A DNA stretch of 64,000 nucleotides from Puniceicoccaceae bacterium (GTDB lineage: Bacteria; Verrucomicrobiota; Verrucomicrobiia; Opitutales; Oceanipulchritudinaceae), in assembly GCA_040830765.1 (NCBI GenBank), contig JBFOMH010000007.1:4563-68562 (forward strand), written 5' to 3'. Below, in pieces: positions 1 to 64,000 of the stretch. The position numbers and the translations under genes are program-made. Within the stretch, counting starts at the first letter, position 1; the number at the start of each line of letters is the position of its first letter. The notes under the pieces were generated by a model. That model was not told where the DNA came from. It was given only the letters and a program-made list of their open reading frames with translations, and searched no databases.

Positions 1-3000
1 CGCGTCCCCGTGTCGTCATAGGTTTCCTTGAACACCCAATTGAAATTATTCGACATGGAGAACCGGACAACGCGGTCATCGACGGTATCCGCATTGGTAT
101 CAATGGCAACGACCGTCTGCACTGCCCCGTCTCCACCATGAATCTGGGTCCAGCCGGAGACCCGTTCATTGTAGTCATCGATTCCGTTCATTCCATCGTC
201 ATCGACTCCGTTGCTGGCGGTCAGGCTTTGAACAGAAGAACCATTGTCCTGTGTGCCGACCAAAATGACCTTGTTGACAGGATCGTAGTCAACCGAACTT
301 GACTCGGTAACGCGAAGGTCGCCAACAATGGAAGTCCATTCGCGGGTCGGGCCCGGTAGGTTGAGCGGATTGGTCAAGCGGTAGATCCCACCGTCATCGG
401 CTTCGAGAAGGTTCCCGGCTGTATCAAAAGTAATGAATCGGGAATCGGCATGAGGCGTCGTATTATTGACAGTGCTGCCGACGATTTGCTCCCAGGCACT
501 CCCGGTGTAGCGGAAGACCCGGCCACCGCCACCTGACAATCCAACTGAGTTATTGGTCCGGCTGGGCTGACGATCCCCACCGACATAGATGACGCTCGAA
601 TTGTTTGGATCAACGGCAAGGGAGAAGTGCAGGTCACCTTGCCCGCCAGGATGGAGTCCGGTCTCGGTCGCTGGACTGCCATCGGTGGAAGTCGGTATGT
701 CGATTTCAAACCAGTTACTGCCGAAATCAGTCGACTTGAAGATATCATTCAGTCCGGTCCCGTTCTGACCATGGGTGTTGGGACCGACGATGCCGACATA
801 GACCGTACCGTCAGCGGCAGAGACAGCTAGCTTCATGCGCTTCTTGTCTTCGAAGTAGTTATCGATCCCATCCCCGTCAGAATCCGATCCGGATGCGATG
901 TTAACCGAATCCGGAGCCCCGCTGCTGGTGTTGATGGGAGACCAGGAGGTGCCTCCGTCATCAGACATAAAGACGCCCTGCTCGGGATTGACTGCGTAAA
1001 GCCGTACCGGTCGCACCGGAGCTGAGGTGCTTCCCGGATCAATTGCCAGGTCCGTGTAGTGCCCTGCCGGGAGACCGATGCCGGCTGAACCGGAAATCTT
1101 GGTCAAGGTATAGCTGGTCAGGGTCGTAGTCGCTGCCAGGTTGTCGATTTCAATTTCCAGCCGGAAAACGCCACCACGGTCATCAACGACATCATTATTG
1201 TCCTGGTCGAGATCCAGTGTGGAGATGAAAATGACCTGTTTGCCGGCGTTGGTCAGTTTCGTGGTCAGGACTCGGGTAATCTTCAGATTGAGGAGCTCCG
1301 TCCGCCCCAGTTCCATCCACGAGTCACCCCCGTCTGTTGTCAGGAGCAATCCCCGGGGGGGCGTTCCGGTGTAGGATGAACTGGTGCGGCCCGTTCCCGC
1401 GATCAGGACAAGCTCATCGTTGGATGTCATTGCCGTGACTTCGGCACCCGTGCTGTCCAGGGGACTCAATGAGAGGGTGCTGATTCCGAGGCTGCTGAAA
1501 TCGTCAGTCAGGTTTTCCCAATTTGTGCCATCTCCGCGCCAGACACCGCCCCCGACGGTTCCCACATAAATGAGGTTCGCATCGAACGGATGCTGGGCAA
1601 TGGCGTTGATGGCTCCCACCACCGGGCTGTAGAGGCTGGTGCTGCTAACCCCGGCAGGACCTTCTTCAGTCCAGGTCGGTATTCCGTCCTGGAGGAAGGG
1701 GAAACCGTTTTTCACATAATAGGCACTCCCTGTGAAGGCAGAGAAGTCAGCCGTTGTCGTGCTTTCTCCCCCGATAAATTCAATCCGACCGATATTGGTG
1801 ATGTCGATGGATAGGGTACCGACGGTCACCAGTGAATCGGTTGCCGTGATATCGGCGTTACGGACAATCCGAAAAGTGTTGTTCCCGGTACCGCCATCTA
1901 CGGTCCCCGAAACTTCTGCATCAACATTGAAATTGAAGAAGTCATTGGCGAGGCCTCCCGTCAGGTTTTCAATTTCCGTGAAAGAGAGATCAACATAGCC
2001 ATCAATTTTCAGGACTCCGGTGCCCTCTTCGGTCATCACCCATTCGGCGTCGGCAGGAATGGCTAATTCAAGTTCGTCGCCGGAACTCGGTACTGAGGAG
2101 AAAATGGAAGTGATGTCATTGTAGGTAATGTCATCCGCCGGATCATCCGCACCGGTCACGGTAACATCCGGGATGTTATTGCCGTTTGCATTGATGACGA
2201 GGAAGGTCAGGGGTCCCGTGTCGAGAATACCGTCAAGGATTCCAGCCACCGCTGCGCTGAGGTTTGCTGTAACAGGGTCGGAGGAGGTGGCATTGATGTT
2301 TCCACTCAGGAAGTGGCGGACGCCCGCTGTCAGGGTTTCCTCCATCACCGCAAGACCAGAATCATGCCCGAGACCAAGTAGGTGACCTACCTCATGCACG
2401 GTGGCCGTGAGGAGGTCCATCTTCCCGTAGGCGTCACTTGAGGTATCGGCCATCCGGTACCCGTCAAGGTTAAGGATTCCGAACTCGGAGGACTCGCCCG
2501 GGGTGGTGTCAACAAACCAGCCATGACCGGCGGCCGTCGGGTCGATAAGGACCATCCCGTCCCGGGCTTCCCCGAGGATGCCGTCCGGGAGATCGGTGAC
2601 GGTTGCGGTAAGGTTGTCGAGGACATCCGTCAGGCCGTTCGCAGCTGCGTAGGCCGACCAGGCCGAGATGGCTGCCGGGAGGATGCTGTCGAGGTCTTGC
2701 TGGGTCAGTGGTTCAACCTCTGCACCCGCATCGGCCGGACCACTGGCATAAAGAAAATCGCCTGCCCCAAAATGGGTCTCAGGCGACTCGAATAGTGAGA
2801 AATTGGCGTAATCCGGTGTGGACACGTTGAAGCCGGAACCGATGCTAAATTCGGACCCGGAAATGATGAATTCGGCTGTATCCCGCTGTTCAAGCAGGTC
2901 ACCGCCCATCGGGGGTCCGTTTGCGGCATGCAGGGTGGTTACTAATTCCTGCGAAAGTGGGTCGTAACGGTCGACCAGTGCAGTGACCTGAAGGAGGCCT

Positions 3001-3365
3001 GCTGAGCTGTCAATTGACGGCCCGTGGAGACTGTAAATAAGCGAAAATTCCTGTGCGGAAACGGCTGTTTCCTCGTTCCCCTCGACCTCAATTCCAGAAC
3101 TGGTGACGGCCTCCATGGGGTCGGCTTCGGCCACCGATTCCTGTCCCTGGAGGGCGGAATCCTCAACCCCGAAAAGGCCATCTTCGGCCACTTCTGCGGC
3201 CGCCGGGGAGGCGTCCATCTCGACAAAAATAGCATCATTTTCCTGGTGCTGATGGAGGAGAGCCTCGGCTGCTTTGGCACCAACAATACCGTCGCCAGAG
3301 AGAAGGAGACGGGGCTCCAGACTCTCCAGTTCAAACTGGTTTTTACGTGGTGGGTGCGAGCTCAA
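1..3365 (-). CDS. Giant LEPRxLL-leader secreted protein with metzincin (matrixin-like) domain and Asp-box/BNR beta-propeller; partial, runs off left edge (>1120 aa)
   Basis: Not in the ORF track because it has no stop inside the window. Hand translation from TTG at 3365 (in-frame TAA upstream at 3387-3389) gives LSSHPPRKNQFELESLEPRLLLSGDG. It contains GHGWFVDTTP...MDLLTATVHEVGHLLGLGH...VME (HExxHxxGxxH at 2364-2396) and Asp boxes TTDGGDSW and SDDGGTSW (942-965). Nearly all lines were checked and showed no in-frame stop. Confidence 0.9.
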   Translation of the reverse strand, partial: MSSHPPRKNQFELESLEPRLLLSGDGIVGAKAAEALLHQHQENDAIFVEMDASPAAAEVAEDGLFGVEDSALQGQESVAEADPMEAVTSSGIEVEGNEETAVSAQEFSLIYSLHGPSIDSSAGLLQVTALVDRYDPLSQELVTTLHAANGPPMGGDLLEQRDTAEFIISGSEFSIGSGFNVSTPDYANFSLFESPETHFGAGDFLYASGPADAGAEVEPLTQQDLDSILPAAISAWSAYAAANGLTDVLDNLTATVTDLPDGILGEARDGMVLIDPTAAGHGWFVDTTPGESSEFGILNLDGYRMADTSSDAYGKMDLLTATVHEVGHLLGLGHDSGLAVMEETLTAGVRHFLSGNINATSSDPVTANLSAAVAGILDGILDTGPLTFLVINANGNNIPDVTVTGADDPADDITYNDITSIFSSVPSSGDELELAIPADAEWVMTEEGTGVLKIDGYVDLSFTEIENLTGGLANDFFNFNVDAEVSGTVDGGTGNNTFRIVRNADITATDSLVTVGTLSIDITNIGRIEFIGGESTTTADFSAFTGSAYYVKNGFPFLQDGIPTWTEEGPAGVSSTSLYSPVVGAINAIAQHPFDANLIYVGTVGGGVWRGDGTNWENLTDDFSSLGISTLSLSPLDSTGAEVTAMTSNDELVLIAGTGRTSSSYTGTPPRGLLLTTDGGDSWMELGRTELLNLKITRVLTTKLTNAGKQVIFISTLDLDQDNNDVVDDRGGVFRLEIEIDNLAATTTLTSYTLTKISGSAGIGLPAGHYTDLAIDPGSTSAPVRPVRLYAVNPEQGVFMSDDGGTSWSPINTSSGAPDSVNIASGSDSDGDGIDNYFEDKKRMKLAVSAADGTVYVGIVGPNTHGQNGTGLNDIFKSTDFGSNWFEIDIPTSTDGSPATETGLHPGGQGDLHFSLAVDPNNSSVIYVGGDRQPSRTNNSVGLSGGGGRVFRYTGSAWEQIVGSTVNNTTPHADSRFITFDTAGNLLEADDGGIYRLTNPLNLPGPTREWTSIVGDLRVTESSSVDYDPVNKVILVGTQDNGSSVQSLTASNGVDDDGMNGIDDYNERVSGWTQIHGGDGAVQTVVAIDTNADTVDDRVVRFSMSNNFNWVFKETYDDTGT

Positions 3366-3660
3366 GAGAGGGGAAATGCAGCGAGATTAGTAGCTGGTAT
3401 AACCTACCGGCCTACTAGGGGTATCCCCTATTTTCGATATGAGGTCAATCCAATAGGAAATGCCACCCAATCAATTAGAGAATCTCCTACCATGTAGCGC
3501 CAGCAGAAGTATACCTAATGGATATTCTTCCGTTTTCGTGAAGATCAGACTTCCAGTTTTCACAAATAAGAACAAATTTTATGTAAATATAAATCGTTTC
3601 AAACGAATGGAATCCGGAATTCCAGACCCTGGAATGAACCGGGAAAGCCCTATTGAAATG

Positions 3661-6600
3661 CTAGTATAGGGAGTACAGATTATCCGCATCGACTGTGTCC
3701 GAAACCGGATTCAGGGGCTTGAACTCCACGAGCGACATTACGGAATAATCACGGTTGATGAAGTTCAGCGGAGGGGCAAATGAAGTGACGGCTGAGGACA
3801 GTTGCGGGGGCCAGAAATTCCCTACCACAACAGGCTGTGGATCGGTGGTCTGGAGCTCAACGGTGTGGGCGGAAATGGTGTAGAATTCAGCGGGATGATG
3901 GATCGCGGGCTGGACATTGGAATCGCTGGAATGGGATTCCGAATCCGGCGCTACGAGATCATCTAGAACCGTAACAGGTTGTGAAACACTTTCATCGATA
4001 GGTGCGGGGGATGCCTCGGAGGCGTAGGCAAAATCATCCGTCTGGAAGGTCACTTCATCAAAGGCGACCTGGCCATGATTGGCAAGAATACCGAAGCTGC
4101 CATCCGTCACCAGCGCATTAAAGGCATGGCCCAGAATGAGCTGTTCATTCCACATCACACTGACCGTACTGCCCTTCAAAGTGACCTCAATATCCTGGGC
4201 ACCCTTTCGCAAATCCCGATCGGCAAAGGCGGCATCAACGAAGAATCCCTTGGCGGTACGGTGGCCGATCAGCACCTCACCGGAATCCGAGGAGACAACT
4301 ACGAACTTGTAGTCCTCCAGCCCGTATTGGTCGAAGACAAACCCACCCTCACCGTTGGCCGTTAAGGTTGCTGCCAGACGGATCAGGGAAGCCGGGGAGA
4401 CGTCCAGCTGGATAAGGTCGATGGCGGCAACGTCGCCACCGAGGGAGGCTGTCACGAAGCCGTTTTCGGTCACCCATGAACCACTAATTGGTTCAGCAAA
4501 CAATCCGGATGAAACCGCCTCGAAGGTTTCCGTGAGGGTGAAGGTAACAGGCGGCCGGAGGCGCTGGACAATGACATTATCAATCATCGCCTTGGAGTTG
4601 TTGGCACCCAGACCGACCATGCCGTCCTTCAGCCCATGCGCGATCCCAAAGGCATCAATACGGAGTTCAAAGACATGGGAAAGGGAAACCTTGTTATCCA
4701 CGGTGAGGGTTACGGTGGACCCGTTGAGCGCAAGGAAGACATTATAATTAGTTCCGGCCTTGAGGGAACCGGGATAGACCGCCTGGACATCGACAATCCA
4801 TTCAGTTTCCGTACGATGGCCTATTTCCAGCTTGCTGTTGGAGACGTTGATACCGGCAAACTTGAAATCTGTATCACTTTGATAATCAAAGACAATGTAG
4901 GCGTTGCTCTTGTAGCCCTTGATGGGCTTCACCGGGTTGAGCGAGGCCAGCATTTCAAAGTAGTTGGGGATGTATTCATCCACATGATAGACGCTCAAGG
5001 CATCCCCTCCCCTGAATTCAGGCTCGACCAGATAGGCGCCTTTCTCGACAGACCAGACTCCACTGTCGGCAAAGAATCCGTCGGATGAACCATCATTGAA
5101 TCCGGCTGAGCGGAGGACGTCGCGCGGCCCGCCGGGGATATTGCCAGCCTGCGGATCCGCCGGGGCCCCTGTCTGGTCCTGCCAGGCAAAGTCCTTTTGC
5201 AGGACCATTCCCAGCTCACCATGAGGCTCGCCGTTGCGGGACGGATTAGGATTATTTTTGGTCGGCTCAGGAATAATAGCTCCAATGGCATCGACATAGC
5301 GGGTCGGATCGGCTCCATCAGCGGCAGACAAGGCATAGAGGAATTCCGGCAGGAAGGGCTGCAGGGTGCGGCTGACGGAGGCCTGACCAAACGGTGCATA
5401 GGGCACGAGATAGCTGTTGTACTCCCCTACCCAGTCGATGAGGCGGTCTCCGCCGGTATTGCCAATGAGGACATCACGCCCGGCCCCGCCATAGGCACGG
5501 TCCTCGTAGGTGGGATGGGTATCCGGTACCGTATTCACCTTGGTGCCGTCATCATTGATATCGTGCTTGTCATCGGCGTTCAAGAGGTCATTGCCCCAAC
5601 CGCCGTAGATGTTGTCACGACCGGTTCCACCGACAATCCAGTCGTTTCCGTTATCCCCGAAGATGGCGTCCTTGCCGTCGTCATAGACCTGCGGATAGGA
5701 CTCGACCTGCTGGCCGGTGGGCTTTGGTACTTCACCTGCCGGCCGGGTCACGCCAAGGGAGGCAGCGGACTCATCAAAGTTGAGGAGGAACTCGACTCCG
5801 CCCCCGTCGTCGAGCTTGTAAAGCTCACCAGTCGCCGGATCGAGGAGTATCTTGCGACGTGGATCGTATTCATCATAGAGGAAGAACTCGCCGGCCCGGA
5901 AGCGGTTGTTCAAGTGCTGCCCATCCTGGTCAACGGGATTGAAAGCAAGGACGTTGCCGGCCTCCAGCACAGCCAGGCTAACCGTATCACCCGGATTGAT
6001 GGGATTCGGCAGCTGGAATACGTTGTAGCCGAGGTTCAGGACGCCGTCGGGGTTTCCATCAAGATCAAAGGTCGGAACATAGGCATCCGGAAGGGCCCCG
6101 GCACCGGACATGGCATCGTCGCCCGAACCACCGTGCAGGAAGTCACTGCCAAGGCCACCGAAGATGATGTCGTCAGCGTAAGGAGTATTGGTATCGTCGT
6201 CGTGGAATTCGTCGTCCATGGCCATCCAGCCGTATTCATAGCTAAACGGAACAAGGTCAGCGGTCTTCTTGAGCGCGCCTTCAAGATGAATTCTGGCAAT
6301 CTGGATTTCACCCGGTGTGTAAATCAATTCTCCAAGCGCATCACCGTTGGAGTAGCGCGGGCTGGCATCCCTGTCGAGCAGGCCCGCGATCCCGTAAAGC
6401 GGTTCACCTTCGACACTGTTGCGGCTGGTCAGGAGGAGCCCATCGTCGCCAACAACTCCATCCTGTCCAGTGCCCCCGGCGATCCAATCGTTACCGTAGC
6501 CACCGACAATGTCATCGTCCTGTCCTTCACCATAGATGGCATCGCTGCCAGTCATTCCAAAGATATAGTCATCGCCAGCTTCACCATGGATGATGTCGGC

Positions 6601-9600
6601 AAGGCCGTTGTCAGCCACACCGTCAATAATAGCTGCACCAGATGGCGTGTAATCCTGACCAAGGGTAGCGTAGTCGGCACCCCCAAGGGTGTAATCCAAC
6701 TGTTCCATAGCACGCGGGATGATGCGGATTTCGCCACGGTCCTCGCTGCCTTCATCGGTTGTGAAGCTTTCGTCGTAATTATAAGTGCGGAATACATCGG
6801 GTGCCTGCGGGTCCGCGTTGGTTTCAACGATCCGGTAGACGTTGGCATTATCGCCCATGATGAAGTCGGCATCATTGGCGTGCCCGGTCGGATCGGTCAG
6901 GATGACCTGTTCATCGTAGGTGGTCGCGATATCGTCATACCATGTCGCGTCACCGATATCGTTGTAATCGATGTCAACGCCTGCGCCGCCAAAGATGATG
7001 TCGGATCCATCAGGACGCATTTGCTCCGCCGTCAGGGTGAGCAAGGCGGCATTGACGCTATCGAGGCCGAAGAGGGCCGAACTGCCGCCAATCATGTCAT
7101 CCTGGCCAAGGCCGCCGTACATGAGGTCGTTCCCTCCATTGCCTTCCATGTAGTCGTCACCATCGGTCACCGCCTCGGGAATGTTGAAGTAAAGGGTCTC
7201 ATCGGTGTCGGGAGTCTTGGTCGTGTCATCGACGACTTCCAGCTCGTGGCTGACGAACGGATCCCCTTCCTCATCGACTCCCACGTTCTGTATCGACTCA
7301 ATCGCTCCGTCGCCCTGCATCAGGTCATCTCCGAGCTGTCCGTACATGATGTCGGCGCCCGGACCACCCGCCATGACGTCCTGACCATAGCGGCCGTTGG
7401 CGATTGCCTCGATGCCGTCATCGTGGTCGACCAGTTGGACATCCCGGCCGGTGGACTGGTCTGGATCCAGCTGCTTGTCGCTGGTGATATTGGTTGTAAT
7501 GGTATCCGGCCCGGTGGTGTAGAGCTGGTCACCAGTCAGGTCACGGAAGCGCGGGTTGGCGACATCTCCCCGGCGCCAGATAATGGTGTTGTCACCGGCC
7601 ATGCTGTCATTGCCGGTTCCGCCATCCATGAGGTCATTCATCTTCAAGTCGCCATTGGAAGGATTCAGGCTCACGGTCACTTCAGGGATACCAGCGTTGG
7701 TTTCGCCCAATTCATCGTAGCCGCCGCCAATTCCCTGATCGCCGGATACATTGTGGCCGCCGGTCATATCATCGTCATCACTACCTCCCCACATCCGGTC
7801 GTCTCCCTGTTGGCCGAGCATGATGTCATCCCCTTCTTCACCATGCATCACATCCCCTTCGCCTGCGTCGGCTTCTGCCGTATGAATGGCGAAGTAATTG
7901 CGGGCGTGGAAGACGTGGCCATCAACGAGTGCGGGAACGAGTGCGGTGTCGGCGGGATCTTCGTACCAGCGGGCATACTGTGGATAGAGCCGGCCGTGGT
8001 CCCCGAACATGACGTCATTGTTCAGGGTCGCCACCGCAAAGAAGTCCACTTCGTCGGCGTCGTCTCCGTAAATGGTATCGAGGTCGGTTCCGCCAAAGAT
8101 TAAGTCGCTTCCCTCATCGCCATAAATCCAATCGCGCCCGCCATTTCTGGGCTGCTCGGTGGTAACGAGATCCAAGGTGGTCAGGTCGGTGTCTGCCTCT
8201 GCTGGATCAAACTTGGCAAACAACTCTGGATTATTGGCATCAATATCGATCCCGTAGATTTCATCGAGGCGCCCGGTTGAGAGCCATTCCCAGGAGCCGT
8301 TGTCCCCGAGGATGATGTCGTCGCCGTCATCAGCGGTAGTGGAGGCTGTTGGTGATGCTCGGTCACCATAGAGATAATCCCCTTCAACCCCGCCGGCAAT
8401 GATGTCGCCACCGGCATTGCCGGAAATCGTATCGACGCCACCCGTATCGAGCGGATCATCGTCATCCTCGTCCGTGGTGACGATGGTCTTTACGGCCGCA
8501 TCAAGGACCACTTTCAGGTCACCTCCGGAGGCGCTACCGACAGCAACCAGGAAGATGTCCGCATTGTCACCGATGAGGATATCGTCCATATCGGCCGAAG
8601 CAGCCGAGGCGTCATCGTCATCCCCGTAAATCGTGTCATCCCCCGTTCCACCGATGGCGACATCCTCGCCCTTGTTGCCAGACATATCATCCGTGCCGCC
8701 CAAGCCATCCTCGAAGGATTGAATCAGGTCGAGGGTGGTCCGGTCCGTATCCGCTGCATAGGTGAAGTCCAAAAGGCCGTTGTCGCCGAGCATGATGTCA
8801 TCGGCATCATCGGCAATTGTGGTGGAATCCGGTACCACCCGATCCCCGTACATGAAGTCGGTTCCGCCATTGTTGACCCCACCCAGCATTATGTCCGCCT
8901 TGGCGTTGCCGGACATGGTGTCCGGACCACCGATTGCTTCGACCTCTGACAGCTCATCAAAGTCGGGATCGCCCTCGTCGATGTCGTCGATTGTGGCGAT
9001 CAGGTCAACGGTCGTGGGATACTCGGAAGCCGCCACCTGGACATAAAGGCGTCCAAAATTGGTGATATCGTTGAGATAGGCGTCGGGGCTGTCGAAATCA
9101 TAGGAGGGATCGTTGATGAGTTCGACCTTCCCGTTGTCACCCAGCATGATGTCCTCGCCATCGAGCGATCCGTGCGAGGCCGTAGCATCATCCCCATACA
9201 TGAGGTCCCCGGCTGTTCCGCCAATGAGGACGTCATCTCCCTGGTCCCCGGAAATCCAGTCTTCCCCACCGAGCCCGTCACGATAAGAGCGGATGAGATC
9301 AATCGTGTTCAGGTCGGGGATACCGGCACCAAGAGCCTCATCCAGCGAGAAGTCGATTTCCCCGTTATCACCAAGGATGATGTCCTGGCCGTCGCTGCCG
9401 AAGAGGACATCGACGCTGCCATTGACGCCACCAAAGATGACATCGTTGTCGAGCTCGCCCTCTACATACTCGTGACCGCCGGTTACATCGTCTTCATCTG
9501 TGGTCCGGACCATTTCAAGGTGGCCGAAATTCGGCTCGTGAGTATCATCGGCGAAGAGCAATTCGCCGTTATCGCCAACAATGATATCGTTGTCACTGGC

Positions 9601-12600
9601 CTCTGGGTCCGTGGGACCGCGGAAGGCACCAAGAGCATCCTCGAAGTTTGGTTCGGTAATATCAACAACCTTGCCATGGCCACCGAAGAGGTAATCGCTG
9701 CCACGTCCGCCCAGGATATAGTCCTGTCCGTTGTCCCCATAAATGATGTCATCAAAGGGATGGCCATCGACATTGGCATCCACATCAACAGCCCCGATGA
9801 TGGTCTCGATGGACCGGAAGCGGCGCTCGTTGAAGGTAACCTTGCCGCCGTCCCCGATTATAACGTCCTCACTGATCGGCGTTACGTCCTCGGGAGCTGG
9901 TGTGTTGGCTACCGGGAGTCGCGGATCAACATCGCCGCCAAACAAGTCGTTGCCCCCGCCACCGAGCATGATGTCGTCGCCAGCATCGCCGGAGAGGATG
10001 TCGTCGCCGTCGCCATTGACCACATCGGTAATAATCAGGTCGAGGGTGCGAATGTCCTGGTCATGGAATTGTCCAACCAAAAGAGCGGCATTGCCGATTC
10101 CGATGGATACGACCGTCGGATCCAAGTCGGTGGCAAGCTTGGCAATCAATCCATCATCCCCGAACATGATATCATTGCTGCTCCCGCCGACCACGAGGTC
10201 GTCATCAACACCACCAAACAGGAGGTCAGGTTCGGTCTGCCCGAAGACCTGGTCGTCACCGGCATCGCCGAACATGACATCGGCACCGGTATCGCCCTTC
10301 ATGACGTCATTGTCGCCATCCCCGTGCATGAAGTCGTTGCCGGAACCACCCGCCATGACATCGTCACCGTCGTTGCCGTAGAGAACATCGGCCTGGTCGC
10401 CGCCATAAATTGAATCGTTATTGGCCCCGCCGCTGATTTTGTCGAATCCCTTGCCGCCAAGGAGGATGTCGTCGCCGCCATTCCCCTCGATGGTATCATC
10501 GCCAGTACCCCCGAGGACAAGGTCGTTACCTCCATCCCCATGAATCTCGTCATTGCCACCCAGACCCAGGTTGGCTGCGCGAATCCTGTCCAGGACAGCA
10601 TCCTCAACGGCGTCAATTCCAGCGCTGATAATGGCCGGTTCAACGTAGCTGCTGATGGGGACAGGCACATAGGCGGCAGGAAGCAAGCCGGCGACATCCA
10701 CATGTTCGCCACTCATCGTGTAGGCGAAGCGTCCACCATCCCCGAGGATGAGATCGATACCATCGCCACCGCGCAGGATATCACTTCCACCGGCACCGAT
10801 GACGACGTCATCCCCTTTGCCGCCGTCCATATTATCGGCCCCGTCCGTTTCCTGGATACGGCTACTGATATAGGTGGTCGCAAAGCGCCCGTCGTCACCA
10901 AAGAGGATGTCGTATCCGCCATTGCCCCAGACCGTGTCGTTCCCTTCGTTGCCATAGATTACATCGTTAGCGGGACCGCCCTTCAGGGTGTCGTTGCCGA
11001 GACCACCGATGATGATGAAGCCTTCGGTGTCACTTGAAGCTGTCGTTCCATCAAAGACAATGGTGTCGTCGCCCACCCCACCAAACACATAACCGGTGAT
11101 CTGGCTTCCGCCGTCACTGGTATCGGCGTCGAAATTCTTGAAAGTGATGGTGTCGTTGCCTTCCCCTCCGTAGGCGATGATTTCATGGACTCCCTCATAT
11201 TCCTGTCCGGAGGTAACGCCCAGGTTGGAAGAGGAGACTTTGACTTTCCCGTCACTCACATAGGTCACTGTGAAGTCCTCATTCCCATCGGAAGTATCAC
11301 CATTGAGGCGGTCCTGGGCATTCGGTCCCATATTGAGGTAGAGCACACCGCCCTCTTCGGTTCCCAGGCGGGGCAAGCGTTCAAAATCAACCCCAAAGTC
11401 AAGAAGCGTGATCTCCGGAGTGATCGGGAATTCCTCCTCAATGCCAAGTAACGAGACCTCAAGGAAGGCAAAGAGTTCAAACGTCAGCTTACCGCCAACG
11501 TCGAAGGCGCCCAGGAGGCCATCCATCTCGATATTTCCGTAAATCTCACTGATGTGAACATGGCCGTCCGCCACCGAATCATTCCAATCAAAGGTAATGA
11601 GCGCATTAACGCCACCACCGACACCGCCACGGGCGATGATCAGGTTCAGTTCCGCTGCTCCCACGAGGCCAAACTGGAAGATGATTTCCGGATCATCCGA
11701 CGTGTCCGTTTCACCGTCGCTGAAGAAGAAGCCGTCGAGAATCAACGCCCCGTTACGGAAATCCGTCTGCGCCCAGCGCCGGATTCCATAGGTGTCGAAT
11801 CCCACGGAATGCAAATCAAGGGTGAAGCTGAAATTGATCTCAATCGACACGGCCAGCGGTCCCCACACGGGGAAGACCTGAAGGTATTCAAAGCCCACGC
11901 TGAGCGGCGGGAGTTCGTATTCGACAATCGTGGCATCCTGGTTGACGAACATCTTTATTATTTCGAGGGCACCGAGGCTGGGATCAAAGATCGGCATCGT
12001 CAGGCCATCGACCAGATTGCCCGTTCCCAGGTCGGTCAGGAAGGAGGAACCGGAGATGAGGGTACTGAATTGGGAGTCGATATTCAGCCCGGGAGTGGTC
12101 AACAGGAGTGCCTCCGCGCCAAGTGGATCCCCGGTGAGCGGATCGGGATTGAAGTAATTGCTCCCGGGTGTGCCAATATCAAACAGGGTCAGATCCCCGA
12201 GGATAAGCGTCGGGAGGCTGCCGAGTTGCCCGATTTCTCCAATCAGCTTAAGGATATCGGCAACGGCCTCGATAAAGCGCGTATCGACATCGTCACTCAA
12301 CAGGCCCGCCAGGTCAATCAGGGTAAAGGGCTCGCCCGCAAGGTCGGAAAGGATGGGAATCTCGGCCGTCAGGATATCGATCACCGGCATGAAAGGTTCA
12401 ATAAACTCGGCTATCTTCTGCAGAGGCTGGCCCAGAGCTTCCTGAACCGCGTAGAGGGCGTCGAACTCCATGCCATCGAGCTTGATCAACTGGATACCTG
12501 GTGTGACGGCATCACCCTCCAGGTCGTCGACATCGGTTGTCGGCAAGGCCCAGTCGAAGATGAAGTCACTTGTCATGACCGGTAGAATCGAAACCGTCTT

Positions 12601-15600
12601 GGTGATCAAGTGGAGGTTGGCGGCATAAGTGGCGCCATCGAGCCGGTTACCGGTAAGGGTGGCTTCCGGATTGAGGCTGCCGATATCGGCAAAGCCGAGG
12701 CGAGCTTCCCCGGTAGTACCGTTCTTGACATCAACAGCAAAGACAAGGTCCGCCCCACTATTCCCGCCAGGATCTGTCACATCAAGCTTGAGGAATCCGA
12801 GTTCCCCGTCGAAGGGCCCTGTTCCGGGCAGCTCGATCTTTAAATCAAGGTCGACATCATCGGCATCCGAGACGTCGATGTAGGCCCCATTGCCGAAGTC
12901 CACCCCAAAGGTGATCTCGATGCTCCAGTCAAAGGTGACCGTCAGGGGCGCTTCCATGTCAAAGAGCAGGTGGTCCGGCCCGATGTCAAAGTCGTCAAAG
13001 GTGAGGATTTGCGCCTGGGTGTCTGTGCGTCCCACCGTGAAAGTCCACTCGCGGTAGCGGTCCTCCGGAGGAACCGCCGGGCCAAGGTTGTTTGTCTGGA
13101 CAGGCCCCGAAATGAGATAGGCGGAAAGCGGCCCGGTGAAGGCGGCTGTGATGAGGGACTGGATGATTGTGTCAGGATCGGGATCCACCGCGTTCTCAAC
13201 CCCGTTCTTGATCGTCCGGGTAAGGGCCCGGCGGAAGTCCTCGATAAAGAGGATATCGGCCATTTGGTCGCCGATGAAGGGGAGATCAATACCAAGCACT
13301 TCCCCGGCCAGCTCGTCACTCAGGAGTTCCAGGTAGAGGTCAAGGGTGTCAATCGCCAGGAGGATGTTTTCAAAGGGATCATAGGGCACCACTTCTTCGG
13401 TAATGTCATCCACGATATCCCCGTAATCCGGCTCCGTGACGGTCAGGCCAGCAATGCCCCCACTGGCCGCATACTCACCAATAAAGTCGTTCGGTCCTTC
13501 ACCGCCATAGAACATGGGCAGGACGATTTCGATATCATCGGCAAGGATTAACGGGGCAATCCAGTCACCGTAGGCGACTGTATCGAGAAGTTGGCGACCC
13601 GAGCCACCGAAATCAAGACCCGGCAGAATGAAGACAAAACTGATCAAAACATCCCCGTCCTTGATGAACACCGACAAGGGGCCGACGTTGGAGCGGAAGA
13701 CCAGACCGAGACCTTTCTGACCTCCGGGAATGTCATATTCCTGGCCCTCTCCTATAACATCGATTCCGCCACCTATGTAAGAGGAATCGAGGAGATAAAT
13801 CTGCGAGGGTGAATTCAGATCGGTAGCGGTCTCCAGATGGACGGCCAGCGCTCCATAGACTTCCAGCACGCCGGCACTGGTAAGGTTGGGAGAGGTGGGA
13901 CCTGTGACAATGTCCAGACCCAGCTTGGTGCTGACCTCATTGAACAGGTTCATGCTCAGCAGCAATTCCGTGCTCCCGGTATCGTAATCCAGCTTGACGT
14001 AGTTGACAGGACCGCCACCGCCGTAGGGATCAACGCCGTCCGGAAGGCCGAAGGCTCCCCGCAAGGCCTGGGGAAGGTCCTGCAGGCGCAGCGCAGGCAG
14101 ACCCAATTCAAATCCCTCGGGACCGATGGCAAACTCGGCTGCTGCGAGGACTTCCTCAATATTGGCGGCACCCCGTTCGAACGCACCCGTCAGGTCGAGC
14201 AACTGCCCGACGCTCCGGTTGATGGCCGGCAGAAGTTTGTTCAATTCCGTGAAACTGGTATTCACGTCAAGGACCACATTAAGGAGGCCGTTGACCAGCC
14301 GCCGCACGCTGTCGTAATCGTAATCATCGAGGAAGCGGAGGTCGCCCAGGGAATTCAAGACCAAGCCCCCGGTGGAGGGTTCCGTCGGGACATAAGGATT
14401 CCCGAAATCAACCAGGACAAAGGGGACGGTATAGGGTGCATCATCGAGGGCCTTGAAGTCACTGTCGAAGGCAAGGTCATCAAACCCCTCCTGGACCTGC
14501 ACGACGAGGTTGAAGCTACCAAAGTTACCCTCGGGTTCCGGTATCCCGTTGACCTGGGCAACCGTTCCCGTGTCAGGTGCCACAATGACGTCATCATCCG
14601 AGAAGGTCCCTGTGACGTTGGACAGGAGCAGGTATCCGGTCGATCCGGAAGCGACAACCGTGGCAATGACGGCGATATCACCGGGATCCGCACCAATCAA
14701 AACATCTCCGGGGGTAAAATCGGTCGGTCCGAGCTCATTGTCATAATCCAGCTTAAGCAATTTCTCAACTGTGGCCGGATAGAGGGTGAAGTCCTGCTTC
14801 ATCAACTCTTCCAGGGTGATCTGGTTCTTGGGTCCGCCGGGATCGGCGAGGTCGGCCGAAATCTCAGCGGTCAAGCTCCCGTCGACATGAACATCCACCC
14901 CGACAATGCCATATAGTCCCGAACCGGGAACACCGGTCCCCGGGTTGACGGTAGCCATGGAGAGCCCGAGTTGCATTTCCGCATCCCTTACGAAGAAACG
15001 GCCATCCAGGCTGGTCAGGCCGATGTTACCGCCCTCGATCACGTTGGGATTCCCCACAAGCTCGGTTTCCGCAGGTGGCGGAAGCAAATCCGGCTCAGTC
15101 AGGAACAAGCCAAGGCCCAGCAGGGCTTCGGATCCGTTGATGGTTGAGATCTGGAAGGCTTCAGTCCCCCCCGTGATATCCTTCAAGCGCAGCCCCGAGT
15201 GGAGGAAGTTGTAGGCCGCCTCGAAGCTGAACGGAGCAATGGTGTTCAGGTAGCCGATAAGGTCCGCCATTGTCGGTCCCGGAACATCGTCGATGGATAC
15301 CAGGTGTTCGACGCCATCCCGGGTCTGGATGATAAAGTCCGCCTTGATGGCCACATCGCTGACCTCGGCAGGATATACAACCGGGTAGCCCAATTGTTGC
15401 TGGGAATACTCATTATTGACTTTGATGGTGAAGTCGGTGGATGGATCCAAGGCCGCAATGACAATGCGGGAGGTATCGTAGAGACTTCCGTCAGGCGGTG
15501 TGGTGCTGTCGTAATCAGCAACGAGGACGGCATCAAGGCCGGCATCGGCAATGGCATCGTTCACTTGATTGACCAAGTCCTCAATCGACCAGTACTTCTG

Positions 15601-18600
15601 GAAACCGGGAAGCACTATCTCCACCTCAGGACCGGCGTTCACCTCGACCGAGAAAGCGACATCGAGTAGGAACGGATAAAGGTACTCCCGTTCCGCACCC
15701 CCTAGCGGGACTATGCGAGGCACATCAAACTCCCGCGGGAAGGTGACTGCCTTCACCTCCATGAAGTCGAGGCCATCCTCGCCATTGAGTTCATCAAAGG
15801 AAGTGGTGTCAAAAATGGCAAATCCGGGAGGAGAGAGATCCACCCCCATGGTCATGGCCAAGCCAGTGCGGCCGGATATCGTCACGGAGACATCGGCAGC
15901 CGCAGCCGCGCTGTCAGGCGCGAGCTTGCTGAAGGGATCCAGCGGAACATTGAATTCGAAGGGCACCAGCCCGTCCGCCGTGTCTTCATTGCGGTCATTG
16001 TCGGTGACGATATTGCGACCGTATCCTTCGAGGACGAGTTGATAGGTCAATTCATTGTTACCTGAATGATAGGCAGCCTGAACCAGTCCCGGCCCCAGAA
16101 GAAAATCCAGCCGGTCCGCGAGGGACTGTGCCGTGAAGAAGGTGGTCACGAGGGTCTTCGTGCCATCGATAGTGGTCAGTTTCATCAACCGGTTTGTCCC
16201 ATCGGGTCCTTCAAGGCCGTCGACCCCGACATCAAACACCAGCATGTCAATCAGGCCACCATAGCGTTCACCATCCCCGTCGGCGTAGTTGAAAAACTGC
16301 GACAGGGTAGCATCGGCAAAGGGAATCTGGTAATCGCGGAAAACTTCCGTCTGGGAAAGTTGCTGCAGGGCGGTGCCGAGGCTGGAGATAAGGCCAATCA
16401 TGCTCTCGGCGTTGAGGATGCTGAAGTTGAGCAGCTCGCCAAAGTTGACCAGTCGGATTTCGTTACTGATGCCGCCCGGTCCCGGGACGGAGGATGCGGG
16501 AGAATCCTGGTCGGGAAGCCCGGGGTTGGGATCATACGTGAAGATCAGCCGGAATCTTCGTTCCACATCATCGTATTCTGCCTTGTCGGAGTTGAAGGGA
16601 TCAAAATTCGCCACAAGACGCGCATCCGTCACCTGGAAATTGTCGGGGGGACCAGTTGTGGCATCATCCAGTCCTGCATTAACCGTGACGGGCAGAAGGA
16701 TTTGCACGTTGGAACTACCGCCCTTGCTGGCCTCGAAGAGTTCCGCGGCCGGTACCAGCAGTTCAGAGTAGGTAATGCCCGCGTCAAAGGTCAGCGTGCC
16801 GGAAATCTCCAGGACGTCGTCAGGCGCACCTCCTTGCAACCAGATGGTGCCTCCCGAGTTGAGGGCATTGACACCAGACAGGCCCGCATAGTTGAGGGCG
16901 CGCTGCAAGTCGGCAACCATGTCATCCATGTCCTGGTTCTTCACCCGGACCTGGATGTCCCAGACCGAGTCGGAGGTGGCCTTGAGACGGACTTGACCAC
17001 TGGATTCGACTGCCTCCACACCCGTTCCACTGATAGCGGTATTGATGGCGGCAATCAGTCCCAGAAGGTCACGCCCCTCCGCGGCGCTGATAACATATGT
17101 CGCAAAGGTACCAAGGTTGGTACGCATGTGGAAGACTGCCGTGTCGTCGGTATAAGCATCCCCGTCATCGAAGTCCGTGTCGCCGACCGTCCCACCGGTC
17201 AATTGCACCGTGACTGCCTTGGGCCCGATAAATCCAAGCCCGGATTCAGCATAGGTACTGTCGATGGACAGGAGCGTGATTCCGGCCACCGAGCTGTCAC
17301 CGGAGATGTAGAGGTATCCACCGGATTGACCGGCGGTAATATTGGTAAAGAGTGCCGCATCCAGGGCATCCTGCAGGTCCACGACTAATTTATCGGTGTC
17401 GCCAAGGTTATCGCCCGTACTTACCTTGGTAACATTGACCTGGGCTTGATGAGAGGTCCCATCATCAAACCGTACCCGCAAGGTAAAGAGGGCATCTCCA
17501 CCAAATTCATTGGAATTGGCGATCAGGTCGGCCTCGAGGTCATCCACCAGGCTGGCGGTCAGGCCTTCACTGAAGCCAATATCCGTTTCACTGGGATCCG
17601 CAAAGCGCAGGCTGACCACGCCCGGGACTTCACCGTTCTCCGAGAGGAGGAAGGTTACGTTGGAGCTGTATTCAAAGGTCGCGTTGCCGCTAATGGCATT
17701 GAGGGGCAAGACTGCGGAACTGATCGTCTCGTTACCCATGCCAAGGGGATTGGTGGTCAGGGTCGGCCACAGCCCGAAGGAAAGGTGATTCACTCCGTCA
17801 ATGACGGCGAAAACAAGGTGATCGATATCAGCGTCCGCGAGGGCCAAATTGATAGCAGCCTGCAGACCAGCCTTGTTTACATAATCACCCGCCGGGACCA
17901 GTACCGGAGTGGATTCTCCCAGGTTGCCGAGGCGAAGGAAGAACCCGACATCATGCTCAAGGTTCCAACTGGGGATGGCGCTGTTGCCGGTCACATATCC
18001 AGCGGTCTTCTCCAGTCCAAACTGGGCATCGGTAAATCCGAGCAGGTCGGGATCATTAGCGTCAATCAAGTCTGTCTCAACCGTAGCGTTGAAGTTCAGG
18101 CTGCCGCCGGTGACTTCAGTTCCGAGGAAGCCGACATGCATATGGAAATCAAGCGGGGAAACATTTGACTGAGCGGATACGGTCAGGGGATCAGCCCAGC
18201 GAATGAAGAAGTCCTCCGCATCAATGACGTCATCCGAGGTCTGCCCTCCCGTATGGATGCCGAACTCAAAGCGGAAGCCGAGGGTGGTCGTTACCGGGAC
18301 CTTGACCTGCCCAGCGTTTTCCCATGTCCCGGTGAACGGGAACATCCGGAATGCATCCGCATCCAGGCCAAGATCAATTGGCATGTCCTGGGATACCGAA
18401 AGCTCGAAGCGCAGGACAAACGTCAGCTCGGCATCCGGATCTTCGGTGGTATCACCAGTGTTTATATCGACGATATTGAAGTGAACCTCCGGACCGGAGG
18501 GATCAAAGAAGCTGGTCCGGAAATCGGTCAGGTGCCGGTCCAGTCCATTGTCAAAGATCCCGGATCCCTTCAGGAAGTCTACAATATCCCCGGTTGTGGC

Positions 18601-19473
18601 AGGATGGGAATTCAGGTAATCAACCAACGGAGTAAAGAGCCATGCGGTGAGGAACTCGACGGCATCCGTCCGATCGTCCCCATTGGTATCCAAAGCGTCC
18701 AGCACCTGTTCATCTTCATCCGAAGGATCGAAGAATGCATCCGGATACATGGTACCGGTGAATCCATCCGCGTTGGTGTCGACAGGCAGGCTGAGCAGGT
18801 CCTTCACTGTGGGCGACTCAAATAACTTGATTCCCCCGGTGTCCTCTCCTGTCTGCAATAGAATCGGCATCCGGTCGCCGAGCAATTCTTCCCCATTGAT
18901 GAATTGGCTGATTTGGTAACCCAGGACAGCGATCCCATCCGCCAAACCCTCAGTTGCCGCGTCCGCAGGCACATCAACGGAGGTCTGTGAAACGGCGGCA
19001 AGATCAGCAGAATCCTTTTCAATCACTTGATAATAGGCAGACTCCAAAGAAGGCGGACCATTGCCAGCATGCAGTGTCGTCACAAGTTCACTGGGCCAGC
19101 GGGCAGAAAGGTCCACCGGTCCGGAGGTTAATAGAATTTCCCGGGAGGGATTGAAAAGTCTTGCTGAGAAAGCCCCATGGAGTTCCAGACCTTGTTCCAC
19201 TTCGTCATTTGCTTCCGGCTCAATGCTGACTGAAGCGTCGACCCCAGGCAGCGCTTCGTCTTCGACATTGTCAAAGATGCCCTCACTTCGCTCGGAGCCT
19301 TCAGAATCCACAACAAACGATGTCTCGGCATAAGCAACCTCAACGGACAAGGCTGTATCCTCCACAGGTCCATCGAACTCCGCCAGTATGCCCATTCCAT
19401 CTGCGGATAGCAGCAGCCGAGGCTCCAAAGCCTCCAGCTTGCAAGGCCCCATGGACTGGTTGCGGCTTCCCAT
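3661..19473 (-). CDS. Giant (5270 aa) LEPRxLL-leader RTX-type Ca-binding surface protein/adhesin with C-terminal lectin-like (ConA/LamG-like) domains
   Basis: N-terminal KLEALEPRLLLSADG; dozens of GGxGxDxxxG nonapeptides (about 5440-11180); very acidic composition; two related beta-rich C-terminal modules (SGVWSVEKG...DFKFAGIN and SGSWVTENG...DYKFVVVS). Confidence 0.9.
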   Translation of the reverse strand: MGSRNQSMGPCKLEALEPRLLLSADGMGILAEFDGPVEDTALSVEVAYAETSFVVDSEGSERSEGIFDNVEDEALPGVDASVSIEPEANDEVEQGLELHGAFSARLFNPSREILLTSGPVDLSARWPSELVTTLHAGNGPPSLESAYYQVIEKDSADLAAVSQTSVDVPADAATEGLADGIAVLGYQISQFINGEELLGDRMPILLQTGEDTGGIKLFESPTVKDLLSLPVDTNADGFTGTMYPDAFFDPSDEDEQVLDALDTNGDDRTDAVEFLTAWLFTPLVDYLNSHPATTGDIVDFLKGSGIFDNGLDRHLTDFRTSFFDPSGPEVHFNIVDINTGDTTEDPDAELTFVLRFELSVSQDMPIDLGLDADAFRMFPFTGTWENAGQVKVPVTTTLGFRFEFGIHTGGQTSDDVIDAEDFFIRWADPLTVSAQSNVSPLDFHMHVGFLGTEVTGGSLNFNATVETDLIDANDPDLLGFTDAQFGLEKTAGYVTGNSAIPSWNLEHDVGFFLRLGNLGESTPVLVPAGDYVNKAGLQAAINLALADADIDHLVFAVIDGVNHLSFGLWPTLTTNPLGMGNETISSAVLPLNAISGNATFEYSSNVTFLLSENGEVPGVVSLRFADPSETDIGFSEGLTASLVDDLEADLIANSNEFGGDALFTLRVRFDDGTSHQAQVNVTKVSTGDNLGDTDKLVVDLQDALDAALFTNITAGQSGGYLYISGDSSVAGITLLSIDSTYAESGLGFIGPKAVTVQLTGGTVGDTDFDDGDAYTDDTAVFHMRTNLGTFATYVISAAEGRDLLGLIAAINTAISGTGVEAVESSGQVRLKATSDSVWDIQVRVKNQDMDDMVADLQRALNYAGLSGVNALNSGGTIWLQGGAPDDVLEISGTLTFDAGITYSELLVPAAELFEASKGGSSNVQILLPVTVNAGLDDATTGPPDNFQVTDARLVANFDPFNSDKAEYDDVERRFRLIFTYDPNPGLPDQDSPASSVPGPGGISNEIRLVNFGELLNFSILNAESMIGLISSLGTALQQLSQTEVFRDYQIPFADATLSQFFNYADGDGERYGGLIDMLVFDVGVDGLEGPDGTNRLMKLTTIDGTKTLVTTFFTAQSLADRLDFLLGPGLVQAAYHSGNNELTYQLVLEGYGRNIVTDNDRNEDTADGLVPFEFNVPLDPFSKLAPDSAAAAADVSVTISGRTGLAMTMGVDLSPPGFAIFDTTSFDELNGEDGLDFMEVKAVTFPREFDVPRIVPLGGAEREYLYPFLLDVAFSVEVNAGPEVEIVLPGFQKYWSIEDLVNQVNDAIADAGLDAVLVADYDSTTPPDGSLYDTSRIVIAALDPSTDFTIKVNNEYSQQQLGYPVVYPAEVSDVAIKADFIIQTRDGVEHLVSIDDVPGPTMADLIGYLNTIAPFSFEAAYNFLHSGLRLKDITGGTEAFQISTINGSEALLGLGLFLTEPDLLPPPAETELVGNPNVIEGGNIGLTSLDGRFFVRDAEMQLGLSMATVNPGTGVPGSGLYGIVGVDVHVDGSLTAEISADLADPGGPKNQITLEELMKQDFTLYPATVEKLLKLDYDNELGPTDFTPGDVLIGADPGDIAVIATVVASGSTGYLLLSNVTGTFSDDDVIVAPDTGTVAQVNGIPEPEGNFGSFNLVVQVQEGFDDLAFDSDFKALDDAPYTVPFVLVDFGNPYVPTEPSTGGLVLNSLGDLRFLDDYDYDSVRRLVNGLLNVVLDVNTSFTELNKLLPAINRSVGQLLDLTGAFERGAANIEEVLAAAEFAIGPEGFELGLPALRLQDLPQALRGAFGLPDGVDPYGGGGPVNYVKLDYDTGSTELLLSMNLFNEVSTKLGLDIVTGPTSPNLTSAGVLEVYGALAVHLETATDLNSPSQIYLLDSSYIGGGIDVIGEGQEYDIPGGQKGLGLVFRSNVGPLSVFIKDGDVLISFVFILPGLDFGGSGRQLLDTVAYGDWIAPLILADDIEIVLPMFYGGEGPNDFIGEYAASGGIAGLTVTEPDYGDIVDDITEEVVPYDPFENILLAIDTLDLYLELLSDELAGEVLGIDLPFIGDQMADILFIEDFRRALTRTIKNGVENAVDPDPDTIIQSLITAAFTGPLSAYLISGPVQTNNLGPAVPPEDRYREWTFTVGRTDTQAQILTFDDFDIGPDHLLFDMEAPLTVTFDWSIEITFGVDFGNGAYIDVSDADDVDLDLKIELPGTGPFDGELGFLKLDVTDPGGNSGADLVFAVDVKNGTTGEARLGFADIGSLNPEATLTGNRLDGATYAANLHLITKTVSILPVMTSDFIFDWALPTTDVDDLEGDAVTPGIQLIKLDGMEFDALYAVQEALGQPLQKIAEFIEPFMPVIDILTAEIPILSDLAGEPFTLIDLAGLLSDDVDTRFIEAVADILKLIGEIGQLGSLPTLILGDLTLFDIGTPGSNYFNPDPLTGDPLGAEALLLTTPGLNIDSQFSTLISGSSFLTDLGTGNLVDGLTMPIFDPSLGALEIIKMFVNQDATIVEYELPPLSVGFEYLQVFPVWGPLAVSIEINFSFTLDLHSVGFDTYGIRRWAQTDFRNGALILDGFFFSDGETDTSDDPEIIFQFGLVGAAELNLIIARGGVGGGVNALITFDWNDSVADGHVHISEIYGNIEMDGLLGAFDVGGKLTFELFAFLEVSLLGIEEEFPITPEITLLDFGVDFERLPRLGTEEGGVLYLNMGPNAQDRLNGDTSDGNEDFTVTYVSDGKVKVSSSNLGVTSGQEYEGVHEIIAYGGEGNDTITFKNFDADTSDGGSQITGYVFGGVGDDTIVFDGTTASSDTEGFIIIGGLGNDTLKGGPANDVIYGNEGNDTVWGNGGYDILFGDDGRFATTYISSRIQETDGADNMDGGKGDDVVIGAGGSDILRGGDGIDLILGDGGRFAYTMSGEHVDVAGLLPAAYVPVPISSYVEPAIISAGIDAVEDAVLDRIRAANLGLGGNDEIHGDGGNDLVLGGTGDDTIEGNGGDDILLGGKGFDKISGGANNDSIYGGDQADVLYGNDGDDVMAGGSGNDFMHGDGDNDVMKGDTGADVMFGDAGDDQVFGQTEPDLLFGGVDDDLVVGGSSNDIMFGDDGLIAKLATDLDPTVVSIGIGNAALLVGQFHDQDIRTLDLIITDVVNGDGDDILSGDAGDDIMLGGGGNDLFGGDVDPRLPVANTPAPEDVTPISEDVIIGDGGKVTFNERRFRSIETIIGAVDVDANVDGHPFDDIIYGDNGQDYILGGRGSDYLFGGHGKVVDITEPNFEDALGAFRGPTDPEASDNDIIVGDNGELLFADDTHEPNFGHLEMVRTTDEDDVTGGHEYVEGELDNDVIFGGVNGSVDVLFGSDGQDIILGDNGEIDFSLDEALGAGIPDLNTIDLIRSYRDGLGGEDWISGDQGDDVLIGGTAGDLMYGDDATASHGSLDGEDIMLGDNGKVELINDPSYDFDSPDAYLNDITNFGRLYVQVAASEYPTTVDLIATIDDIDEGDPDFDELSEVEAIGGPDTMSGNAKADIMLGGVNNGGTDFMYGDRVVPDSTTIADDADDIMLGDNGLLDFTYAADTDRTTLDLIQSFEDGLGGTDDMSGNKGEDVAIGGTGDDTIYGDDDDASAASADMDDILIGDNADIFLVAVGSASGGDLKVVLDAAVKTIVTTDEDDDDPLDTGGVDTISGNAGGDIIAGGVEGDYLYGDRASPTASTTADDGDDIILGDNGSWEWLSTGRLDEIYGIDIDANNPELFAKFDPAEADTDLTTLDLVTTEQPRNGGRDWIYGDEGSDLIFGGTDLDTIYGDDADEVDFFAVATLNNDVMFGDHGRLYPQYARWYEDPADTALVPALVDGHVFHARNYFAIHTAEADAGEGDVMHGEEGDDIMLGQQGDDRMWGGSDDDDMTGGHNVSGDQGIGGGYDELGETNAGIPEVTVSLNPSNGDLKMNDLMDGGTGNDSMAGDNTIIWRRGDVANPRFRDLTGDQLYTTGPDTITTNITSDKQLDPDQSTGRDVQLVDHDDGIEAIANGRYGQDVMAGGPGADIMYGQLGDDLMQGDGAIESIQNVGVDEEGDPFVSHELEVVDDTTKTPDTDETLYFNIPEAVTDGDDYMEGNGGNDLMYGGLGQDDMIGGSSALFGLDSVNAALLTLTAEQMRPDGSDIIFGGAGVDIDYNDIGDATWYDDIATTYDEQVILTDPTGHANDADFIMGDNANVYRIVETNADPQAPDVFRTYNYDESFTTDEGSEDRGEIRIIPRAMEQLDYTLGGADYATLGQDYTPSGAAIIDGVADNGLADIIHGEAGDDYIFGMTGSDAIYGEGQDDDIVGGYGNDWIAGGTGQDGVVGDDGLLLTSRNSVEGEPLYGIAGLLDRDASPRYSNGDALGELIYTPGEIQIARIHLEGALKKTADLVPFSYEYGWMAMDDEFHDDDTNTPYADDIIFGGLGSDFLHGGSGDDAMSGAGALPDAYVPTFDLDGNPDGVLNLGYNVFQLPNPINPGDTVSLAVLEAGNVLAFNPVDQDGQHLNNRFRAGEFFLYDEYDPRRKILLDPATGELYKLDDGGGVEFLLNFDESAASLGVTRPAGEVPKPTGQQVESYPQVYDDGKDAIFGDNGNDWIVGGTGRDNIYGGWGNDLLNADDKHDINDDGTKVNTVPDTHPTYEDRAYGGAGRDVLIGNTGGDRLIDWVGEYNSYLVPYAPFGQASVSRTLQPFLPEFLYALSAADGADPTRYVDAIGAIIPEPTKNNPNPSRNGEPHGELGMVLQKDFAWQDQTGAPADPQAGNIPGGPRDVLRSAGFNDGSSDGFFADSGVWSVEKGAYLVEPEFRGGDALSVYHVDEYIPNYFEMLASLNPVKPIKGYKSNAYIVFDYQSDTDFKFAGINVSNSKLEIGHRTETEWIVDVQAVYPGSLKAGTNYNVFLALNGSTVTLTVDNKVSLSHVFELRIDAFGIAHGLKDGMVGLGANNSKAMIDNVIVQRLRPPVTFTLTETFEAVSSGLFAEPISGSWVTENGFVTASLGGDVAAIDLIQLDVSPASLIRLAATLTANGEGGFVFDQYGLEDYKFVVVSSDSGEVLIGHRTAKGFFVDAAFADRDLRKGAQDIEVTLKGSTVSVMWNEQLILGHAFNALVTDGSFGILANHGQVAFDEVTFQTDDFAYASEASPAPIDESVSQPVTVLDDLVAPDSESHSSDSNVQPAIHHPAEFYTISAHTVELQTTDPQPVVVGNFWPPQLSSAVTSFAPPLNFINRDYSVMSLVEFKPLNPVSDTVDADNLYSLY

Positions 19474-19601
19474 AATCGCAATTCCCTGCTGCCGGAATAG
19501 CGACCACTTTGCATGGGGGGCGGTGCAAATATGGTCTTGCGCCCGTTTGAGTAGAGAGAGGGAAAACCCTTACACCCAAATAAAGTATGGGTCAATATAA
19601 T

Positions 19602-19617
19602 TTTACTTTAAAGTAAA
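19602..19617. promoter_or_regulatory. Perfect 16-bp palindrome TTTACTTTAAAGTAAA, candidate operator upstream of the giant RTX gene
   Basis: Seen directly. It lies just upstream (minus sense) of a TTGACC -35-like hexamer at 19590-19595. Function is inferred. Confidence 0.4.
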
Positions 19618-19630
19618 TTAACCTTGCCGC

Positions 19631-21616
19631 TCAGACCATGCTCTTCCCGGAAAACCCGGTCGCTTCATCGAGCCAGGTGTCCATTTTCATGACATTTTTC
19701 CGGGACAGGAAAGCGACCCGCTGGGCCTTCCACTGGACAAATCCGTTAACAAAGCGACCGACCAGTCGGGCTCCTGGAATCCCTTTCTGCATACTCCAAG
19801 TGAACAGGGAAACCAGCCACTTGGGAGCAAAGCGGTGCAGTAATTCGTCCTCACAACTGACAAAGGCGATGGCGGATCCGGGATCTCCCTGACGTCCGGA
19901 ACGTCCAAAAAGCTGCCGATCAATGCGTCCCGCCTCGTGGCGTTCGGTGGCGATAACATGGAGGCCTCCAAGCTCTGAAACACCCTCCCCGAGCTCGATA
20001 TCGGTCCCGCGCCCGGCCATGTTGGTGGCGATGGTTATGGTGCCGGGAGCCCCTGCGTTAGCGATGATCTTGGCTTCCTGACGGTCATTGAGGGCATTGA
20101 GCAGGTTGATCTTGAAACCCTCCGAATGGAGCCGCTTGGCAAGGACCTGGCTGGTGAAGATGTTCCGGGTCCCAACGAGGACCGGGCGGCCGGCCTGATG
20201 GCAGGCCTCAACCTCGCTGATGACCGCATCCAGCTTGGACTCCAGGGTCCCGTACATCTGGTCCGTAAGGTGGCGCCGGACCACCGCACGGTTGGTCGGA
20301 ATGCGGATGACCGGGAGATGATAGGTATACCAGAGCTCGGAAGCGGCCTCCCAGGCCGTCCCGGTCATGCCGGAAAGCTTGCTGTAGAGCCGGAAATAAC
20401 GCTGGAAACTGAGCCGGGCCAGTGTCTGGTCGACCGGCGAGAGCGGTACCCCTTCCTTGGCCTCAATGGCCTGATGGAGACCATGGCGCCATTTGCGGTT
20501 GGGCATCATCCGACCGGTGAATTCATCAACGATAACCACCTTGTTCTGCTGGACAACATACTGCTTCCCGCGCTTGAAAAACTCCTTTGCATTGAGGGTC
20601 TGCTCAACCAGCTCAAAGGGGCGTGAAGCCCCTCTCCAGCGTTCCGGGAGGAGGTCCAGTTTCGACTCCACAACCCGCCTGCCAGTGCTGGTCAGGGTCA
20701 CTTCCTTGTAGCGGACATCCACCTTGTAATGCTCGTCCGGTTTCATCTGGTAAGCGATGTCCCAGACCACCTTGTAGACCTGATGGAGGAGGTTGTTGTC
20801 CGTAGGAGCAGAGATAATGAGGGGCGTTACGGCTTCATCAATGAGGACACTGTCCGCCTCGTCGACAATCGCGGTGTGCATGCCGCGCATGACCAGGCCA
20901 TCCGCGGCCTTGTAGGGGTGCAGATGCCGGTCCAGAAGGCGCTGGGTCGGATGTTGCTTGTCTCCGAGCTTGAGCCGGTCGCGGAGGAAGTCGGCCACAA
21001 CCTCCTTACTGGTGGTGTAGGTCACGTCCTTGGCGTAGCCACGGGCCCGGTCTTCCGGTTGCAGGATACTGGTCACGAAGCCTACGGACACGCCGCAAAA
21101 CCCATAGAGCTCTTCAAACCATTCCGCATCCCGCTTGGCGAGATAGTCATTGACCGTAATGATATGGCAAGGACGCCCGGTCCATCCGGCAAGGACGGCT
21201 GCCAGGGCGGCGGTCAGGGTCTTACCTTCCCCAGTTGCCATCTCGGCCAAATAGCCCTGGTGAAGGGCCAGCGCCCCCATGATCTGGACTGTAAAGGGGC
21301 GCATCCCGGTTACCCGCTGGGCAGCTTCACGGATGGCCGCCAAGGCATCCGGAATCGCCTCCTCGACATCCTTTCCGGCCCGCCTGAACTGCTCCTTGAA
21401 CTCACCCAAGTGCTTCTGCAGGGCCTGGTCGGAAAGAAACTTCCAGTCTTCCTCCTTGGAATCAACCAGTTCGGCTATCCGGCGCAAGTTGCGCTGAATG
21501 CCCCTGCGGCGCTGATAGCGACCGATGAGGGAATCAACGAGGCGATCCAGCCCGGTGGGTGGTTCCTTGACCTGCGGTATCTGACAAGGCCGGTATTCCT
21601 GGACGATCGTGCTCAT
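19631..21616 (-). CDS. secA: SecA paralogue (SecA_DEAD-type ATPase), C-terminally truncated, 661 aa
   Basis: Motifs AEMATGEGKT, VHIITVNDYLAKRDA, DEADSVLIDEA, GMTGTA, ATNMAGRGTDI and RSGRQGDPG. The protein ends about 70 aa after RQGDPG. Start placed at the ATG (21616) overlapping the upstream TGA (ATGA); the ORF track start is 21661. Confidence 0.92.
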   Translation of the reverse strand: MSTIVQEYRPCQIPQVKEPPTGLDRLVDSLIGRYQRRRGIQRNLRRIAELVDSKEEDWKFLSDQALQKHLGEFKEQFRRAGKDVEEAIPDALAAIREAAQRVTGMRPFTVQIMGALALHQGYLAEMATGEGKTLTAALAAVLAGWTGRPCHIITVNDYLAKRDAEWFEELYGFCGVSVGFVTSILQPEDRARGYAKDVTYTTSKEVVADFLRDRLKLGDKQHPTQRLLDRHLHPYKAADGLVMRGMHTAIVDEADSVLIDEAVTPLIISAPTDNNLLHQVYKVVWDIAYQMKPDEHYKVDVRYKEVTLTSTGRRVVESKLDLLPERWRGASRPFELVEQTLNAKEFFKRGKQYVVQQNKVVIVDEFTGRMMPNRKWRHGLHQAIEAKEGVPLSPVDQTLARLSFQRYFRLYSKLSGMTGTAWEAASELWYTYHLPVIRIPTNRAVVRRHLTDQMYGTLESKLDAVISEVEACHQAGRPVLVGTRNIFTSQVLAKRLHSEGFKINLLNALNDRQEAKIIANAGAPGTITIATNMAGRGTDIELGEGVSELGGLHVIATERHEAGRIDRQLFGRSGRQGDPGSAIAFVSCEDELLHRFAPKWLVSLFTWSMQKGIPGARLVGRFVNGFVQWKAQRVAFLSRKNVMKMDTWLDEATGFSGKSMV

Positions 21617-23769
21617 ATCCCATATCGACGCTGGAGCAACTGGCGGAGCTTGCGGATCCATTGCCGGAGCAAAGGTTCCCTTGGTAAATCATATCGGATG
21701 CGGCCACCTCTCCCATGGTAAACCGTCACCCCGTCGAGCTCGACAAACTGCGACCGCACCTCGAAAAACGGCTCCGATGCCCGAGTCCCGGACTGGTCCT
21801 GCAGGTCAACGGCGACCTCCCCTCCCCCGGCCCATCCAAGGGCAGGTGACGGCAGGTTCTGCCGGTCAGCTGGAATCACATGGTGGGAGGCAATGCCCAG
21901 GGTCTCGCCGGCCTGCCCGTAAATCTTCACCTCGGACTGCTGAATCTCGTTTGTGAAAAGGCGCGAGGCCTCATTCTGGGAAACGATCGAGGAAAAATAA
22001 TAATTGGAATTGTCGATCAGCTGACCCAGCGCGAAACCCCGTTCAAGCCAGGATCCGACGTAGTCATCGATTTCCGGGGAAACCCAGACACCGGCGTGGG
22101 GGGCCCGGACGATCAGTGCATCGCGTGCCTCATAAAGGCGATCGAGGAGCTTTTGGGTGGCCTCGATCCGGCTTTCCAGGGCCTTGATATCGGCTGTTGA
22201 TTCCCTCAGGGCCCGCCGGAGCATGGCATCCGTTCCATCGAGTTGGGCCTGTGCGCCCTCAATCCGCAATTCCAGTTCCTTGTTGTAGAGCCTGATCAAG
22301 GGATCCCCGGCGACAACTTGCCCACCATCGGGAACAAAGACCTCAACCACCTCACCGGAAACATCCGGCGCCACGACGGAATAGGTTTCCGCCAGCATTA
22401 CCCCCGGAGAGCGAAACCGGTTCGGGAAGGGAATCACATCCAGGACCAGAACCAGCACCAGGATGAAGGACACCACTACGGAAATCGCCCGGAAGCGGGT
22501 CCGGTCCAGTTTGGGATCGCTGGCCAAATAGATGACCAACTTGTAGAGCGGGACGATTATCCAGGCAAAGGCACAGACAACCGCCATGATCATACCAAGG
22601 ATGAGGAAGCGGTCCGCCAGGAAAAAGAGGATCGTCGTGAAGATGATGATTTTGTAAATCCAGCTGGCGATGGCGAAGACGGTCAGCCAGACAGCTTCCT
22701 TGCGGGAACGGGCGGGACTGGTCGACTTCTTGTATCCGAAAGCATAATACTCGATGAAGTGCTTGATCAGGCCGGTCGAGCGCTGGTGCAGGTTGGGGAT
22801 GTCGAGCAGGTCGGAAAGGATATAGTAGCCATCGAAACGCAGGAGCGGATTGGCATTGAAAAGAACGGTTGAGACCGAGGCCACGAACATCATGTTGTAG
22901 GCCAGGCTGTGAATGGTCCCAGGCCCTGTCTTGACCCAGACAAAGGCCGCCAGGGCAGCCACGAACATCTCCACTATCATCCCTGAGGCCCCCACCAGGG
23001 CCCGTTGCCATCGACTGCGGAAGGACCACGAGGCAGTGGCGTCCATGTAGGGTATCGGTGTAAAGAGCAGGAACATGATCCCCATCGTATGCACCTCGCC
23101 GCCAAACCGGCGGCAGGCAAAGGCATGCCCGAACTCATGCAGGGTCTTGATGATGACCAGTCCAAGGTAGAGGAAGAACAGGTTGTCCGGAGCAAGGATT
23201 CCCTCGGACTGGCTCCAGAGGTCCTCGAAGTTGTCGATTACTACCTTCAGGGCCAGACCGACAACCACCAGCCAGACCAAGAGTCCGGCCCAACTGAAAA
23301 CCGCTTTCCCGACCGGGAGGGCCCGCTTGAGAAAATTGTCCGGATCAAAAAGCGGGATCCGGGCAAACATGATGCTGCGAAAGAAGGCCTTCCGCTCCTT
23401 TTGCTTCCGCTTGGTGTAGCGGTCAAAGAGCCGGGCGCTGTCGGGTGCGAGGATGGACTGGAGGAGGTTGGCACCATACAACTGGGCCAGCAGACGGATC
23501 ACCTCTTCCTGTCCGGGGGCATTCTCCGGGTCGGCGTCGAAACACTCGTGCCACACCGAGTCAACCGTCCGGTCAGGACTCAGGCGGGACAGGAATTCAT
23601 AGGCTGGCGGGCGAACCCGGAAAAACTGGTTGTTGAAAATATCCTGCAGCACGTACCAGCGTTCCCCCCGGAAAAACTGCCGGTGCACGCGTACATGCGG
23701 CCGCAGGCTGACGCGCTGCTGGGCAATCCTGAACCAGGACTCACTGTAGGTGGAGGGTGTTTCGGCCAT
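21613..23769 (-). CDS. Site-2 (M50) metallopeptidase fused to a C-terminal HlyD/MFP domain, with a probable N-terminal PqqD/RRE-like domain
   Basis: HEFGH (23125-23139) and NANPLLRFDG S2P motifs lie within several TM segments. The C-terminal part has a lipoyl-like hairpin and coiled coil (VAPDVSGEVVEVFVPDGGQVVAGDPLIRL). The N-terminal ~100 aa show a 3-strand + 3-helix pattern. Confidence 0.85.
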   Translation of the reverse strand: MAETPSTYSESWFRIAQQRVSLRPHVRVHRQFFRGERWYVLQDIFNNQFFRVRPPAYEFLSRLSPDRTVDSVWHECFDADPENAPGQEEVIRLLAQLYGANLLQSILAPDSARLFDRYTKRKQKERKAFFRSIMFARIPLFDPDNFLKRALPVGKAVFSWAGLLVWLVVVGLALKVVIDNFEDLWSQSEGILAPDNLFFLYLGLVIIKTLHEFGHAFACRRFGGEVHTMGIMFLLFTPIPYMDATASWSFRSRWQRALVGASGMIVEMFVAALAAFVWVKTGPGTIHSLAYNMMFVASVSTVLFNANPLLRFDGYYILSDLLDIPNLHQRSTGLIKHFIEYYAFGYKKSTSPARSRKEAVWLTVFAIASWIYKIIIFTTILFFLADRFLILGMIMAVVCAFAWIIVPLYKLVIYLASDPKLDRTRFRAISVVVSFILVLVLVLDVIPFPNRFRSPGVMLAETYSVVAPDVSGEVVEVFVPDGGQVVAGDPLIRLYNKELELRIEGAQAQLDGTDAMLRRALRESTADIKALESRIEATQKLLDRLYEARDALIVRAPHAGVWVSPEIDDYVGSWLERGFALGQLIDNSNYYFSSIVSQNEASRLFTNEIQQSEVKIYGQAGETLGIASHHVIPADRQNLPSPALGWAGGGEVAVDLQDQSGTRASEPFFEVRSQFVELDGVTVYHGRGGRIRYDLPREPLLRQWIRKLRQLLQRRYGI

Positions 23770-23772
23770 GAT

Positions 23773-25635
23773 CTAGATCCAGAAGAAGAGGCGCAGGAAA
23801 TCGATGGTGCGATGGAAGATGATCCAGAAGAAGCTGCGCCGTTCGCTTTCAATCTTGGAAATGCCGCCCATGCCGGGTCGCCACCACTCAGCCGGATCGA
23901 CTTCCAACTGGCAACGGACCAGGAAGACATTTTCCGCCTCCTGGGTAGTTGCTACCGGCTCCACAAGGACTACCCGGGCCGGGAACTTTTCCTTTGGCTG
24001 GCTGGAAAAGGCAATTTTCACCGGGGCGTCCAGCCTCACTTCATGAATGTCCCGCTGGTCCACCTTGGCCTCCACGTAGAGCCGGTCGAGGCGGGCAATC
24101 TTAAAGAGGACATCCCCCTTTCGGACCGGAGCACCGAGGCGGCGTTTGAGATCCCCTTCAATAACAAAGGCGTCAAAGGGGCTTTGAATGGAGGCTTGCG
24201 AAATATGGAACTGGACGGATTCCAGTCGCACCCGTGCCTGCTCCGCCTGGGCTGAGAAGATGCGCATCTCGGCCAGCTCATTGCGGGCCCGGGCCTTTTC
24301 CTCCTCACGCAGATAGCGTGTCAAATCGGCTGCCGAAGCTGCCTCTTCGAGAAGAAGGTCGCGCGTATCCAGACTGAGGAGTTGTTCGCCGGTGTCGAAG
24401 ATATTGCCCACTTCGGCATCAACTTCGGAAATGTAGCCGTCAAAGGGAGCAGAAAGGTAGGCCACATTCTCGGTTCGCAAGAGGAAGGGCGCTTCCACCC
24501 GGTAGGTCATCCCCCCGAAAAACAGGACTGCAAGGGCAATCGCACAACTGGCGGCAAGGACCTTGGTCCAGACTTTCTCGGGACCAATGACCTTGCCTAG
24601 AAATTCCCGGGTGGCCGTGGCCAGGCGGGCGCCGAACCAGCGGTCCCGTCGCTTGAGGTCATGCAGGCGCGGCGTTGCCAGGTCAGCGGTGATCCGAAGC
24701 AGCCGGATTTCCTCGTCGCGGAAAGGCTCGGTTGAGCGCTCAAGGGTAATCACTCCGATGGGCTCCCCTTCGTGGCGCATTGGTATCGAACAGATGAATT
24801 TCACGCCATGGTTGGCAGCGAACTTCTCGTGGTCGCGGGTGATCAGAGTCTCCCCTTCCAATGGCGGATAATAGATTTCCTCGTCCTGATCGTAGGCCTC
24901 CTCCATGGCGGATTCGAGCTCACTGACAACCTGCATTTTCTTCTCAAACTTGTCTGAATGGCTGATGGCCTTGGTACGGATGTAGCCGCGCTGTTCCCAA
25001 CCCAGGCTGGCCCGGTCACACTTGTGCTGCCCGGCCAACTCATTGACGAAAACCATCGCCATCTCGACGAACTTCTTCTTCCCGTCCATCATGACCACAA
25101 GGTCAATGACGGAGGCTGCCTGGGCCGCCGCCCCGGGGGCGCGGTTTGACGATTGATAATGCTGCACATCGGCCGGCAGGCAGTTGGCCAGCAAAAGGCG
25201 TTTCAATGCCTCGTCCACTTCCTCCGGTGATACACCGGACAGGAGAAAAACAGCTGCCCATTGCTCGCTGGCACGGCCAGTCTCCAGCTGAATGGCCAGC
25301 GCTGCTTCCTTGGAGTCGCCTGCTGAGGAAGAGGAAATTTCCCTCAAGGCCTGCCCATTTTCGGCAGCCGTATCACAAAGGACCTCGAGTCGATCAAAGA
25401 AGTGGTTCAATCCTTCCCCACTGAGGTTTGCCGGTGAGGCCACAACCTTGCGCCAGCCCGTTCCCTCGTTCTTTCGCTTGCGCACAACGAGACCGAACCG
25501 GGCCATGCCAATCGTCACAAGGGCATCGATATAGGTTTGCCAGAAAACTGCCGGAGGACCGGAAAAACGCCTTAGTGAAGCCAGCTGTTCAAGGGCATCC
25601 CGGAAGGTGCCGGATTGTTCGTGTTCACTGGACAT
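23773..25635 (-). CDS. HlyD-family membrane fusion protein with an N-terminal GAF-like region
   Basis: GAF-like segment (FICSIPMRHEGEPIGVITLERSTEPFRDEE), one TM helix, then MFP core (LSAPFDGYISEV...GEQLLSLD...SPFDAFVIEG). Confidence 0.82.
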   Translation of the reverse strand: MSSEHEQSGTFRDALEQLASLRRFSGPPAVFWQTYIDALVTIGMARFGLVVRKRKNEGTGWRKVVASPANLSGEGLNHFFDRLEVLCDTAAENGQALREISSSSAGDSKEAALAIQLETGRASEQWAAVFLLSGVSPEEVDEALKRLLLANCLPADVQHYQSSNRAPGAAAQAASVIDLVVMMDGKKKFVEMAMVFVNELAGQHKCDRASLGWEQRGYIRTKAISHSDKFEKKMQVVSELESAMEEAYDQDEEIYYPPLEGETLITRDHEKFAANHGVKFICSIPMRHEGEPIGVITLERSTEPFRDEEIRLLRITADLATPRLHDLKRRDRWFGARLATATREFLGKVIGPEKVWTKVLAASCAIALAVLFFGGMTYRVEAPFLLRTENVAYLSAPFDGYISEVDAEVGNIFDTGEQLLSLDTRDLLLEEAASAADLTRYLREEEKARARNELAEMRIFSAQAEQARVRLESVQFHISQASIQSPFDAFVIEGDLKRRLGAPVRKGDVLFKIARLDRLYVEAKVDQRDIHEVRLDAPVKIAFSSQPKEKFPARVVLVEPVATTQEAENVFLVRCQLEVDPAEWWRPGMGGISKIESERRSFFWIIFHRTIDFLRLFFWI

Positions 25636-25637
25636 GA

Positions 25638-26393
25638 TTAATCCTCCAGGCTGAGTTTGAGGAAGCCGCCCTCACCGGGACGCACGGCTCCACCGGGATT
25701 GGCAAAGATGGCCTTTATCCGCAGCAGGCCGCTGGCGGAGTCAACAACCGGGGAGATGAAGACAATCTCCCCGTTCATGCTGGAATTACCTGATGCTTGA
25801 CCCAATTCGGAGATAAATCCCACCGTGTCTCCCATCGACAATCGGCTGGCCAGAGCGGGATCGATATTGGCCACACAGTAGAATTGGCGTGTATCGACGA
25901 TACGCATCAGGATTTGCGGAGGCTCGCAATATTCACCCACCTCTATTGGCAGGCGGGTAACCGTTCCCGTAAACGGTGCCCGGAGTCGCTTCTTTTCCAG
26001 CGAGTCCTTGGCCAGGTCCAGTTCGATGACCGAGATCTGGTAATCACTGCGGGCCTCATCAACCTCCTCCATGGAAATCGAACTGGTTTTCTCCAGCAGC
26101 ATTTCCGATCGCTCGAGGGTGGCCTTGAGGTTGGCTACGAGCACTTCCCGTCGCTTGATATCCAACTCCTCGGCGATGGAGTCCAGCTCGACAATGACTG
26201 TTCCCTTCTCCACGAAACTGCCTTCACCGTGCCGGATGGCACTGACAGTGCCCGGTAGAGTGGATGTCATTTCCACGTCCGCTACCGCTTCTGTCAGGCA
26301 GCGGATCGTTTTTGCTTCAAGCGTGCTAACGAATGTGGCTGCCGTCAAAACGACGAGGGAGAGGCTTCTTTTCAGGTTCCGTTGAGATATCAT
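25638..26393 (-). CDS. Efflux/T1SS periplasmic adaptor (MFP)
   Basis: Signal/TM N-terminus, LPGTVSAIRHGEGSFVEKGTVIVELD, LRAPFTGTV and ISPVVDSASG. Confidence 0.88.
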   Translation of the reverse strand: MISQRNLKRSLSLVVLTAATFVSTLEAKTIRCLTEAVADVEMTSTLPGTVSAIRHGEGSFVEKGTVIVELDSIAEELDIKRREVLVANLKATLERSEMLLEKTSSISMEEVDEARSDYQISVIELDLAKDSLEKKRLRAPFTGTVTRLPIEVGEYCEPPQILMRIVDTRQFYCVANIDPALASRLSMGDTVGFISELGQASGNSSMNGEIVFISPVVDSASGLLRIKAIFANPGGAVRPGEGGFLKLSLED

Positions 26394-28197
26394 AATTGTC
26401 TTCTTCCTGGTAGGGCTTGCGGTAGGATTTTACGGGCAGGGAATCCCAATCGACTCCGAGCCACGGTGTAGTGAAAGTGTCCTCCTGAAAGGCCACCGGG
26501 GCCTCCGCAGGGAGGCGGTCAAAGTCCGCCAGGCGGTAGTCCATGGCCGGGGTTTGCCGGTCTCCATTCCGGGCCCAGTAAGCGGTTCGCTCCTCGAGCT
26601 CCGCATAGTCCACCTCAAGGTTGCGCAGTTGCAGGATGCTTCCCGAAATCAATTGCAGTTCAAGGAGGGACCGCTGGTAATCGATTTCACTTTGCAACTG
26701 CTCCAAGCGGGCGGCAAAGAGCTCCTGCTCGGCCTCCAGTACGCTCCGGGCATCCATCCGGCCAATGTCCCGGCTTTGCATGCGGGTATCGAGAAGGCTG
26801 ATCCGGAAATCAACCACCGATTCCATGCTTCGGGCGGTCGTGAAATTGGCATCGATTCGCTGTGCAGCCGTGTCACAGCCAACCTGGACCTGGGTAAAGA
26901 GACTGGCTTCCGTCCGCTCCGCCCGCATCAACCGCAAATTGGCGGCGCGCTTTTCGTTGACGCCACGAACGTCACCCCAAAGCGGCACCCGGACAACGAC
27001 GCCGACCGACCAGAGGGGAAAGTCATAGCTTTTGAGATCCTCCCAGGATTCCTCCCACCAGCGGCCAAATCCGGATGAGCCCATGTCGGCCTTGAGGTTG
27101 ACCTCGGGAAGCCGCTGGTTCTTCGCGTAACCAAGGCGGATTCGCTCCTGCTCAGTCTGGATTTTAGCCTTTAACAAATCAGGATTCATCGAGGAGGCGG
27201 TGAGCTTAATTTCATCGTAGACACTTTCGACCTCCTTCGATTCCGGAGAGTCGGTCACGATATAACCGACCTGATACTCCCGCGGAACGCCACCAAAATA
27301 CGAGGCCAGGTTGTTCATCGCGTTCACCTGTTTCTGGAAGGACTCCCGTTCGCGCGAACGGCGCAGGGCCAGCCCCGCTTCCGCCTCAAGGACATCGAGC
27401 TTGGCACCCCGACCGGCATCAAAACTGGCCCGGCTGTCTTCAAGGATGGTTGCTGAGAGCGCTACCGATTCCCGACTCAGCTTCAGTTCTTCCTGTGCAT
27501 AATACAAATCCCAGTAGGCCAGTTCCGCCTCGGCGACAACCGTCATCAACTCGCGACGATAGTCCTGGAAAGCGATCTCTGATTGGCGCGCAGCCATCCG
27601 CAGGGAGGCCAGGTTGGAGGCAAAGCCAAATCCCTTTAGGAGCGGTTGCTCGACCGTCAGTCCCCAGCGGGTCTGGTAGCCCTCTTGCGGATTGTCACTC
27701 GTGATCGGTGCATTCCGGTAAATATCATCCCCGAAAACACCGAGTTGCACCCGGGTGCCAAGGGGTGTCCTCACCTCCACCGCGGAACTCAGGCGCCAGG
27801 TGTTTTCCTCGTAGATGTCAGGATAAAAGTCCCTGTCCTCATTCCCGTTGATGGTATTCTGGACCCAGTTGGTGATACGGGTTTCCGGATCCGTGTTCGG
27901 TTGCCTCCGGTCAACGAACTCTGCACTGGAAACAAGGGCCGGCTCGAAGGCACCCATTTCCGCGCTTCGCTGCCGCCGCGCGGCATGAAAGCCCAACAGG
28001 CGGGCCTGCACGGACTCATTATAGTCGACCACGCGCTGCATGTATTCTTCCAGCGACAAGTGGTCATTCGTACCATACCGCGGTTCCAAGGACATCCGCT
28101 GCTCCTCCATTGTCGAAGCAGAAAGGGTGATGTTGGAAACTAACAGGCAAAGCAGGACGGGGCCTATACCCCATACAGGACACAGAAAACACCTCAT
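26326..28197 (-). CDS. tolC: TolC-family outer membrane channel with a long C-terminal extension
   Basis: OEP repeats (QPLLKGFG...LRMAARQSEIAFQDYRREL...YWDLYYAQ; RLPEVNL; VLEAEQELFAARL). It overlaps the downstream MFP start by 68 nt. Confidence 0.88.
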   Translation of the reverse strand: MRCFLCPVWGIGPVLLCLLVSNITLSASTMEEQRMSLEPRYGTNDHLSLEEYMQRVVDYNESVQARLLGFHAARRQRSAEMGAFEPALVSSAEFVDRRQPNTDPETRITNWVQNTINGNEDRDFYPDIYEENTWRLSSAVEVRTPLGTRVQLGVFGDDIYRNAPITSDNPQEGYQTRWGLTVEQPLLKGFGFASNLASLRMAARQSEIAFQDYRRELMTVVAEAELAYWDLYYAQEELKLSRESVALSATILEDSRASFDAGRGAKLDVLEAEAGLALRRSRERESFQKQVNAMNNLASYFGGVPREYQVGYIVTDSPESKEVESVYDEIKLTASSMNPDLLKAKIQTEQERIRLGYAKNQRLPEVNLKADMGSSGFGRWWEESWEDLKSYDFPLWSVGVVVRVPLWGDVRGVNEKRAANLRLMRAERTEASLFTQVQVGCDTAAQRIDANFTTARSMESVVDFRISLLDTRMQSRDIGRMDARSVLEAEQELFAARLEQLQSEIDYQRSLLELQLISGSILQLRNLEVDYAELEERTAYWARNGDRQTPAMDYRLADFDRLPAEAPVAFQEDTFTTPWLGVDWDSLPVKSYRKPYQEEDNYDISTEPEKKPLPRRFDGSHIR

Positions 28198-28337
28198 TTA
28201 AGCATTCAAGACGATACCGGGAATCGAATCAAGAACGAAGTGAGGCCATTACCAGCAGGCATCATACACGCCATTAGCAGTCTTAAAATGGAGATTTCAG
28301 CTGCTATTCAGGTAAAAATCAGTCCTTAACCCGTGTT

Positions 28338-28838
28338 TTACGGCCCGTACGGCGAGTAGGTAACCGGATACTCCGGGATACTCACATGGTAATGGCCTTC
28401 CAGGAATGTGGCGATATCCATCAGCTGGCCGGTTGTCATGGCCTCTGAATAGTCCGGCATCAGGGACTTACCGTCCGGCATATCATACAGTTGCAGGACA
28501 TCCGGCCGGATACTTTCCGAAGGATGAATGATCGCGGTAATCAATTCACCGTAGGTCTTGACCCGGTATACTTGCCCACCGAGGGGTACAACCAGTCCGT
28601 CTTCGTAGGGCTCCACGCTAAACGAGTCGATACCCGCCACAGTATGACATTGGGCACAGCGCAGTTCATTAAAGGCCTGGAGTCCCTTACCAGCATCGCC
28701 AGCGGGAATCCTGAAACCCGGCTCATTGGCGATCGTCTGCCAGATGACAACAATATTAATGAACACCGATAGAATCAGGAGAACCCCCAACACGACGGTT
28801 GCGCTGGTCGTTCTGTTATCTTTTTTCGTCATTTCCAT
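28338..28838 (-). CDS. Membrane-anchored monoheme c-type cytochrome (~166 aa)
   Basis: N-terminal TM helix, single CAQCH and distal SLMPDY Met. GGAGG lies 5 nt upstream of the ATG at 28838. Confidence 0.82.
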   Translation of the reverse strand: MEMTKKDNRTTSATVVLGVLLILSVFINIVVIWQTIANEPGFRIPAGDAGKGLQAFNELRCAQCHTVAGIDSFSVEPYEDGLVVPLGGQVYRVKTYGELITAIIHPSESIRPDVLQLYDMPDGKSLMPDYSEAMTTGQLMDIATFLEGHYHVSIPEYPVTYSPYGP

Positions 28839-29045
28839 ACCCACCTCCATTCTATTCATAAGAAATTCATCCGGAATTGGCAAGAATGAAGCAGTCGGCG
28901 AAATTTGTTCCGGAATGGATTATAAGCTTGCCAGCGGCCTTGGATTAGCGAGTGTCCTGCGCTTCATCGCGGGAACATCCCGCAGGGGAGACCGGTCATG
29001 GCCATGTTCTGGTAGCCTGCTTTTAAAACCGGTCGAGAAAACCAC

Positions 29046-30365
29046 ATGTCATCCATTACGTTTGCGGACCTGCCCTTGGCAGAGTCCCTCCATCGCGCCT
29101 TGCGCGAACAGAATTACACCACGCCGACTCCGATCCAGGAGCAGTCGATTCCACCGCAACTGGAAGGACGGGACCTCATTGGCTGTGCCCAGACAGGCAC
29201 TGGCAAGACAGCGGCCTTCGCCCTGCCCATCCTGCATCACATAGCCGAGCGGCCCAAGGGCCTGAAACGGGGTAAGGCACGGACCTTGGTCCTGACCCCG
29301 ACCCGCGAGCTGGCGGTCCAGGTGGGCAAGAGCTTCACGACCTACGGCAGAAACATGCGGATTCGGCATGCCCTTGTCTACGGAGGCGTCAGCCAGCACC
29401 CCCAGACCCGTTCCCTGCAAAAGGGCGTGGATATCCTGGTGGCTACACCCGGACGCTTGATGGACTTGATGGAGCAGGGACACATTGACCTGAGCGCTGT
29501 TGAGTTTCTCGTCCTTGATGAAGTCGACCGCATGCTCGATATGGGGTTTGTCCATGATGTCCGCCGGATCGTCTCCTCGATCCCGCAGGAGCGCCAGACT
29601 GCGCTCTTCACGGCTACCCTGACTAAAGACGTCGAGAAAATCGCCGCGGCCTTCGTCAAGGAACCGGTACGGGTGACCGTTTCCCCGGAAAAGCCGGTTG
29701 TCGAAAACATCGACCAGGAGGTTTGTTTCATCCGTCCGGAAAACAAAATCCCCCTCCTGCAGGCCTACCTTCGTGGCCAGGCTGACCGGAAAGGCAATCA
29801 TTCAACTATTATCTTCTGCCGCACCAAATATGGAACGGAGAAGCTCTCCAAGCAGTTGAACCGCCATGGCTTCAATTCCGACGCCATCCACGGGGACAAG
29901 TCGCAGGGTGCCCGCCAGCGGGCCCTGAACAACTTCCGTTCCGGCAAGCTCCCCATCCTCGTGGCTACGGATGTTGCCGCCCGGGGAATCGACGTCCGGA
30001 CCATTTCCCTGGTCATCAACTTTGATCTGCCCGAAGCGCCGGACAGCTATGTCCACCGTATCGGCCGGACCGCCCGGGCTGAAGCACACGGTAATGCCGT
30101 CAGCTTTTGTACCGCCAAGGATGTCGGCCTGCTGGCAGCCATCGAAAAGTACATCGGCCTCAAGATTGAGGTGGATACCCACCACCCGTTCCATGACGCG
30201 GCAACTGCCGATCGCTCCACCCACCATAGCAAGCGGCCCCACCGTAAACAGGGATTCAACAAACAACGCCGCTATGGCAAACGGCGCCCGCAAAACGACA
30301 ATCCCTTCAAGGGCAATTTTCGCAAGCGGAAGCGGGAGGGCTCGACACGGGGTGGCAAGCGTTAA
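29046..30365 (+). CDS. rhlE: DEAD-box RNA helicase (RhlE-like)
   Basis: Q motif (TPTPIQ), AQTGTGKT, PTRELAVQ, DEVDRMLDMGF, HGDKSQGARQ, HRIGRTARA and a basic C-terminal tail. Confidence 0.92.
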   Translation: MSSITFADLPLAESLHRALREQNYTTPTPIQEQSIPPQLEGRDLIGCAQTGTGKTAAFALPILHHIAERPKGLKRGKARTLVLTPTRELAVQVGKSFTTYGRNMRIRHALVYGGVSQHPQTRSLQKGVDILVATPGRLMDLMEQGHIDLSAVEFLVLDEVDRMLDMGFVHDVRRIVSSIPQERQTALFTATLTKDVEKIAAAFVKEPVRVTVSPEKPVVENIDQEVCFIRPENKIPLLQAYLRGQADRKGNHSTIIFCRTKYGTEKLSKQLNRHGFNSDAIHGDKSQGARQRALNNFRSGKLPILVATDVAARGIDVRTISLVINFDLPEAPDSYVHRIGRTARAEAHGNAVSFCTAKDVGLLAAIEKYIGLKIEVDTHHPFHDAATADRSTHHSKRPHRKQGFNKQRRYGKRRPQNDNPFKGNFRKRKREGSTRGGKR

Positions 30366-30428
30366 GCTACCGTTGTTCGGTAAGAAAAGGGATTGTGATT
30401 TTCATGGGGCCGACTTTTTATCGGCCTC

Positions 30429-32393
30429 ATGCACCAGACAGTCTCTTACCCCAAACGTCTCCTTGCAATTGGCATTGGAATTTTTGCCTTCCTGCTGAAT
30501 GCCTCAGCCGACATTTCCGTCCCCACCCTCTTTTCCGACCACATGGTCCTACAGCGGGACAAGCCGATCAAGGTCTGGGGTTGGGGTGAACCGGGAGAAG
30601 CGGTAAATGTCCGGATCAGTGACGCTGAGGCCGGTGCATTGACTGGCAGGGATGGCCGCTGGATGGTCGAACTCCCTCCCCTGAAAGCGGGTGGGCCCCA
30701 TACGTTGCTTATTGAAGGCACCAACACGATCACCCTCAAGGATGTCCTCATCGGGGAAGTCTGGATTGCCTCCGGGCAATCCAACATGCAATGGACATCG
30801 GGACGGTCCACCAATGCCGACCTCCATCGGCTTATCGCCACGACATCGTCGGGTATTCGTTTTAACAAGGTCCGCAACCTCGGCAGCCAGGTGCCGCAGG
30901 AAACGACAGACAATGACTGGGTCGTGGCCTCGCCTGGTAGTGTCGATGACAACACCGCCGTCGGCTACGCCTTTGCCAAAACCCTCCATGCTGTTCTGGG
31001 TGTCCCGGTGGGGATCATCGACACCGCCTGGGGTGCTTCCACTTGCGAGGCATGGGTCGACCGTGCGCTTACCGCTTCCGACCCTCAGCTGAAAAATATT
31101 CATGAGGATTGGCTGGCAAAGGAAGCCACTTATGATCACGAGGCGGACATGGCGGCTTATGAAGTCAAGCTGGCTGAATGGGAGGTTCATCAAACAGGAC
31201 CAAAACCACGCAAGCCCCATGACGAAATGGTCTGCCAGCATCGCCCGGGCAATCTCTGGAACGCCCGCACCCTGCCGGTGGCACCCTACACGATTCGGGG
31301 GGTTATCTGGTACCAGGGGGAAGGGAATGCCCAGTCCGTCGACCGGGCGGTGCAATACCATCACCTTTTCAGCACCATGATTGGGGAATGGCGCCAGCTC
31401 TGGGAGGAGGAATTCCCCTTCTACTTTGTCCAGTTGGCGGATTACCGGAAGGAATCTGTCTTTGCACCCAATGAGCCCTGGCCCTTCCTCCGGGAATCGC
31501 AGGCACGGACCATGGAGACAGTTCCCAATACCGGCCAGGCCGTTATCATCGACATCGGTGAAGGCAAGGACATCCACCCGCAGGAGAAGGAAGAGGTTGG
31601 CCGCCGTCTCGCCCGCTGGGCACTGAACAAGGATTACGGCTACACCGGACTGGCCCACCGCGCCCCGGAATTCAAGTCATGGACGCAGGAGGGAGACACC
31701 GTTGTCGTGGATTTCAACTACACGGGTAAAGGCCTGCGTCCTTTCGACACCCACTCTGTACATGGCTTCGTCGTCCGTTCGGAAGACGCACAGTGGCATG
31801 TCGTCGAGGGCAAGGTGGCCAGGAAGCACTCGGTTGAGCTGAAGTTGCCAATGGCCCTGACCGTCACCGCGGTCCGTTATGCCTGGGCTAATAACCCGGT
31901 CTGCAACCTGTTCAGCCTTGACGGGCTGCCCGTTACTCCATTCAGAACCGACACGGAGAATACAGTCATGGAAGATAACTTCAGCGCATCCATCCTCTAC
32001 GATATCGACCGCGCCTTCAGCGCCCGGGCCCGGGAAGTGGGCACGGCCCAGGCGTTCATGGAATTTGCCGCCGAGGACGCGGTCATGTACCGCGACGGAT
32101 CCGAGCCGATCATGGGCAGGAAGGCCATTGGACAGGTTCTTTCCGGTGACAATGGATCCCTGGTTTGGGAACCGGTGGCTGGCGACATCGCTGCCAGCGG
32201 TGATCTCGGCTACACCCGCGGCAAGTTTGTCTACAACACCGCCCCGGGGCCGGATGGCCAACCACCACTGGGTCCCTTCAAGGGCTATTACACTTCCATC
32301 TGGAAAAAGCAAACGGATGGTTCCTGGAAGTGGGTTTACGACGGGGGAATCATTACGGAAAAACCGGCCCCTCCAGAGGAGGCAACAGAGTAA
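30429..32393 (+). CDS. Sialate O-acetylesterase (SASA) family protein fused to a C-terminal NTF2/SnoaL-like (DUF4440-type) domain
   Basis: Signal peptide; FSDHMVLQRD, GEVWIASGQSNM, GVIWYQGEGN, DIHPQEK and VRYAWANNP; the C-terminal ~140 aa contain DIAASGDLGYTRG and YTSIWKKQTDGSWKW. Confidence 0.85.
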   Translation: MHQTVSYPKRLLAIGIGIFAFLLNASADISVPTLFSDHMVLQRDKPIKVWGWGEPGEAVNVRISDAEAGALTGRDGRWMVELPPLKAGGPHTLLIEGTNTITLKDVLIGEVWIASGQSNMQWTSGRSTNADLHRLIATTSSGIRFNKVRNLGSQVPQETTDNDWVVASPGSVDDNTAVGYAFAKTLHAVLGVPVGIIDTAWGASTCEAWVDRALTASDPQLKNIHEDWLAKEATYDHEADMAAYEVKLAEWEVHQTGPKPRKPHDEMVCQHRPGNLWNARTLPVAPYTIRGVIWYQGEGNAQSVDRAVQYHHLFSTMIGEWRQLWEEEFPFYFVQLADYRKESVFAPNEPWPFLRESQARTMETVPNTGQAVIIDIGEGKDIHPQEKEEVGRRLARWALNKDYGYTGLAHRAPEFKSWTQEGDTVVVDFNYTGKGLRPFDTHSVHGFVVRSEDAQWHVVEGKVARKHSVELKLPMALTVTAVRYAWANNPVCNLFSLDGLPVTPFRTDTENTVMEDNFSASILYDIDRAFSARAREVGTAQAFMEFAAEDAVMYRDGSEPIMGRKAIGQVLSGDNGSLVWEPVAGDIAASGDLGYTRGKFVYNTAPGPDGQPPLGPFKGYYTSIWKKQTDGSWKWVYDGGIITEKPAPPEEATE

Positions 32394-32396
32394 GCA

Positions 32397-33050
32397 ATGG
32401 GATCCCGCGACCTGCATCCGACATCCGGCTATTCCCCAGCGGAGGAATGGGCCAATACCATTACCCATGGGATTGGTGCCGTCCTGAGCCTCGTCGGGCT
32501 GGTCGTGGCTGTCGTCTTCGCCTCCTTGAATGCGAATGCCTACCTGATCACCGCCTGCGCCATCTACGGCTCCTCGCTGCTGGTGTTGCACCTGTCATCG
32601 ACCCTCTACCATGCGGCCCGCGATCTGAAGTGGAAACGCCGCTTCCTGGCGGCTGACCATGCCTCGATTTACCTCCTCATCGCCGGGACCTATACCCCGT
32701 TTTGTCTCGGTCCGATGCGCGGACCTGTCGGCTGGACCTTGTTTGGTATCATCTGGGCACTGGCCATTGTCGGGATCTACAAGGAAATCCTCCGGCCCAA
32801 ACGCGGAACCAGTGTCTCGGCGACCATTTACCTCATCATGGGTTGGTTGGTCATCGGGTTCCTGTATCCACTTATTACCTCGATTTCCACCCATGGCCTG
32901 ATCATGCTGCTTATTGGAGGAAGCCTCTATTCCATTGGCGTTGTCTTCTATAAATGGCATTCCCTGAAGTATCATCATGCCATCTGGCACCTCTTTGTCA
33001 TCGGTGGTGCGGCCTGCCAGTTCGTCGCTGTCATGGGATTAATCACCTGA
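32397..33050 (+). CDS. Hemolysin III / PAQR family membrane protein
   Basis: EEWANTITHG, SSTLYH, DHASIYLLIAGTYTPF and HAIWHLFV motifs; 7 TM segments. Confidence 0.93.
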   Translation: MGSRDLHPTSGYSPAEEWANTITHGIGAVLSLVGLVVAVVFASLNANAYLITACAIYGSSLLVLHLSSTLYHAARDLKWKRRFLAADHASIYLLIAGTYTPFCLGPMRGPVGWTLFGIIWALAIVGIYKEILRPKRGTSVSATIYLIMGWLVIGFLYPLITSISTHGLIMLLIGGSLYSIGVVFYKWHSLKYHHAIWHLFVIGGAACQFVAVMGLIT

Positions 33051-33102
33051 CCTTCACAACTCGTCCCACCTCACCGGATGCCAGTCCTTTCCATGGCCGG
33101 AA

Positions 33103-33131
33103 TTGACATAAGGGATTCAACGTGATTTAAC
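33103..33131 (+). promoter_or_regulatory. Candidate sigma70 promoter for the repeat protein
   Basis: TTGACA (33103-33108), 17 nt, then TTTAAC preceded by TGn. The -10 match is weak. Confidence 0.4.
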
Positions 33132-33258
33132 GGCCAGTGGCCATGAAGCCCCGCTACAGCTCTTGGGGCCCCCGTTTGGCAGGCAAGGGTGTGCCGTACA
33201 CCCCAACCCGCTTCCGGCAATGCTATGTCCACCCGGAAGCAACATGGAAACTTGTCCC

Positions 33259-36200
33259 ATGAAAACGATGCGTCTCGTCTACTCGCTTACCCTGTCCGGT
33301 CTCATTCTTTGCCCGCAGACTGTGCTGGCTATTGACTACACCTGGAATGGCGGCACCGGCGACTGGAGCAGTGCCGGAAAATGGACGCCATCTGGCGTTC
33401 CCGCCGATGGAGATTCAGCAACCGTCAACAGCGGAACCGTTACCCTCTCCGGTACCGAGACTGTCGGCATCCTCAATCTGCAGGGTGGCTCACTGACTGG
33501 TCCGGGTTCCCTGACCATGACGAATGCCTTCAACTGGAGCGTGGCCACCATCATGGACTTCAGCGGCATCCTCATTCTTGCCCATGGCGCGACGGCAACG
33601 CTGGACGGCACGGGTAACCATGACATCCGCAACGGCACCATCCAGCTCGAGGGCGATTTGAACCATGTCGGCCCGGGTCACTTACACTTCCACTACGGAG
33701 CCGGCATGGATATCCGTAAGACAGGAGTGGTGGATATCCAGGGTGACCTGGCCTGGAGCCATTATTATGGCAATGCGGCACCCATCACCAACGCTGGCCG
33801 CATCAAGAAGACATCCGGTACCGGACAATTCACCTTCTCCAGTATCACGCCTACCAACACCGAGGATGGTCGAATTGAGGTCCACAGCGGAACCCTGGTT
33901 TTTAATAATGGTGTCAACGGCAGCGGCGTCCTCAATGCATCGAGTGGAGCGGTCCTGCACTCCCCCAACTCCTGCAGCCTGACCAATGTGGACTTGTCCG
34001 GGTTCGGCATCAAGCGCTTCAGCGCAGGCAACCTCACCCTGGCCGGTGATTGCAGCGGTCACAATGTCGAGCTCGCCGGGGCCAAGCTTCTCGGCAGCCA
34101 TACACTCAGTGGCAGCTGGAATTGGATCAGCGGGTTGATTGATGGTACGCCCGAGGACACAACCACCATCGCCGACACCGCCACCTTGACTGTCACCGGT
34201 GAAGGCGATCATGAAATTCGCAACCGCTCCCTGGTCATCAATGGCATCCTCAATCACGAGGGGCCAGGTCGCCTGCATCTCAACTACGGTCCGACGGTCC
34301 AAGTCAGCCTGGGCGGCGTAATCAATATCCAGGGCGATCTTGAATGGGCCCATTCATGGGGGGATGCCGGGACGATAGTCAATGACGGGACGATTTCCAA
34401 GAACGCCGGCGATGGCATCGCTGTCATCAGTAACAATATCATCACCAACCACAACCTGCTCGAACTGACCAGCGGATCCCTGACCCTCAACGGGGTCACT
34501 TTCAACAACATAGGAACAACCCGGATCGACACCGGAACACTTTCCTTTAGTGGCAACGGGACCAGTCCCGGGGAATGGATCCTCGCAGAGGGAGCACTGC
34601 TCACCTTCACCGGCGGCAGTCCGATCATCGGGGAAGTTGCCTCCTTCACTGGTCTCGGTAACGTGAAAATTGCCGGGGCCACCGTTGCCTTCAATGGCCC
34701 GGTCAGGGTGCCCCGCCTGGAGTTGTCCACCGGTACCATAGCCGGATCGGGCGTGCTGTCCGTGACCAAGGCCTTCGGGTGGACCCGTAACTCAATGGTC
34801 AATGGTGCCCTCTCCATTGTCATTGAGAATGGTGCCGTTGGAACCATCTCGGGCGACGGCGACCACGACTTCCGGACCGGCAACCTGATCGTCGAGGGAA
34901 CGCTTGAGCACCACGGACCCGGCAATCTGGTTTTTAATTACGGGGCGACCGTGGATATCGCCATCGGTGGCGTGGTCGACATCATGGGCGACTACGCCTG
35001 GGGCTATAACTGGGGAGACGCGCCCGTCATGACCAACGCTGGAACCTTCGTTAAAAGCGCTGGCTCAGGTGACACCACCATCCAGAACGTCAGACCCACC
35101 AATACCCCCGATGGGACCTTTCAGGCTTTGTCCGGCACCCTTGTGCTTAAAAGCGGCCTCAATGGCGGCGGCACCTTGGATGCGTCCGTGGGCGCGCTCA
35201 TCACTATCCCGGCGTCTTCCAGCCTGACCAGCCTTACCCTGTCGGGCGAAGGCATCAAGCGTTTCACCGGCGGTGACCTCATCCTCGCCGGCGACTGCAC
35301 GGGCAACAAAGTCGAACTGGCCGGGACCCGGCTGCTTGGCAGCCATACACTGAGGGGAAACTGGAAGTGGATCAGCGGCATGATTGAAGGTCAGGACGAA
35401 ACCACCACCATCGCCAGTGGTGCTGTCTTTTCGGTTGCTGGAGAGGGCGACCACGACTTGCGTTACCGCACGGTCCTGATTGAGGGCTTTCTCAATCATG
35501 ACGGTCCCGGACGACTCCACCTTAACTATGGTCCAACGGTCCAGACAACCCTCGATGGCGTCATTAATATCCTCGGCGATCTGGAATGGCCACATTCATG
35601 GGGCGATGCGGGAACCATCATCAATGGCGGGACAATCTCCAAGAGCCTTGGGGATGGCATTGCAGTCATCAGCAACAACATCCTGACCAACAACAACCTG
35701 ATTGAGCTGACCAGCGGCTCGCTGACCCTGAATGGTGTCACGTTCACGAACAACGGCCAGGCCCGGATTGACGCCGGCACCCTCTCCTTCAGCGGGAACG
35801 GCACCAGCACCGGTCAATGGACGACCGCTGAGGGGACCCGTGTCAATTTCACCGGCGGCAGTCCGGTCATCGGTTCAGGCTCCACCTTCACTGGCCTCGG
35901 GGAATGGAAAGTCGCCGGAGCAACTGTCTACTTTGATGGAACGGTCAGTGTACCCAGGCTGGAGTTGAACTCCGGCAAGATTGCCGGATCAGGGATGCTC
36001 AGCGTGACCAAGGCCTTCGGCTGGACAAATGACTCCTTTGTTGATGGCACCCTCTCCATCATCATTGAAGACGGGGCCATTGGTACGATTTCAGGGGAAG
36101 GCAACCACGACTTCCGGGTTGGCAATCTCACTGTCCGGGGAACACTGGAGCACCACGGACCGGGGCAGCTCCTGTTCAATTACGGGGCGACCGTGGACAA

Positions 36201-37809
36201 CCACGGGGTTGTGGACATCAAAGGCGACTTTACCTGGGGCTATCACTGGGGCGATGCACCTACCGTGACCAACGCCGGTATCTTCGTTAAGAGTTCCGGT
36301 TCCGAAACGGCCACGGTTCATAATATCAAGCCCACTAACACGCCCGAAGGGACCTTTGAGGTCTTGTCTGGCACCCTTGCCCTCAACAGCGGCCTGAACG
36401 GTGGGGGTATCCTTCAGGCTGCCGAGGGTGGCTTGTTACACATCCCCACCACCTCCAACCTCACCAATGTCAACCTCCCCGGAAACGGCATCAAGCGCTT
36501 CTCTGGAGGCAACCTTACCCTCGCCGGCTATTGCAGCGGTAATAATGTGGAGCTCGCCGGAGCCAAGCTCTTCGGGAGCCACACCCTCAGGGGCCATTGG
36601 TACTGGATCAGTGGCATAATCGAGGGAACAACAGAGGATACCACCACGATTGCCCCCGGGGCCGTCCTATCGGCCACAGGGGACGGCGACCACGACATCC
36701 GTAACCGGACCCTGAGTGTCGAAGGCACCCTCAACCACGACGGTCCCGGTCGACTCCATCTCAACTACGGCACAAATCTCCGGACCGTCCCGGGCGGGAC
36801 CATCAACATCCAGGACGATCTCGTCTGGCAGTATTCATGGGGCAATGCCCCGGCCATCTCCAATGAAGGCACTATCGCCAAGACTGGCGGTGAGGGCGAA
36901 GTGGTCTTTAATAGTCCCCGGCCAGTTAATAAATCCACCGGCCGCATCGAGTCGCACAGTGGAACCATCCGCTTCCCGGGTGGAGTAACCGAAGGTGGCA
37001 CCTTCCATGCCGCAGAGGGCGCGCAGATCCTTATCGAGAACAGCTCCAGCCTTACGGATGTCCGCTTCAGCGGTCCAGGTATCCAGTTGCTCACGGGCGG
37101 TGATGTTACCCTTTCCGGCGACTGCCATTCGGAGAACCTGGAAATCCACGGGGCCGACATCCTCGGCACCCACACCCTCCATGGCACATGGCACTGGCGG
37201 ACAGGGGAGTTCAGGGGTCCCGGTACCACCACCCTCGCCCCCTATGCCTACCTGCGCCTTATTGGCGACACCGACCACATCCTCCGCGGTCGAGACTTAA
37301 CCAATACAGGCTTCATCTGGCATGAGGGGATGGGCCGCCTTGTCCTCGCCGACAACGCCAGCCTGAGCAACGCCCCGACGGGTGCCTGTGTCCTTGCCAG
37401 TGATTCCTCATGGACAAACGCTGAGGGGCAGGAAGCCACCTTTATCAACAACGGGGTGATCTACAAAATCGGCCAGACAGGGGCCAGCTGGTTCGACCTC
37501 GATTTCCAGAACAACGGCGCTCTCGTTTCCTACATGGGCTGGTTTGTCGTCGAGGACTGGGTCTGGCACGCCGAGCAAGGCTGGATTTACTGCATCATGG
37601 TCGACGACAGAAGTTTGTATTACTATGATGCCGGTGTCGATTGCTGGGCCTGGACCGGCCCGGAGTACTATGCGTGGATTTACTGGTTTTGGCCCATCGA
37701 GAGGTGGAGCTACTGCGTCTGGGCCGTCCCGGGGGAACGGTGGTTCTGGATCTATCCCGAGGATATCCACAAGCCGGAAGAGGAAATGATGCCCCAGCCG
37801 TCCCTATGA
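33259..37809 (+). CDS. Large secreted beta-helix-like repeat protein (~1516 aa) with seven ~200-aa modules and a Trp/Tyr-rich C-terminal domain
   Basis: Signal peptide MKTMRLVYSLTLSGLILCPQTVLA followed by IDYTWNGGTGDW; G/T/N/S-rich repeats; recurring GxHDxR and HxGPGxL motifs. The ORF track start (33163) is probably over-extended. Confidence 0.85.
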   Translation: MKTMRLVYSLTLSGLILCPQTVLAIDYTWNGGTGDWSSAGKWTPSGVPADGDSATVNSGTVTLSGTETVGILNLQGGSLTGPGSLTMTNAFNWSVATIMDFSGILILAHGATATLDGTGNHDIRNGTIQLEGDLNHVGPGHLHFHYGAGMDIRKTGVVDIQGDLAWSHYYGNAAPITNAGRIKKTSGTGQFTFSSITPTNTEDGRIEVHSGTLVFNNGVNGSGVLNASSGAVLHSPNSCSLTNVDLSGFGIKRFSAGNLTLAGDCSGHNVELAGAKLLGSHTLSGSWNWISGLIDGTPEDTTTIADTATLTVTGEGDHEIRNRSLVINGILNHEGPGRLHLNYGPTVQVSLGGVINIQGDLEWAHSWGDAGTIVNDGTISKNAGDGIAVISNNIITNHNLLELTSGSLTLNGVTFNNIGTTRIDTGTLSFSGNGTSPGEWILAEGALLTFTGGSPIIGEVASFTGLGNVKIAGATVAFNGPVRVPRLELSTGTIAGSGVLSVTKAFGWTRNSMVNGALSIVIENGAVGTISGDGDHDFRTGNLIVEGTLEHHGPGNLVFNYGATVDIAIGGVVDIMGDYAWGYNWGDAPVMTNAGTFVKSAGSGDTTIQNVRPTNTPDGTFQALSGTLVLKSGLNGGGTLDASVGALITIPASSSLTSLTLSGEGIKRFTGGDLILAGDCTGNKVELAGTRLLGSHTLRGNWKWISGMIEGQDETTTIASGAVFSVAGEGDHDLRYRTVLIEGFLNHDGPGRLHLNYGPTVQTTLDGVINILGDLEWPHSWGDAGTIINGGTISKSLGDGIAVISNNILTNNNLIELTSGSLTLNGVTFTNNGQARIDAGTLSFSGNGTSTGQWTTAEGTRVNFTGGSPVIGSGSTFTGLGEWKVAGATVYFDGTVSVPRLELNSGKIAGSGMLSVTKAFGWTNDSFVDGTLSIIIEDGAIGTISGEGNHDFRVGNLTVRGTLEHHGPGQLLFNYGATVDNHGVVDIKGDFTWGYHWGDAPTVTNAGIFVKSSGSETATVHNIKPTNTPEGTFEVLSGTLALNSGLNGGGILQAAEGGLLHIPTTSNLTNVNLPGNGIKRFSGGNLTLAGYCSGNNVELAGAKLFGSHTLRGHWYWISGIIEGTTEDTTTIAPGAVLSATGDGDHDIRNRTLSVEGTLNHDGPGRLHLNYGTNLRTVPGGTINIQDDLVWQYSWGNAPAISNEGTIAKTGGEGEVVFNSPRPVNKSTGRIESHSGTIRFPGGVTEGGTFHAAEGAQILIENSSSLTDVRFSGPGIQLLTGGDVTLSGDCHSENLEIHGADILGTHTLHGTWHWRTGEFRGPGTTTLAPYAYLRLIGDTDHILRGRDLTNTGFIWHEGMGRLVLADNASLSNAPTGACVLASDSSWTNAEGQEATFINNGVIYKIGQTGASWFDLDFQNNGALVSYMGWFVVEDWVWHAEQGWIYCIMVDDRSLYYYDAGVDCWAWTGPEYYAWIYWFWPIERWSYCVWAVPGERWFWIYPEDIHKPEEEMMPQPSL

Positions 37810-39978
37810 ATCCTCTTCAGCGGCCCGTTGCTCATCCTTTCCGGATTCCTCCTCCTTGAGCCGTTGAAGTTCCAGCGGGTGTTCGGATTGCATTTCCTCC
37901 TCAGACATCATGCCAGTCAGCCAGGACAGGTTCATTGGGTAGACGTCGGGATTGAAGATGACAAAGTAGAAGTGCCACACGATAATCGCCAGGGTCGCCA
38001 AAACCGCCTCGTAGAAGTGGATCGTCCGGCTGATATCAAAGCCCAGCTTGGTCAGCAGCCCGATGGTCGTGTTCTCGTACCAGAGCAGGAAACCGGTTAC
38101 CGACATCAGGATGCTTCCCCAGATCAGCGCCCAGTACTCCGTCTTCTCAATATAGCTGAAGCGGGCAAAGCGGGGCCGCTCCTTCGAGAGACCGAGATTG
38201 TAGCGCAGGATCATCTTCATGTCGGTGAGATCCTTCCACCTTGGAAGAATGTCATGGAACACCTGTCGCCCGCGCTCGGTGAAGGCAATATAGCCTATGT
38301 GCCACACCCCACTGAGGCACATCACGACTCCGGCAATCCGGTGGACCAAGCCTCTTAACTCGAAGAGATGACCATTGAGCTCACGCAATGCCTCCACCCA
38401 CCAGGCCTCCGGGTAGCGCAGCATGAAGCCGGTTATGCAGAGGATGATGAAACTCAGGGCAAGGGTGCCGTGTTGCAGCCGCTCATTGACAGTCAGGCGC
38501 AGATAGAGACGATGGGGTTGCCCGTCCGGGAGTTGTCGATGCGGCTTTCCCTGGTAAGTCGCCTTCAGGCGTACCTTTTGGAAGAAATCAAGACCATTGT
38601 GAAGGGTCATCCCACCAATGATCAGGCAGATGCCCCAGATGTAGATGGTGGCGATCCAGTAGAGCACCGGCTCCTCCGAATGGGTATCCAAACTGACGTG
38701 TACCTTCCCCCGGGCAAAGCGCTCATTGGCCCCCTCATGGCAATGGCCGCAGGTCTCGGCCAGGTTGTTGGGATGGACCCATGATTCCGGATCATCACAG
38801 GCCCGGACATCATGATAGGCGTGGCAACTGGCACAATTGACCGCCTCCACTGCACCCCCGCGGGTGGCCAGGCCGTGGAAACTGTCCTCGAAGGTCTCCA
38901 AGCGGTCCGCCTCCAGTCCGTAACGCTCGGCAAGGCGCACCGATCCATGGCACTCCCCGCAGACCTGCTCCGCCATGTTGGCCGGGGCAATCGGCGCTTT
39001 GGGATCCGTGTGGTGCATGATGTTGTGCTCCCCATGGCAATCCGTACAGACCGGGGCATCGAGGTAGCCTTTGGCCAGGACCGTGGCATGGATGGAGTGC
39101 AGATAGTCTTCCGCCGCCTTGGGGTGACATTGGGCACACTGGGATACCACCCGTCCCCGGCTCACAGCGGATTCCACATCGGAGGCCCGTCCAACCGAAT
39201 GACTGTCATGGCAATTGATGCAGGTTGGCGCGCTTTCATTTCCCTCAAACAGGGCCTTTCCGTGGACACTGCGTTCATAGGACGTGATGAACGGCGTCCC
39301 GTAGAGAGTCTGGCCGGAAACTTCCGGATTCTCGACATGACAGCTGACACAGAAATCCGCCAGCATTGCCTTGTGATGGGCAAGATCCAGTTTCTGGGCC
39401 TCCACCACCAGGTCGGATGTATGGCAGTCAAGGCAGGTCGGGGCAGTCTCTACTCCCTCTTCAAGCGCTCGGGCATGTGCGCAATGGAGGTACTTAATCG
39501 ATTGTTCCTCATGGCAAATCCCGCAGCGGCTGGTCTGCCGGGCATTGGCAAAGGGATAATCCGGATGGTCACTGCCAAGGATCTGATGAGAGCCATGGCA
39601 GCCGGTACATCTCAGGCGCTCCGTCAAAATGGTTTCCTCGTCCAGATCGTCGAAGCCCTCGTGAAACAAATGGTTCCCGGCGAGGTCATCGTGACAGTCC
39701 AAGCAGCCGACAACCGCCGGGACGATTGGATCCGCGTGCGGCAGGTCGTCCTCGTCTAACCCGGCGTGGCAGTCGCCGCAGTCGAATCCCTCATGGGGAG
39801 TTCCTTCGAAATGCGAATCCGTCACATACAAGGATACTTCCTGCCCTCCACGCTCCATGGTCATGGACCCATCGTCATGGCAGTCCAGGCAGCTCTCCGC
39901 ACCGGCCGGGATTCCCATCATCACCGTCATCAGGAAAGCCGTGCAGCTTGCCCTCAATTCCAAGAAGCGCTTTCTCAT
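37804..39978 (-). CDS. CbcL-like multiheme cytochrome c (13 CxxCH) fused to a diheme cytochrome b (FdnI-like) membrane domain
   Basis: 13 CxxCH motifs counted by eye. The C-terminal TM domain has ERLQHG, VHRIAG, KTEYWALIWG and TIHFYEAVLATLAIIVWHFY. Confidence 0.88.
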   Translation of the reverse strand: MRKRFLELRASCTAFLMTVMMGIPAGAESCLDCHDDGSMTMERGGQEVSLYVTDSHFEGTPHEGFDCGDCHAGLDEDDLPHADPIVPAVVGCLDCHDDLAGNHLFHEGFDDLDEETILTERLRCTGCHGSHQILGSDHPDYPFANARQTSRCGICHEEQSIKYLHCAHARALEEGVETAPTCLDCHTSDLVVEAQKLDLAHHKAMLADFCVSCHVENPEVSGQTLYGTPFITSYERSVHGKALFEGNESAPTCINCHDSHSVGRASDVESAVSRGRVVSQCAQCHPKAAEDYLHSIHATVLAKGYLDAPVCTDCHGEHNIMHHTDPKAPIAPANMAEQVCGECHGSVRLAERYGLEADRLETFEDSFHGLATRGGAVEAVNCASCHAYHDVRACDDPESWVHPNNLAETCGHCHEGANERFARGKVHVSLDTHSEEPVLYWIATIYIWGICLIIGGMTLHNGLDFFQKVRLKATYQGKPHRQLPDGQPHRLYLRLTVNERLQHGTLALSFIILCITGFMLRYPEAWWVEALRELNGHLFELRGLVHRIAGVVMCLSGVWHIGYIAFTERGRQVFHDILPRWKDLTDMKMILRYNLGLSKERPRFARFSYIEKTEYWALIWGSILMSVTGFLLWYENTTIGLLTKLGFDISRTIHFYEAVLATLAIIVWHFYFVIFNPDVYPMNLSWLTGMMSEEEMQSEHPLELQRLKEEESGKDEQRAAEEDS

Positions 39979-40050
39979 TTCCCTCCTCTTTTCCTATAAG
40001 CAGCTCTAAATCTGTTTCAGCATAAAAAAAGCAAATGTTATAGACAATCA

Positions 40051-40060
40051 TATAATTATA
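40051..40060. promoter_or_regulatory. Palindromic TATAATTATA giving overlapping perfect -10 boxes on both strands between the divergent cytochrome genes
   Basis: TATAAT on + at 40051-40056 and on - at 40060-40055, in an AT-rich 153-bp intergenic region. No good -35 was found. Confidence 0.45.
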
Positions 40061-40131
40061 CCCAATACTCGATTTCTCGAAGGCCGGAAAAACCAGCTCA
40101 ATTCAACCCGGTCGTTCAGCAACAAAACCCC

Positions 40132-42237
40132 ATGAAAACCGTAAGCCGCCTACTGACGTTGGCCCTGGTTCTTGCCCAGCCCAGCTTCGCTGACGAATCG
40201 CTCTCCAATGAGAGCTGCCTCGATTGCCACAATGATCCCGGCTGGACCGAGATGCGCAAGGGCAAGGAGGTCTCCATGCATGTCGATCCGGAGGTCTTTG
40301 CCAACTCCCTGCACGGGGACTTTGACTGCATCGACTGCCACGTCGATATCGAGGAAGTTCCGCATGCGGACAAACTGGAATATGCTTCCTGTGCAGATTG
40401 TCATGATGATGTGCAGGATGAGTACGAGCACAGCATCCACGGGGCCATGAAGGTCATGGGCAACGGCGATGCTGCCAGCTGTGGGGACTGCCACGGCTAC
40501 CATGATATCCAGCCCGTCGATTCAATCGACTCCCCTGTCTTCAAGATGAACTTGGCCCGGATGTGTGCCAAGTGCCATGACAACCCGGGTATCACCGAGG
40601 AATACCGCATGCGGGTACCGGAAGCTGGTAGTCACTATGCGGAAAGTATCCATGGCAAGGCCCTCATGCAGTACGGGCTCATCGTTGCTCCCTCCTGCAA
40701 CGATTGCCATGGGGTCCACAACATCCGGAGGGCTGTGGATGAGAATTCCATGGTCCACCACACAAACATTGATGAAACCTGTGGGCAATGTCACGTCGGC
40801 GTGGCTGAGGAATACGCCAAGAGCGTCCATGGCCAGCACCTCGATGATGAGGGGAAGATGGTTGCGGTCTGTAACGACTGCCACACGGCCCACGATATTG
40901 AAATTCCCGGCTCGGCCCATTTCAAGGCCACCAGTGATGAAAAATGCGGAGCCTGCCATGCTGACCGGTTGCACAATTACCACGAGACCTACCACGGCAA
41001 GGCCATGGTCCTCGGCGAGGCCAACAAGGCCCCGGAAGTCGCAGCCTGCTATGACTGCCACGGCCACCACAATATCCTTCCAGAAGAGAATCCAGAATCC
41101 TGGTTGTCGGAAGAGAACATCCTTGCGACCTGTGCCAAGTGCCATGAAGGGGCCAATGCCAACTTTTCCGGCTATGTCCCGCATGCCGACCATACCGACA
41201 AGGAAAACTATCCCTGGCTCTACTATTCTTTCGTCTTCATGACGACTCTCCTCATCAGCGTCTTCATCTTCTTCGGGATCCATACCTTCTTCTGGCTTTT
41301 TCGTTCGGCCTACCTCTTCTTCCATGATTCGAAAACCTTCCATGAGGCCCGCTTCAAGGTGAAAGATGACGGTGAATGGTACACCCGCTTTGTCCCCTTC
41401 GAGCGCTTCCTCCACTTCCTCGTCGTGACCAGCTTCCTGCTCCTGGTCGTTACTGGAATGCCGCTTAAGTTCTACTACACGGACTGGGCCCAGGCCCTGT
41501 TCACCATGATGGGTGGTGTTGATGTGGCCCGCTCTCTGCACCACTTCGGGGCTATCATCACATTCCTCTACTTCGGGCTGCACCTCGGGGACCGGTTGAT
41601 TGCCATCATCCGCAACTGGAAGGTCATCCTGGATCCCGAATCCAAACGCCCCAGCTGGAAGCGCATGATGAACATCGCCTTTGGACCGGACTCGATGATG
41701 CCCAGCAAGCAGGACTGGCAGGACTTCATCGCCCACCAGAAGTGGTTCTTTGGCAAGGGCGAAAAGCCGCAGTTCGACCGCTGGACTTACTGGGAAAAGT
41801 TTGACTACCTGGCCGTCTTCTGGGGGGTCGCGATCATTGGCCTATCCGGCATGATCATGTGGTTCCCAATTTTCTTCTCCACTTTCCTCCCCGGCTGGGC
41901 CATTAATGTCGCCCTGATTGTCCACTCCGACGAGGCCCTCCTGGCAGCCGGCTTCATCTTTACCTTCCACTTCTTCAACACCCACTTCCGACTGGAAAAA
42001 CTGCCCATGGACACGGTCATCTTCTCCGGGCGCATCTCCAAGGCGGAAATGCTCCACGAGCGCAAGCGCTGGTACGACCGATTGGTCGCCGAGGGTCGAC
42101 TCGAGGAACACCGCGTCCGCGACGAATGGGAACGTTGGAAGCGCATCGCCAAGGCCTTCGGATACGGCTTCTTCGGACTCGGGATCATCCTCCTCCTGAT
42201 GATTATTTACGCCATGGCCGTGCGGTTGCTGCATTAA
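40132..42237 (+). CDS. CbcL-like multiheme cytochrome c (11 CxxCH) fused to a diheme cytochrome b membrane domain
   Basis: 11 CxxCH motifs counted by eye; signal peptide; C-terminal ERFLHF, SLHHFG, EKFDYLAVFWG and IVHSDEALLAAGFIFTFHFF. Confidence 0.88.
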   Translation: MKTVSRLLTLALVLAQPSFADESLSNESCLDCHNDPGWTEMRKGKEVSMHVDPEVFANSLHGDFDCIDCHVDIEEVPHADKLEYASCADCHDDVQDEYEHSIHGAMKVMGNGDAASCGDCHGYHDIQPVDSIDSPVFKMNLARMCAKCHDNPGITEEYRMRVPEAGSHYAESIHGKALMQYGLIVAPSCNDCHGVHNIRRAVDENSMVHHTNIDETCGQCHVGVAEEYAKSVHGQHLDDEGKMVAVCNDCHTAHDIEIPGSAHFKATSDEKCGACHADRLHNYHETYHGKAMVLGEANKAPEVAACYDCHGHHNILPEENPESWLSEENILATCAKCHEGANANFSGYVPHADHTDKENYPWLYYSFVFMTTLLISVFIFFGIHTFFWLFRSAYLFFHDSKTFHEARFKVKDDGEWYTRFVPFERFLHFLVVTSFLLLVVTGMPLKFYYTDWAQALFTMMGGVDVARSLHHFGAIITFLYFGLHLGDRLIAIIRNWKVILDPESKRPSWKRMMNIAFGPDSMMPSKQDWQDFIAHQKWFFGKGEKPQFDRWTYWEKFDYLAVFWGVAIIGLSGMIMWFPIFFSTFLPGWAINVALIVHSDEALLAAGFIFTFHFFNTHFRLEKLPMDTVIFSGRISKAEMLHERKRWYDRLVAEGRLEEHRVRDEWERWKRIAKAFGYGFFGLGIILLLMIIYAMAVRLLH

Positions 42238-42572
42238 TTCCCCGCGTAAATCATTCGTTCCCCGCGTAAATCATTCGTTCCCCGCGTTGAAACGCGGGTC
42301 TGATCTCCCGCCATCCCGACGGGATGGCATTACCAATAGGCCCTGGTTTTAACCAGGGCTAGGTGTGGCATTGAATCATTCGTTCCCCGCGTTGAAACGC
42401 GGGTCTGACCTCCGCCATCCCGACGGGATGGCAATATCAATAAGCCCTGGTTTTAACCGGGGCTGGGACGGGCCGCGATACACCATTCGTTCCCCGCGTT
42501 GAAACGCGGGTCTGATCTCCCGCCATCCCGACGGGATGGCATTACCAATAGGCCCTGGTTTTAACCAGGGCT
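42238..42572. repeat. Cluster of three REP/REPIN-like triple-hairpin units preceded by a 20-bp tandem duplication
   Basis: Hairpin A CCCGCGTTGAAACGCGGG at 42281, 42386 and 42493. Each is followed by B GCCATCCCGACGGGATGGC and C GCCCTGGTTTTAACC(A/G)GGGC. TTCCCCGCGTAAATCATTCG occurs twice at 42238-42277. Confidence 0.92.
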
Positions 42573-42606
42573 TGCCATCGAATCCTCCCGAGACTAACTC
42601 GGATGC

Positions 42607-44526
42607 ATGAATCACTTATCCTTCATGTCTGCCAACTTTGTCGCCCGGGAGCTGGGGTACAACATGCCGGAGGGCTGGTTGCAAGGAGATGCCGCTACCC
42701 AGGCCCACTTCTCGCCCCTGAATACATTTGAGGAGCGCTTTGATGCCCTGCTGGGCGAGATTGTCGACCTTGGATTCGAGGCGATCGATCTCTGGACGGG
42801 CCACCTCAACTGGAAGTGGGCCACGCCAGCTCATTTGGATACCGCCAAAGGACTATTGGACAAGCATGGCCTGCGGGTGGTCAGCTACGCCGGTGGATTC
42901 GGTGAAACGCCTGCTGAGTTTGAGGCGGCCTGCCTTATTTGCCGCAAACTGGGAATCCCCATCCTGGGAGGGGGCACAAGCCTTCTGGAAAGTGACCGCG
43001 ATGCGGCGGTGGCCATCCTCCGCAAACACGGGGTGATCTTTGCTCTAGAGAACCATCCGGAGGCCAATGCGGAGGAAGTGCTGGCCAAGCTGGGTGATGG
43101 CGACGAGGACGTCATCGGGGTCGCTGTCGACACGGGCTGGTTCGCCACCCAGGAAGCCGATGTATTCAAGGAGTTGCAGGCTTTGGGGAACCGTATCCGG
43201 CATGTCCACCTGAAGGACGTGCTCGCCAAGCGAACTGAGAAGACCGGTTATTTTTTCAAGGATATGGGACATGAGACCTGCGAGCTGGGCAAGGGTATTG
43301 TCCCCGTCAAGGAGTGTATCCAATATCTGGTGACACAAGGTTACCGGGGAGCTATTGCCATCGAGCACGAACCGGAAGATTTCGATCCCCGGGATGACTG
43401 CCGGAAGTCACTGGAAAGCGTCAAGGGCTGGTTCGTGGAGGCCACCACCGCCATTACACCGAAGGATCCAGTGGGCGTGGCCATTGTCGGCTGTGGCAAC
43501 ATTGCCGACCGCTATGCGGCCCAGATCAACTCCTACCCGCACGTCAAGCTGCTGGGAACCCAGGACATCGATCGCTCCCGGGCGGAAAAGCTGGCTACCG
43601 ATTTTAGTGGGAAGGTCTATGATTCGATTGAGGAGCTGCTCGCCGACGATGCAGTGGAGGTCGTCGTCAACCTGACCATCCACCATGTCCATGAAGCGAT
43701 TATCCGCCAGTGCCTTGAGGCGGGAAAGCATGTCCACACGGAAAAGCCCCTCGCCCTTAACAGCGAGGCGGCATGGGGCCTGGTTGAGCTGGCGGACCAG
43801 CTCGGCCTGCGGCTTAGCAGTGCCCCTACCACCTGGCTTGGGGAGGCCCAGCAGGCGGTCTGGCGGAAGATAAAGGAAGGCGCAATCGGCCAGCCCCGTA
43901 TTGCCTATGCAGAGGTCAACTGGGGTCGTATTGAGTCGTGGCATCCCAACCCAGGACCGTTCTATGCTGTCGGTCCGGTATTTGATGTCGCAGTGTATCC
44001 CCTTACCCTGCTGACGGCGTTTTTCGGCCCGGTCAAGCGGGTCATTGCCGGCGGGGGGGTCCTCTATCCGGACCGCCTTACCAAGGAGGGCAAGCCGTTT
44101 ACCGTCGAGTCACCAGACTGGACAGCTGCTGTGGTCGAGTTTGCCTCTGGCATGACGGCCCGGGTCACTGCCAGCTTTTACGTCACCGGGACCACAACCC
44201 AGTCCGGAATGGAGATTCACGGGGACAACGGGATGGTCCGCATGGACCGCTGGGATGTCTTTGAATCACCAGCTTACGTGGCCAGCAAGGAGACCGGCGA
44301 CCAGACCTGGAAACTTGTGCCCGACAGTTATCCCGCTCCGGGAATTGAGTTTGCCCGCGGGCTTTCCGATCTCGCCCACGCCATCCGGGAAAATCGGCCC
44401 CACCTGACAACAGGGGCGCATGCCGCCCATGTTGTAGAAATTGCCGAGGCAATCCTCACCAGTATCCGGGAGTCACGCCCGGTCGAAGTCGACGCTACTC
44501 GTTTTCGGCCAGCTGAACTTGCTTGA
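42607..44526 (+). CDS. Fusion of a sugar-phosphate isomerase/epimerase-like TIM barrel (AP_endonuc_2 type) and a Gfo/Idh/MocA oxidoreductase
   Basis: N-half: ALENHP, VAVDTGW, HVHLKD and IAIEHEP metal ligands. C-half from ~43471: VGVAIVGCGNIA, HVHTEKP and GPVFDVAVYP. Confidence 0.88.
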   Translation: MNHLSFMSANFVARELGYNMPEGWLQGDAATQAHFSPLNTFEERFDALLGEIVDLGFEAIDLWTGHLNWKWATPAHLDTAKGLLDKHGLRVVSYAGGFGETPAEFEAACLICRKLGIPILGGGTSLLESDRDAAVAILRKHGVIFALENHPEANAEEVLAKLGDGDEDVIGVAVDTGWFATQEADVFKELQALGNRIRHVHLKDVLAKRTEKTGYFFKDMGHETCELGKGIVPVKECIQYLVTQGYRGAIAIEHEPEDFDPRDDCRKSLESVKGWFVEATTAITPKDPVGVAIVGCGNIADRYAAQINSYPHVKLLGTQDIDRSRAEKLATDFSGKVYDSIEELLADDAVEVVVNLTIHHVHEAIIRQCLEAGKHVHTEKPLALNSEAAWGLVELADQLGLRLSSAPTTWLGEAQQAVWRKIKEGAIGQPRIAYAEVNWGRIESWHPNPGPFYAVGPVFDVAVYPLTLLTAFFGPVKRVIAGGGVLYPDRLTKEGKPFTVESPDWTAAVVEFASGMTARVTASFYVTGTTTQSGMEIHGDNGMVRMDRWDVFESPAYVASKETGDQTWKLVPDSYPAPGIEFARGLSDLAHAIRENRPHLTTGAHAAHVVEIAEAILTSIRESRPVEVDATRFRPAELA

Positions 44527-45481
44527 ACGGTCGCGAGGTTGCCTTGTCCGCTGTCGGAAAATCGTCCGGAATGGGCTGGGTCACTTTGCCAGTGGCCACC
44601 CATTCCACCCCGCGCAGGAGGGTTGTCTGGAAGCCCACTCCCTCAAAGGAATAGTCCTCGTGGCCGAGGGTCGTATGGAAGATTCGGCCCTCGCCATACT
44701 CGAGGACCATCAGCATCGGCTCATGGCGGCCGGTTCCCTTCAGCTCAGGTGAAGAATAAGCGGAGGCAATGATGGTCATGTTCTCCGCCGGCCCACGCAG
44801 GCGGTCGTAGCACTCGTCCTGGGTATGCAGCCACTGCTTGGGCATGCCTTCCGTAATCGGATGCGGCTCCCGCAACATAATGAGGATTTCATGCTGTGGC
44901 CCGTGGCTGCCGCCACGGCCGGGAGAAACGTCCCGGACCAATTCCCCGGCCTCGTTGTAATAGACATAGGGTCCGTCCTCCTCGTTGCGCCCACCCCAGC
45001 CACCAAGGCCGATCATGCGGTTGAATTCCTTCCAATCCGGCCAGGAGTTGTTGGCCGCATGGACGACAACAAATCCACCCCCGCCGGATACAAAAGCCTC
45101 CAATGCGGCCTGTGTTTCCTCCGGCCAGGGAGCAGCCTTCCAGCCAAAGTTGGAGATCACCACATCATAGTCATCGAAAGCCGGGAGATAGTGCGGATCC
45201 GTCTTGGGCTCGGGCATTGGGAAATACTCCAGGCCATCGCCCAGCGGGTACTGCTCCGACCACTTCTCACCCCGCCAGGTGAAACGGGTCCGCTGTATCT
45301 CCACAGTGAACTTCCCCGTCTCTTCCAAGTACTGCTTCATCATCATCGTCGACTTCGGCCACACCGTGTGGTTGTTCTGCCCGTCGACAATGAGGACGCG
45401 GATGGGACCTGTCTCTGCATCACAAGCACTGAGTAGCATCGTCAGGGGAAGGAAAATAAGAAACATGCTGAGTCGCGTCAT
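44495..45481 (-). CDS. ThuA-like (class I glutamine-amidotransferase-like) lipoprotein
   Basis: Lipobox LSAC; RVLIVDGQNNH, GGGFVVVHAANN, DECY, GRIFHTTLGH and RGVEWVATG. Confidence 0.85.
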   Translation of the reverse strand: MTRLSMFLIFLPLTMLLSACDAETGPIRVLIVDGQNNHTVWPKSTMMMKQYLEETGKFTVEIQRTRFTWRGEKWSEQYPLGDGLEYFPMPEPKTDPHYLPAFDDYDVVISNFGWKAAPWPEETQAALEAFVSGGGGFVVVHAANNSWPDWKEFNRMIGLGGWGGRNEEDGPYVYYNEAGELVRDVSPGRGGSHGPQHEILIMLREPHPITEGMPKQWLHTQDECYDRLRGPAENMTIIASAYSSPELKGTGRHEPMLMVLEYGEGRIFHTTLGHEDYSFEGVGFQTTLLRGVEWVATGKVTQPIPDDFPTADKATSRPFKQVQLAENE

Positions 45482-45590
45482 GAAGTCTGACTTTAGACAC
45501 CCGTCAGAATGAATCAATATCGGACTTGGAATTGTAACGGGTCCATTTATTAACTTGCTCTTATACCGTTATGCTGTAATTTTATGCGTT

Positions 45591-45833
45591 ATGAAAAAGG
45601 TCTCGATAATGGAGGCTCAGCATAACCTCTCCAAGGTCCTGCAAAAGGTGGAGGAAGGTCAGGCCGTGTATGTCACCCGCCGCAAGAAAGTGGTGGCGAA
45701 AATTGTCCCCCCCACCAGCGAAGAGCCAGTGAAATTTCCGGACTTCGCAGGGCGCGCGCGTCGCACATGGGGTGGAAAGTGGTCCGGTACTGCCTCCTCC
45801 GATCTCCTTGATGAATCCCGGGGCAACCGATGA
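45591..45833 (+). CDS. Type II antitoxin, Phd/YefM family
   Basis: MKKVSIMEAQHNLSKVLQKVEEGQAVYVTRRKKVVAKIVP; overlaps the toxin start (ATGA). Confidence 0.88.
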   Translation: MKKVSIMEAQHNLSKVLQKVEEGQAVYVTRRKKVVAKIVPPTSEEPVKFPDFAGRARRTWGGKWSGTASSDLLDESRGNR

Positions 45834-46270
45834 AGGCCTATTACGACACAGGTGTCATCCTGAAGCTATACACCACCGAGTCGGAATCCGCTGCCGTCAG
45901 GCGGTTCGTCAAGGCAAGGAAGGAGCCCCTTTACCTGAATTCCCTCCACCGGACAGAGTGCGTCTCAGCCTTTCGGCTCAAGGCCTTTCGCGGGGAATGC
46001 GGCGAGGAGGCTTCCACAAATGCGATTGCTGACCTGGAGGATGATATTGCCAGTGGCATGATCCAGCTTGTCGGTATAGACTGGGACGCTGCCTGGAGCC
46101 TCAGTCGCGCAATGGCGGATGCCCATGCTGCAACAACCGGATGCCGGACCCTCGATACCCTGCACGTGGCCTGTGCCCGCTCGCTTGGCATTCGCGAGCT
46201 GATAAGCTCCGACAAAAGACAGAGGAAGCTGGCAAGGGCCATTGGCATGCGGGTCACCGAACCGCGCTAG
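45830..46270 (+). CDS. vapC: PIN-domain toxin, VapC family
   Basis: AYYDTGVILKLY...E, RTLDTLHVACA and SSDKRQ PIN motifs. Confidence 0.9.
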   Translation: MKAYYDTGVILKLYTTESESAAVRRFVKARKEPLYLNSLHRTECVSAFRLKAFRGECGEEASTNAIADLEDDIASGMIQLVGIDWDAAWSLSRAMADAHAATTGCRTLDTLHVACARSLGIRELISSDKRQRKLARAIGMRVTEPR

Positions 46271-46294
46271 GAGAACTTTACCATCACAGCGCAG

Positions 46295-46317
46295 ACCCGG
46301 GTTGAAATTTTCCGGGT
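46295..46317. repeat. Degenerate solo REP-like hairpin (C-type) between convergent vapC and rhaB
   Basis: ACCCGGGTTGAAA...CCGGGT matches the reverse complement of the C hairpin at 60-61 kb, with a short insertion. Confidence 0.5.
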
Positions 46318-46344
46318 AAAGGAGCGGTCCGCTCGGGAGGAAAA

Positions 46345-47754
46345 TCACCCGTAAACTATCGGATCGAACTGCTTCTCGATCTGGAGACGAAAGTTGTCCA
46401 CGGAATCAATGACATCCATAGCCTTCAACTGGTAGGCGGCATTGCCAATGATGGCGGCCTCTGTCGGGATGGCGCAGACCTGGCGGCCACTGCGTTCAGA
46501 GATGGCGCGGCAGAGATTGGTATTCTTGGCCCCTCCCCCGATGATGACGATACGCTTGAAGGACTTGCCGAGGGAACTCTCGAAATTGTTCATCGACTCG
46601 GCAATGCTCTGGGCAATCGATTCGGCGGCCAGCTTGAGGTAGCCAGGGAGCGTCTGCGGCTTGTCATACCCGAAGTCAGCCAGCTGCTTGTCGACCGCGA
46701 CCTGCATGTCCTTCGGGTTGAAGAGGGCCTCGTCGGTAGTGTCGAGAACATAGTCCGGTCGCGGAATTTTCGCTACCGCTTCATCCAGCTGCATCCACTC
46801 CTCGGCGCTGGACGGCTTGGCCTGGAAGCTCTCGAGGAGCTTTTCCACCAGCCAGAGGCCGAGGAGGATTTTTGTTGGCCGGAAGGCACCGTTACCGCAA
46901 CGTTCGTGGGAGATGCCCTGGGAGAGCCCCTTGTCGACCGGGAAGGGCTTGTCGGAGAAGCAGCCTGCGAGGCACCATGTGCCGGTGCTGACAATGAAGT
47001 CGTCGTCCGTTACCCCAGGCGCGCCTTCAAAGGCACAGGAAGTGTCGTGCCCGGGAACGAGGGAGACCGCGAGTCCGGAAAGGCCGCGTTCGCCGGTGAT
47101 GTTACCCAATCGCTTGCCTGCCGTTGCGGGACCGTAAAACCATGATTCCGGGATGCCCAGTTCATCCATCAGGCCGTTGGCGAACGTGCACCCATCAAGG
47201 GCCAGCAACTGGGAGGTACTGGCGATGGATACCTCGTTCAGCATGGAGCCGCTGAGCAGGTAGTTGACATAATCCGGCAGCCACAGACACCGTTTGACGG
47301 CCTCCCGCAAGGAGGGCATCGCCTGCAGGGTCTCCATTAACTGGAAGGTCGTGTTGTAGACAACCACGGGAATCCCGGTATGTTCATACATGTGCCGCGC
47401 CTGCTCGGAATTCGGTTCCGGCAGGATCGGCCGTGTCCGTTCATCGCGGTAAGAATAAATCGGATGAGCCAGCCGGCCGTCCTCGAGGACCAGGGCACAA
47501 TCAACGCCCCAAAAATCGACTCCGCAGGAGGCAAGGCTCTTTACCTCGCGTCGTGCGGCCTGCAATCCCTGGACAATTTCCCGGAATAGACTGCCCGGTT
47601 GCCAGTAGTAGTGGTTGCCCAGCTTTTCAAAGCCGTGGGAAAATCGATGGGTCTCGGTGAGGTCGAGACGGGAACCGTCCCAGCGGACAAGAAACACGCG
47701 CCCGCTGGTGGCGCCCATATCGACAGCGGCAACAGTGGTCGGTGTAGCTGTCAT
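46345..47754 (-). CDS. rhaB: Rhamnulokinase (FGGY family)
   Basis: AAVDMGATSGRV, GVDFWGVDCAL, YSYRDERT, GHDTSCA, VSTGTWCLAG and IIGGGAKN. Confidence 0.88.
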   Translation of the reverse strand: MTATPTTVAAVDMGATSGRVFLVRWDGSRLDLTETHRFSHGFEKLGNHYYWQPGSLFREIVQGLQAARREVKSLASCGVDFWGVDCALVLEDGRLAHPIYSYRDERTRPILPEPNSEQARHMYEHTGIPVVVYNTTFQLMETLQAMPSLREAVKRCLWLPDYVNYLLSGSMLNEVSIASTSQLLALDGCTFANGLMDELGIPESWFYGPATAGKRLGNITGERGLSGLAVSLVPGHDTSCAFEGAPGVTDDDFIVSTGTWCLAGCFSDKPFPVDKGLSQGISHERCGNGAFRPTKILLGLWLVEKLLESFQAKPSSAEEWMQLDEAVAKIPRPDYVLDTTDEALFNPKDMQVAVDKQLADFGYDKPQTLPGYLKLAAESIAQSIAESMNNFESSLGKSFKRIVIIGGGAKNTNLCRAISERSGRQVCAIPTEAAIIGNAAYQLKAMDVIDSVDNFRLQIEKQFDPIVYG

Positions 47755-47760
47755 GGTGCC

Positions 47761-48756
47761 TTAGATTGAAAGGCCCAATTGACCAAACGCAACGCTGCGT
47801 TCCTCAACCAGCTCGGCATTGGAAGCGGCAATCTTCTCCTTGGCGTAGTCCGTCAGCTTGACACCTTCGACAACCCGCCAGTTGCCGACGGCATCCACTC
47901 GTATCGGCATGGAAGTAATGATGCCCTCGGGTGTTCCGTATTCACCTTTGGATATGACGCAGACGCTGTGGAAGCCACCCCGGGTGGGGTTGTTGAGATC
48001 GCGTACCGTGTCCACGACGGCATAGGCGGCGGAGGCGGCCGAGGAGGCCCCGCGGGCCTGGATAATCGCCGCGCCCCGCTTGCCGACAGTCGGGACAAAG
48101 GTTTCCTTGAGCCAGTCTTCGTCGGTGATGACCGCCGTGGCTGGCTGGCGGCCGATCTTGGCATTATAAAAATCCGGCCACATTGTCGGGCTGTGATTAC
48201 CCCAGACGCAGAGCTCGGTCACTTCCTTGACGGGGACCCCGGCCTTCTGGGCCAGCTGTGTCTTGGCCCGGTTCTCGTCCAGTCGGGTCATGGCGAAGAA
48301 TTGCTCATTAGGGATGTCCGGAGCGCTCTTCATGGCGATGAGGCAATTGGTGTTGCAGGGATTGCCAACCACCAGGACCCGGCAACTGCTCTTGGCGTTG
48401 TCATTGATAGCCTTCCCCTGGCCGACAAAAATCTTCCCGTTGATGCCGAGCAGGTCGGCGCGCTCCATGCCCGCCTTGCGCGGCACAGAACCCACCAGCA
48501 GCGCCCAGTCGCAGTCCTTGAACCCGACATTGAGATCGGACGTCTGGACAATCTCCTCCAGCAGCGGAAAAGCACAATCGTCCAGTTCCATAGCCACACC
48601 CTTGAGGGCGTCGAGGGCCGGCTCGATCTCGATCAGGTTCAGGGCCACCGGTTGGTCCGGGCCGAACATTTGGCCGGAGGCAATCCGGAACAGGAGGGCA
48701 TATCCAATGTTACCGGCAGCTCCGGTAACGGCGACGCGTATCGCTTCTTTTTTCAT
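47761..48756 (-). CDS. mdh: Malate dehydrogenase (type 2 MDH family)
   Basis: [29 protein letters not shown] (Arg at the specificity position), [23 protein letters not shown] and [10 protein letters not shown]. Confidence 0.92.
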
Positions 48757-48775
48757 CTCAGTTGCTTAATAATGG

Positions 48776-49867
48776 TTAGCGCTTCAATTCGTTCATGATC
48801 ATGTCGGTGATCTGCTGGACAACAGCCTCGTCAACATCACCTGCGGGAGCCGGTTCCGTGGAGCAGCTGCAGGTACCCGGCTGCGGGTTCGAGTGCACGG
48901 TATGCTCCCCGATGTCGCACAGCTCGCATTCCTTCAGCTCATCCAGGCGGTAGTCCGGCATGCCCAGCTTCTTGCGCAGCTCAATCAGCTCCTTCAGCTT
49001 GTCGGTGCCGTATTGCTTGGGTCCGCCAATTTGCATGGCCACGGTGACCGTCTGGCAGAAAGCGTCGGTATTTTCCATCTTCCAATAGGCATCCTCGACA
49101 TCCTTGCCCCAGCAGATGACTCCGTGGTTCTGCATCAGGATGGACTGGTGCTTCTTGGCCAGCGCGCCGACTTCCCTCGCGTTCTCCGGCGTGCCGGGGG
49201 TCTGGTAGCTGGCGAGGCCGATTTCACCAAGGAAGACTTCCGGCTCTGGAATGAGGCAAGAGGGTGGCGTCACCCCGGCGACCGCGAAGGCTGTTGCATG
49301 GACCGGGTGGGCGTGGACACAGGACTTGGCCTTAGGCTCATTCTTCATGATGCCAAGGTGGGTGTTGACCTCGGAAGTCCGCGGCCGGGTTCCGGCAACC
49401 TGGTTGCCGTCGAGGTCCACCAGGCAAAGGTCGTCCGGGGTCATGAAACCCTTGGAAATCAGGGTCGGTGTGCAGAGAACGAGGTTGTCCCCTACCCGCA
49501 CGGTGATGTTACCGCCGTTACCGTCGACGTACCCCTTGTCCCAGATACGCTTGCCGATGTGGCAGATGCGTTCCTTGAGGGCCTGGATTTCCGGGGAATA
49601 AAAGAACTTCTCCAGCTCGGCTGCCGTCTTGGGATCCCCACCGGGCTTCCAGTTGTACTCCGCATCCGGCAGCACCGGCGTGTGGATCTTCACCGAGGAA
49701 CTGCTACCGCTCGACGCCTGCGGGGCTGCCGTTCCCGGCTTCACCTTGTGCTTGCGGAGGATATCCCGGGCCATCGGCGTGAACTTGGCATCCGCCGGAA
49801 GGGTCTTCAGGCAGGTGCCCTGGGCAATCATCTTTTCAAGATCTTTAGCTGTGTAGAATTTGCTCAT
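48776..49867 (-). CDS. Class II aldolase/adducin family (BMC-associated rhamnulose/fuculose-1-P aldolase)
   Basis: GNGGNITVR, TSEVNTH, CVHAHP and MQNHGVICWG; C-terminal amphipathic EAVVQQITDMIMNELK encapsulation-peptide-like helix. Confidence 0.88.
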   Translation of the reverse strand: MSKFYTAKDLEKMIAQGTCLKTLPADAKFTPMARDILRKHKVKPGTAAPQASSGSSSSVKIHTPVLPDAEYNWKPGGDPKTAAELEKFFYSPEIQALKERICHIGKRIWDKGYVDGNGGNITVRVGDNLVLCTPTLISKGFMTPDDLCLVDLDGNQVAGTRPRTSEVNTHLGIMKNEPKAKSCVHAHPVHATAFAVAGVTPPSCLIPEPEVFLGEIGLASYQTPGTPENAREVGALAKKHQSILMQNHGVICWGKDVEDAYWKMENTDAFCQTVTVAMQIGGPKQYGTDKLKELIELRKKLGMPDYRLDELKECELCDIGEHTVHSNPQPGTCSCSTEPAPAGDVDEAVVQQITDMIMNELKR

Positions 49868-49876
49868 GTTTCAAAA

Positions 49877-50170
49877 TTACGGGGTTTGAAATTTGTAGGT
49901 ATCCACCAGGGCCACGTTGATGGCGTCCAGCGGGATCGGAAAATCAAAGGGTTGGGTCGCTTCCGTGCCCTCCACATAAAGGATGACGTCGCCATCTCCA
50001 GCACCGAGGTTGTCATAGACAACGGGAGTCCAGCCATCGGCCACTCCGTCGGGATTCTTCCCGGACAACTCGTCCGGCCCCATCGGTGCCAGCACCAACC
50101 AGCGCGCCCCCTTGAACTGGGGAGCCGCATGACTCAGCGTGACCTTGCCTATGACGCGTCCGGGTTTCAT
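49877..50170 (-). CDS. BMC vertex protein (EutN/CcmL, BMC-P)
   Basis: MKPGRVIGKV...VVYDNLGAGDGDVIL...PLDAINVALVD. Confidence 0.88.
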   Translation of the reverse strand: MKPGRVIGKVTLSHAAPQFKGARWLVLAPMGPDELSGKNPDGVADGWTPVVYDNLGAGDGDVILYVEGTEATQPFDFPIPLDAINVALVDTYKFQTP

Positions 50171-50171
50171 C

Positions 50172-50426
50172 TCAGTCAACTAATCCGAGGACCTGGTTGC
50201 GGATCGGTGAGTGGTCGTCATGCACCGTCCCCTGCGACCATTGGCCATCCGTGGTGATAAAGACCCGCGTGTGTCGCCCGGCCCCAAAGGGATCAATGGC
50301 TGCAACCGGGTGGCCGGTCGCTTCGCCATTCTCGTCCACGGGTGTGCAAAGGACAATCTTCTGTCCCTTCAGGCTCGGGTGAGCTACCGTGGCTGTGGCG
50401 TGGCCGTCTACGCGGGCGAGTATCAT
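50172..50426 (-). CDS. BMC vertex protein (EutN/CcmL, BMC-P)
   Basis: MILARVDGHATAT...AAIDPFGAG...VLGLVD. Confidence 0.88.
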   Translation of the reverse strand: MILARVDGHATATVAHPSLKGQKIVLCTPVDENGEATGHPVAAIDPFGAGRHTRVFITTDGQWSQGTVHDDHSPIRNQVLGLVD

Positions 50427-50435
50427 GCGGTTGGG

Positions 50436-51881
50436 TTAAATGATGTTCAGCTGGTCCACCAGGGTGCAGCGGCGGAAGCGGGTGAATGTCCGGGGCGTGG
50501 TAATGCCCTCGCCCGTGGTGGTGGCAATGGAAAAGCTGATATAGCCTTCGCCGCCAAGTCCCAGTCCTGCCACGCAGGGACCGTTCTTGACGAACAAGGT
50601 GGTGTCCATCTCCCGGCCCATTGAGGTCATCCGGCTGACGTTCATGGTGTGAATCATCGCCGAGTGCTTGTATCCATGTTCCGATACCTTGGCCATCTGA
50701 ACCGCAGCATCAAAGTTTGGCGCGCGGACAATCGGCAGGAGCGGCATCATCTGTTCCTCGACAACGAAGAGGTCGTTCTCGTCCGTCTCGGCGATGAGCA
50801 TTTCCGTCTTGGGATTGATATTCAATCCGGCAATGGCCGCCAGCTTGGAGGCATCCGCACCGACATAGGCCCGGTTCAGGACAGCGTGCGAGCAACCGCC
50901 CCCGCCATCCTTGATATCAAAGACTTCCTTCTTGATGGCTTCCAGTTGGGTCTTGTTGAGGAGGACCGCACCAGCCCGTTGCATGGAGTCGATGAGTGCC
51001 TTGTAGCAATCACCGGAGGCAAAGACCTGCTTCTCCCCAATGCAGAGAAGGTTGTTGTCGTAGCCGCCACCGAGGATGATGTCGCGGGCCACCTTGTTCA
51101 TGTCCAGCGCCTTGCAGTCATCCACCACAACGGGCGGATTGCCGGGGCCGGCGCAGATGGCGCGCTTGCCGGTTTTCATCGCCGCATCGACGACCGCCGG
51201 ACCGCCGGTGATGCAGAGCAGGGCCACTTCGGGAGCGGCACACAGCTCGTTGAAGGAATCCAGGGTTGGCTTCTCGACGGTGCAAATCAGGTTGCTGATT
51301 CCGAGTTCCGCCTTGATGGCCTCGTTGAACTCATGCACCGCCATCGCTGCGCAGGCCGCTCCGCCCGGGTGCGGGTTGATGACCACCGCGTTGCCGGCCG
51401 CCACCATGTTGACAACGTTACCGGCAATCGTCGGGACCGAATGGGTCACCGGGGTAATGGCGCCGATCACGCCCCAAGGGGCGGATTCGTCCATCGTGAT
51501 GCCGGCGTCGCCACTCATGCCATGCGGGGCAAGGTATTCCGTCCCGAGGACATTGCGGATGCCCTGCAGCTTCTCGATCTTGTGATCAAGGCGGCCAATC
51601 TTTGTCTCTTCAAACTCGACCGTGCCCCAGCGAACCGCGTTGTCGGCACACATCTGCTTGACGATCTCCACCACCTTGGCTCTGCCGGCCCAGCCTTTTT
51701 GCTTCAGCTGCTCAAAGCCACCATGGGCTGCCTTTGCGGCCGATGCGGCGTCATCAAAGACGCCATGACGGCCCGGCTTGGATTGTATCGATGGTGTCAC
51801 CACAGTCGCGTTGGCGGACTGCAGCTTGCCCAGCACTTCTGTAACAACGCTGCGGATGTCTGCTTCACTCAGCTGACTCAT
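50436..51881 (-). CDS. CoA-acylating aldehyde dehydrogenase (PduP/EutE type), BMC cargo
   Basis: APWGVIGAITPVTH, TGGPAVV, AGPGNPP, DNNLLCIGEK and EQMMPLLP; N-terminal EP-like helix SEADIRSVVTEVLGKL. Confidence 0.92.
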   Translation of the reverse strand: MSQLSEADIRSVVTEVLGKLQSANATVVTPSIQSKPGRHGVFDDAASAAKAAHGGFEQLKQKGWAGRAKVVEIVKQMCADNAVRWGTVEFEETKIGRLDHKIEKLQGIRNVLGTEYLAPHGMSGDAGITMDESAPWGVIGAITPVTHSVPTIAGNVVNMVAAGNAVVINPHPGGAACAAMAVHEFNEAIKAELGISNLICTVEKPTLDSFNELCAAPEVALLCITGGPAVVDAAMKTGKRAICAGPGNPPVVVDDCKALDMNKVARDIILGGGYDNNLLCIGEKQVFASGDCYKALIDSMQRAGAVLLNKTQLEAIKKEVFDIKDGGGGCSHAVLNRAYVGADASKLAAIAGLNINPKTEMLIAETDENDLFVVEEQMMPLLPIVRAPNFDAAVQMAKVSEHGYKHSAMIHTMNVSRMTSMGREMDTTLFVKNGPCVAGLGLGGEGYISFSIATTTGEGITTPRTFTRFRRCTLVDQLNII

Positions 51882-51900
51882 TTTCGGCTACTCCTGTATC

Positions 51901-52215
51901 TTAACTGTTACTCGCCTCGTAGGTCTTCTTGCCCAGGATGCTCACGTTGTCGACAATGCCGACAATGGCCGCGTCCACCGGGACGGACTTGAGCCCGTCG
52001 GCTTGGCGGGCCGAGCTGCCCTGGGCGAACATGACCAGTTCCCCCTCGCCTGCACCCAGTGTGTCAATCGCCACGATGGTGTTGCTACCGGGTTTGAATT
52101 GGCTCGGGTTGTCCGGGTCCGCCAGCATTGGACGGACCATGAGGAGCTTGCGCCCCCGCATGCTGTCGTCCTTCTTCGTCGAGACGACGGAGCCTATGAC
52201 TTTACCCAAGTACAT
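51901..52215 (-). CDS. BMC vertex protein (EutN/CcmL, BMC-P)
   Basis: MYLGKVIGSVVSTKKD...VAIDTLGAGEGELV...GSSAR...PVDAAIVGIVD. Confidence 0.93.
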   Translation of the reverse strand: MYLGKVIGSVVSTKKDDSMRGRKLLMVRPMLADPDNPSQFKPGSNTIVAIDTLGAGEGELVMFAQGSSARQADGLKSVPVDAAIVGIVDNVSILGKKTYEASNS

Positions 52216-52220
52216 CGGTC

Positions 52221-52517
52221 CTACTTTTTGGCGGTTTTCTTCTTGGCCGGTACGACGGCGGCGATGTCATCGTGCGGACGCGCGATAACGTGGGCGCTGA
52301 TGACTTCACCGAGGTTGCCGGCTGCTTCAGCCCCCGCCTCGATGGCGGCCTTGACCGCGGCAACGTCGCCGGTGATGGTCGCGCTGACGAGCGCGCTGCC
52401 AATCCCCTTCATGGGACCGGCCAGCTGCACGTTGGCGGCCTTCAGCATCGCGTCGGTGCCCTGGACGAGGGCGGTGAGTCCTTTTGTTTCCAATATTCCA
52501 ATTGCTTGTTTAGCCAT
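52221..52517 (-). CDS. BMC hexamer shell protein (BMC-H)
   Basis: AIGILETKG...DAMLKAANV...GDVAAVKAAIEAG...HVIARPH. Confidence 0.93.
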   Translation of the reverse strand: MAKQAIGILETKGLTALVQGTDAMLKAANVQLAGPMKGIGSALVSATITGDVAAVKAAIEAGAEAAGNLGEVISAHVIARPHDDIAAVVPAKKKTAKK

Positions 52518-52558
52518 GATTATATGTGTTTAAATTTTTGTAGTGATTCGTTATTACA

Positions 52559-53740
52559 TTAGTTCTGAATAAGGCGGCTGACCTCCCGGGCGATGACGAG
52601 TTCTTCGTTCGCCGGAATGACGGCCACCTTGATGGTGGAGTCGGCTGTGTTGATGAAGCCCTCCTTGCCGCGGACGGTGGACCGGTTGGCCTCGTCGTCG
52701 ATACGGACCCCGAGGTCCTCCAGTCCGGCACAGACGCTGGCCCGGAGTTCAGGATTGTTTTCCCCGATACCGGCGGTGAAGGCGATTACCTCCAGGCCGC
52801 CCATCTTGAGGAAGAAGGAACCCGTCCAGTGGCGTATGCTGTCGATGAGCACGTCAATGGCGAGGTTGGCATCCGGATTGTCGTCATTCGCTGCGGCGAG
52901 GATGTCCCGCAGGTCATTGCTGATCCCGGACAACCCCAGCAGGCCGCTTTCCTTGGTCAACTGGCGCTCGGCTTCCTCGATGGAAAGTCCCAGCAACTTG
53001 CTGACATAGGGAACCGCCATCGAGTCGAGGTCGCCCACCCGGTTGTTCTGGGGCAGGCCGCTCTGCGGACTGAATCCCATGCTGGTACCGATGGCGACGC
53101 CGTTCTTGATGCCGGTAACCGAACTGCTTCCTCCCAGATGGCAGGAAATGGCCCGCAAAGGCGCTCCCGTGAACGGACTCGGCCCGTCAAGATAGAGCCG
53201 GCGAGTGCGTTCGGCAACGTCTTCGCGGTCCAGCAATTCGGCGGTCCGTTCAGCGATGAACTTGTGACTGGCCCCGTGGAATCCATAACGCTGGATGCCC
53301 AGTTCCCGCCATGCCTTCGGGATGGCGTAGGTCCGGGCCGCTTCCGGAATCCACTGGTAGAAGGCGGTCTCGAATAGAGCCACCCGTGGCACCTCGGGAA
53401 GCATCCGCTGGAAACAGCGAATTCCCTCGGCATAGGCCGGATTGTGGGCCGGAGCCACTTCGGCAAAGCCTTCCAGCGCCGCGAGAACGCGGTCATCCGC
53501 CGGAACGCAACCACTGAGGTCCTTGCCCAAAACCGTCTTGAAACCAACGGCGGCCAACTCCTTTCCAGAGCTGATGATGCCGTCGCCAACCAGGTTCTCC
53601 AGCATCTCCTCGATGCAGGGACTGTACTCGGTCACACGCTCATAGCCGCCCTCGGCGAGCAACTCCGCAGAGGAATCGCCCATCTCGAAGAGACGGTACT
53701 TGAACGAGGTCGAGCCCAGGTTGGCGACGAGTATCTTCAT
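52559..53740 (-). CDS. ackA: Acetate/propionate kinase family (probable lactate kinase step)
   Basis: MKILVANLGSTSFKY, APAHNP, FETAF, RYGFHGASH, CHLGGSSS and FTAGIGEN. The real start is 53740; the ORF track start is over-extended. Confidence 0.9.
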   Translation of the reverse strand: MKILVANLGSTSFKYRLFEMGDSSAELLAEGGYERVTEYSPCIEEMLENLVGDGIISSGKELAAVGFKTVLGKDLSGCVPADDRVLAALEGFAEVAPAHNPAYAEGIRCFQRMLPEVPRVALFETAFYQWIPEAARTYAIPKAWRELGIQRYGFHGASHKFIAERTAELLDREDVAERTRRLYLDGPSPFTGAPLRAISCHLGGSSSVTGIKNGVAIGTSMGFSPQSGLPQNNRVGDLDSMAVPYVSKLLGLSIEEAERQLTKESGLLGLSGISNDLRDILAAANDDNPDANLAIDVLIDSIRHWTGSFFLKMGGLEVIAFTAGIGENNPELRASVCAGLEDLGVRIDDEANRSTVRGKEGFINTADSTIKVAVIPANEELVIAREVSRLIQN

Positions 53741-53741
53741 C

Positions 53742-54020
53742 CTAGCCAATCCATTTACCGAGGACACCAAGGTCGTCGTGCGGACGCGGGATGACCTGCA
53801 CCGCAATGACTTCGCCGATCTGCCCGGCTGCTTCCGCACCGGCTTCGACGCCCGCCTTGACGGCCGCAACATCACCGGTGAAAAAGCCGGTCACGAGGCC
53901 GCTGCCGACCTTTTCCCAGCCGGTCATGGTGACATCAGCCGCCTTCAGGGCAGCGTCACTGGCCTCCATGAGGGTCACCAGTCCTTTACATTCAATAAGT
54001 CCTATAGCTTGTTTTGCCAT
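53742..54020 (-). CDS. BMC hexamer shell protein (BMC-H)
   Basis: AIGLIECKG...DAALKAADV...GDVAAVKAGVEAG...VIPRPH. Confidence 0.93.
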   Translation of the reverse strand: MAKQAIGLIECKGLVTLMEASDAALKAADVTMTGWEKVGSGLVTGFFTGDVAAVKAGVEAGAEAAGQIGEVIAVQVIPRPHDDLGVLGKWIG

Positions 54021-54044
54021 GATTGTAATCTCCCTTTCCTGGGT

Positions 54045-54308
54045 TTAGAAGAACTTCAGCAGGTCCTCATGCGGACGTGCCATGACGTGGGCGGCCACCA
54101 GCTCGCCAACACGGTTGGCTGCTTCGGCCCCAGCCTCGACGGCCGCCTTGACACTACCGACATCGCCTTTGACGAAGACGGTCAGCATTCCGGCACCGAT
54201 CGGGACTTGCTTCACAAGGCTGACATTCGCCGCCTTGACCATGGCGTCACTGGCCTCAATGGATCCAGTGAGCCCCTTTGTTTCGATCAATCCAATGGAT
54301 TCGCTCAT
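54045..54308 (-). CDS. BMC hexamer shell protein (BMC-H)
   Basis: SIGLIETKG...DAMVKAANV...[13 protein letters not shown]...HVMARPH. Confidence 0.93.
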
Positions 54309-54349
54309 TTTATTATTTGGGTTGTTGTTATCGTGTTAATTTGTGGAAA

Positions 54350-55030
54350 CTACTTGACCAGTTCGCAGGGCACATCCGGGCCGAAGCCACAGCAATTCCC
54401 CTCGTCTGTGTCGATGTGTACCTCCAGCTTGAAGGATGGATCCACGCGGACAAAAATGCGGTCGAAGGTGACACCCAGGTCACCCCCGACCTTCAGCTTC
54501 ATGAAACTCTTGTTCTCCACCCCGTAGTGGGCAGCGTCTTCCGGCGCCATGTGGACGTGCGGTGCCGCCCGGATGACCCCGTCTTCCATCTTCAGGAATC
54601 CGGCCGGCCCCATCAGCATGCAGCCCGGCGTCCCCTTGATGTCGCCGGAGTTGCGGATGGGAATGTTGAATCCGAGGGAAATGGCATCGGTGTAGGCCAG
54701 CTCAACCTGGTTGATATCCCGGCACGGTCCGAGGATGCGCAAATTGGAAATGACCCGGCTACGCGGGCCGATCAGAGTCACGGCCTCCTCCGCGGCATAC
54801 TGTCCCTCCTGGTAAAGCCACTTTTTGGGAGTCAATTGATGCCCCTTGCCAAACAACGTCTCCACCGCTTCCTGGGTCAGGTGACAATGGCGCGCACTGA
54901 TATTGACCACCAGGGGATTCGGGCCCGCTGCCTGTTTGGCCGGTTGTGGGCCCGCTTGCCGACGCAGGCTTTGACGCACAAGTTGCTCAATATGAGCACG
55001 ATCCAGAGGCAGTGTATTTGGGGAAGACAT
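54350..55030 (-). CDS. pduL: PduL-type phosphate acyltransferase
   Basis: VNISARHCHL, LYQEGQYAAEE, RILGPCR, IRNSGD, APHVHM and HIDTDEGN; N-terminal EP-like helix. Confidence 0.92.
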   Translation of the reverse strand: MSSPNTLPLDRAHIEQLVRQSLRRQAGPQPAKQAAGPNPLVVNISARHCHLTQEAVETLFGKGHQLTPKKWLYQEGQYAAEEAVTLIGPRSRVISNLRILGPCRDINQVELAYTDAISLGFNIPIRNSGDIKGTPGCMLMGPAGFLKMEDGVIRAAPHVHMAPEDAAHYGVENKSFMKLKVGGDLGVTFDRIFVRVDPSFKLEVHIDTDEGNCCGFGPDVPCELVK

Positions 55031-55125
55031 TTGGAAAATCTTTATTTGACCCCTATTTCCGCGTTTAATTCCAAATTAGTCAACATTTTCTTGCCATAAT
55101 TCACAGAATTTCCCAAATTTTCCAA
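55029..55125. promoter_or_regulatory. Divergent BMC/DeoR control region with repeated TTCCAA motif (candidate DeoR operators)
   Basis: TTGGAAAAT (55031-55039) and its exact reverse complement ATTTTCCAA (55117-55125) flank the region. A central TTCCAAAT lies at 55069-55076. Confidence 0.45.
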
Positions 55126-55127
55126 CA

Positions 55128-55907
55128 ATGCTAGCCCAAGAGCGCCAACAACGCATCCTTACCCTCCTCGAGGAGCGCGGCACCGTCCGCACGATTGACC
55201 TCGCGGAGGAGTTTGCGGTTACCGATGAGACAATCCGGCGCGACCTGCAATCCCTTGAGGAGAACCGCCAGTTGACCCGTATTCATGGCGGGGCCAGCAC
55301 CGTCAGCGGCCGGCCCAAGCTTCAGTCCTTCACCGAGCGGCGCACCCTCGAGATCGGAAAGAAGCAGCTCATCGCCAAGGCGGCTATCGACTTAATTGAA
55401 CCGGGCCAGACCTACGCTTTTGACAGCAGCACAACGGCCTTTGAGCTGGTTTCCATCCTGCCCGACCTCCCCTTCCGGGTCGTCACCAATGCCTATGCTG
55501 TCCTCGATCACCTGATCCGGATGGAGAATGTCGACCTTGTCTCGACCGGCGGGCGCTACGATCCCAAGACCCAGACCTTCATCGGTGGGGACAGCCACAC
55601 CGCCCTGCGGCGTTACCAGGTACACACCGCCTTCATCTCCTGTATCGGACTGGATGTTGGACGCGGCGCCAGTGAGGGATTTGAACAGCAGGCGATATTC
55701 AAGGAAATCCTCGTCCAGATCGCCCAGCAGGTGGTCCTCCTCGTCGACTCATCCAAACTGGGCCATCACTCCGAATACTACTTTGCGGGATTGCACAACC
55801 TTTCCATGGTTATTACGGATAATGAAGCGGACCCTGCCATTGTTGACCAATTGCGCAACCTCGGCTGCATTGTCCGGATAGCTGAGCCACTTGAAGAAAA
55901 CAAATGA
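55128..55907 (+). CDS. DeoR/GlpR family transcriptional regulator of the BMC locus
   Basis: ERQQRIL...VTDETIRRDL...RIHGGA HTH, followed by a DeoR C-terminal domain (FDSSTT, VTNA, STGG). Confidence 0.93.
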   Translation: MLAQERQQRILTLLEERGTVRTIDLAEEFAVTDETIRRDLQSLEENRQLTRIHGGASTVSGRPKLQSFTERRTLEIGKKQLIAKAAIDLIEPGQTYAFDSSTTAFELVSILPDLPFRVVTNAYAVLDHLIRMENVDLVSTGGRYDPKTQTFIGGDSHTALRRYQVHTAFISCIGLDVGRGASEGFEQQAIFKEILVQIAQQVVLLVDSSKLGHHSEYYFAGLHNLSMVITDNEADPAIVDQLRNLGCIVRIAEPLEENK

Positions 55908-56677
55908 GCCTTCTCCATACGCCTCCAAACCGGGTCGCCGGCAAATCGGTCCAGATGATGACCACCTGCCTCTGCGATGCCTTTTACGCTGACGTGGCCC
56001 GTGCCACCGTCGAGGTCCTCGATTACCTCGGCTGCGATATCGAGCTCCCCGACGGCCAGACCTGTTGCGGCCAACCCGCTTTCAACGCCGGTGACTGGGA
56101 TGCCTCCCGCAAGGTCGTGCGGCACACCGTCAAGACCTTCCCTGGCGACAAGCCGGTCATTGTCCCCTCCGGCTCCTGTGCCGCGATGATCTTCCACGGT
56201 GCCCTCCTGGCATTTGAAAAGGAAGAAGACTTGCCGGAAGTAAAAATCCTCAGCGAACGGACCTGGGAACTGGTCGATTACATTGTCAATGGACTCGGAA
56301 TCAATGAGTGGCCGGGCAAGTTCGAGGCCAAGGTCACTGTTCACCGCAGCTGCCACTTGCGCGGCTCCAATAGCGGGGACGCCATCATGGAACTCTTGGG
56401 ATCCATCGAGGGGCTGACGCTCCTGCCGATTGACGAGGTCGAGCAATGCTGCGGCTTCGGAGGGACCTTTGCAGTGTCCTTCCCCAACGTCTCCCGCGAG
56501 ATGGGGCAACTCAAGGTTGAGAACCTCACAGAACCGGGTCCGGACGTGGTGGCTGCCGCCGACATGGGCTGCATGATGCACTTCGGAGGCATGATGGAAA
56601 AGCAAGGCATCCAGACCACGCGCCTTCATGTTGCCCAAATTCTCCGCGACTCACTCAAAAACGCCGGATTGCTATGA
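55904..56677 (+). CDS. lutA: L-lactate utilization protein LutA/LldE (CCG domains)
   Basis: TCLCDAF, QTCCGQP, SGSCAAM, HRSCH, QCCGFGGTF and DMGCMMH. Confidence 0.9.
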   Translation: MSLLHTPPNRVAGKSVQMMTTCLCDAFYADVARATVEVLDYLGCDIELPDGQTCCGQPAFNAGDWDASRKVVRHTVKTFPGDKPVIVPSGSCAAMIFHGALLAFEKEEDLPEVKILSERTWELVDYIVNGLGINEWPGKFEAKVTVHRSCHLRGSNSGDAIMELLGSIEGLTLLPIDEVEQCCGFGGTFAVSFPNVSREMGQLKVENLTEPGPDVVAAADMGCMMHFGGMMEKQGIQTTRLHVAQILRDSLKNAGLL

Positions 56678-58077
56678 AGTCCCTGCAAGAAATTGATGTA
56701 ACCGCGCGCGACCTCAATGACGAGGTCCAGAAGTCCACTTATCTCGCCTCCAAGGCCAAGACCGAGAAACGCCTCGCCATCCTCGAGAACGATTACCCGG
56801 ATCCCGACAAGCTGAGGGAGACCGCAGGACTCATCAAGCAGCACACCTTGGAGCACCTCGACAAGTACCTTGCCCAGGCTGAAGCCAGCCTGACTGATGC
56901 TGGCGCCCAGGTTCACTTTGCCGTCGATGCGGACGGCGCGAACGCCCGAGTCCTGCAAATCATGCAGGAGAACGGGGCCAAACGGATGGTCAAGAGCAAG
57001 AGCATGGTCACCGAGGAAACCCACCTCCTGCCCTACCTCGAGCAGAACGGCATGGAGGTCGTCGAGACCGACCTAGGTGAATTCATTGTCCAGATCGACG
57101 GCGACCATCCCTCCCATATCGTCACCCCGATCATCCACAAGAACCGGCGCGACATCGCCAAGAGCTTTGAGCGCGAGGGACTTGGTGACTACAATGACGA
57201 TCCGGAGACCATTACCCGCCGCGCCCGGGCCCACTTGCGCCAGAAGTACCTTGATGCGGACGTCGGGCTGACCGGGGGCAACTTTGTCTCCGCCGAGTCC
57301 GGTCGCGTGGTCATTGTCACCAACGAGGGTAATGCCCGTTTTTCTGTAGCGGCGAATCGAATACACATCGCCATGATTGGGATTGAGAAGATCGTCCCCA
57401 GCGACCGCGACCTTTCCCTTTACCTGAATCTCCTCGCCCGTTCCTCCACCGGACAGCAATTCACGGTCTACAACCAGTTCATCAACGGGCCCCGCAGCGA
57501 GAACCAGCCGCACGGCCCGGAGCAATTTCACGTCATCTTTATCGACAACCGGCGCACGGAGGTCCTGGCCAGCGAGTGCCGGGAGATTCTCCGCTGCATC
57601 CGCTGTGGTGCCTGTCTCAATGTCTGTCCGGTCTTCCGGCAGGCCGGTGGACATGCTTACCGCAGCGTCTATCCGGGACCGGTCGGAGCGGTCCTCAGTC
57701 CCCTCCTCGCAGGGAACCGCTACCCGGAGCTGGCTGACCTGCCCAAGGCCTCCAGCCTGTGTGGGGCCTGCAACGAGGTTTGTCCGGTCAATATTCCCAT
57801 CCCCGATCTGCTTCTCCGCCTTCGCGACAAGGCCAAGAAGGAAAAGGCCTCCAAGGCAATGAAGGGTACCCCGGCCCTAGGGCTCTGGGCCACCCTTTGT
57901 TCGCAGCCGGCGATGTGGAAGACGGCCCTGACGATGGGACACACCATGAACTACATTCCCACGGAGATGATCCCCCACCCGTCGGCCCGGGCATGGCAGC
58001 ATGCCCGCAAGCTGCCCAAGTTCCAGGGCGGCGAGTTCCGCAAGTGGTTCAAGCACCGTGAACTGACCAGCAAGTAA
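56674..58077 (+). CDS. lutB: L-lactate utilization Fe-S protein LutB/LldF
   Basis: VKSKSMVTEE, ETDLGEFIVQ, PSHIVTP, TNEGN, CIRCGACLNVCPV and CGACNEVCPV. Confidence 0.93.
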   Translation: MKSLQEIDVTARDLNDEVQKSTYLASKAKTEKRLAILENDYPDPDKLRETAGLIKQHTLEHLDKYLAQAEASLTDAGAQVHFAVDADGANARVLQIMQENGAKRMVKSKSMVTEETHLLPYLEQNGMEVVETDLGEFIVQIDGDHPSHIVTPIIHKNRRDIAKSFEREGLGDYNDDPETITRRARAHLRQKYLDADVGLTGGNFVSAESGRVVIVTNEGNARFSVAANRIHIAMIGIEKIVPSDRDLSLYLNLLARSSTGQQFTVYNQFINGPRSENQPHGPEQFHVIFIDNRRTEVLASECREILRCIRCGACLNVCPVFRQAGGHAYRSVYPGPVGAVLSPLLAGNRYPELADLPKASSLCGACNEVCPVNIPIPDLLLRLRDKAKKEKASKAMKGTPALGLWATLCSQPAMWKTALTMGHTMNYIPTEMIPHPSARAWQHARKLPKFQGGEFRKWFKHRELTSK

Positions 58078-58087
58078 GGATTTAATC

Positions 58088-58693
58088 ATGAGCAACGACA
58101 GGGAAACCATTTTCTCCTCCATCCAAAAAGCGCTTGAGCCCCTGCCGGAACGGACCGCGTATCCCGATTGGGATGATGACATGGTCATTCCCAGGTCCCT
58201 CCCGGAGACCAACACCGCCAAGGAGCTCTTTGCCCAAATACTGGTCGCCGCCAGCGGAAAGTATTTCGACGCTGTCACCGAGCTGATCGAGTTCATGATC
58301 CAGGAAGGCCATACCTTCGGGTACTGCGACCCAAGCCTCGCTCACCACCTTGAGAAACAGGAAGGTATCAGCTTCGATACCGAATACGACATGGCCAAGG
58401 TCGACGATTACCAGTTTGGCATCACCCGCGCCAGCGCCGCCATTGCCGAGACCGGCACCCTTATGCTCAGCGACAGCGACACTTCCGCCCGCCTCGGTGC
58501 CCTTGCCCCGTGGCTGCACATCGCTGTTGTCCTGGAAGAGGATATCGTCCCCACCGTCCTCGATGCCATTCACCGCTTCGGCGATGATCCCAACATCATC
58601 TTTGCCACCGGTCCCTCCAAGACCGCTGACGTAGAGGGCATCCTTATTGAAGGCGTCCACGGTCCGGGAATCCAGGTGGCCTTGGTCATCTAA
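58088..58693 (+). CDS. lutC: L-lactate utilization protein LutC/LldG (LUD domain)
   Basis: AIAETGTL, TGPSKTADVEGILIEGVHGP. Confidence 0.9.
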   Translation: MSNDRETIFSSIQKALEPLPERTAYPDWDDDMVIPRSLPETNTAKELFAQILVAASGKYFDAVTELIEFMIQEGHTFGYCDPSLAHHLEKQEGISFDTEYDMAKVDDYQFGITRASAAIAETGTLMLSDSDTSARLGALAPWLHIAVVLEEDIVPTVLDAIHRFGDDPNIIFATGPSKTADVEGILIEGVHGPGIQVALVI

Positions 58694-58781
58694 CTGGTGC
58701 ACCTACAATCGCCACTCCAGGCTTGAATCCTGCAGAAAGCGTTGTTCCTTTCCCGTTTGATCCAAACCAAGAACATTCATA

Positions 58782-59303
58782 ATGAGCAATCAAGGTCTCA
58801 CTGATTATAACATCCTGGCAAGGGAGGACGGTTCCACATCCTATGTGGTTGTTGGCATGCAACGGGTTTTCCAGCACATCATGAAGTCGGAGGAGTTCGA
58901 GCAACGGTTCGAATCACTTGACCATGTGGTCAATGCCATCATGGAAACTGTCGATGATACCCGGAACCCAAGAGTGCACAGCACCTTACTGGCCTACACC
59001 AGGAATGAAGATAGCTCGGCAAAAACAGAAAGTCGGCATCTTGAAAAGAAAGTGTCCCGCAAGGAGGTTTTCGAGCATTTGCCAGAAGTCCTTAGAAGTT
59101 ATATCCACGAGAGACTGCCCGGTTCCAATGTGACCACGATTTTGGAAAACGGTAACCTGGTCGGATACCGGACAATCAATCAGGAACTACCTTACCTTGT
59201 TTCGGTTCTGCAGATTGCCGTCTCGGCAAGGAAACGGGGCAAGACATTTGATGCTGTCCTCCATCGGACCATGAGGGATGCCGAGCCCCCCATTTCCTAT
59301 TGA
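58782..59303 (+). CDS. Hypothetical protein (173 aa), no recognisable family
   Basis: Clean ORF filling the gap between lutC and the REP cluster; lower-GC codon usage than its neighbours. Confidence 0.6.
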   Translation: MSNQGLTDYNILAREDGSTSYVVVGMQRVFQHIMKSEEFEQRFESLDHVVNAIMETVDDTRNPRVHSTLLAYTRNEDSSAKTESRHLEKKVSRKEVFEHLPEVLRSYIHERLPGSNVTTILENGNLVGYRTINQELPYLVSVLQIAVSARKRGKTFDAVLHRTMRDAEPPISY

Positions 59304-59314
59304 CCCCGCTTAGG

Positions 59315-59463
59315 TTCCCCGCGTTGAAACGCGGGCCTCACCTCTCCCGTCCCGTCGGGACGGGAATATCCATAAACCCGGGTTTTAACCCGGGGCCACC
59401 AATGCCGGTTACATCCCGTCCCATCGGGACGGGTTGATGTATAAACCCGGGTTTTAACCCGGG
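59315..59463. repeat. REP-like hairpin cluster (A-B-C-B-C)
   Basis: A at 59318-59335, B CCCGTCCCGTCGGGACGGG at 59346-59364, C CCCGGGTTTTAACCCGGG at 59377-59394, then a second B and C. Confidence 0.9.
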
Positions 59464-59568
59464 ACTGCCAACAATCCAAAATGACTAACACGTTGGCTTG
59501 AACAGTCCATGTAAGAAAAAGGGAATATTGATAAGTTGTTACCATCGAATGATCCGCAGAACTTAGTC

Positions 59569-59805
59569 ATGAGCCCGATTGCCACTGCCCTTTGCTTCCT
59601 GTCCTCCGCCGTAATTGTCCTGTCCTTCTTTTTTGCCGTGCGCTGCCTCTTTGTCCATGAAAGGCGCCTGGAGGCCTGGCGTTCAACGGTCAAGCACGTC
59701 ATCTATGTCACGCGGAAGACTTTCAAGCGTATCGTTCTCGCACTTGGATGCCTCTCCCTGATGGTCTTTCTCGTGGCAACCTACTTCCAAATAGCCCCGC
59801 GTTAA
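59569..59805 (+). CDS. Small two-TM hypothetical protein (~78 aa) between REP clusters
   Basis: Two hydrophobic segments separated by a basic loop. The last codons and stop come from a partial A hairpin. Confidence 0.5.
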   Translation: MSPIATALCFLSSAVIVLSFFFAVRCLFVHERRLEAWRSTVKHVIYVTRKTFKRIVLALGCLSLMVFLVATYFQIAPR

Positions 59806-59962
59806 AACAATTCCCGTCCCGATGGGACGGGTTTATTCAATAGGCCCGGGTTTTAACACGGGGTCACCAATACCGATTACATCCCCGCGTTGAAACGCGG
59901 GGCTCATCTCATCCCGTCCCGTCGGGACGGGAATATCCATAAACCAGGGTTTCAACCCGGGC
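59795..59962. repeat. REP-like hairpin cluster (partial A-B-C, then A-B-C) downstream of tnpA
   Basis: CCCCGCGTTAAAAC at 59795; full A at ~59883; B and C hairpins with a few mismatches. Confidence 0.88.
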
Positions 59963-59978
59963 CTATTTACCTGGGCCG

Positions 59979-60425
59979 CTAATCCCAAAGATATCGCTCG
60001 TTGTATTCAACACCCGCCTTGTCCAAGAGATATGTATACTCACCCTTGAATGATTGGCGCCTGTGATGTTCCTCCTGATTCTGGATATACCGCTTGACCG
60101 AATTCAATGCTGAGGTGCTGACACTAAATGCGGCATATTCCTTCTGCCAGGCAAACCGCAATTCCAACAGGTGCGACTCGTTCAACCACCGCGATGATCC
60201 TCCCTTGATGAGCTGCATAGCCCTGCTCAAAGGCATCGTTGCGGGAATCGAGAGGAGAATATGGACATGATCCTCAACACCACCAACTTCAATTGCTTCC
60301 ATGCCAACAGCTCTTGCGATCCCTCCCATGTAAGGCCACAAGTGTGAGCGGATCATTGGAGTCAGTAGCGGTTCACGGCGCTTTGTGCTGAAGACACAAT
60401 GGAAATGCGCACTGATGTAGGACAT
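59979..60425 (-). mobile_element. tnpA: HUH Y1 transposase (IS200/IS605 TnpA-like / REP-associated), no tnpB
   Basis: HFHCVFSTKRR, DHVHILL (HUH), IKGGSSRW, FAWQKEY and RYIQNQEEHH (catalytic Tyr); flanked on both sides by palindromic units. Confidence 0.92.
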
Positions 60426-60530
60426 TCCGGTATTCCCACAATACCGGTCTACCGGGACAATCCATTGGATTACCTGAAATTAACCAGCCCCGGACGCAAA
60501 CGCTACCATCCCGGATTCGAACGCAACCAT

Positions 60531-60815
60531 CCCCGCGTTGAAACGCGGGGCTAATCTCCCCCGTCCCATCGGGACGGGATTATACATAAACCCGGGTCAT
60601 CAATGCCGATCCAACCACCCCCGCGTTGAAACGCGGGGCTAATCTCCCCCCGTCCCATCGGGACGGGATTATACATAAACCCGGGTTTCAACCCGGGTCA
60701 TCGATGCCGATCAAACCTTCCCCGCGTTAAAACGCGGGGCTAACACATCCCGTCCCATCGGGACGGGTTGACGCAGAAACCCGGGTTTCAACCCGGGTCA
60801 TCGGGACGGGATGGC
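60531..60815. repeat. Three REP-like A-B-C units upstream of tnpA
   Basis: A hairpins at 60531, 60619 and 60720. The first unit has lost half of C. A trailing half-B lies at ~60801-60815. Confidence 0.92.
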
Positions 60816-60831
60816 GTGTAGGCGCCCGGGT

Positions 60832-62070
60832 CTACCGCACCGCCAGCACGTCTTTTTCGTAGGTCTTGACGGCGTCAAGCAGGGCCGCCTCGCCTGGGAC
60901 ATCATTCCGCGAGCAGAATTCCTCCCAGACCACACTCCACGGGAGAGCCTTGTTCATCTCGAGAAGGGAAAGGCGGGTGGTGAAATCGCCGGCCAGTTCG
61001 GCCTCAAGAAGTTTTTCACGTGGCTCAAGCAACGCCATCAGGAGGCACTTCTGGGCGGAACGGGTCCCGATGGCCCAGGCGGCGATGCGGTTGATGGAGG
61101 CATCGAAGAAGTCGAGCCCGATATGTGTCCGCGGGAGCGCGTCGCAGCGGACCAGCTCCTGCATGATGGCCTGGGTCTGGTCGTCGAGCAGGACGACATG
61201 GTCGCTGTCCCAGCGGACCCCGCGGGAAACATGCAGCAGCAACTCCGGCACATACATGAGGACGGAAGAAATCTTGTCCGCGATGCTTTCAGTTGGGTGG
61301 AAGTGTCCGGCATCGAGACAGAGGGCCGTCTGGTTTTTGGCAGCATAGCCAAGATAGAACTCATGCGAGCCGACGACGTAGCTCTCCGAGCCAATGCCGA
61401 ACAGCTTGCACTCGACGGCATCGATGTTGTGGGCGGGATTTAATTTTTCCTCAAAAACGGCATCCAGGCTGGCTTCCAGTCGCTGGCGGTAGCCCAGCCG
61501 GTCGACCGGCTGGTCCTTCATTCCGTCCGGTATCCACACATTGGTAACGCAGGCGCTGCCGAGCTGCTCCCCGATGGCCGCCCCGATGGTGCGGCTGCGA
61601 CGGCAGTGCTCGATCCAGAAATCGCGGATGCCGGCATCCGGGCTACTCAGGGTGAGGCCGTCATCCGCCTTGGAATGAGAGAAGCAGGACGGATTGAAGT
61701 CCATCCCGAGCCCATTGGCCTTGCACCAGTCGATCCAGCCCTGGAAATGCTCCACCTCGATGGCATCGCGGTCGACCGTCTTGCCCCCGAAATCGCCGTA
61801 CATGGCATGGAGGTTCAGACGGTGATTACCCGGAAGGAGCGCGATTACCTGCTCAAGATCCTGACGTAGTTCAGCGATAGTCCGTGCCTTGCCAGGATAA
61901 TTGCCGGTCACGGCGAGACCACTGCCGAGTTCTCCGTCACCGCCTTCAAAGCCACCCACATCGTCACCCTGCCAGCAATGCAGGGAAATAGGGGTAGCGG
62001 ATAAAACTTCAAGGGCCTGTTCGGTGTCGACGCCGAGTTCGGCATAGAGGGATTTTACCTGTTCGTACAT
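60832..62070 (-). CDS. rhaA: L-rhamnose isomerase
   Basis: [84 protein letters not shown] and [11 protein letters not shown]. Start set at MYEQ. Confidence 0.95.
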
Positions 62071-62077
62071 GCTGGAG

Positions 62078-62106
62078 ATTATAGACTTCGCCCCAGAAAC
62101 CGTGAA
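62078..62106 (-). promoter_or_regulatory. sigma70 promoter for rhaA, probably giving a leaderless mRNA
   Basis: On the minus strand: TTCACG (62106-62101), 17 nt, perfect TATAAT (62083-62078), 7 nt, ATG (62070). Confidence 0.55.
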
Positions 62107-62163
62107 TGGACAGCCTGACAAAATATTTGCACTTTTTGACATCCACATGAAGATGAGCCGAAC

Positions 62164-63048
62164 ATGACAGGGGAACTCGAGAGCTTCAGCCGTTACCTCC
62201 CACCGGACAAGCAGTCCCGGCACTGGGGTTGGCGGCTGCTCGATGCTGGGCGGCAATCCATTCCTCCGCAGGCCCCTTATCCGGTACCGGGACATCCATT
62301 GGGATACCTCTTTGGCAAGGCCGGGAAGCGGACACTGGACGAGTTCCAAATCATCTTCATCACTGCCGGAAACGGGACCTTTGAATCCAAGTCAGCCCCG
62401 TTGACAACCGTGGGCTCCGGAGATGCCCTGCTGCTTTTTCCCCATGAATGGCATCGTTACCGCCCCGATCCGGAAACCGGCTGGAATGAATACTGGCTCG
62501 GTTTCCGGGGACAAGACGCGGAACGCGTAATGGGCACCTTTTTCGATCCTGCCTCACCGATCCGCCATCCCGCGCAAACGGATGAAATTATCCGGCTCTT
62601 CGAGCAAATGCTACACTGGCTGAAGAATCCGGTTGCGGGAATCGAGCAGGTCCTGGCCAGCCATGTCCCCCTCATCCTCGCCTTCCTTCAATCCGGCAGC
62701 CTGCACCAGGGAACATCCGGGATGGATGACTCCCAGTTGGTCCAGGTGGCAAAGTCACGAATCCTCCAGAACATCTCCTCGCGTACCGATCTGGCTGATC
62801 TGGCCCGTTCACTGGGGATCAGCTATTCCAAGTTTCGTGCGCTTTTCAAGGAACAGACGGGTTATTCTCCCCGTGAGTTTGAAAACCTGATCAAGCTCAA
62901 CCGGGCCCGTGACCTGCTCCAATCAGGCAACTACAGTGTTTCCTCCACCGCGGACGCCCTTGGCTATACCTCCGTCTATTACTTCTCGCGCGCCTTCAAG
63001 CGGCAGTTTGGTCAGTCGCCGCGCAACTGGCTGAATCAGTCGATGTGA
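62164..63048 (+). CDS. AraC-family transcriptional regulator, divergent from rhaA
   Basis: Cupin-like N-domain ([12 protein letters not shown]); C-terminal double HTH ([38 protein letters not shown]). Confidence 0.92.
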
Positions 63049-63350
63049 AAGACTTCCCTGAGATCGGAAGCGACGGGGCTGTTGTCAGGATTTGAGGGCA
63101 TGACATCTCCCATGTGTTTCCACCAGCGCTGGCAAACCTCCGTTGAAGCAATGGCCTGCCAGCGTTCCTCATCCTCAATCTCCGCATAGGCGAAAAGTTG
63201 GCGCGTCTCCGGGTGCAGGAAAATGGAGTAATTGTGCACCCCGTGCTCCTTCAAGACCGCTTCCAGTTCCTCCCAAATCGGGCTGTGGCGCCGCTCGTAT
63301 TCCTCCTCAGCGCCAGCGTTGACGCTCATCACAAACCCCTTCCGAATCAT
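63036..63350 (-). CDS. rhaM: L-rhamnose mutarotase
   Basis: RKGFVMSV...[14 protein letters not shown]...NYSIFL...LFAY...[12 protein letters not shown]...LREVFHID. Confidence 0.93.
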
Positions 63351-63351
63351 C

Positions 63352-63540
63352 CTACTCTCCAGTCGTGGCTTCCTTGTTCAACTTCTGCACCATCGGCGCG
63401 GCTACCAGCCAGAGGACGGTGCCGATGAGCATGACAATCTTCACCGTGGCCAGTTGCAGGGTACCGGTCAGGAAAAGGATGGAAGGGAGAATGGTCAGGG
63501 CGAGCCCGACGCGTCCGAGAATTTTCAATACAGGTTCCAT
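63352..63540 (-). CDS. Small two-TM membrane protein (~62 aa), probable permease partner
   Basis: [26 protein letters not shown]...[14 protein letters not shown], directly between the permease and rhaM. Confidence 0.65.
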
Positions 63541-63550
63541 ATCAAAGGCT

Positions 63551-64000
63551 TTAGGCGTTGGCAGAGGATTTGCGGGTAAAGACAAGGAACAGTAGTCCAC
63601 AGGCAATCCAGCAGGGCAGCGGGAAATACCAGGCGGAAATGCCCTGCACTTGAATAAAATACATCGCTACGCCGACGGGAATGACCCAGGCGAGGAGTAC
63701 AGGTATGCTGAAGGAGCTGGCCGGCTTGGCATTGTGCAGGTTTGCCGCGTCCCCCTTGCGGTGGAAATGCCAGTCAAAGAAGATGATGGCCCCGATTGGC
63801 GCAAGGATGGTTCCGTAGAGGCCGACGAATCCGAGCAACTTCCATGCAAAGGCGGGGAAGACACCGGCAACCGTGGCGATAAATCCGGTCACCAGTGTGA
63901 CCTTGAAACGGGATACTTTGGGCATGATCGCCTGGAAGGCCAGGCCGGCGCGGTAAATGGTCGGGTTGGCGGTTGTCCACCCGGCAAGGATGACGCAGAT
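63551..64000 (-). CDS. NCS1 / purine-cytosine permease-like transporter, partial (runs off right edge)
   Basis: Frame is open to the window end: ICVILAGWTTANPTIYRAGLAFQAIMPK..., followed by several TM helices. Confidence 0.7.
   Translation of the reverse strand: MCVILAGWTTANPTIYRAGLAFQAIMPKVSRFKVTLVTGFIATVAGVFPAFAWKLLGFVGLYGTILAPIGAIIFFDWHFHRKGDAANLHNAKPASSFSIPVLLAWVIPVGVAMYFIQVQGISAWYFPLPCWIACGLLFLVFTRKSSANA

Follow-up and report, generated by a model that had tools for sequence, protein, structure and literature searches.

A candidate REPtron-like nest: a Y1 transposase gene of subclass 1.2 type among three-hairpin units that match the Acido-Lenti-1 motif

In the 64,000-nucleotide stretch of a Puniceicoccaceae genome analysed here (the window), a tnpA gene stands among repeated hairpins, and the locus raises the question of whether gene and repeats form one system and, if so, of what kind. 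A first-pass annotation had read it as REPtron-like, with a domesticated IS200-like enzyme spreading a distinct, footless repeat family in Verrucomicrobia. Its description of the locus itself was borne out: a solo tnpA lies among seven A-B-C units and one fragment (about seven units had been counted), all in one orientation and on both sides of the gene. Four of the units are complete and three partial (Table 1). No tnpB-like ORF adjoins tnpA in the ORF list or by Pfam analysis of its neighbours, which are rhaA and two ORFs of 173 and 89 aa, both without a Pfam match. The 89-aa ORF is an open frame at 80% nucleotide identity in sister genome G010, where tnpA is absent, and by this comparison is a resident host gene outside the element. 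The transposase gene occurs as a single copy in this genome.

Table 1. Features of the tnpA locus and of the transposase-free array in the window. All unit coordinates refer to the + strand.
Feature	Position	Strand	Details
u1, complete	59317-59395	+	A 59317-59336, B 59345-59365, C 59376-59395
u2, B-C only	59414-59464	+	B 59414-59434, C 59445-59464
89-aa ORF	59536-59805	+	two-helix membrane ORF; between unit groups u1-u2 and u3-u4
u3, partial	59794-59863	+	truncated A 59794-59808, B 59812-59832, C 59844-59863
u4, complete	59883-59962	+	A 59883-59902, B 59912-59932, C 59943-59962
tnpA	59979-60425	minus	148-aa Y1/HUH single-strand-DNA transposase, subclass 1.2 type; frame intact
tnpA leader	60426-60530	minus	105 nt, from upstream hairpin to ATG
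u5, partial	60531-60598	+	A 60531-60550, B 60559-60579, truncated C 60590-60598
u6, complete	60619-60698	+	A 60619-60638, B 60648-60668, C 60679-60698
u7, complete	60720-60798	+	A 60720-60739, B 60748-60768, C 60779-60798
Eighth-unit remnant	60799-60815	+	right half of B hairpin
Transposase-free array	42238-42575	+	two partial A stubs and three tandem A-B'-C' units

Each unit is about 100 nt long and, folded as single-stranded DNA, forms three separate hairpins on either strand (z ~ -6). At 16 of 18 positions, hairpin A matches the reverse complement of C, and GTTGAAAC is common to the two, as expected from the earlier description of an inverted A/C pair around B; the two lie about 60 nt apart with B in between, which is the REPIN arrangement of two inverted REPs and a short spacer. 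Hairpin B occurs seven times in the window, against zero expected from shuffled sequences. The transposase gene is bracketed by a C-type hairpin on one side (that of u4, 17 nt past the stop codon) and an A-type hairpin on the other. The incomplete units show how the array has changed: u2 lost A and its linker by deletion between ATCCC direct repeats, u3 keeps only the left arm and loop of A, the C hairpin of u5 was shortened by deletion between CCCGGGT repeats, and the eighth-unit remnant was joined to a spacer by deletion between ATCG repeats. Across the units, 95.4% of cells are paired, compared with at most 55% in slid controls, and five stem pairs carry double changes. The stems thus appear to be under structural selection, although such covariation would look alike for a DNA or an RNA structure. 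The units also have a foot, which the first-pass annotation had missed. It is of the xTAG type, with ATA(A/G)(A/G) conserved 5' of C and CTAAT, CTGAT, or CTTAG 3' of A (TTAG, TCAG, or CTAAG when A-type hairpins are read on the opposite strand); the relatives described below have AATAG and CTATT. The 5' GT[AG]G foot of RAYT-associated repeats was not found at these units.

The tnpA product scored 96.4 bits against the Pfam family Y1_Tnp (PF01797) and keeps every invariant family residue (alignment A2). It has the HUH motif (D52-H53-V54-H55), W93-Q94, and the catalytic Y113 within YIQNQEEHH. The NCBIfam model for IS200 (NF033573) gave 70.9 bits (cut-off 55), and the RAYT model REP_Tyr_transpos (NF047646) gave 23.4 bits, below its cut-off of 80. 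The protein aligns with IS608 TnpA through the HUH and Y-x3-Q motifs (phmmer to 2a6m, E 2.8e-11), and phmmer found no match to the RAYT structure 4er8 at E < 0.01. An AF2 model (pLDDT 91.5) was used in a Foldseek search in which ranks 1-29 were all IS200/IS605 TnpAs (E 1e-9 to 1e-7) and 4er8 appeared first at rank 30; the predicted fold thus resembles those of IS608 and ISDra2 TnpA. Within the Y1 enzymes, the motif criteria in Table 1 of Quentin, Siguier, Chandler, and Fichant 2018 (PMC6006769) point to subclass 1.2. The DH[IV]H motif of that subclass is present as DHVH (as in 59 of 81 homologues), W93-Q94 corresponds to WQ (78 of 81), and Y113-IQNQEEHH to Y---Q--HH (YIKNQKEHH; 79 of 81), giving the shared pattern YI.NQ.EHH. 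The length of 148 aa equals that typical of the subclass, and the conserved C-terminal tail of about 30 aa is represented by helices at 126-136 and 143-146, with F126 and E129 invariant. Low copy number and low identity between copies, also traits of the subclass, are seen here (one copy) and in the relatives, which have one to four copies each, 32-45% identical to this protein. The Y---NP motif of class 2 RAYTs and the W[TS] motif of subclass 1.1 are absent; YIQNQ and WQ stand in their places. By its sequence, the tnpA product is of the TnpA-Y1 subclass 1.2 type and no classical RAYT.

In the protein tree, this TnpA is sister (98/82) to a subdivision-3 clade and sits on a long terminal branch (0.74). 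Phyla are intermixed and same-genus homologues fall in other clades, a pattern that looks like horizontal spread. Because the sister clade belongs to a different verrucomicrobial class, horizontal arrival is probable, and tnpA probably came into this genome by transfer. Domestication of the enzyme is not supported by this pattern, nor by the sister-clade genomes, where the gene and its hairpin ends form a separate element with defined limits, about 610 bp long, that is present twice per genome (copies 84-87% identical) alongside gene-less doublets.

The repeats proved widespread. Homologues of the gene from at least six phyla lie between inverted three-hairpin modules built in the same way, so neither enzyme nor module is specific to Verrucomicrobia, as had been supposed. 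Read 5' to 3' on either strand, the canonical layout consists of an outer hairpin B, AATAG, an 8-bp GC hairpin with a TTCA loop, about 20 nt, an inner hairpin, GGCTGAAT, and tnpA, followed by the mirror image, which ends in a TGAA-loop hairpin, CTATT, and B. Stems covary between genomes while the loops stay TTCA/TGAA, and the element ends are inverted repeats of about 95 bp. Among 79 homologous loci, 32 have, within 160 nt upstream, a tetraloop hairpin that combines a TTYA loop with a perfect stem of at least 7 bp, and 28 have a TRAA hairpin downstream; 24 loci have both and 20 an identical stem, against a background of 64 tetraloop hairpins of any kind in the remaining 334 kb. Typical distances to the gene are about 48 and 50 nt. 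A profile of the sister-clade end module matched u4-u7 of the window at E 1e-6 to 1e-10. Neither the canonical inner hairpin nor the GGCTGAAT box can be recognised beside the window's tnpA. Its leader exceeds that of canonical relatives by about 55 nt, and a hairpin, CCGGTATT-GTGGG-AATACCGG (60427-60447), abuts the start codon.

Gene and motif also occur together. Among 41 relatives, 16 had both, four only the gene, two only the motif, and 19 neither (odds ratio 38, p = 5.8e-6); among 151 genomes of the phylum, the corresponding counts were 9, 5, 4, and 133 (odds ratio 60, p = 1.4e-8). There was no match in 14 control genomes. Amplification in trans is seen in G032 (1.3 Mb), where a single tnpA coexists with at least 150 motif matches in the form of dispersed, near-identical doublets that have sharp inverted ends, as in REPINs. 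No target duplications were found around 10 of these doublets. Flanking direct repeats of 16-20 bp, not predicted by IS200/IS605 chemistry, occur at two of eight sister-clade doublets. Mobile ends inside hairpin B were considered and rejected, because the conserved ends in G032 reach 10-16 nt past B. A comparison of G.T with A.C mismatches, made to see which strand folds, gave about five independent cases favouring the TTCA-loop strand against two.

The repeat family is not a new one. The 46-nt, two-hairpin model of Rfam RF01687 (Acido-Lenti-1) corresponds to hairpin A, the CTA linker, and hairpin B, with A+B of u7 (60720-60765) and u5 (60531-60576) scoring 41.9 and 41.8 bits, above the gathering score of 37 bits, and three further units scoring 28-34.5 bits. 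When 20 diverse homologous loci were scanned at Rfam gathering thresholds, all 30 matches, in 14 loci, were to RF01687; typically one lies on each side of the gene and points outward, and some come from extra copies or arrays. No RF01687 match was found in five of 14 tnpA-positive genomes of the phylum sample, or in a Chryseobacterium genome with five tnpA homologues. RF01687 was catalogued as a candidate small RNA, graded a probable RNA with covariation (Weinberg et al. 2010, PMC2864571), and its function was still called unknown in an October 2026 preprint (10.64898/2026.10.21.760802). In the arrangement seen here, it acts like two-thirds of the DNA end module of a transposase family, used in inverted pairs, which favours a function exerted as DNA.

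Exact-pattern and nhmmer searches of the whole genome, as the first-pass annotation had suggested, found 12 units at three loci, and an Rfam scan added two diverged solo motifs. Besides the tnpA locus, units occur at the 42-kb site, where the three tandem units reported earlier were confirmed at 42281-42575, and on contig C28; the solo motifs are on C32 and C3. Like the REPs that flank RAYT genes, the repeats are thus found away from the transposase as well. Each locus has its own compensatory stem variants (in the 42-kb array, GCCATCCC/GGGATGGC in B' and CCCTGG/CCAGGG in C'), while hairpin A is nearly identical at all three. Since units resemble those of their own locus more closely than those elsewhere, recent transposition is not indicated, and the dispersed, near-identical doublets of a REPIN population were not found here: there are three loci, with tandem arrays and locus-specific variants. 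In G010, the syntenic site lacks tnpA and the arrays and keeps one hybrid A/C hairpin; at the 42-kb site, G010 has one decaying, mismatched unit, compared with three units with perfect hairpins in this genome. The corresponding site in G008 and G009 has no units, and the empty spacers are too diverged to align. Judged from these comparisons, the family in this genome is small and old, and its few repeats have grown by tandem duplication rather than by recent transposition. Units would already have occupied the three loci when this species and its sister diverged; each locus would then have acquired its own compensated stems, array length would have changed later by tandem duplication and slippage deletion, and the inner end modules beside tnpA would have decayed. 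Given this decay, the gene itself is probably no longer mobile, and any action would be in trans.

The explanation we prefer, with a probability of roughly 0.7, is that the locus is a REPtron-like nest of an IS200-related system whose units are rearranged copies of the family's own three-hairpin end module. The unit in the window would be a tail-to-tail doublet, in which modules A-linker-B and inverse B-linker-C have the outer hairpin B in common, and the spacer of about 20 nt that joins successive units would be homologous to the canonical inner spacer. Gene-less versions of the canonical palindrome would multiply in trans. By analogy with IS608/ISDra2 and with E. coli TnpA-REP, TnpA would bind the folded A/C hairpin and its xTAG/CTAxT flank in single-stranded DNA at the replication fork, Y113 would cleave with an HUH-bound metal, and the ends would be rejoined, so that hairpin-bounded segments would be excised and re-inserted. 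The original REPtron-like reading survives in essence, on the inverted hairpins in homologues, the co-occurrence, and the gene-less doublets that increase in number where tnpA remains at one copy or a few; domestication, the missing foot, and restriction to Verrucomicrobia are not supported.

Known systems each share part of this picture. The E. coli REPtron and Pseudomonas REPIN-RAYT systems likewise have a single-copy Y1 gene between inverted palindromic repeats, gene-less inverted doublets amplified in trans, and a short conserved foot beside the stem; the two hairpin types here follow one another in tandem clusters in the manner of the Y and Z REPs of BIMEs. However, their enzymes are class 2 (Y---NP) and the one here is class 1 (Y---Q), scoring far under the NCBIfam RAYT cut-off; the foot here is (A/T)TAG or ATAA rather than GT[AG]G; and the module has three hairpins, with about a dozen copies in this genome. 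IS200/IS605 elements such as IS608 and ISDra2 resemble the system in fold, catalytic residues, Y-x3-Q helix, hairpins near both ends, and, in the sister clade, a unit of defined limits with gene-less copies. They differ in that no tnpB is present here and that near-identical gene copies, of which subclass 1.1 has several per genome, are absent. Ends of the IS608 type are also non-inverted, with one active strand, and subclass 1.1 has non-inverted subterminal hairpins without terminal inverted repeats. The ends here are inverted repeats, so both strands show the same layout of a 5' TTCA hairpin and a 3' TGAA hairpin. Subclass 1.2 was published as lacking REP sequences and, generally, IS-type ends, and as occurring mostly in Cyanobacteria and Bacteroidetes (PMC6006769). 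In contrast, conserved three-hairpin inverted ends and gene-less derivatives were found here and in Verrucomicrobiota, Planctomycetota, Acidobacteriota, Lentisphaerota, and others. The published trait is descriptive, not defining, and the Bacteroidota genome with five homologues and no motif may explain it.

The main competitor, which we regard as possible but clearly less likely, is that the partnership of gene and repeats is historical: tnpA would be inert, the arrays would persist and change length through host replication slippage and recombination alone, and the repeats might have a BIME-type host role (transcript-end stabilisation, termination, or protein binding). Much of the history set out above suits such a relic, including the stem variants specific to each locus, the unequal numbers of units at the 42-kb site in the two species, the fact that all partial units can be traced to deletions between short direct repeats, the decayed inner ends, and the long branch of this TnpA. 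The intact tnpA frame with all invariant residues fits it poorly, as do the near constancy of hairpin A across three loci and the perfection of hairpins here compared with the mismatched unit in G010, which has no close cognate gene. Far less probable is an ordinary mobile IS200 that inserted by chance into an unrelated, older hairpin array. The NCBIfam label (IS200/IS605 family transposase) and the same unit orientation on both sides, as in an interrupted array, would agree with it, but it is already contradicted by the homologues of other phyla that carry the same hairpin design at fixed distances, by the co-occurrence of gene and motif, and by the single-copy state and W-Q and Y---Q--HH signature, which is absent from ordinary IS200.

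An RNA role for the hairpins, with Acido-Lenti-1 as a real small RNA, or a UTR structure, controlling the transposase or adjacent genes (e.g., as an antisense RNA or terminator), has the grading of Rfam and Weinberg et al. behind it, and the downstream copy would fall in the tnpA 3' UTR. We nevertheless consider it improbable. On the two sides of the gene, and likewise in gene-less doublets, the motifs face outward on opposite strands, so that a single transcript cannot include both; no T-run follows the hairpins at this locus; and the near-identical matches in the small G032 genome, many of them at contig ends, behave as mobile DNA. In three independent cases, a conserved mismatch reads A.C when taken in the Rfam orientation and G.T on the opposite strand, which hints in the same direction. 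Searches of the literature found no paper linking subclass 1.2 to Acido-Lenti-1. On balance, we lean slightly towards the broader proposition that Acido-Lenti-1 is the single-stranded DNA recognition module of subclass 1.2 Y1 transposases rather than an RNA gene, and that the two jointly make up a second system of the REP/RAYT kind, of class 1 (IS200) ancestry and found in at least six phyla.

If this proposition is true, the system would stand between IS200 and the domesticated RAYTs as a living intermediate, and its mirror-symmetric ends could allow either DNA strand to be processed. Two orphans would then explain each other: RF01687, abundant and without a known function since 2010, and subclass 1.2, described in 2018 as lacking both REPs and IS ends. 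RF01687 matches in genome annotations would then probably be mobile-DNA repeats, not sRNA genes. For this organism, the preferred reading would explain the repeat-rich spacers around its rhamnose and lactate genes, and comparing the two sister species dates gain, tandem amplification, and decay relative to one another. For the family, the pair of gene and motif would offer a testable model for the origin of REP/RAYT systems from IS200-type elements, with a compact reagent set of a 148-aa enzyme and hairpins of about 20 nt.

The first-pass annotation had described a tnpA gene without tnpB amid about seven three-hairpin A-B-C units, an observation confirmed by the ORF, its Pfam match, the coordinates, counts of hairpin B, and folding. 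No tnpB-like gene adjoins tnpA; its neighbors are a 173-aa ORF, an 89-aa ORF (neither with a Pfam match), and rhaA. Each ~100-nt unit is made of three perfect hairpins. Hairpin B occurs 7 times in the window, against 0 expected from shuffles, and folding resolved three separate hairpins per unit on either strand (z about -6). Four units are complete, three are partial, and an eighth is reduced to half a B hairpin; the deletions that account for each partial unit are flanked by short direct repeats (ATCCC, CCCGGGT, ATCG), a signature of slippage. The gene sits exactly between the C hairpin of the fourth unit (u4) and the A hairpin of the fifth (u5), the same topology as in the canonical element of its relatives. 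As a separate matter, the rhaA ORF extends ~90 aa further upstream than Pfam RhaA and most homologs, and its true start probably lies downstream of the listed TTG.

Features of the tnpA locus, the unit family, and related sequences (window positions unless a contig is given)
Feature	Position	Strand	Details
tnpA ORF	59979-60425	minus	148 aa; Pfam Y1_Tnp, 96.4 bits
Seven A-B-C units	59315-60815	plus	B stem variant CCCGTCCC/GGGACGGG
Hairpin A		plus	CCCCGCGT-TGAA-ACGCGGGG
Hairpin B		plus	CCCGTCCC-NNN-GGGACGGG
Hairpin C		plus	ACCCGGGT-TTCA-ACCCGGGT
89-aa ORF	59536-59805	plus	two predicted membrane helices
rhaA ORF	60832-62349	minus	505 aa; TTG start
Three tandem units, 42-kb site	42281-42575		B stem variant GCCATCCC/GGGATGGC
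Two tandem 20-nt stubs	42238-42280		CCCCGCGTAAATCATTCGTT
Two units	contig C28		B stem variant CATCATCCC/GGGATGATG
Solo diverged RF01687 motif	C32:17432-17477	minus	Rfam model; 46 or 41 bits
Solo diverged RF01687 motif	C3:167130-167174	minus	Rfam model; 46 or 41 bits
Other host Y1 gene	C13:85805-86068	minus	
Other host Y1 gene	C17:323439-323726	plus	
Other host Y1 gene	C40:7939-8205	minus	
Array with tnpA homolog (L244)	G063:C8:54400-59000		another verrucomicrobial genome

The protein is an intact Y1/HUH enzyme with the IS200 fold. It scored 70.9 bits with the NCBIfam IS200/IS605 transposase model (cut-off 55) and 23.4 bits with the RAYT model, far under the cut-off of 80. In phmmer searches of the PDB, it matched IS608 TnpA (E 2.8e-11; the alignment covers HUH and Y-x3-Q) but not Escherichia coli TnpA-REP. 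When the AlphaFold model (pLDDT 91.5) was used as a Foldseek query, ranks 1-29 were the IS608, ISDra2, and Sulfolobus TnpAs, and TnpA-REP (4er8) appeared only at rank 30. The motifs DHVH, WQ, and YIQNQEEHH, the 148-aa length, and the conserved C-terminal tail fit TnpA-Y1 subclass 1.2 (Table 1, PMC6006769); Y---Q--HH is found in 79/81 homologs and WQ in 78/81. This subclass was reported to lack REP sequences and, in general, end structures of the IS type (Quentin et al. 2018, PMC6006769). The host carries a single tnpA of this type. Its three other Y1 genes, in open frames of 171-223 aa, have class-2 signatures (NHYH or DHIH, with YIHENP, YVNENP, or YIRMNP; Y---NP) and are RAYT/TnpA-REP-like paralogs unrelated to the A-B-C repeats.

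At least 546 relatives of tnpA are present in species-representative genomes, the closest among the matches listed being 55-63% identical and from subdivision-3 Verrucomicrobia. The surroundings of the gene are constant in that group, in Planctomycetota, in Acidobacteriota, and in others. A hairpin with an 8-bp GC stem and a TTCA loop precedes it by ~48 nt, and one with an identical stem and a TGAA loop follows ~50 nt after it. An outer B-type hairpin, joined via AATAG/CTATT, lies beyond each main hairpin, and an inner small hairpin with GGCTGAAT/TTCAGCC adjoins the ORF. Stems vary by genome (CCCGGCGT, CCCGCAGT, CCCAGCGA, CCCACCGT, CCGTGGGT, CCCACGGC), and the loops are constant. Across 79 loci, a perfect hairpin (7 bp or more, no farther than 160 nt from the gene) was found upstream in 32, downstream in 28, and on both sides in 24, with matching stems in 20; in the rest of those loci (334 kb), tetraloop hairpins of all kinds numbered only 64. 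Two full copies in one genome are 84-87% identical across ~610 bp, and their similarity ends just beyond the outer hairpins, which indicates that gene and ends form a discrete element in the sister clade.

The gathering score of Rfam family RF01687 (Acido-Lenti-1), 37, is exceeded by A-linker-B of u7 (41.9 bits) and u5 (41.8 bits), and three further units match below it. RF01687 was the only Rfam family at gathering threshold in 20 diverse tnpA loci, with 30 matches in 14 of them; the usual layout is one outward-pointing match per gene side, and some matches belong to extra copies or arrays. Among 41 relatives from the same order, 16 had both gene and motif, 4 the gene only, 2 the motif only, and 19 neither (odds ratio 38, p 5.8e-6); the corresponding counts in 151 high-quality genomes spread evenly over the phylum were 9, 5, 4, and 133 (odds ratio 60, p 1.4e-8), both p values ignoring the kinship of the genomes. 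Presence was patchy even inside the genus, and the motif was absent from all 14 control genomes. Collectively, the gene family and the hairpin module form a conserved partnership.

Acido-Lenti-1 was described as a probable small RNA, the sole remark being a loose nearness to group II introns in Lentisphaerae (Weinberg et al. 2010, PMC2864571). Lentisphaera marina has seed-like copies, two tnpA homologs, and 37 motif matches. No paper was found that ties subclass 1.2 to repeats or to RF01687, and "IS200 Group 3", which resembles RAYTs and has abundant 16-mers in its flanks (Bertels et al. 2017), may be that same clade. Some clades escape the Rfam model; no RF01687 match was found in a Chryseobacterium genome carrying five tnpA homologs. 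That may be why no repeats were reported in the 2018 survey, which was rich in Bacteroidetes and Cyanobacteria. In Terracidiphilus and Acidicapsa (L059-L098), the main hairpin at both element ends has one conserved mismatch, G.T where the loop is TTCA and A.C where it is TGAA (the Rfam orientation), which hints that the folding strand is the opposite of the one annotated.

The profile of the sister-clade end module matches u4-u7 (E 1e-6 to 1e-10), and the ~20-nt inter-unit spacer aligns to the canonical inner spacer. These alignments argue that the A-B-C unit is two modules placed tail-to-tail with a common outer hairpin B, and that a run of units amounts to collapsed doublets linked via shared B hairpins. 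A and C differ by one swapped base pair, a divergence reminiscent of that between Y and Z REPs in E. coli BIMEs. The window locus departs from the canonical spacing: the upstream hairpin is 106 rather than ~48 nt from the ATG, the downstream hairpin is 17 rather than ~50 nt from the stop codon, and the canonical inner hairpins and boxes were not detectable beside this tnpA. In L244, a tnpA homolog likewise lies within a run of same-strand RF01687 matches; that array resembles the window locus, with a longer unit (153-nt period in its tandem stretches) and more hairpins.

A genome-wide count of units, proposed in the first-pass annotation, was made on the host assembly (3.99 Mb, 40 contigs, 97% complete) with exact and fuzzy patterns and an nhmmer profile built from 12 units. 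It placed the family at only three sites: the tnpA locus, the 42-kb site, and contig C28. The stems of the two solo RF01687 motifs differ from those of the family, and these motifs are probably relics of other subfamilies. Each stub before the 42-kb array joins the A left arm to the inter-unit spacer. In the nine complete units, pairing is kept in 95.4% of cells, versus at most 55% with partners slid, and both sides have changed in five pairs, so the hairpin structure is under selection. Stem variants are common to the units of one locus and different between loci, a pattern suggesting long divergence between loci and local expansion of arrays rather than fresh insertions.

RhaA similarity places the host in Opitutia, close to Coraliomargaritaceae and Cerasicoccus. 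Synteny extends to the sister species G010 (identity of 89% for rhaA, 93% for the 173-aa ORF region, and, at the nucleotide level, 80% for the 89-aa ORF). The frame of the 89-aa ORF is open there, so this small ORF is probably a true gene. G010 has neither tnpA nor arrays in the interval from the small ORF to rhaA; one hybrid hairpin, with its left arm from A and its right arm from C, takes the place of u1-u2. The 42-kb site has one mismatched unit in G010 versus three perfect ones in the host, and two more distant congeners have none. The G010 unit suggests that the units are older than this split and have since been amplified in the host and eroded in G010. The syntenic G010 spacer (L125, G010:C127; about 600-780 of the reverse complement) contains palindromes of another kind that carry a GTAG foot (GTAG-CCCCGC..GCGGGG and one long GTAGCCCGGGG...CCCCGGGGATAC), which are classical REP-like repeats where the host has tnpA and A-B-C units. 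The protein was also placed in a tree of 101 homologs, as had been suggested, where it is sister (98/82 support) to a tight subdivision-3 clade on a branch 0.74 long; homologs from its own genus sit in different clades, and the phyla are mixed together. This pattern points to acquisition of tnpA by horizontal transfer and not to prolonged vertical inheritance.

By analogy with IS608/ISDra2 and TnpA-REP, TnpA would bind the folded A or C hairpin with its xTAG/CTAxT flank in single-stranded DNA at the replication fork, and would cleave and rejoin it through Y113, the putative catalytic tyrosine. IS608 has a one-strand design, whereas the mirror-image ends here would present an identical substrate layout on both strands. 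In 12 sister-clade genomes, a stem-specific pattern occurs 2-18 times per genome and a reversed control pattern not at all; the occurrences take the form of +/- pairs at a distance of ~557-585 nt (full elements), pairs at 112-150 nt (gene-less doublets), and solo motifs. Two gene-less doublets (L107, G042:C4; and L118, G051:C94) have flanking direct repeats of 20 and 16 bp (control maximum 13), and aaATTGAGATGCGCCC lies 25-45 nt outside one outer hairpin in many copies; these may reflect duplicated target sites, a favored target, or element ends that extend farther out. A 1.3-Mb genome in 180 contigs (G032) has one tnpA and at least 150 RF01687 matches (e.g., L142-L157), mostly near-identical ~190-bp doublets whose sharp inverted ends reach 10-16 nt past hairpin B; many copies lie at the ends of contigs and are a probable cause of the assembly's fragmentation. 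In these relatives, gene-less doublets are amplified in trans, an arrangement of one enzyme gene and many nonautonomous palindromes like that of REPIN/RAYT systems.
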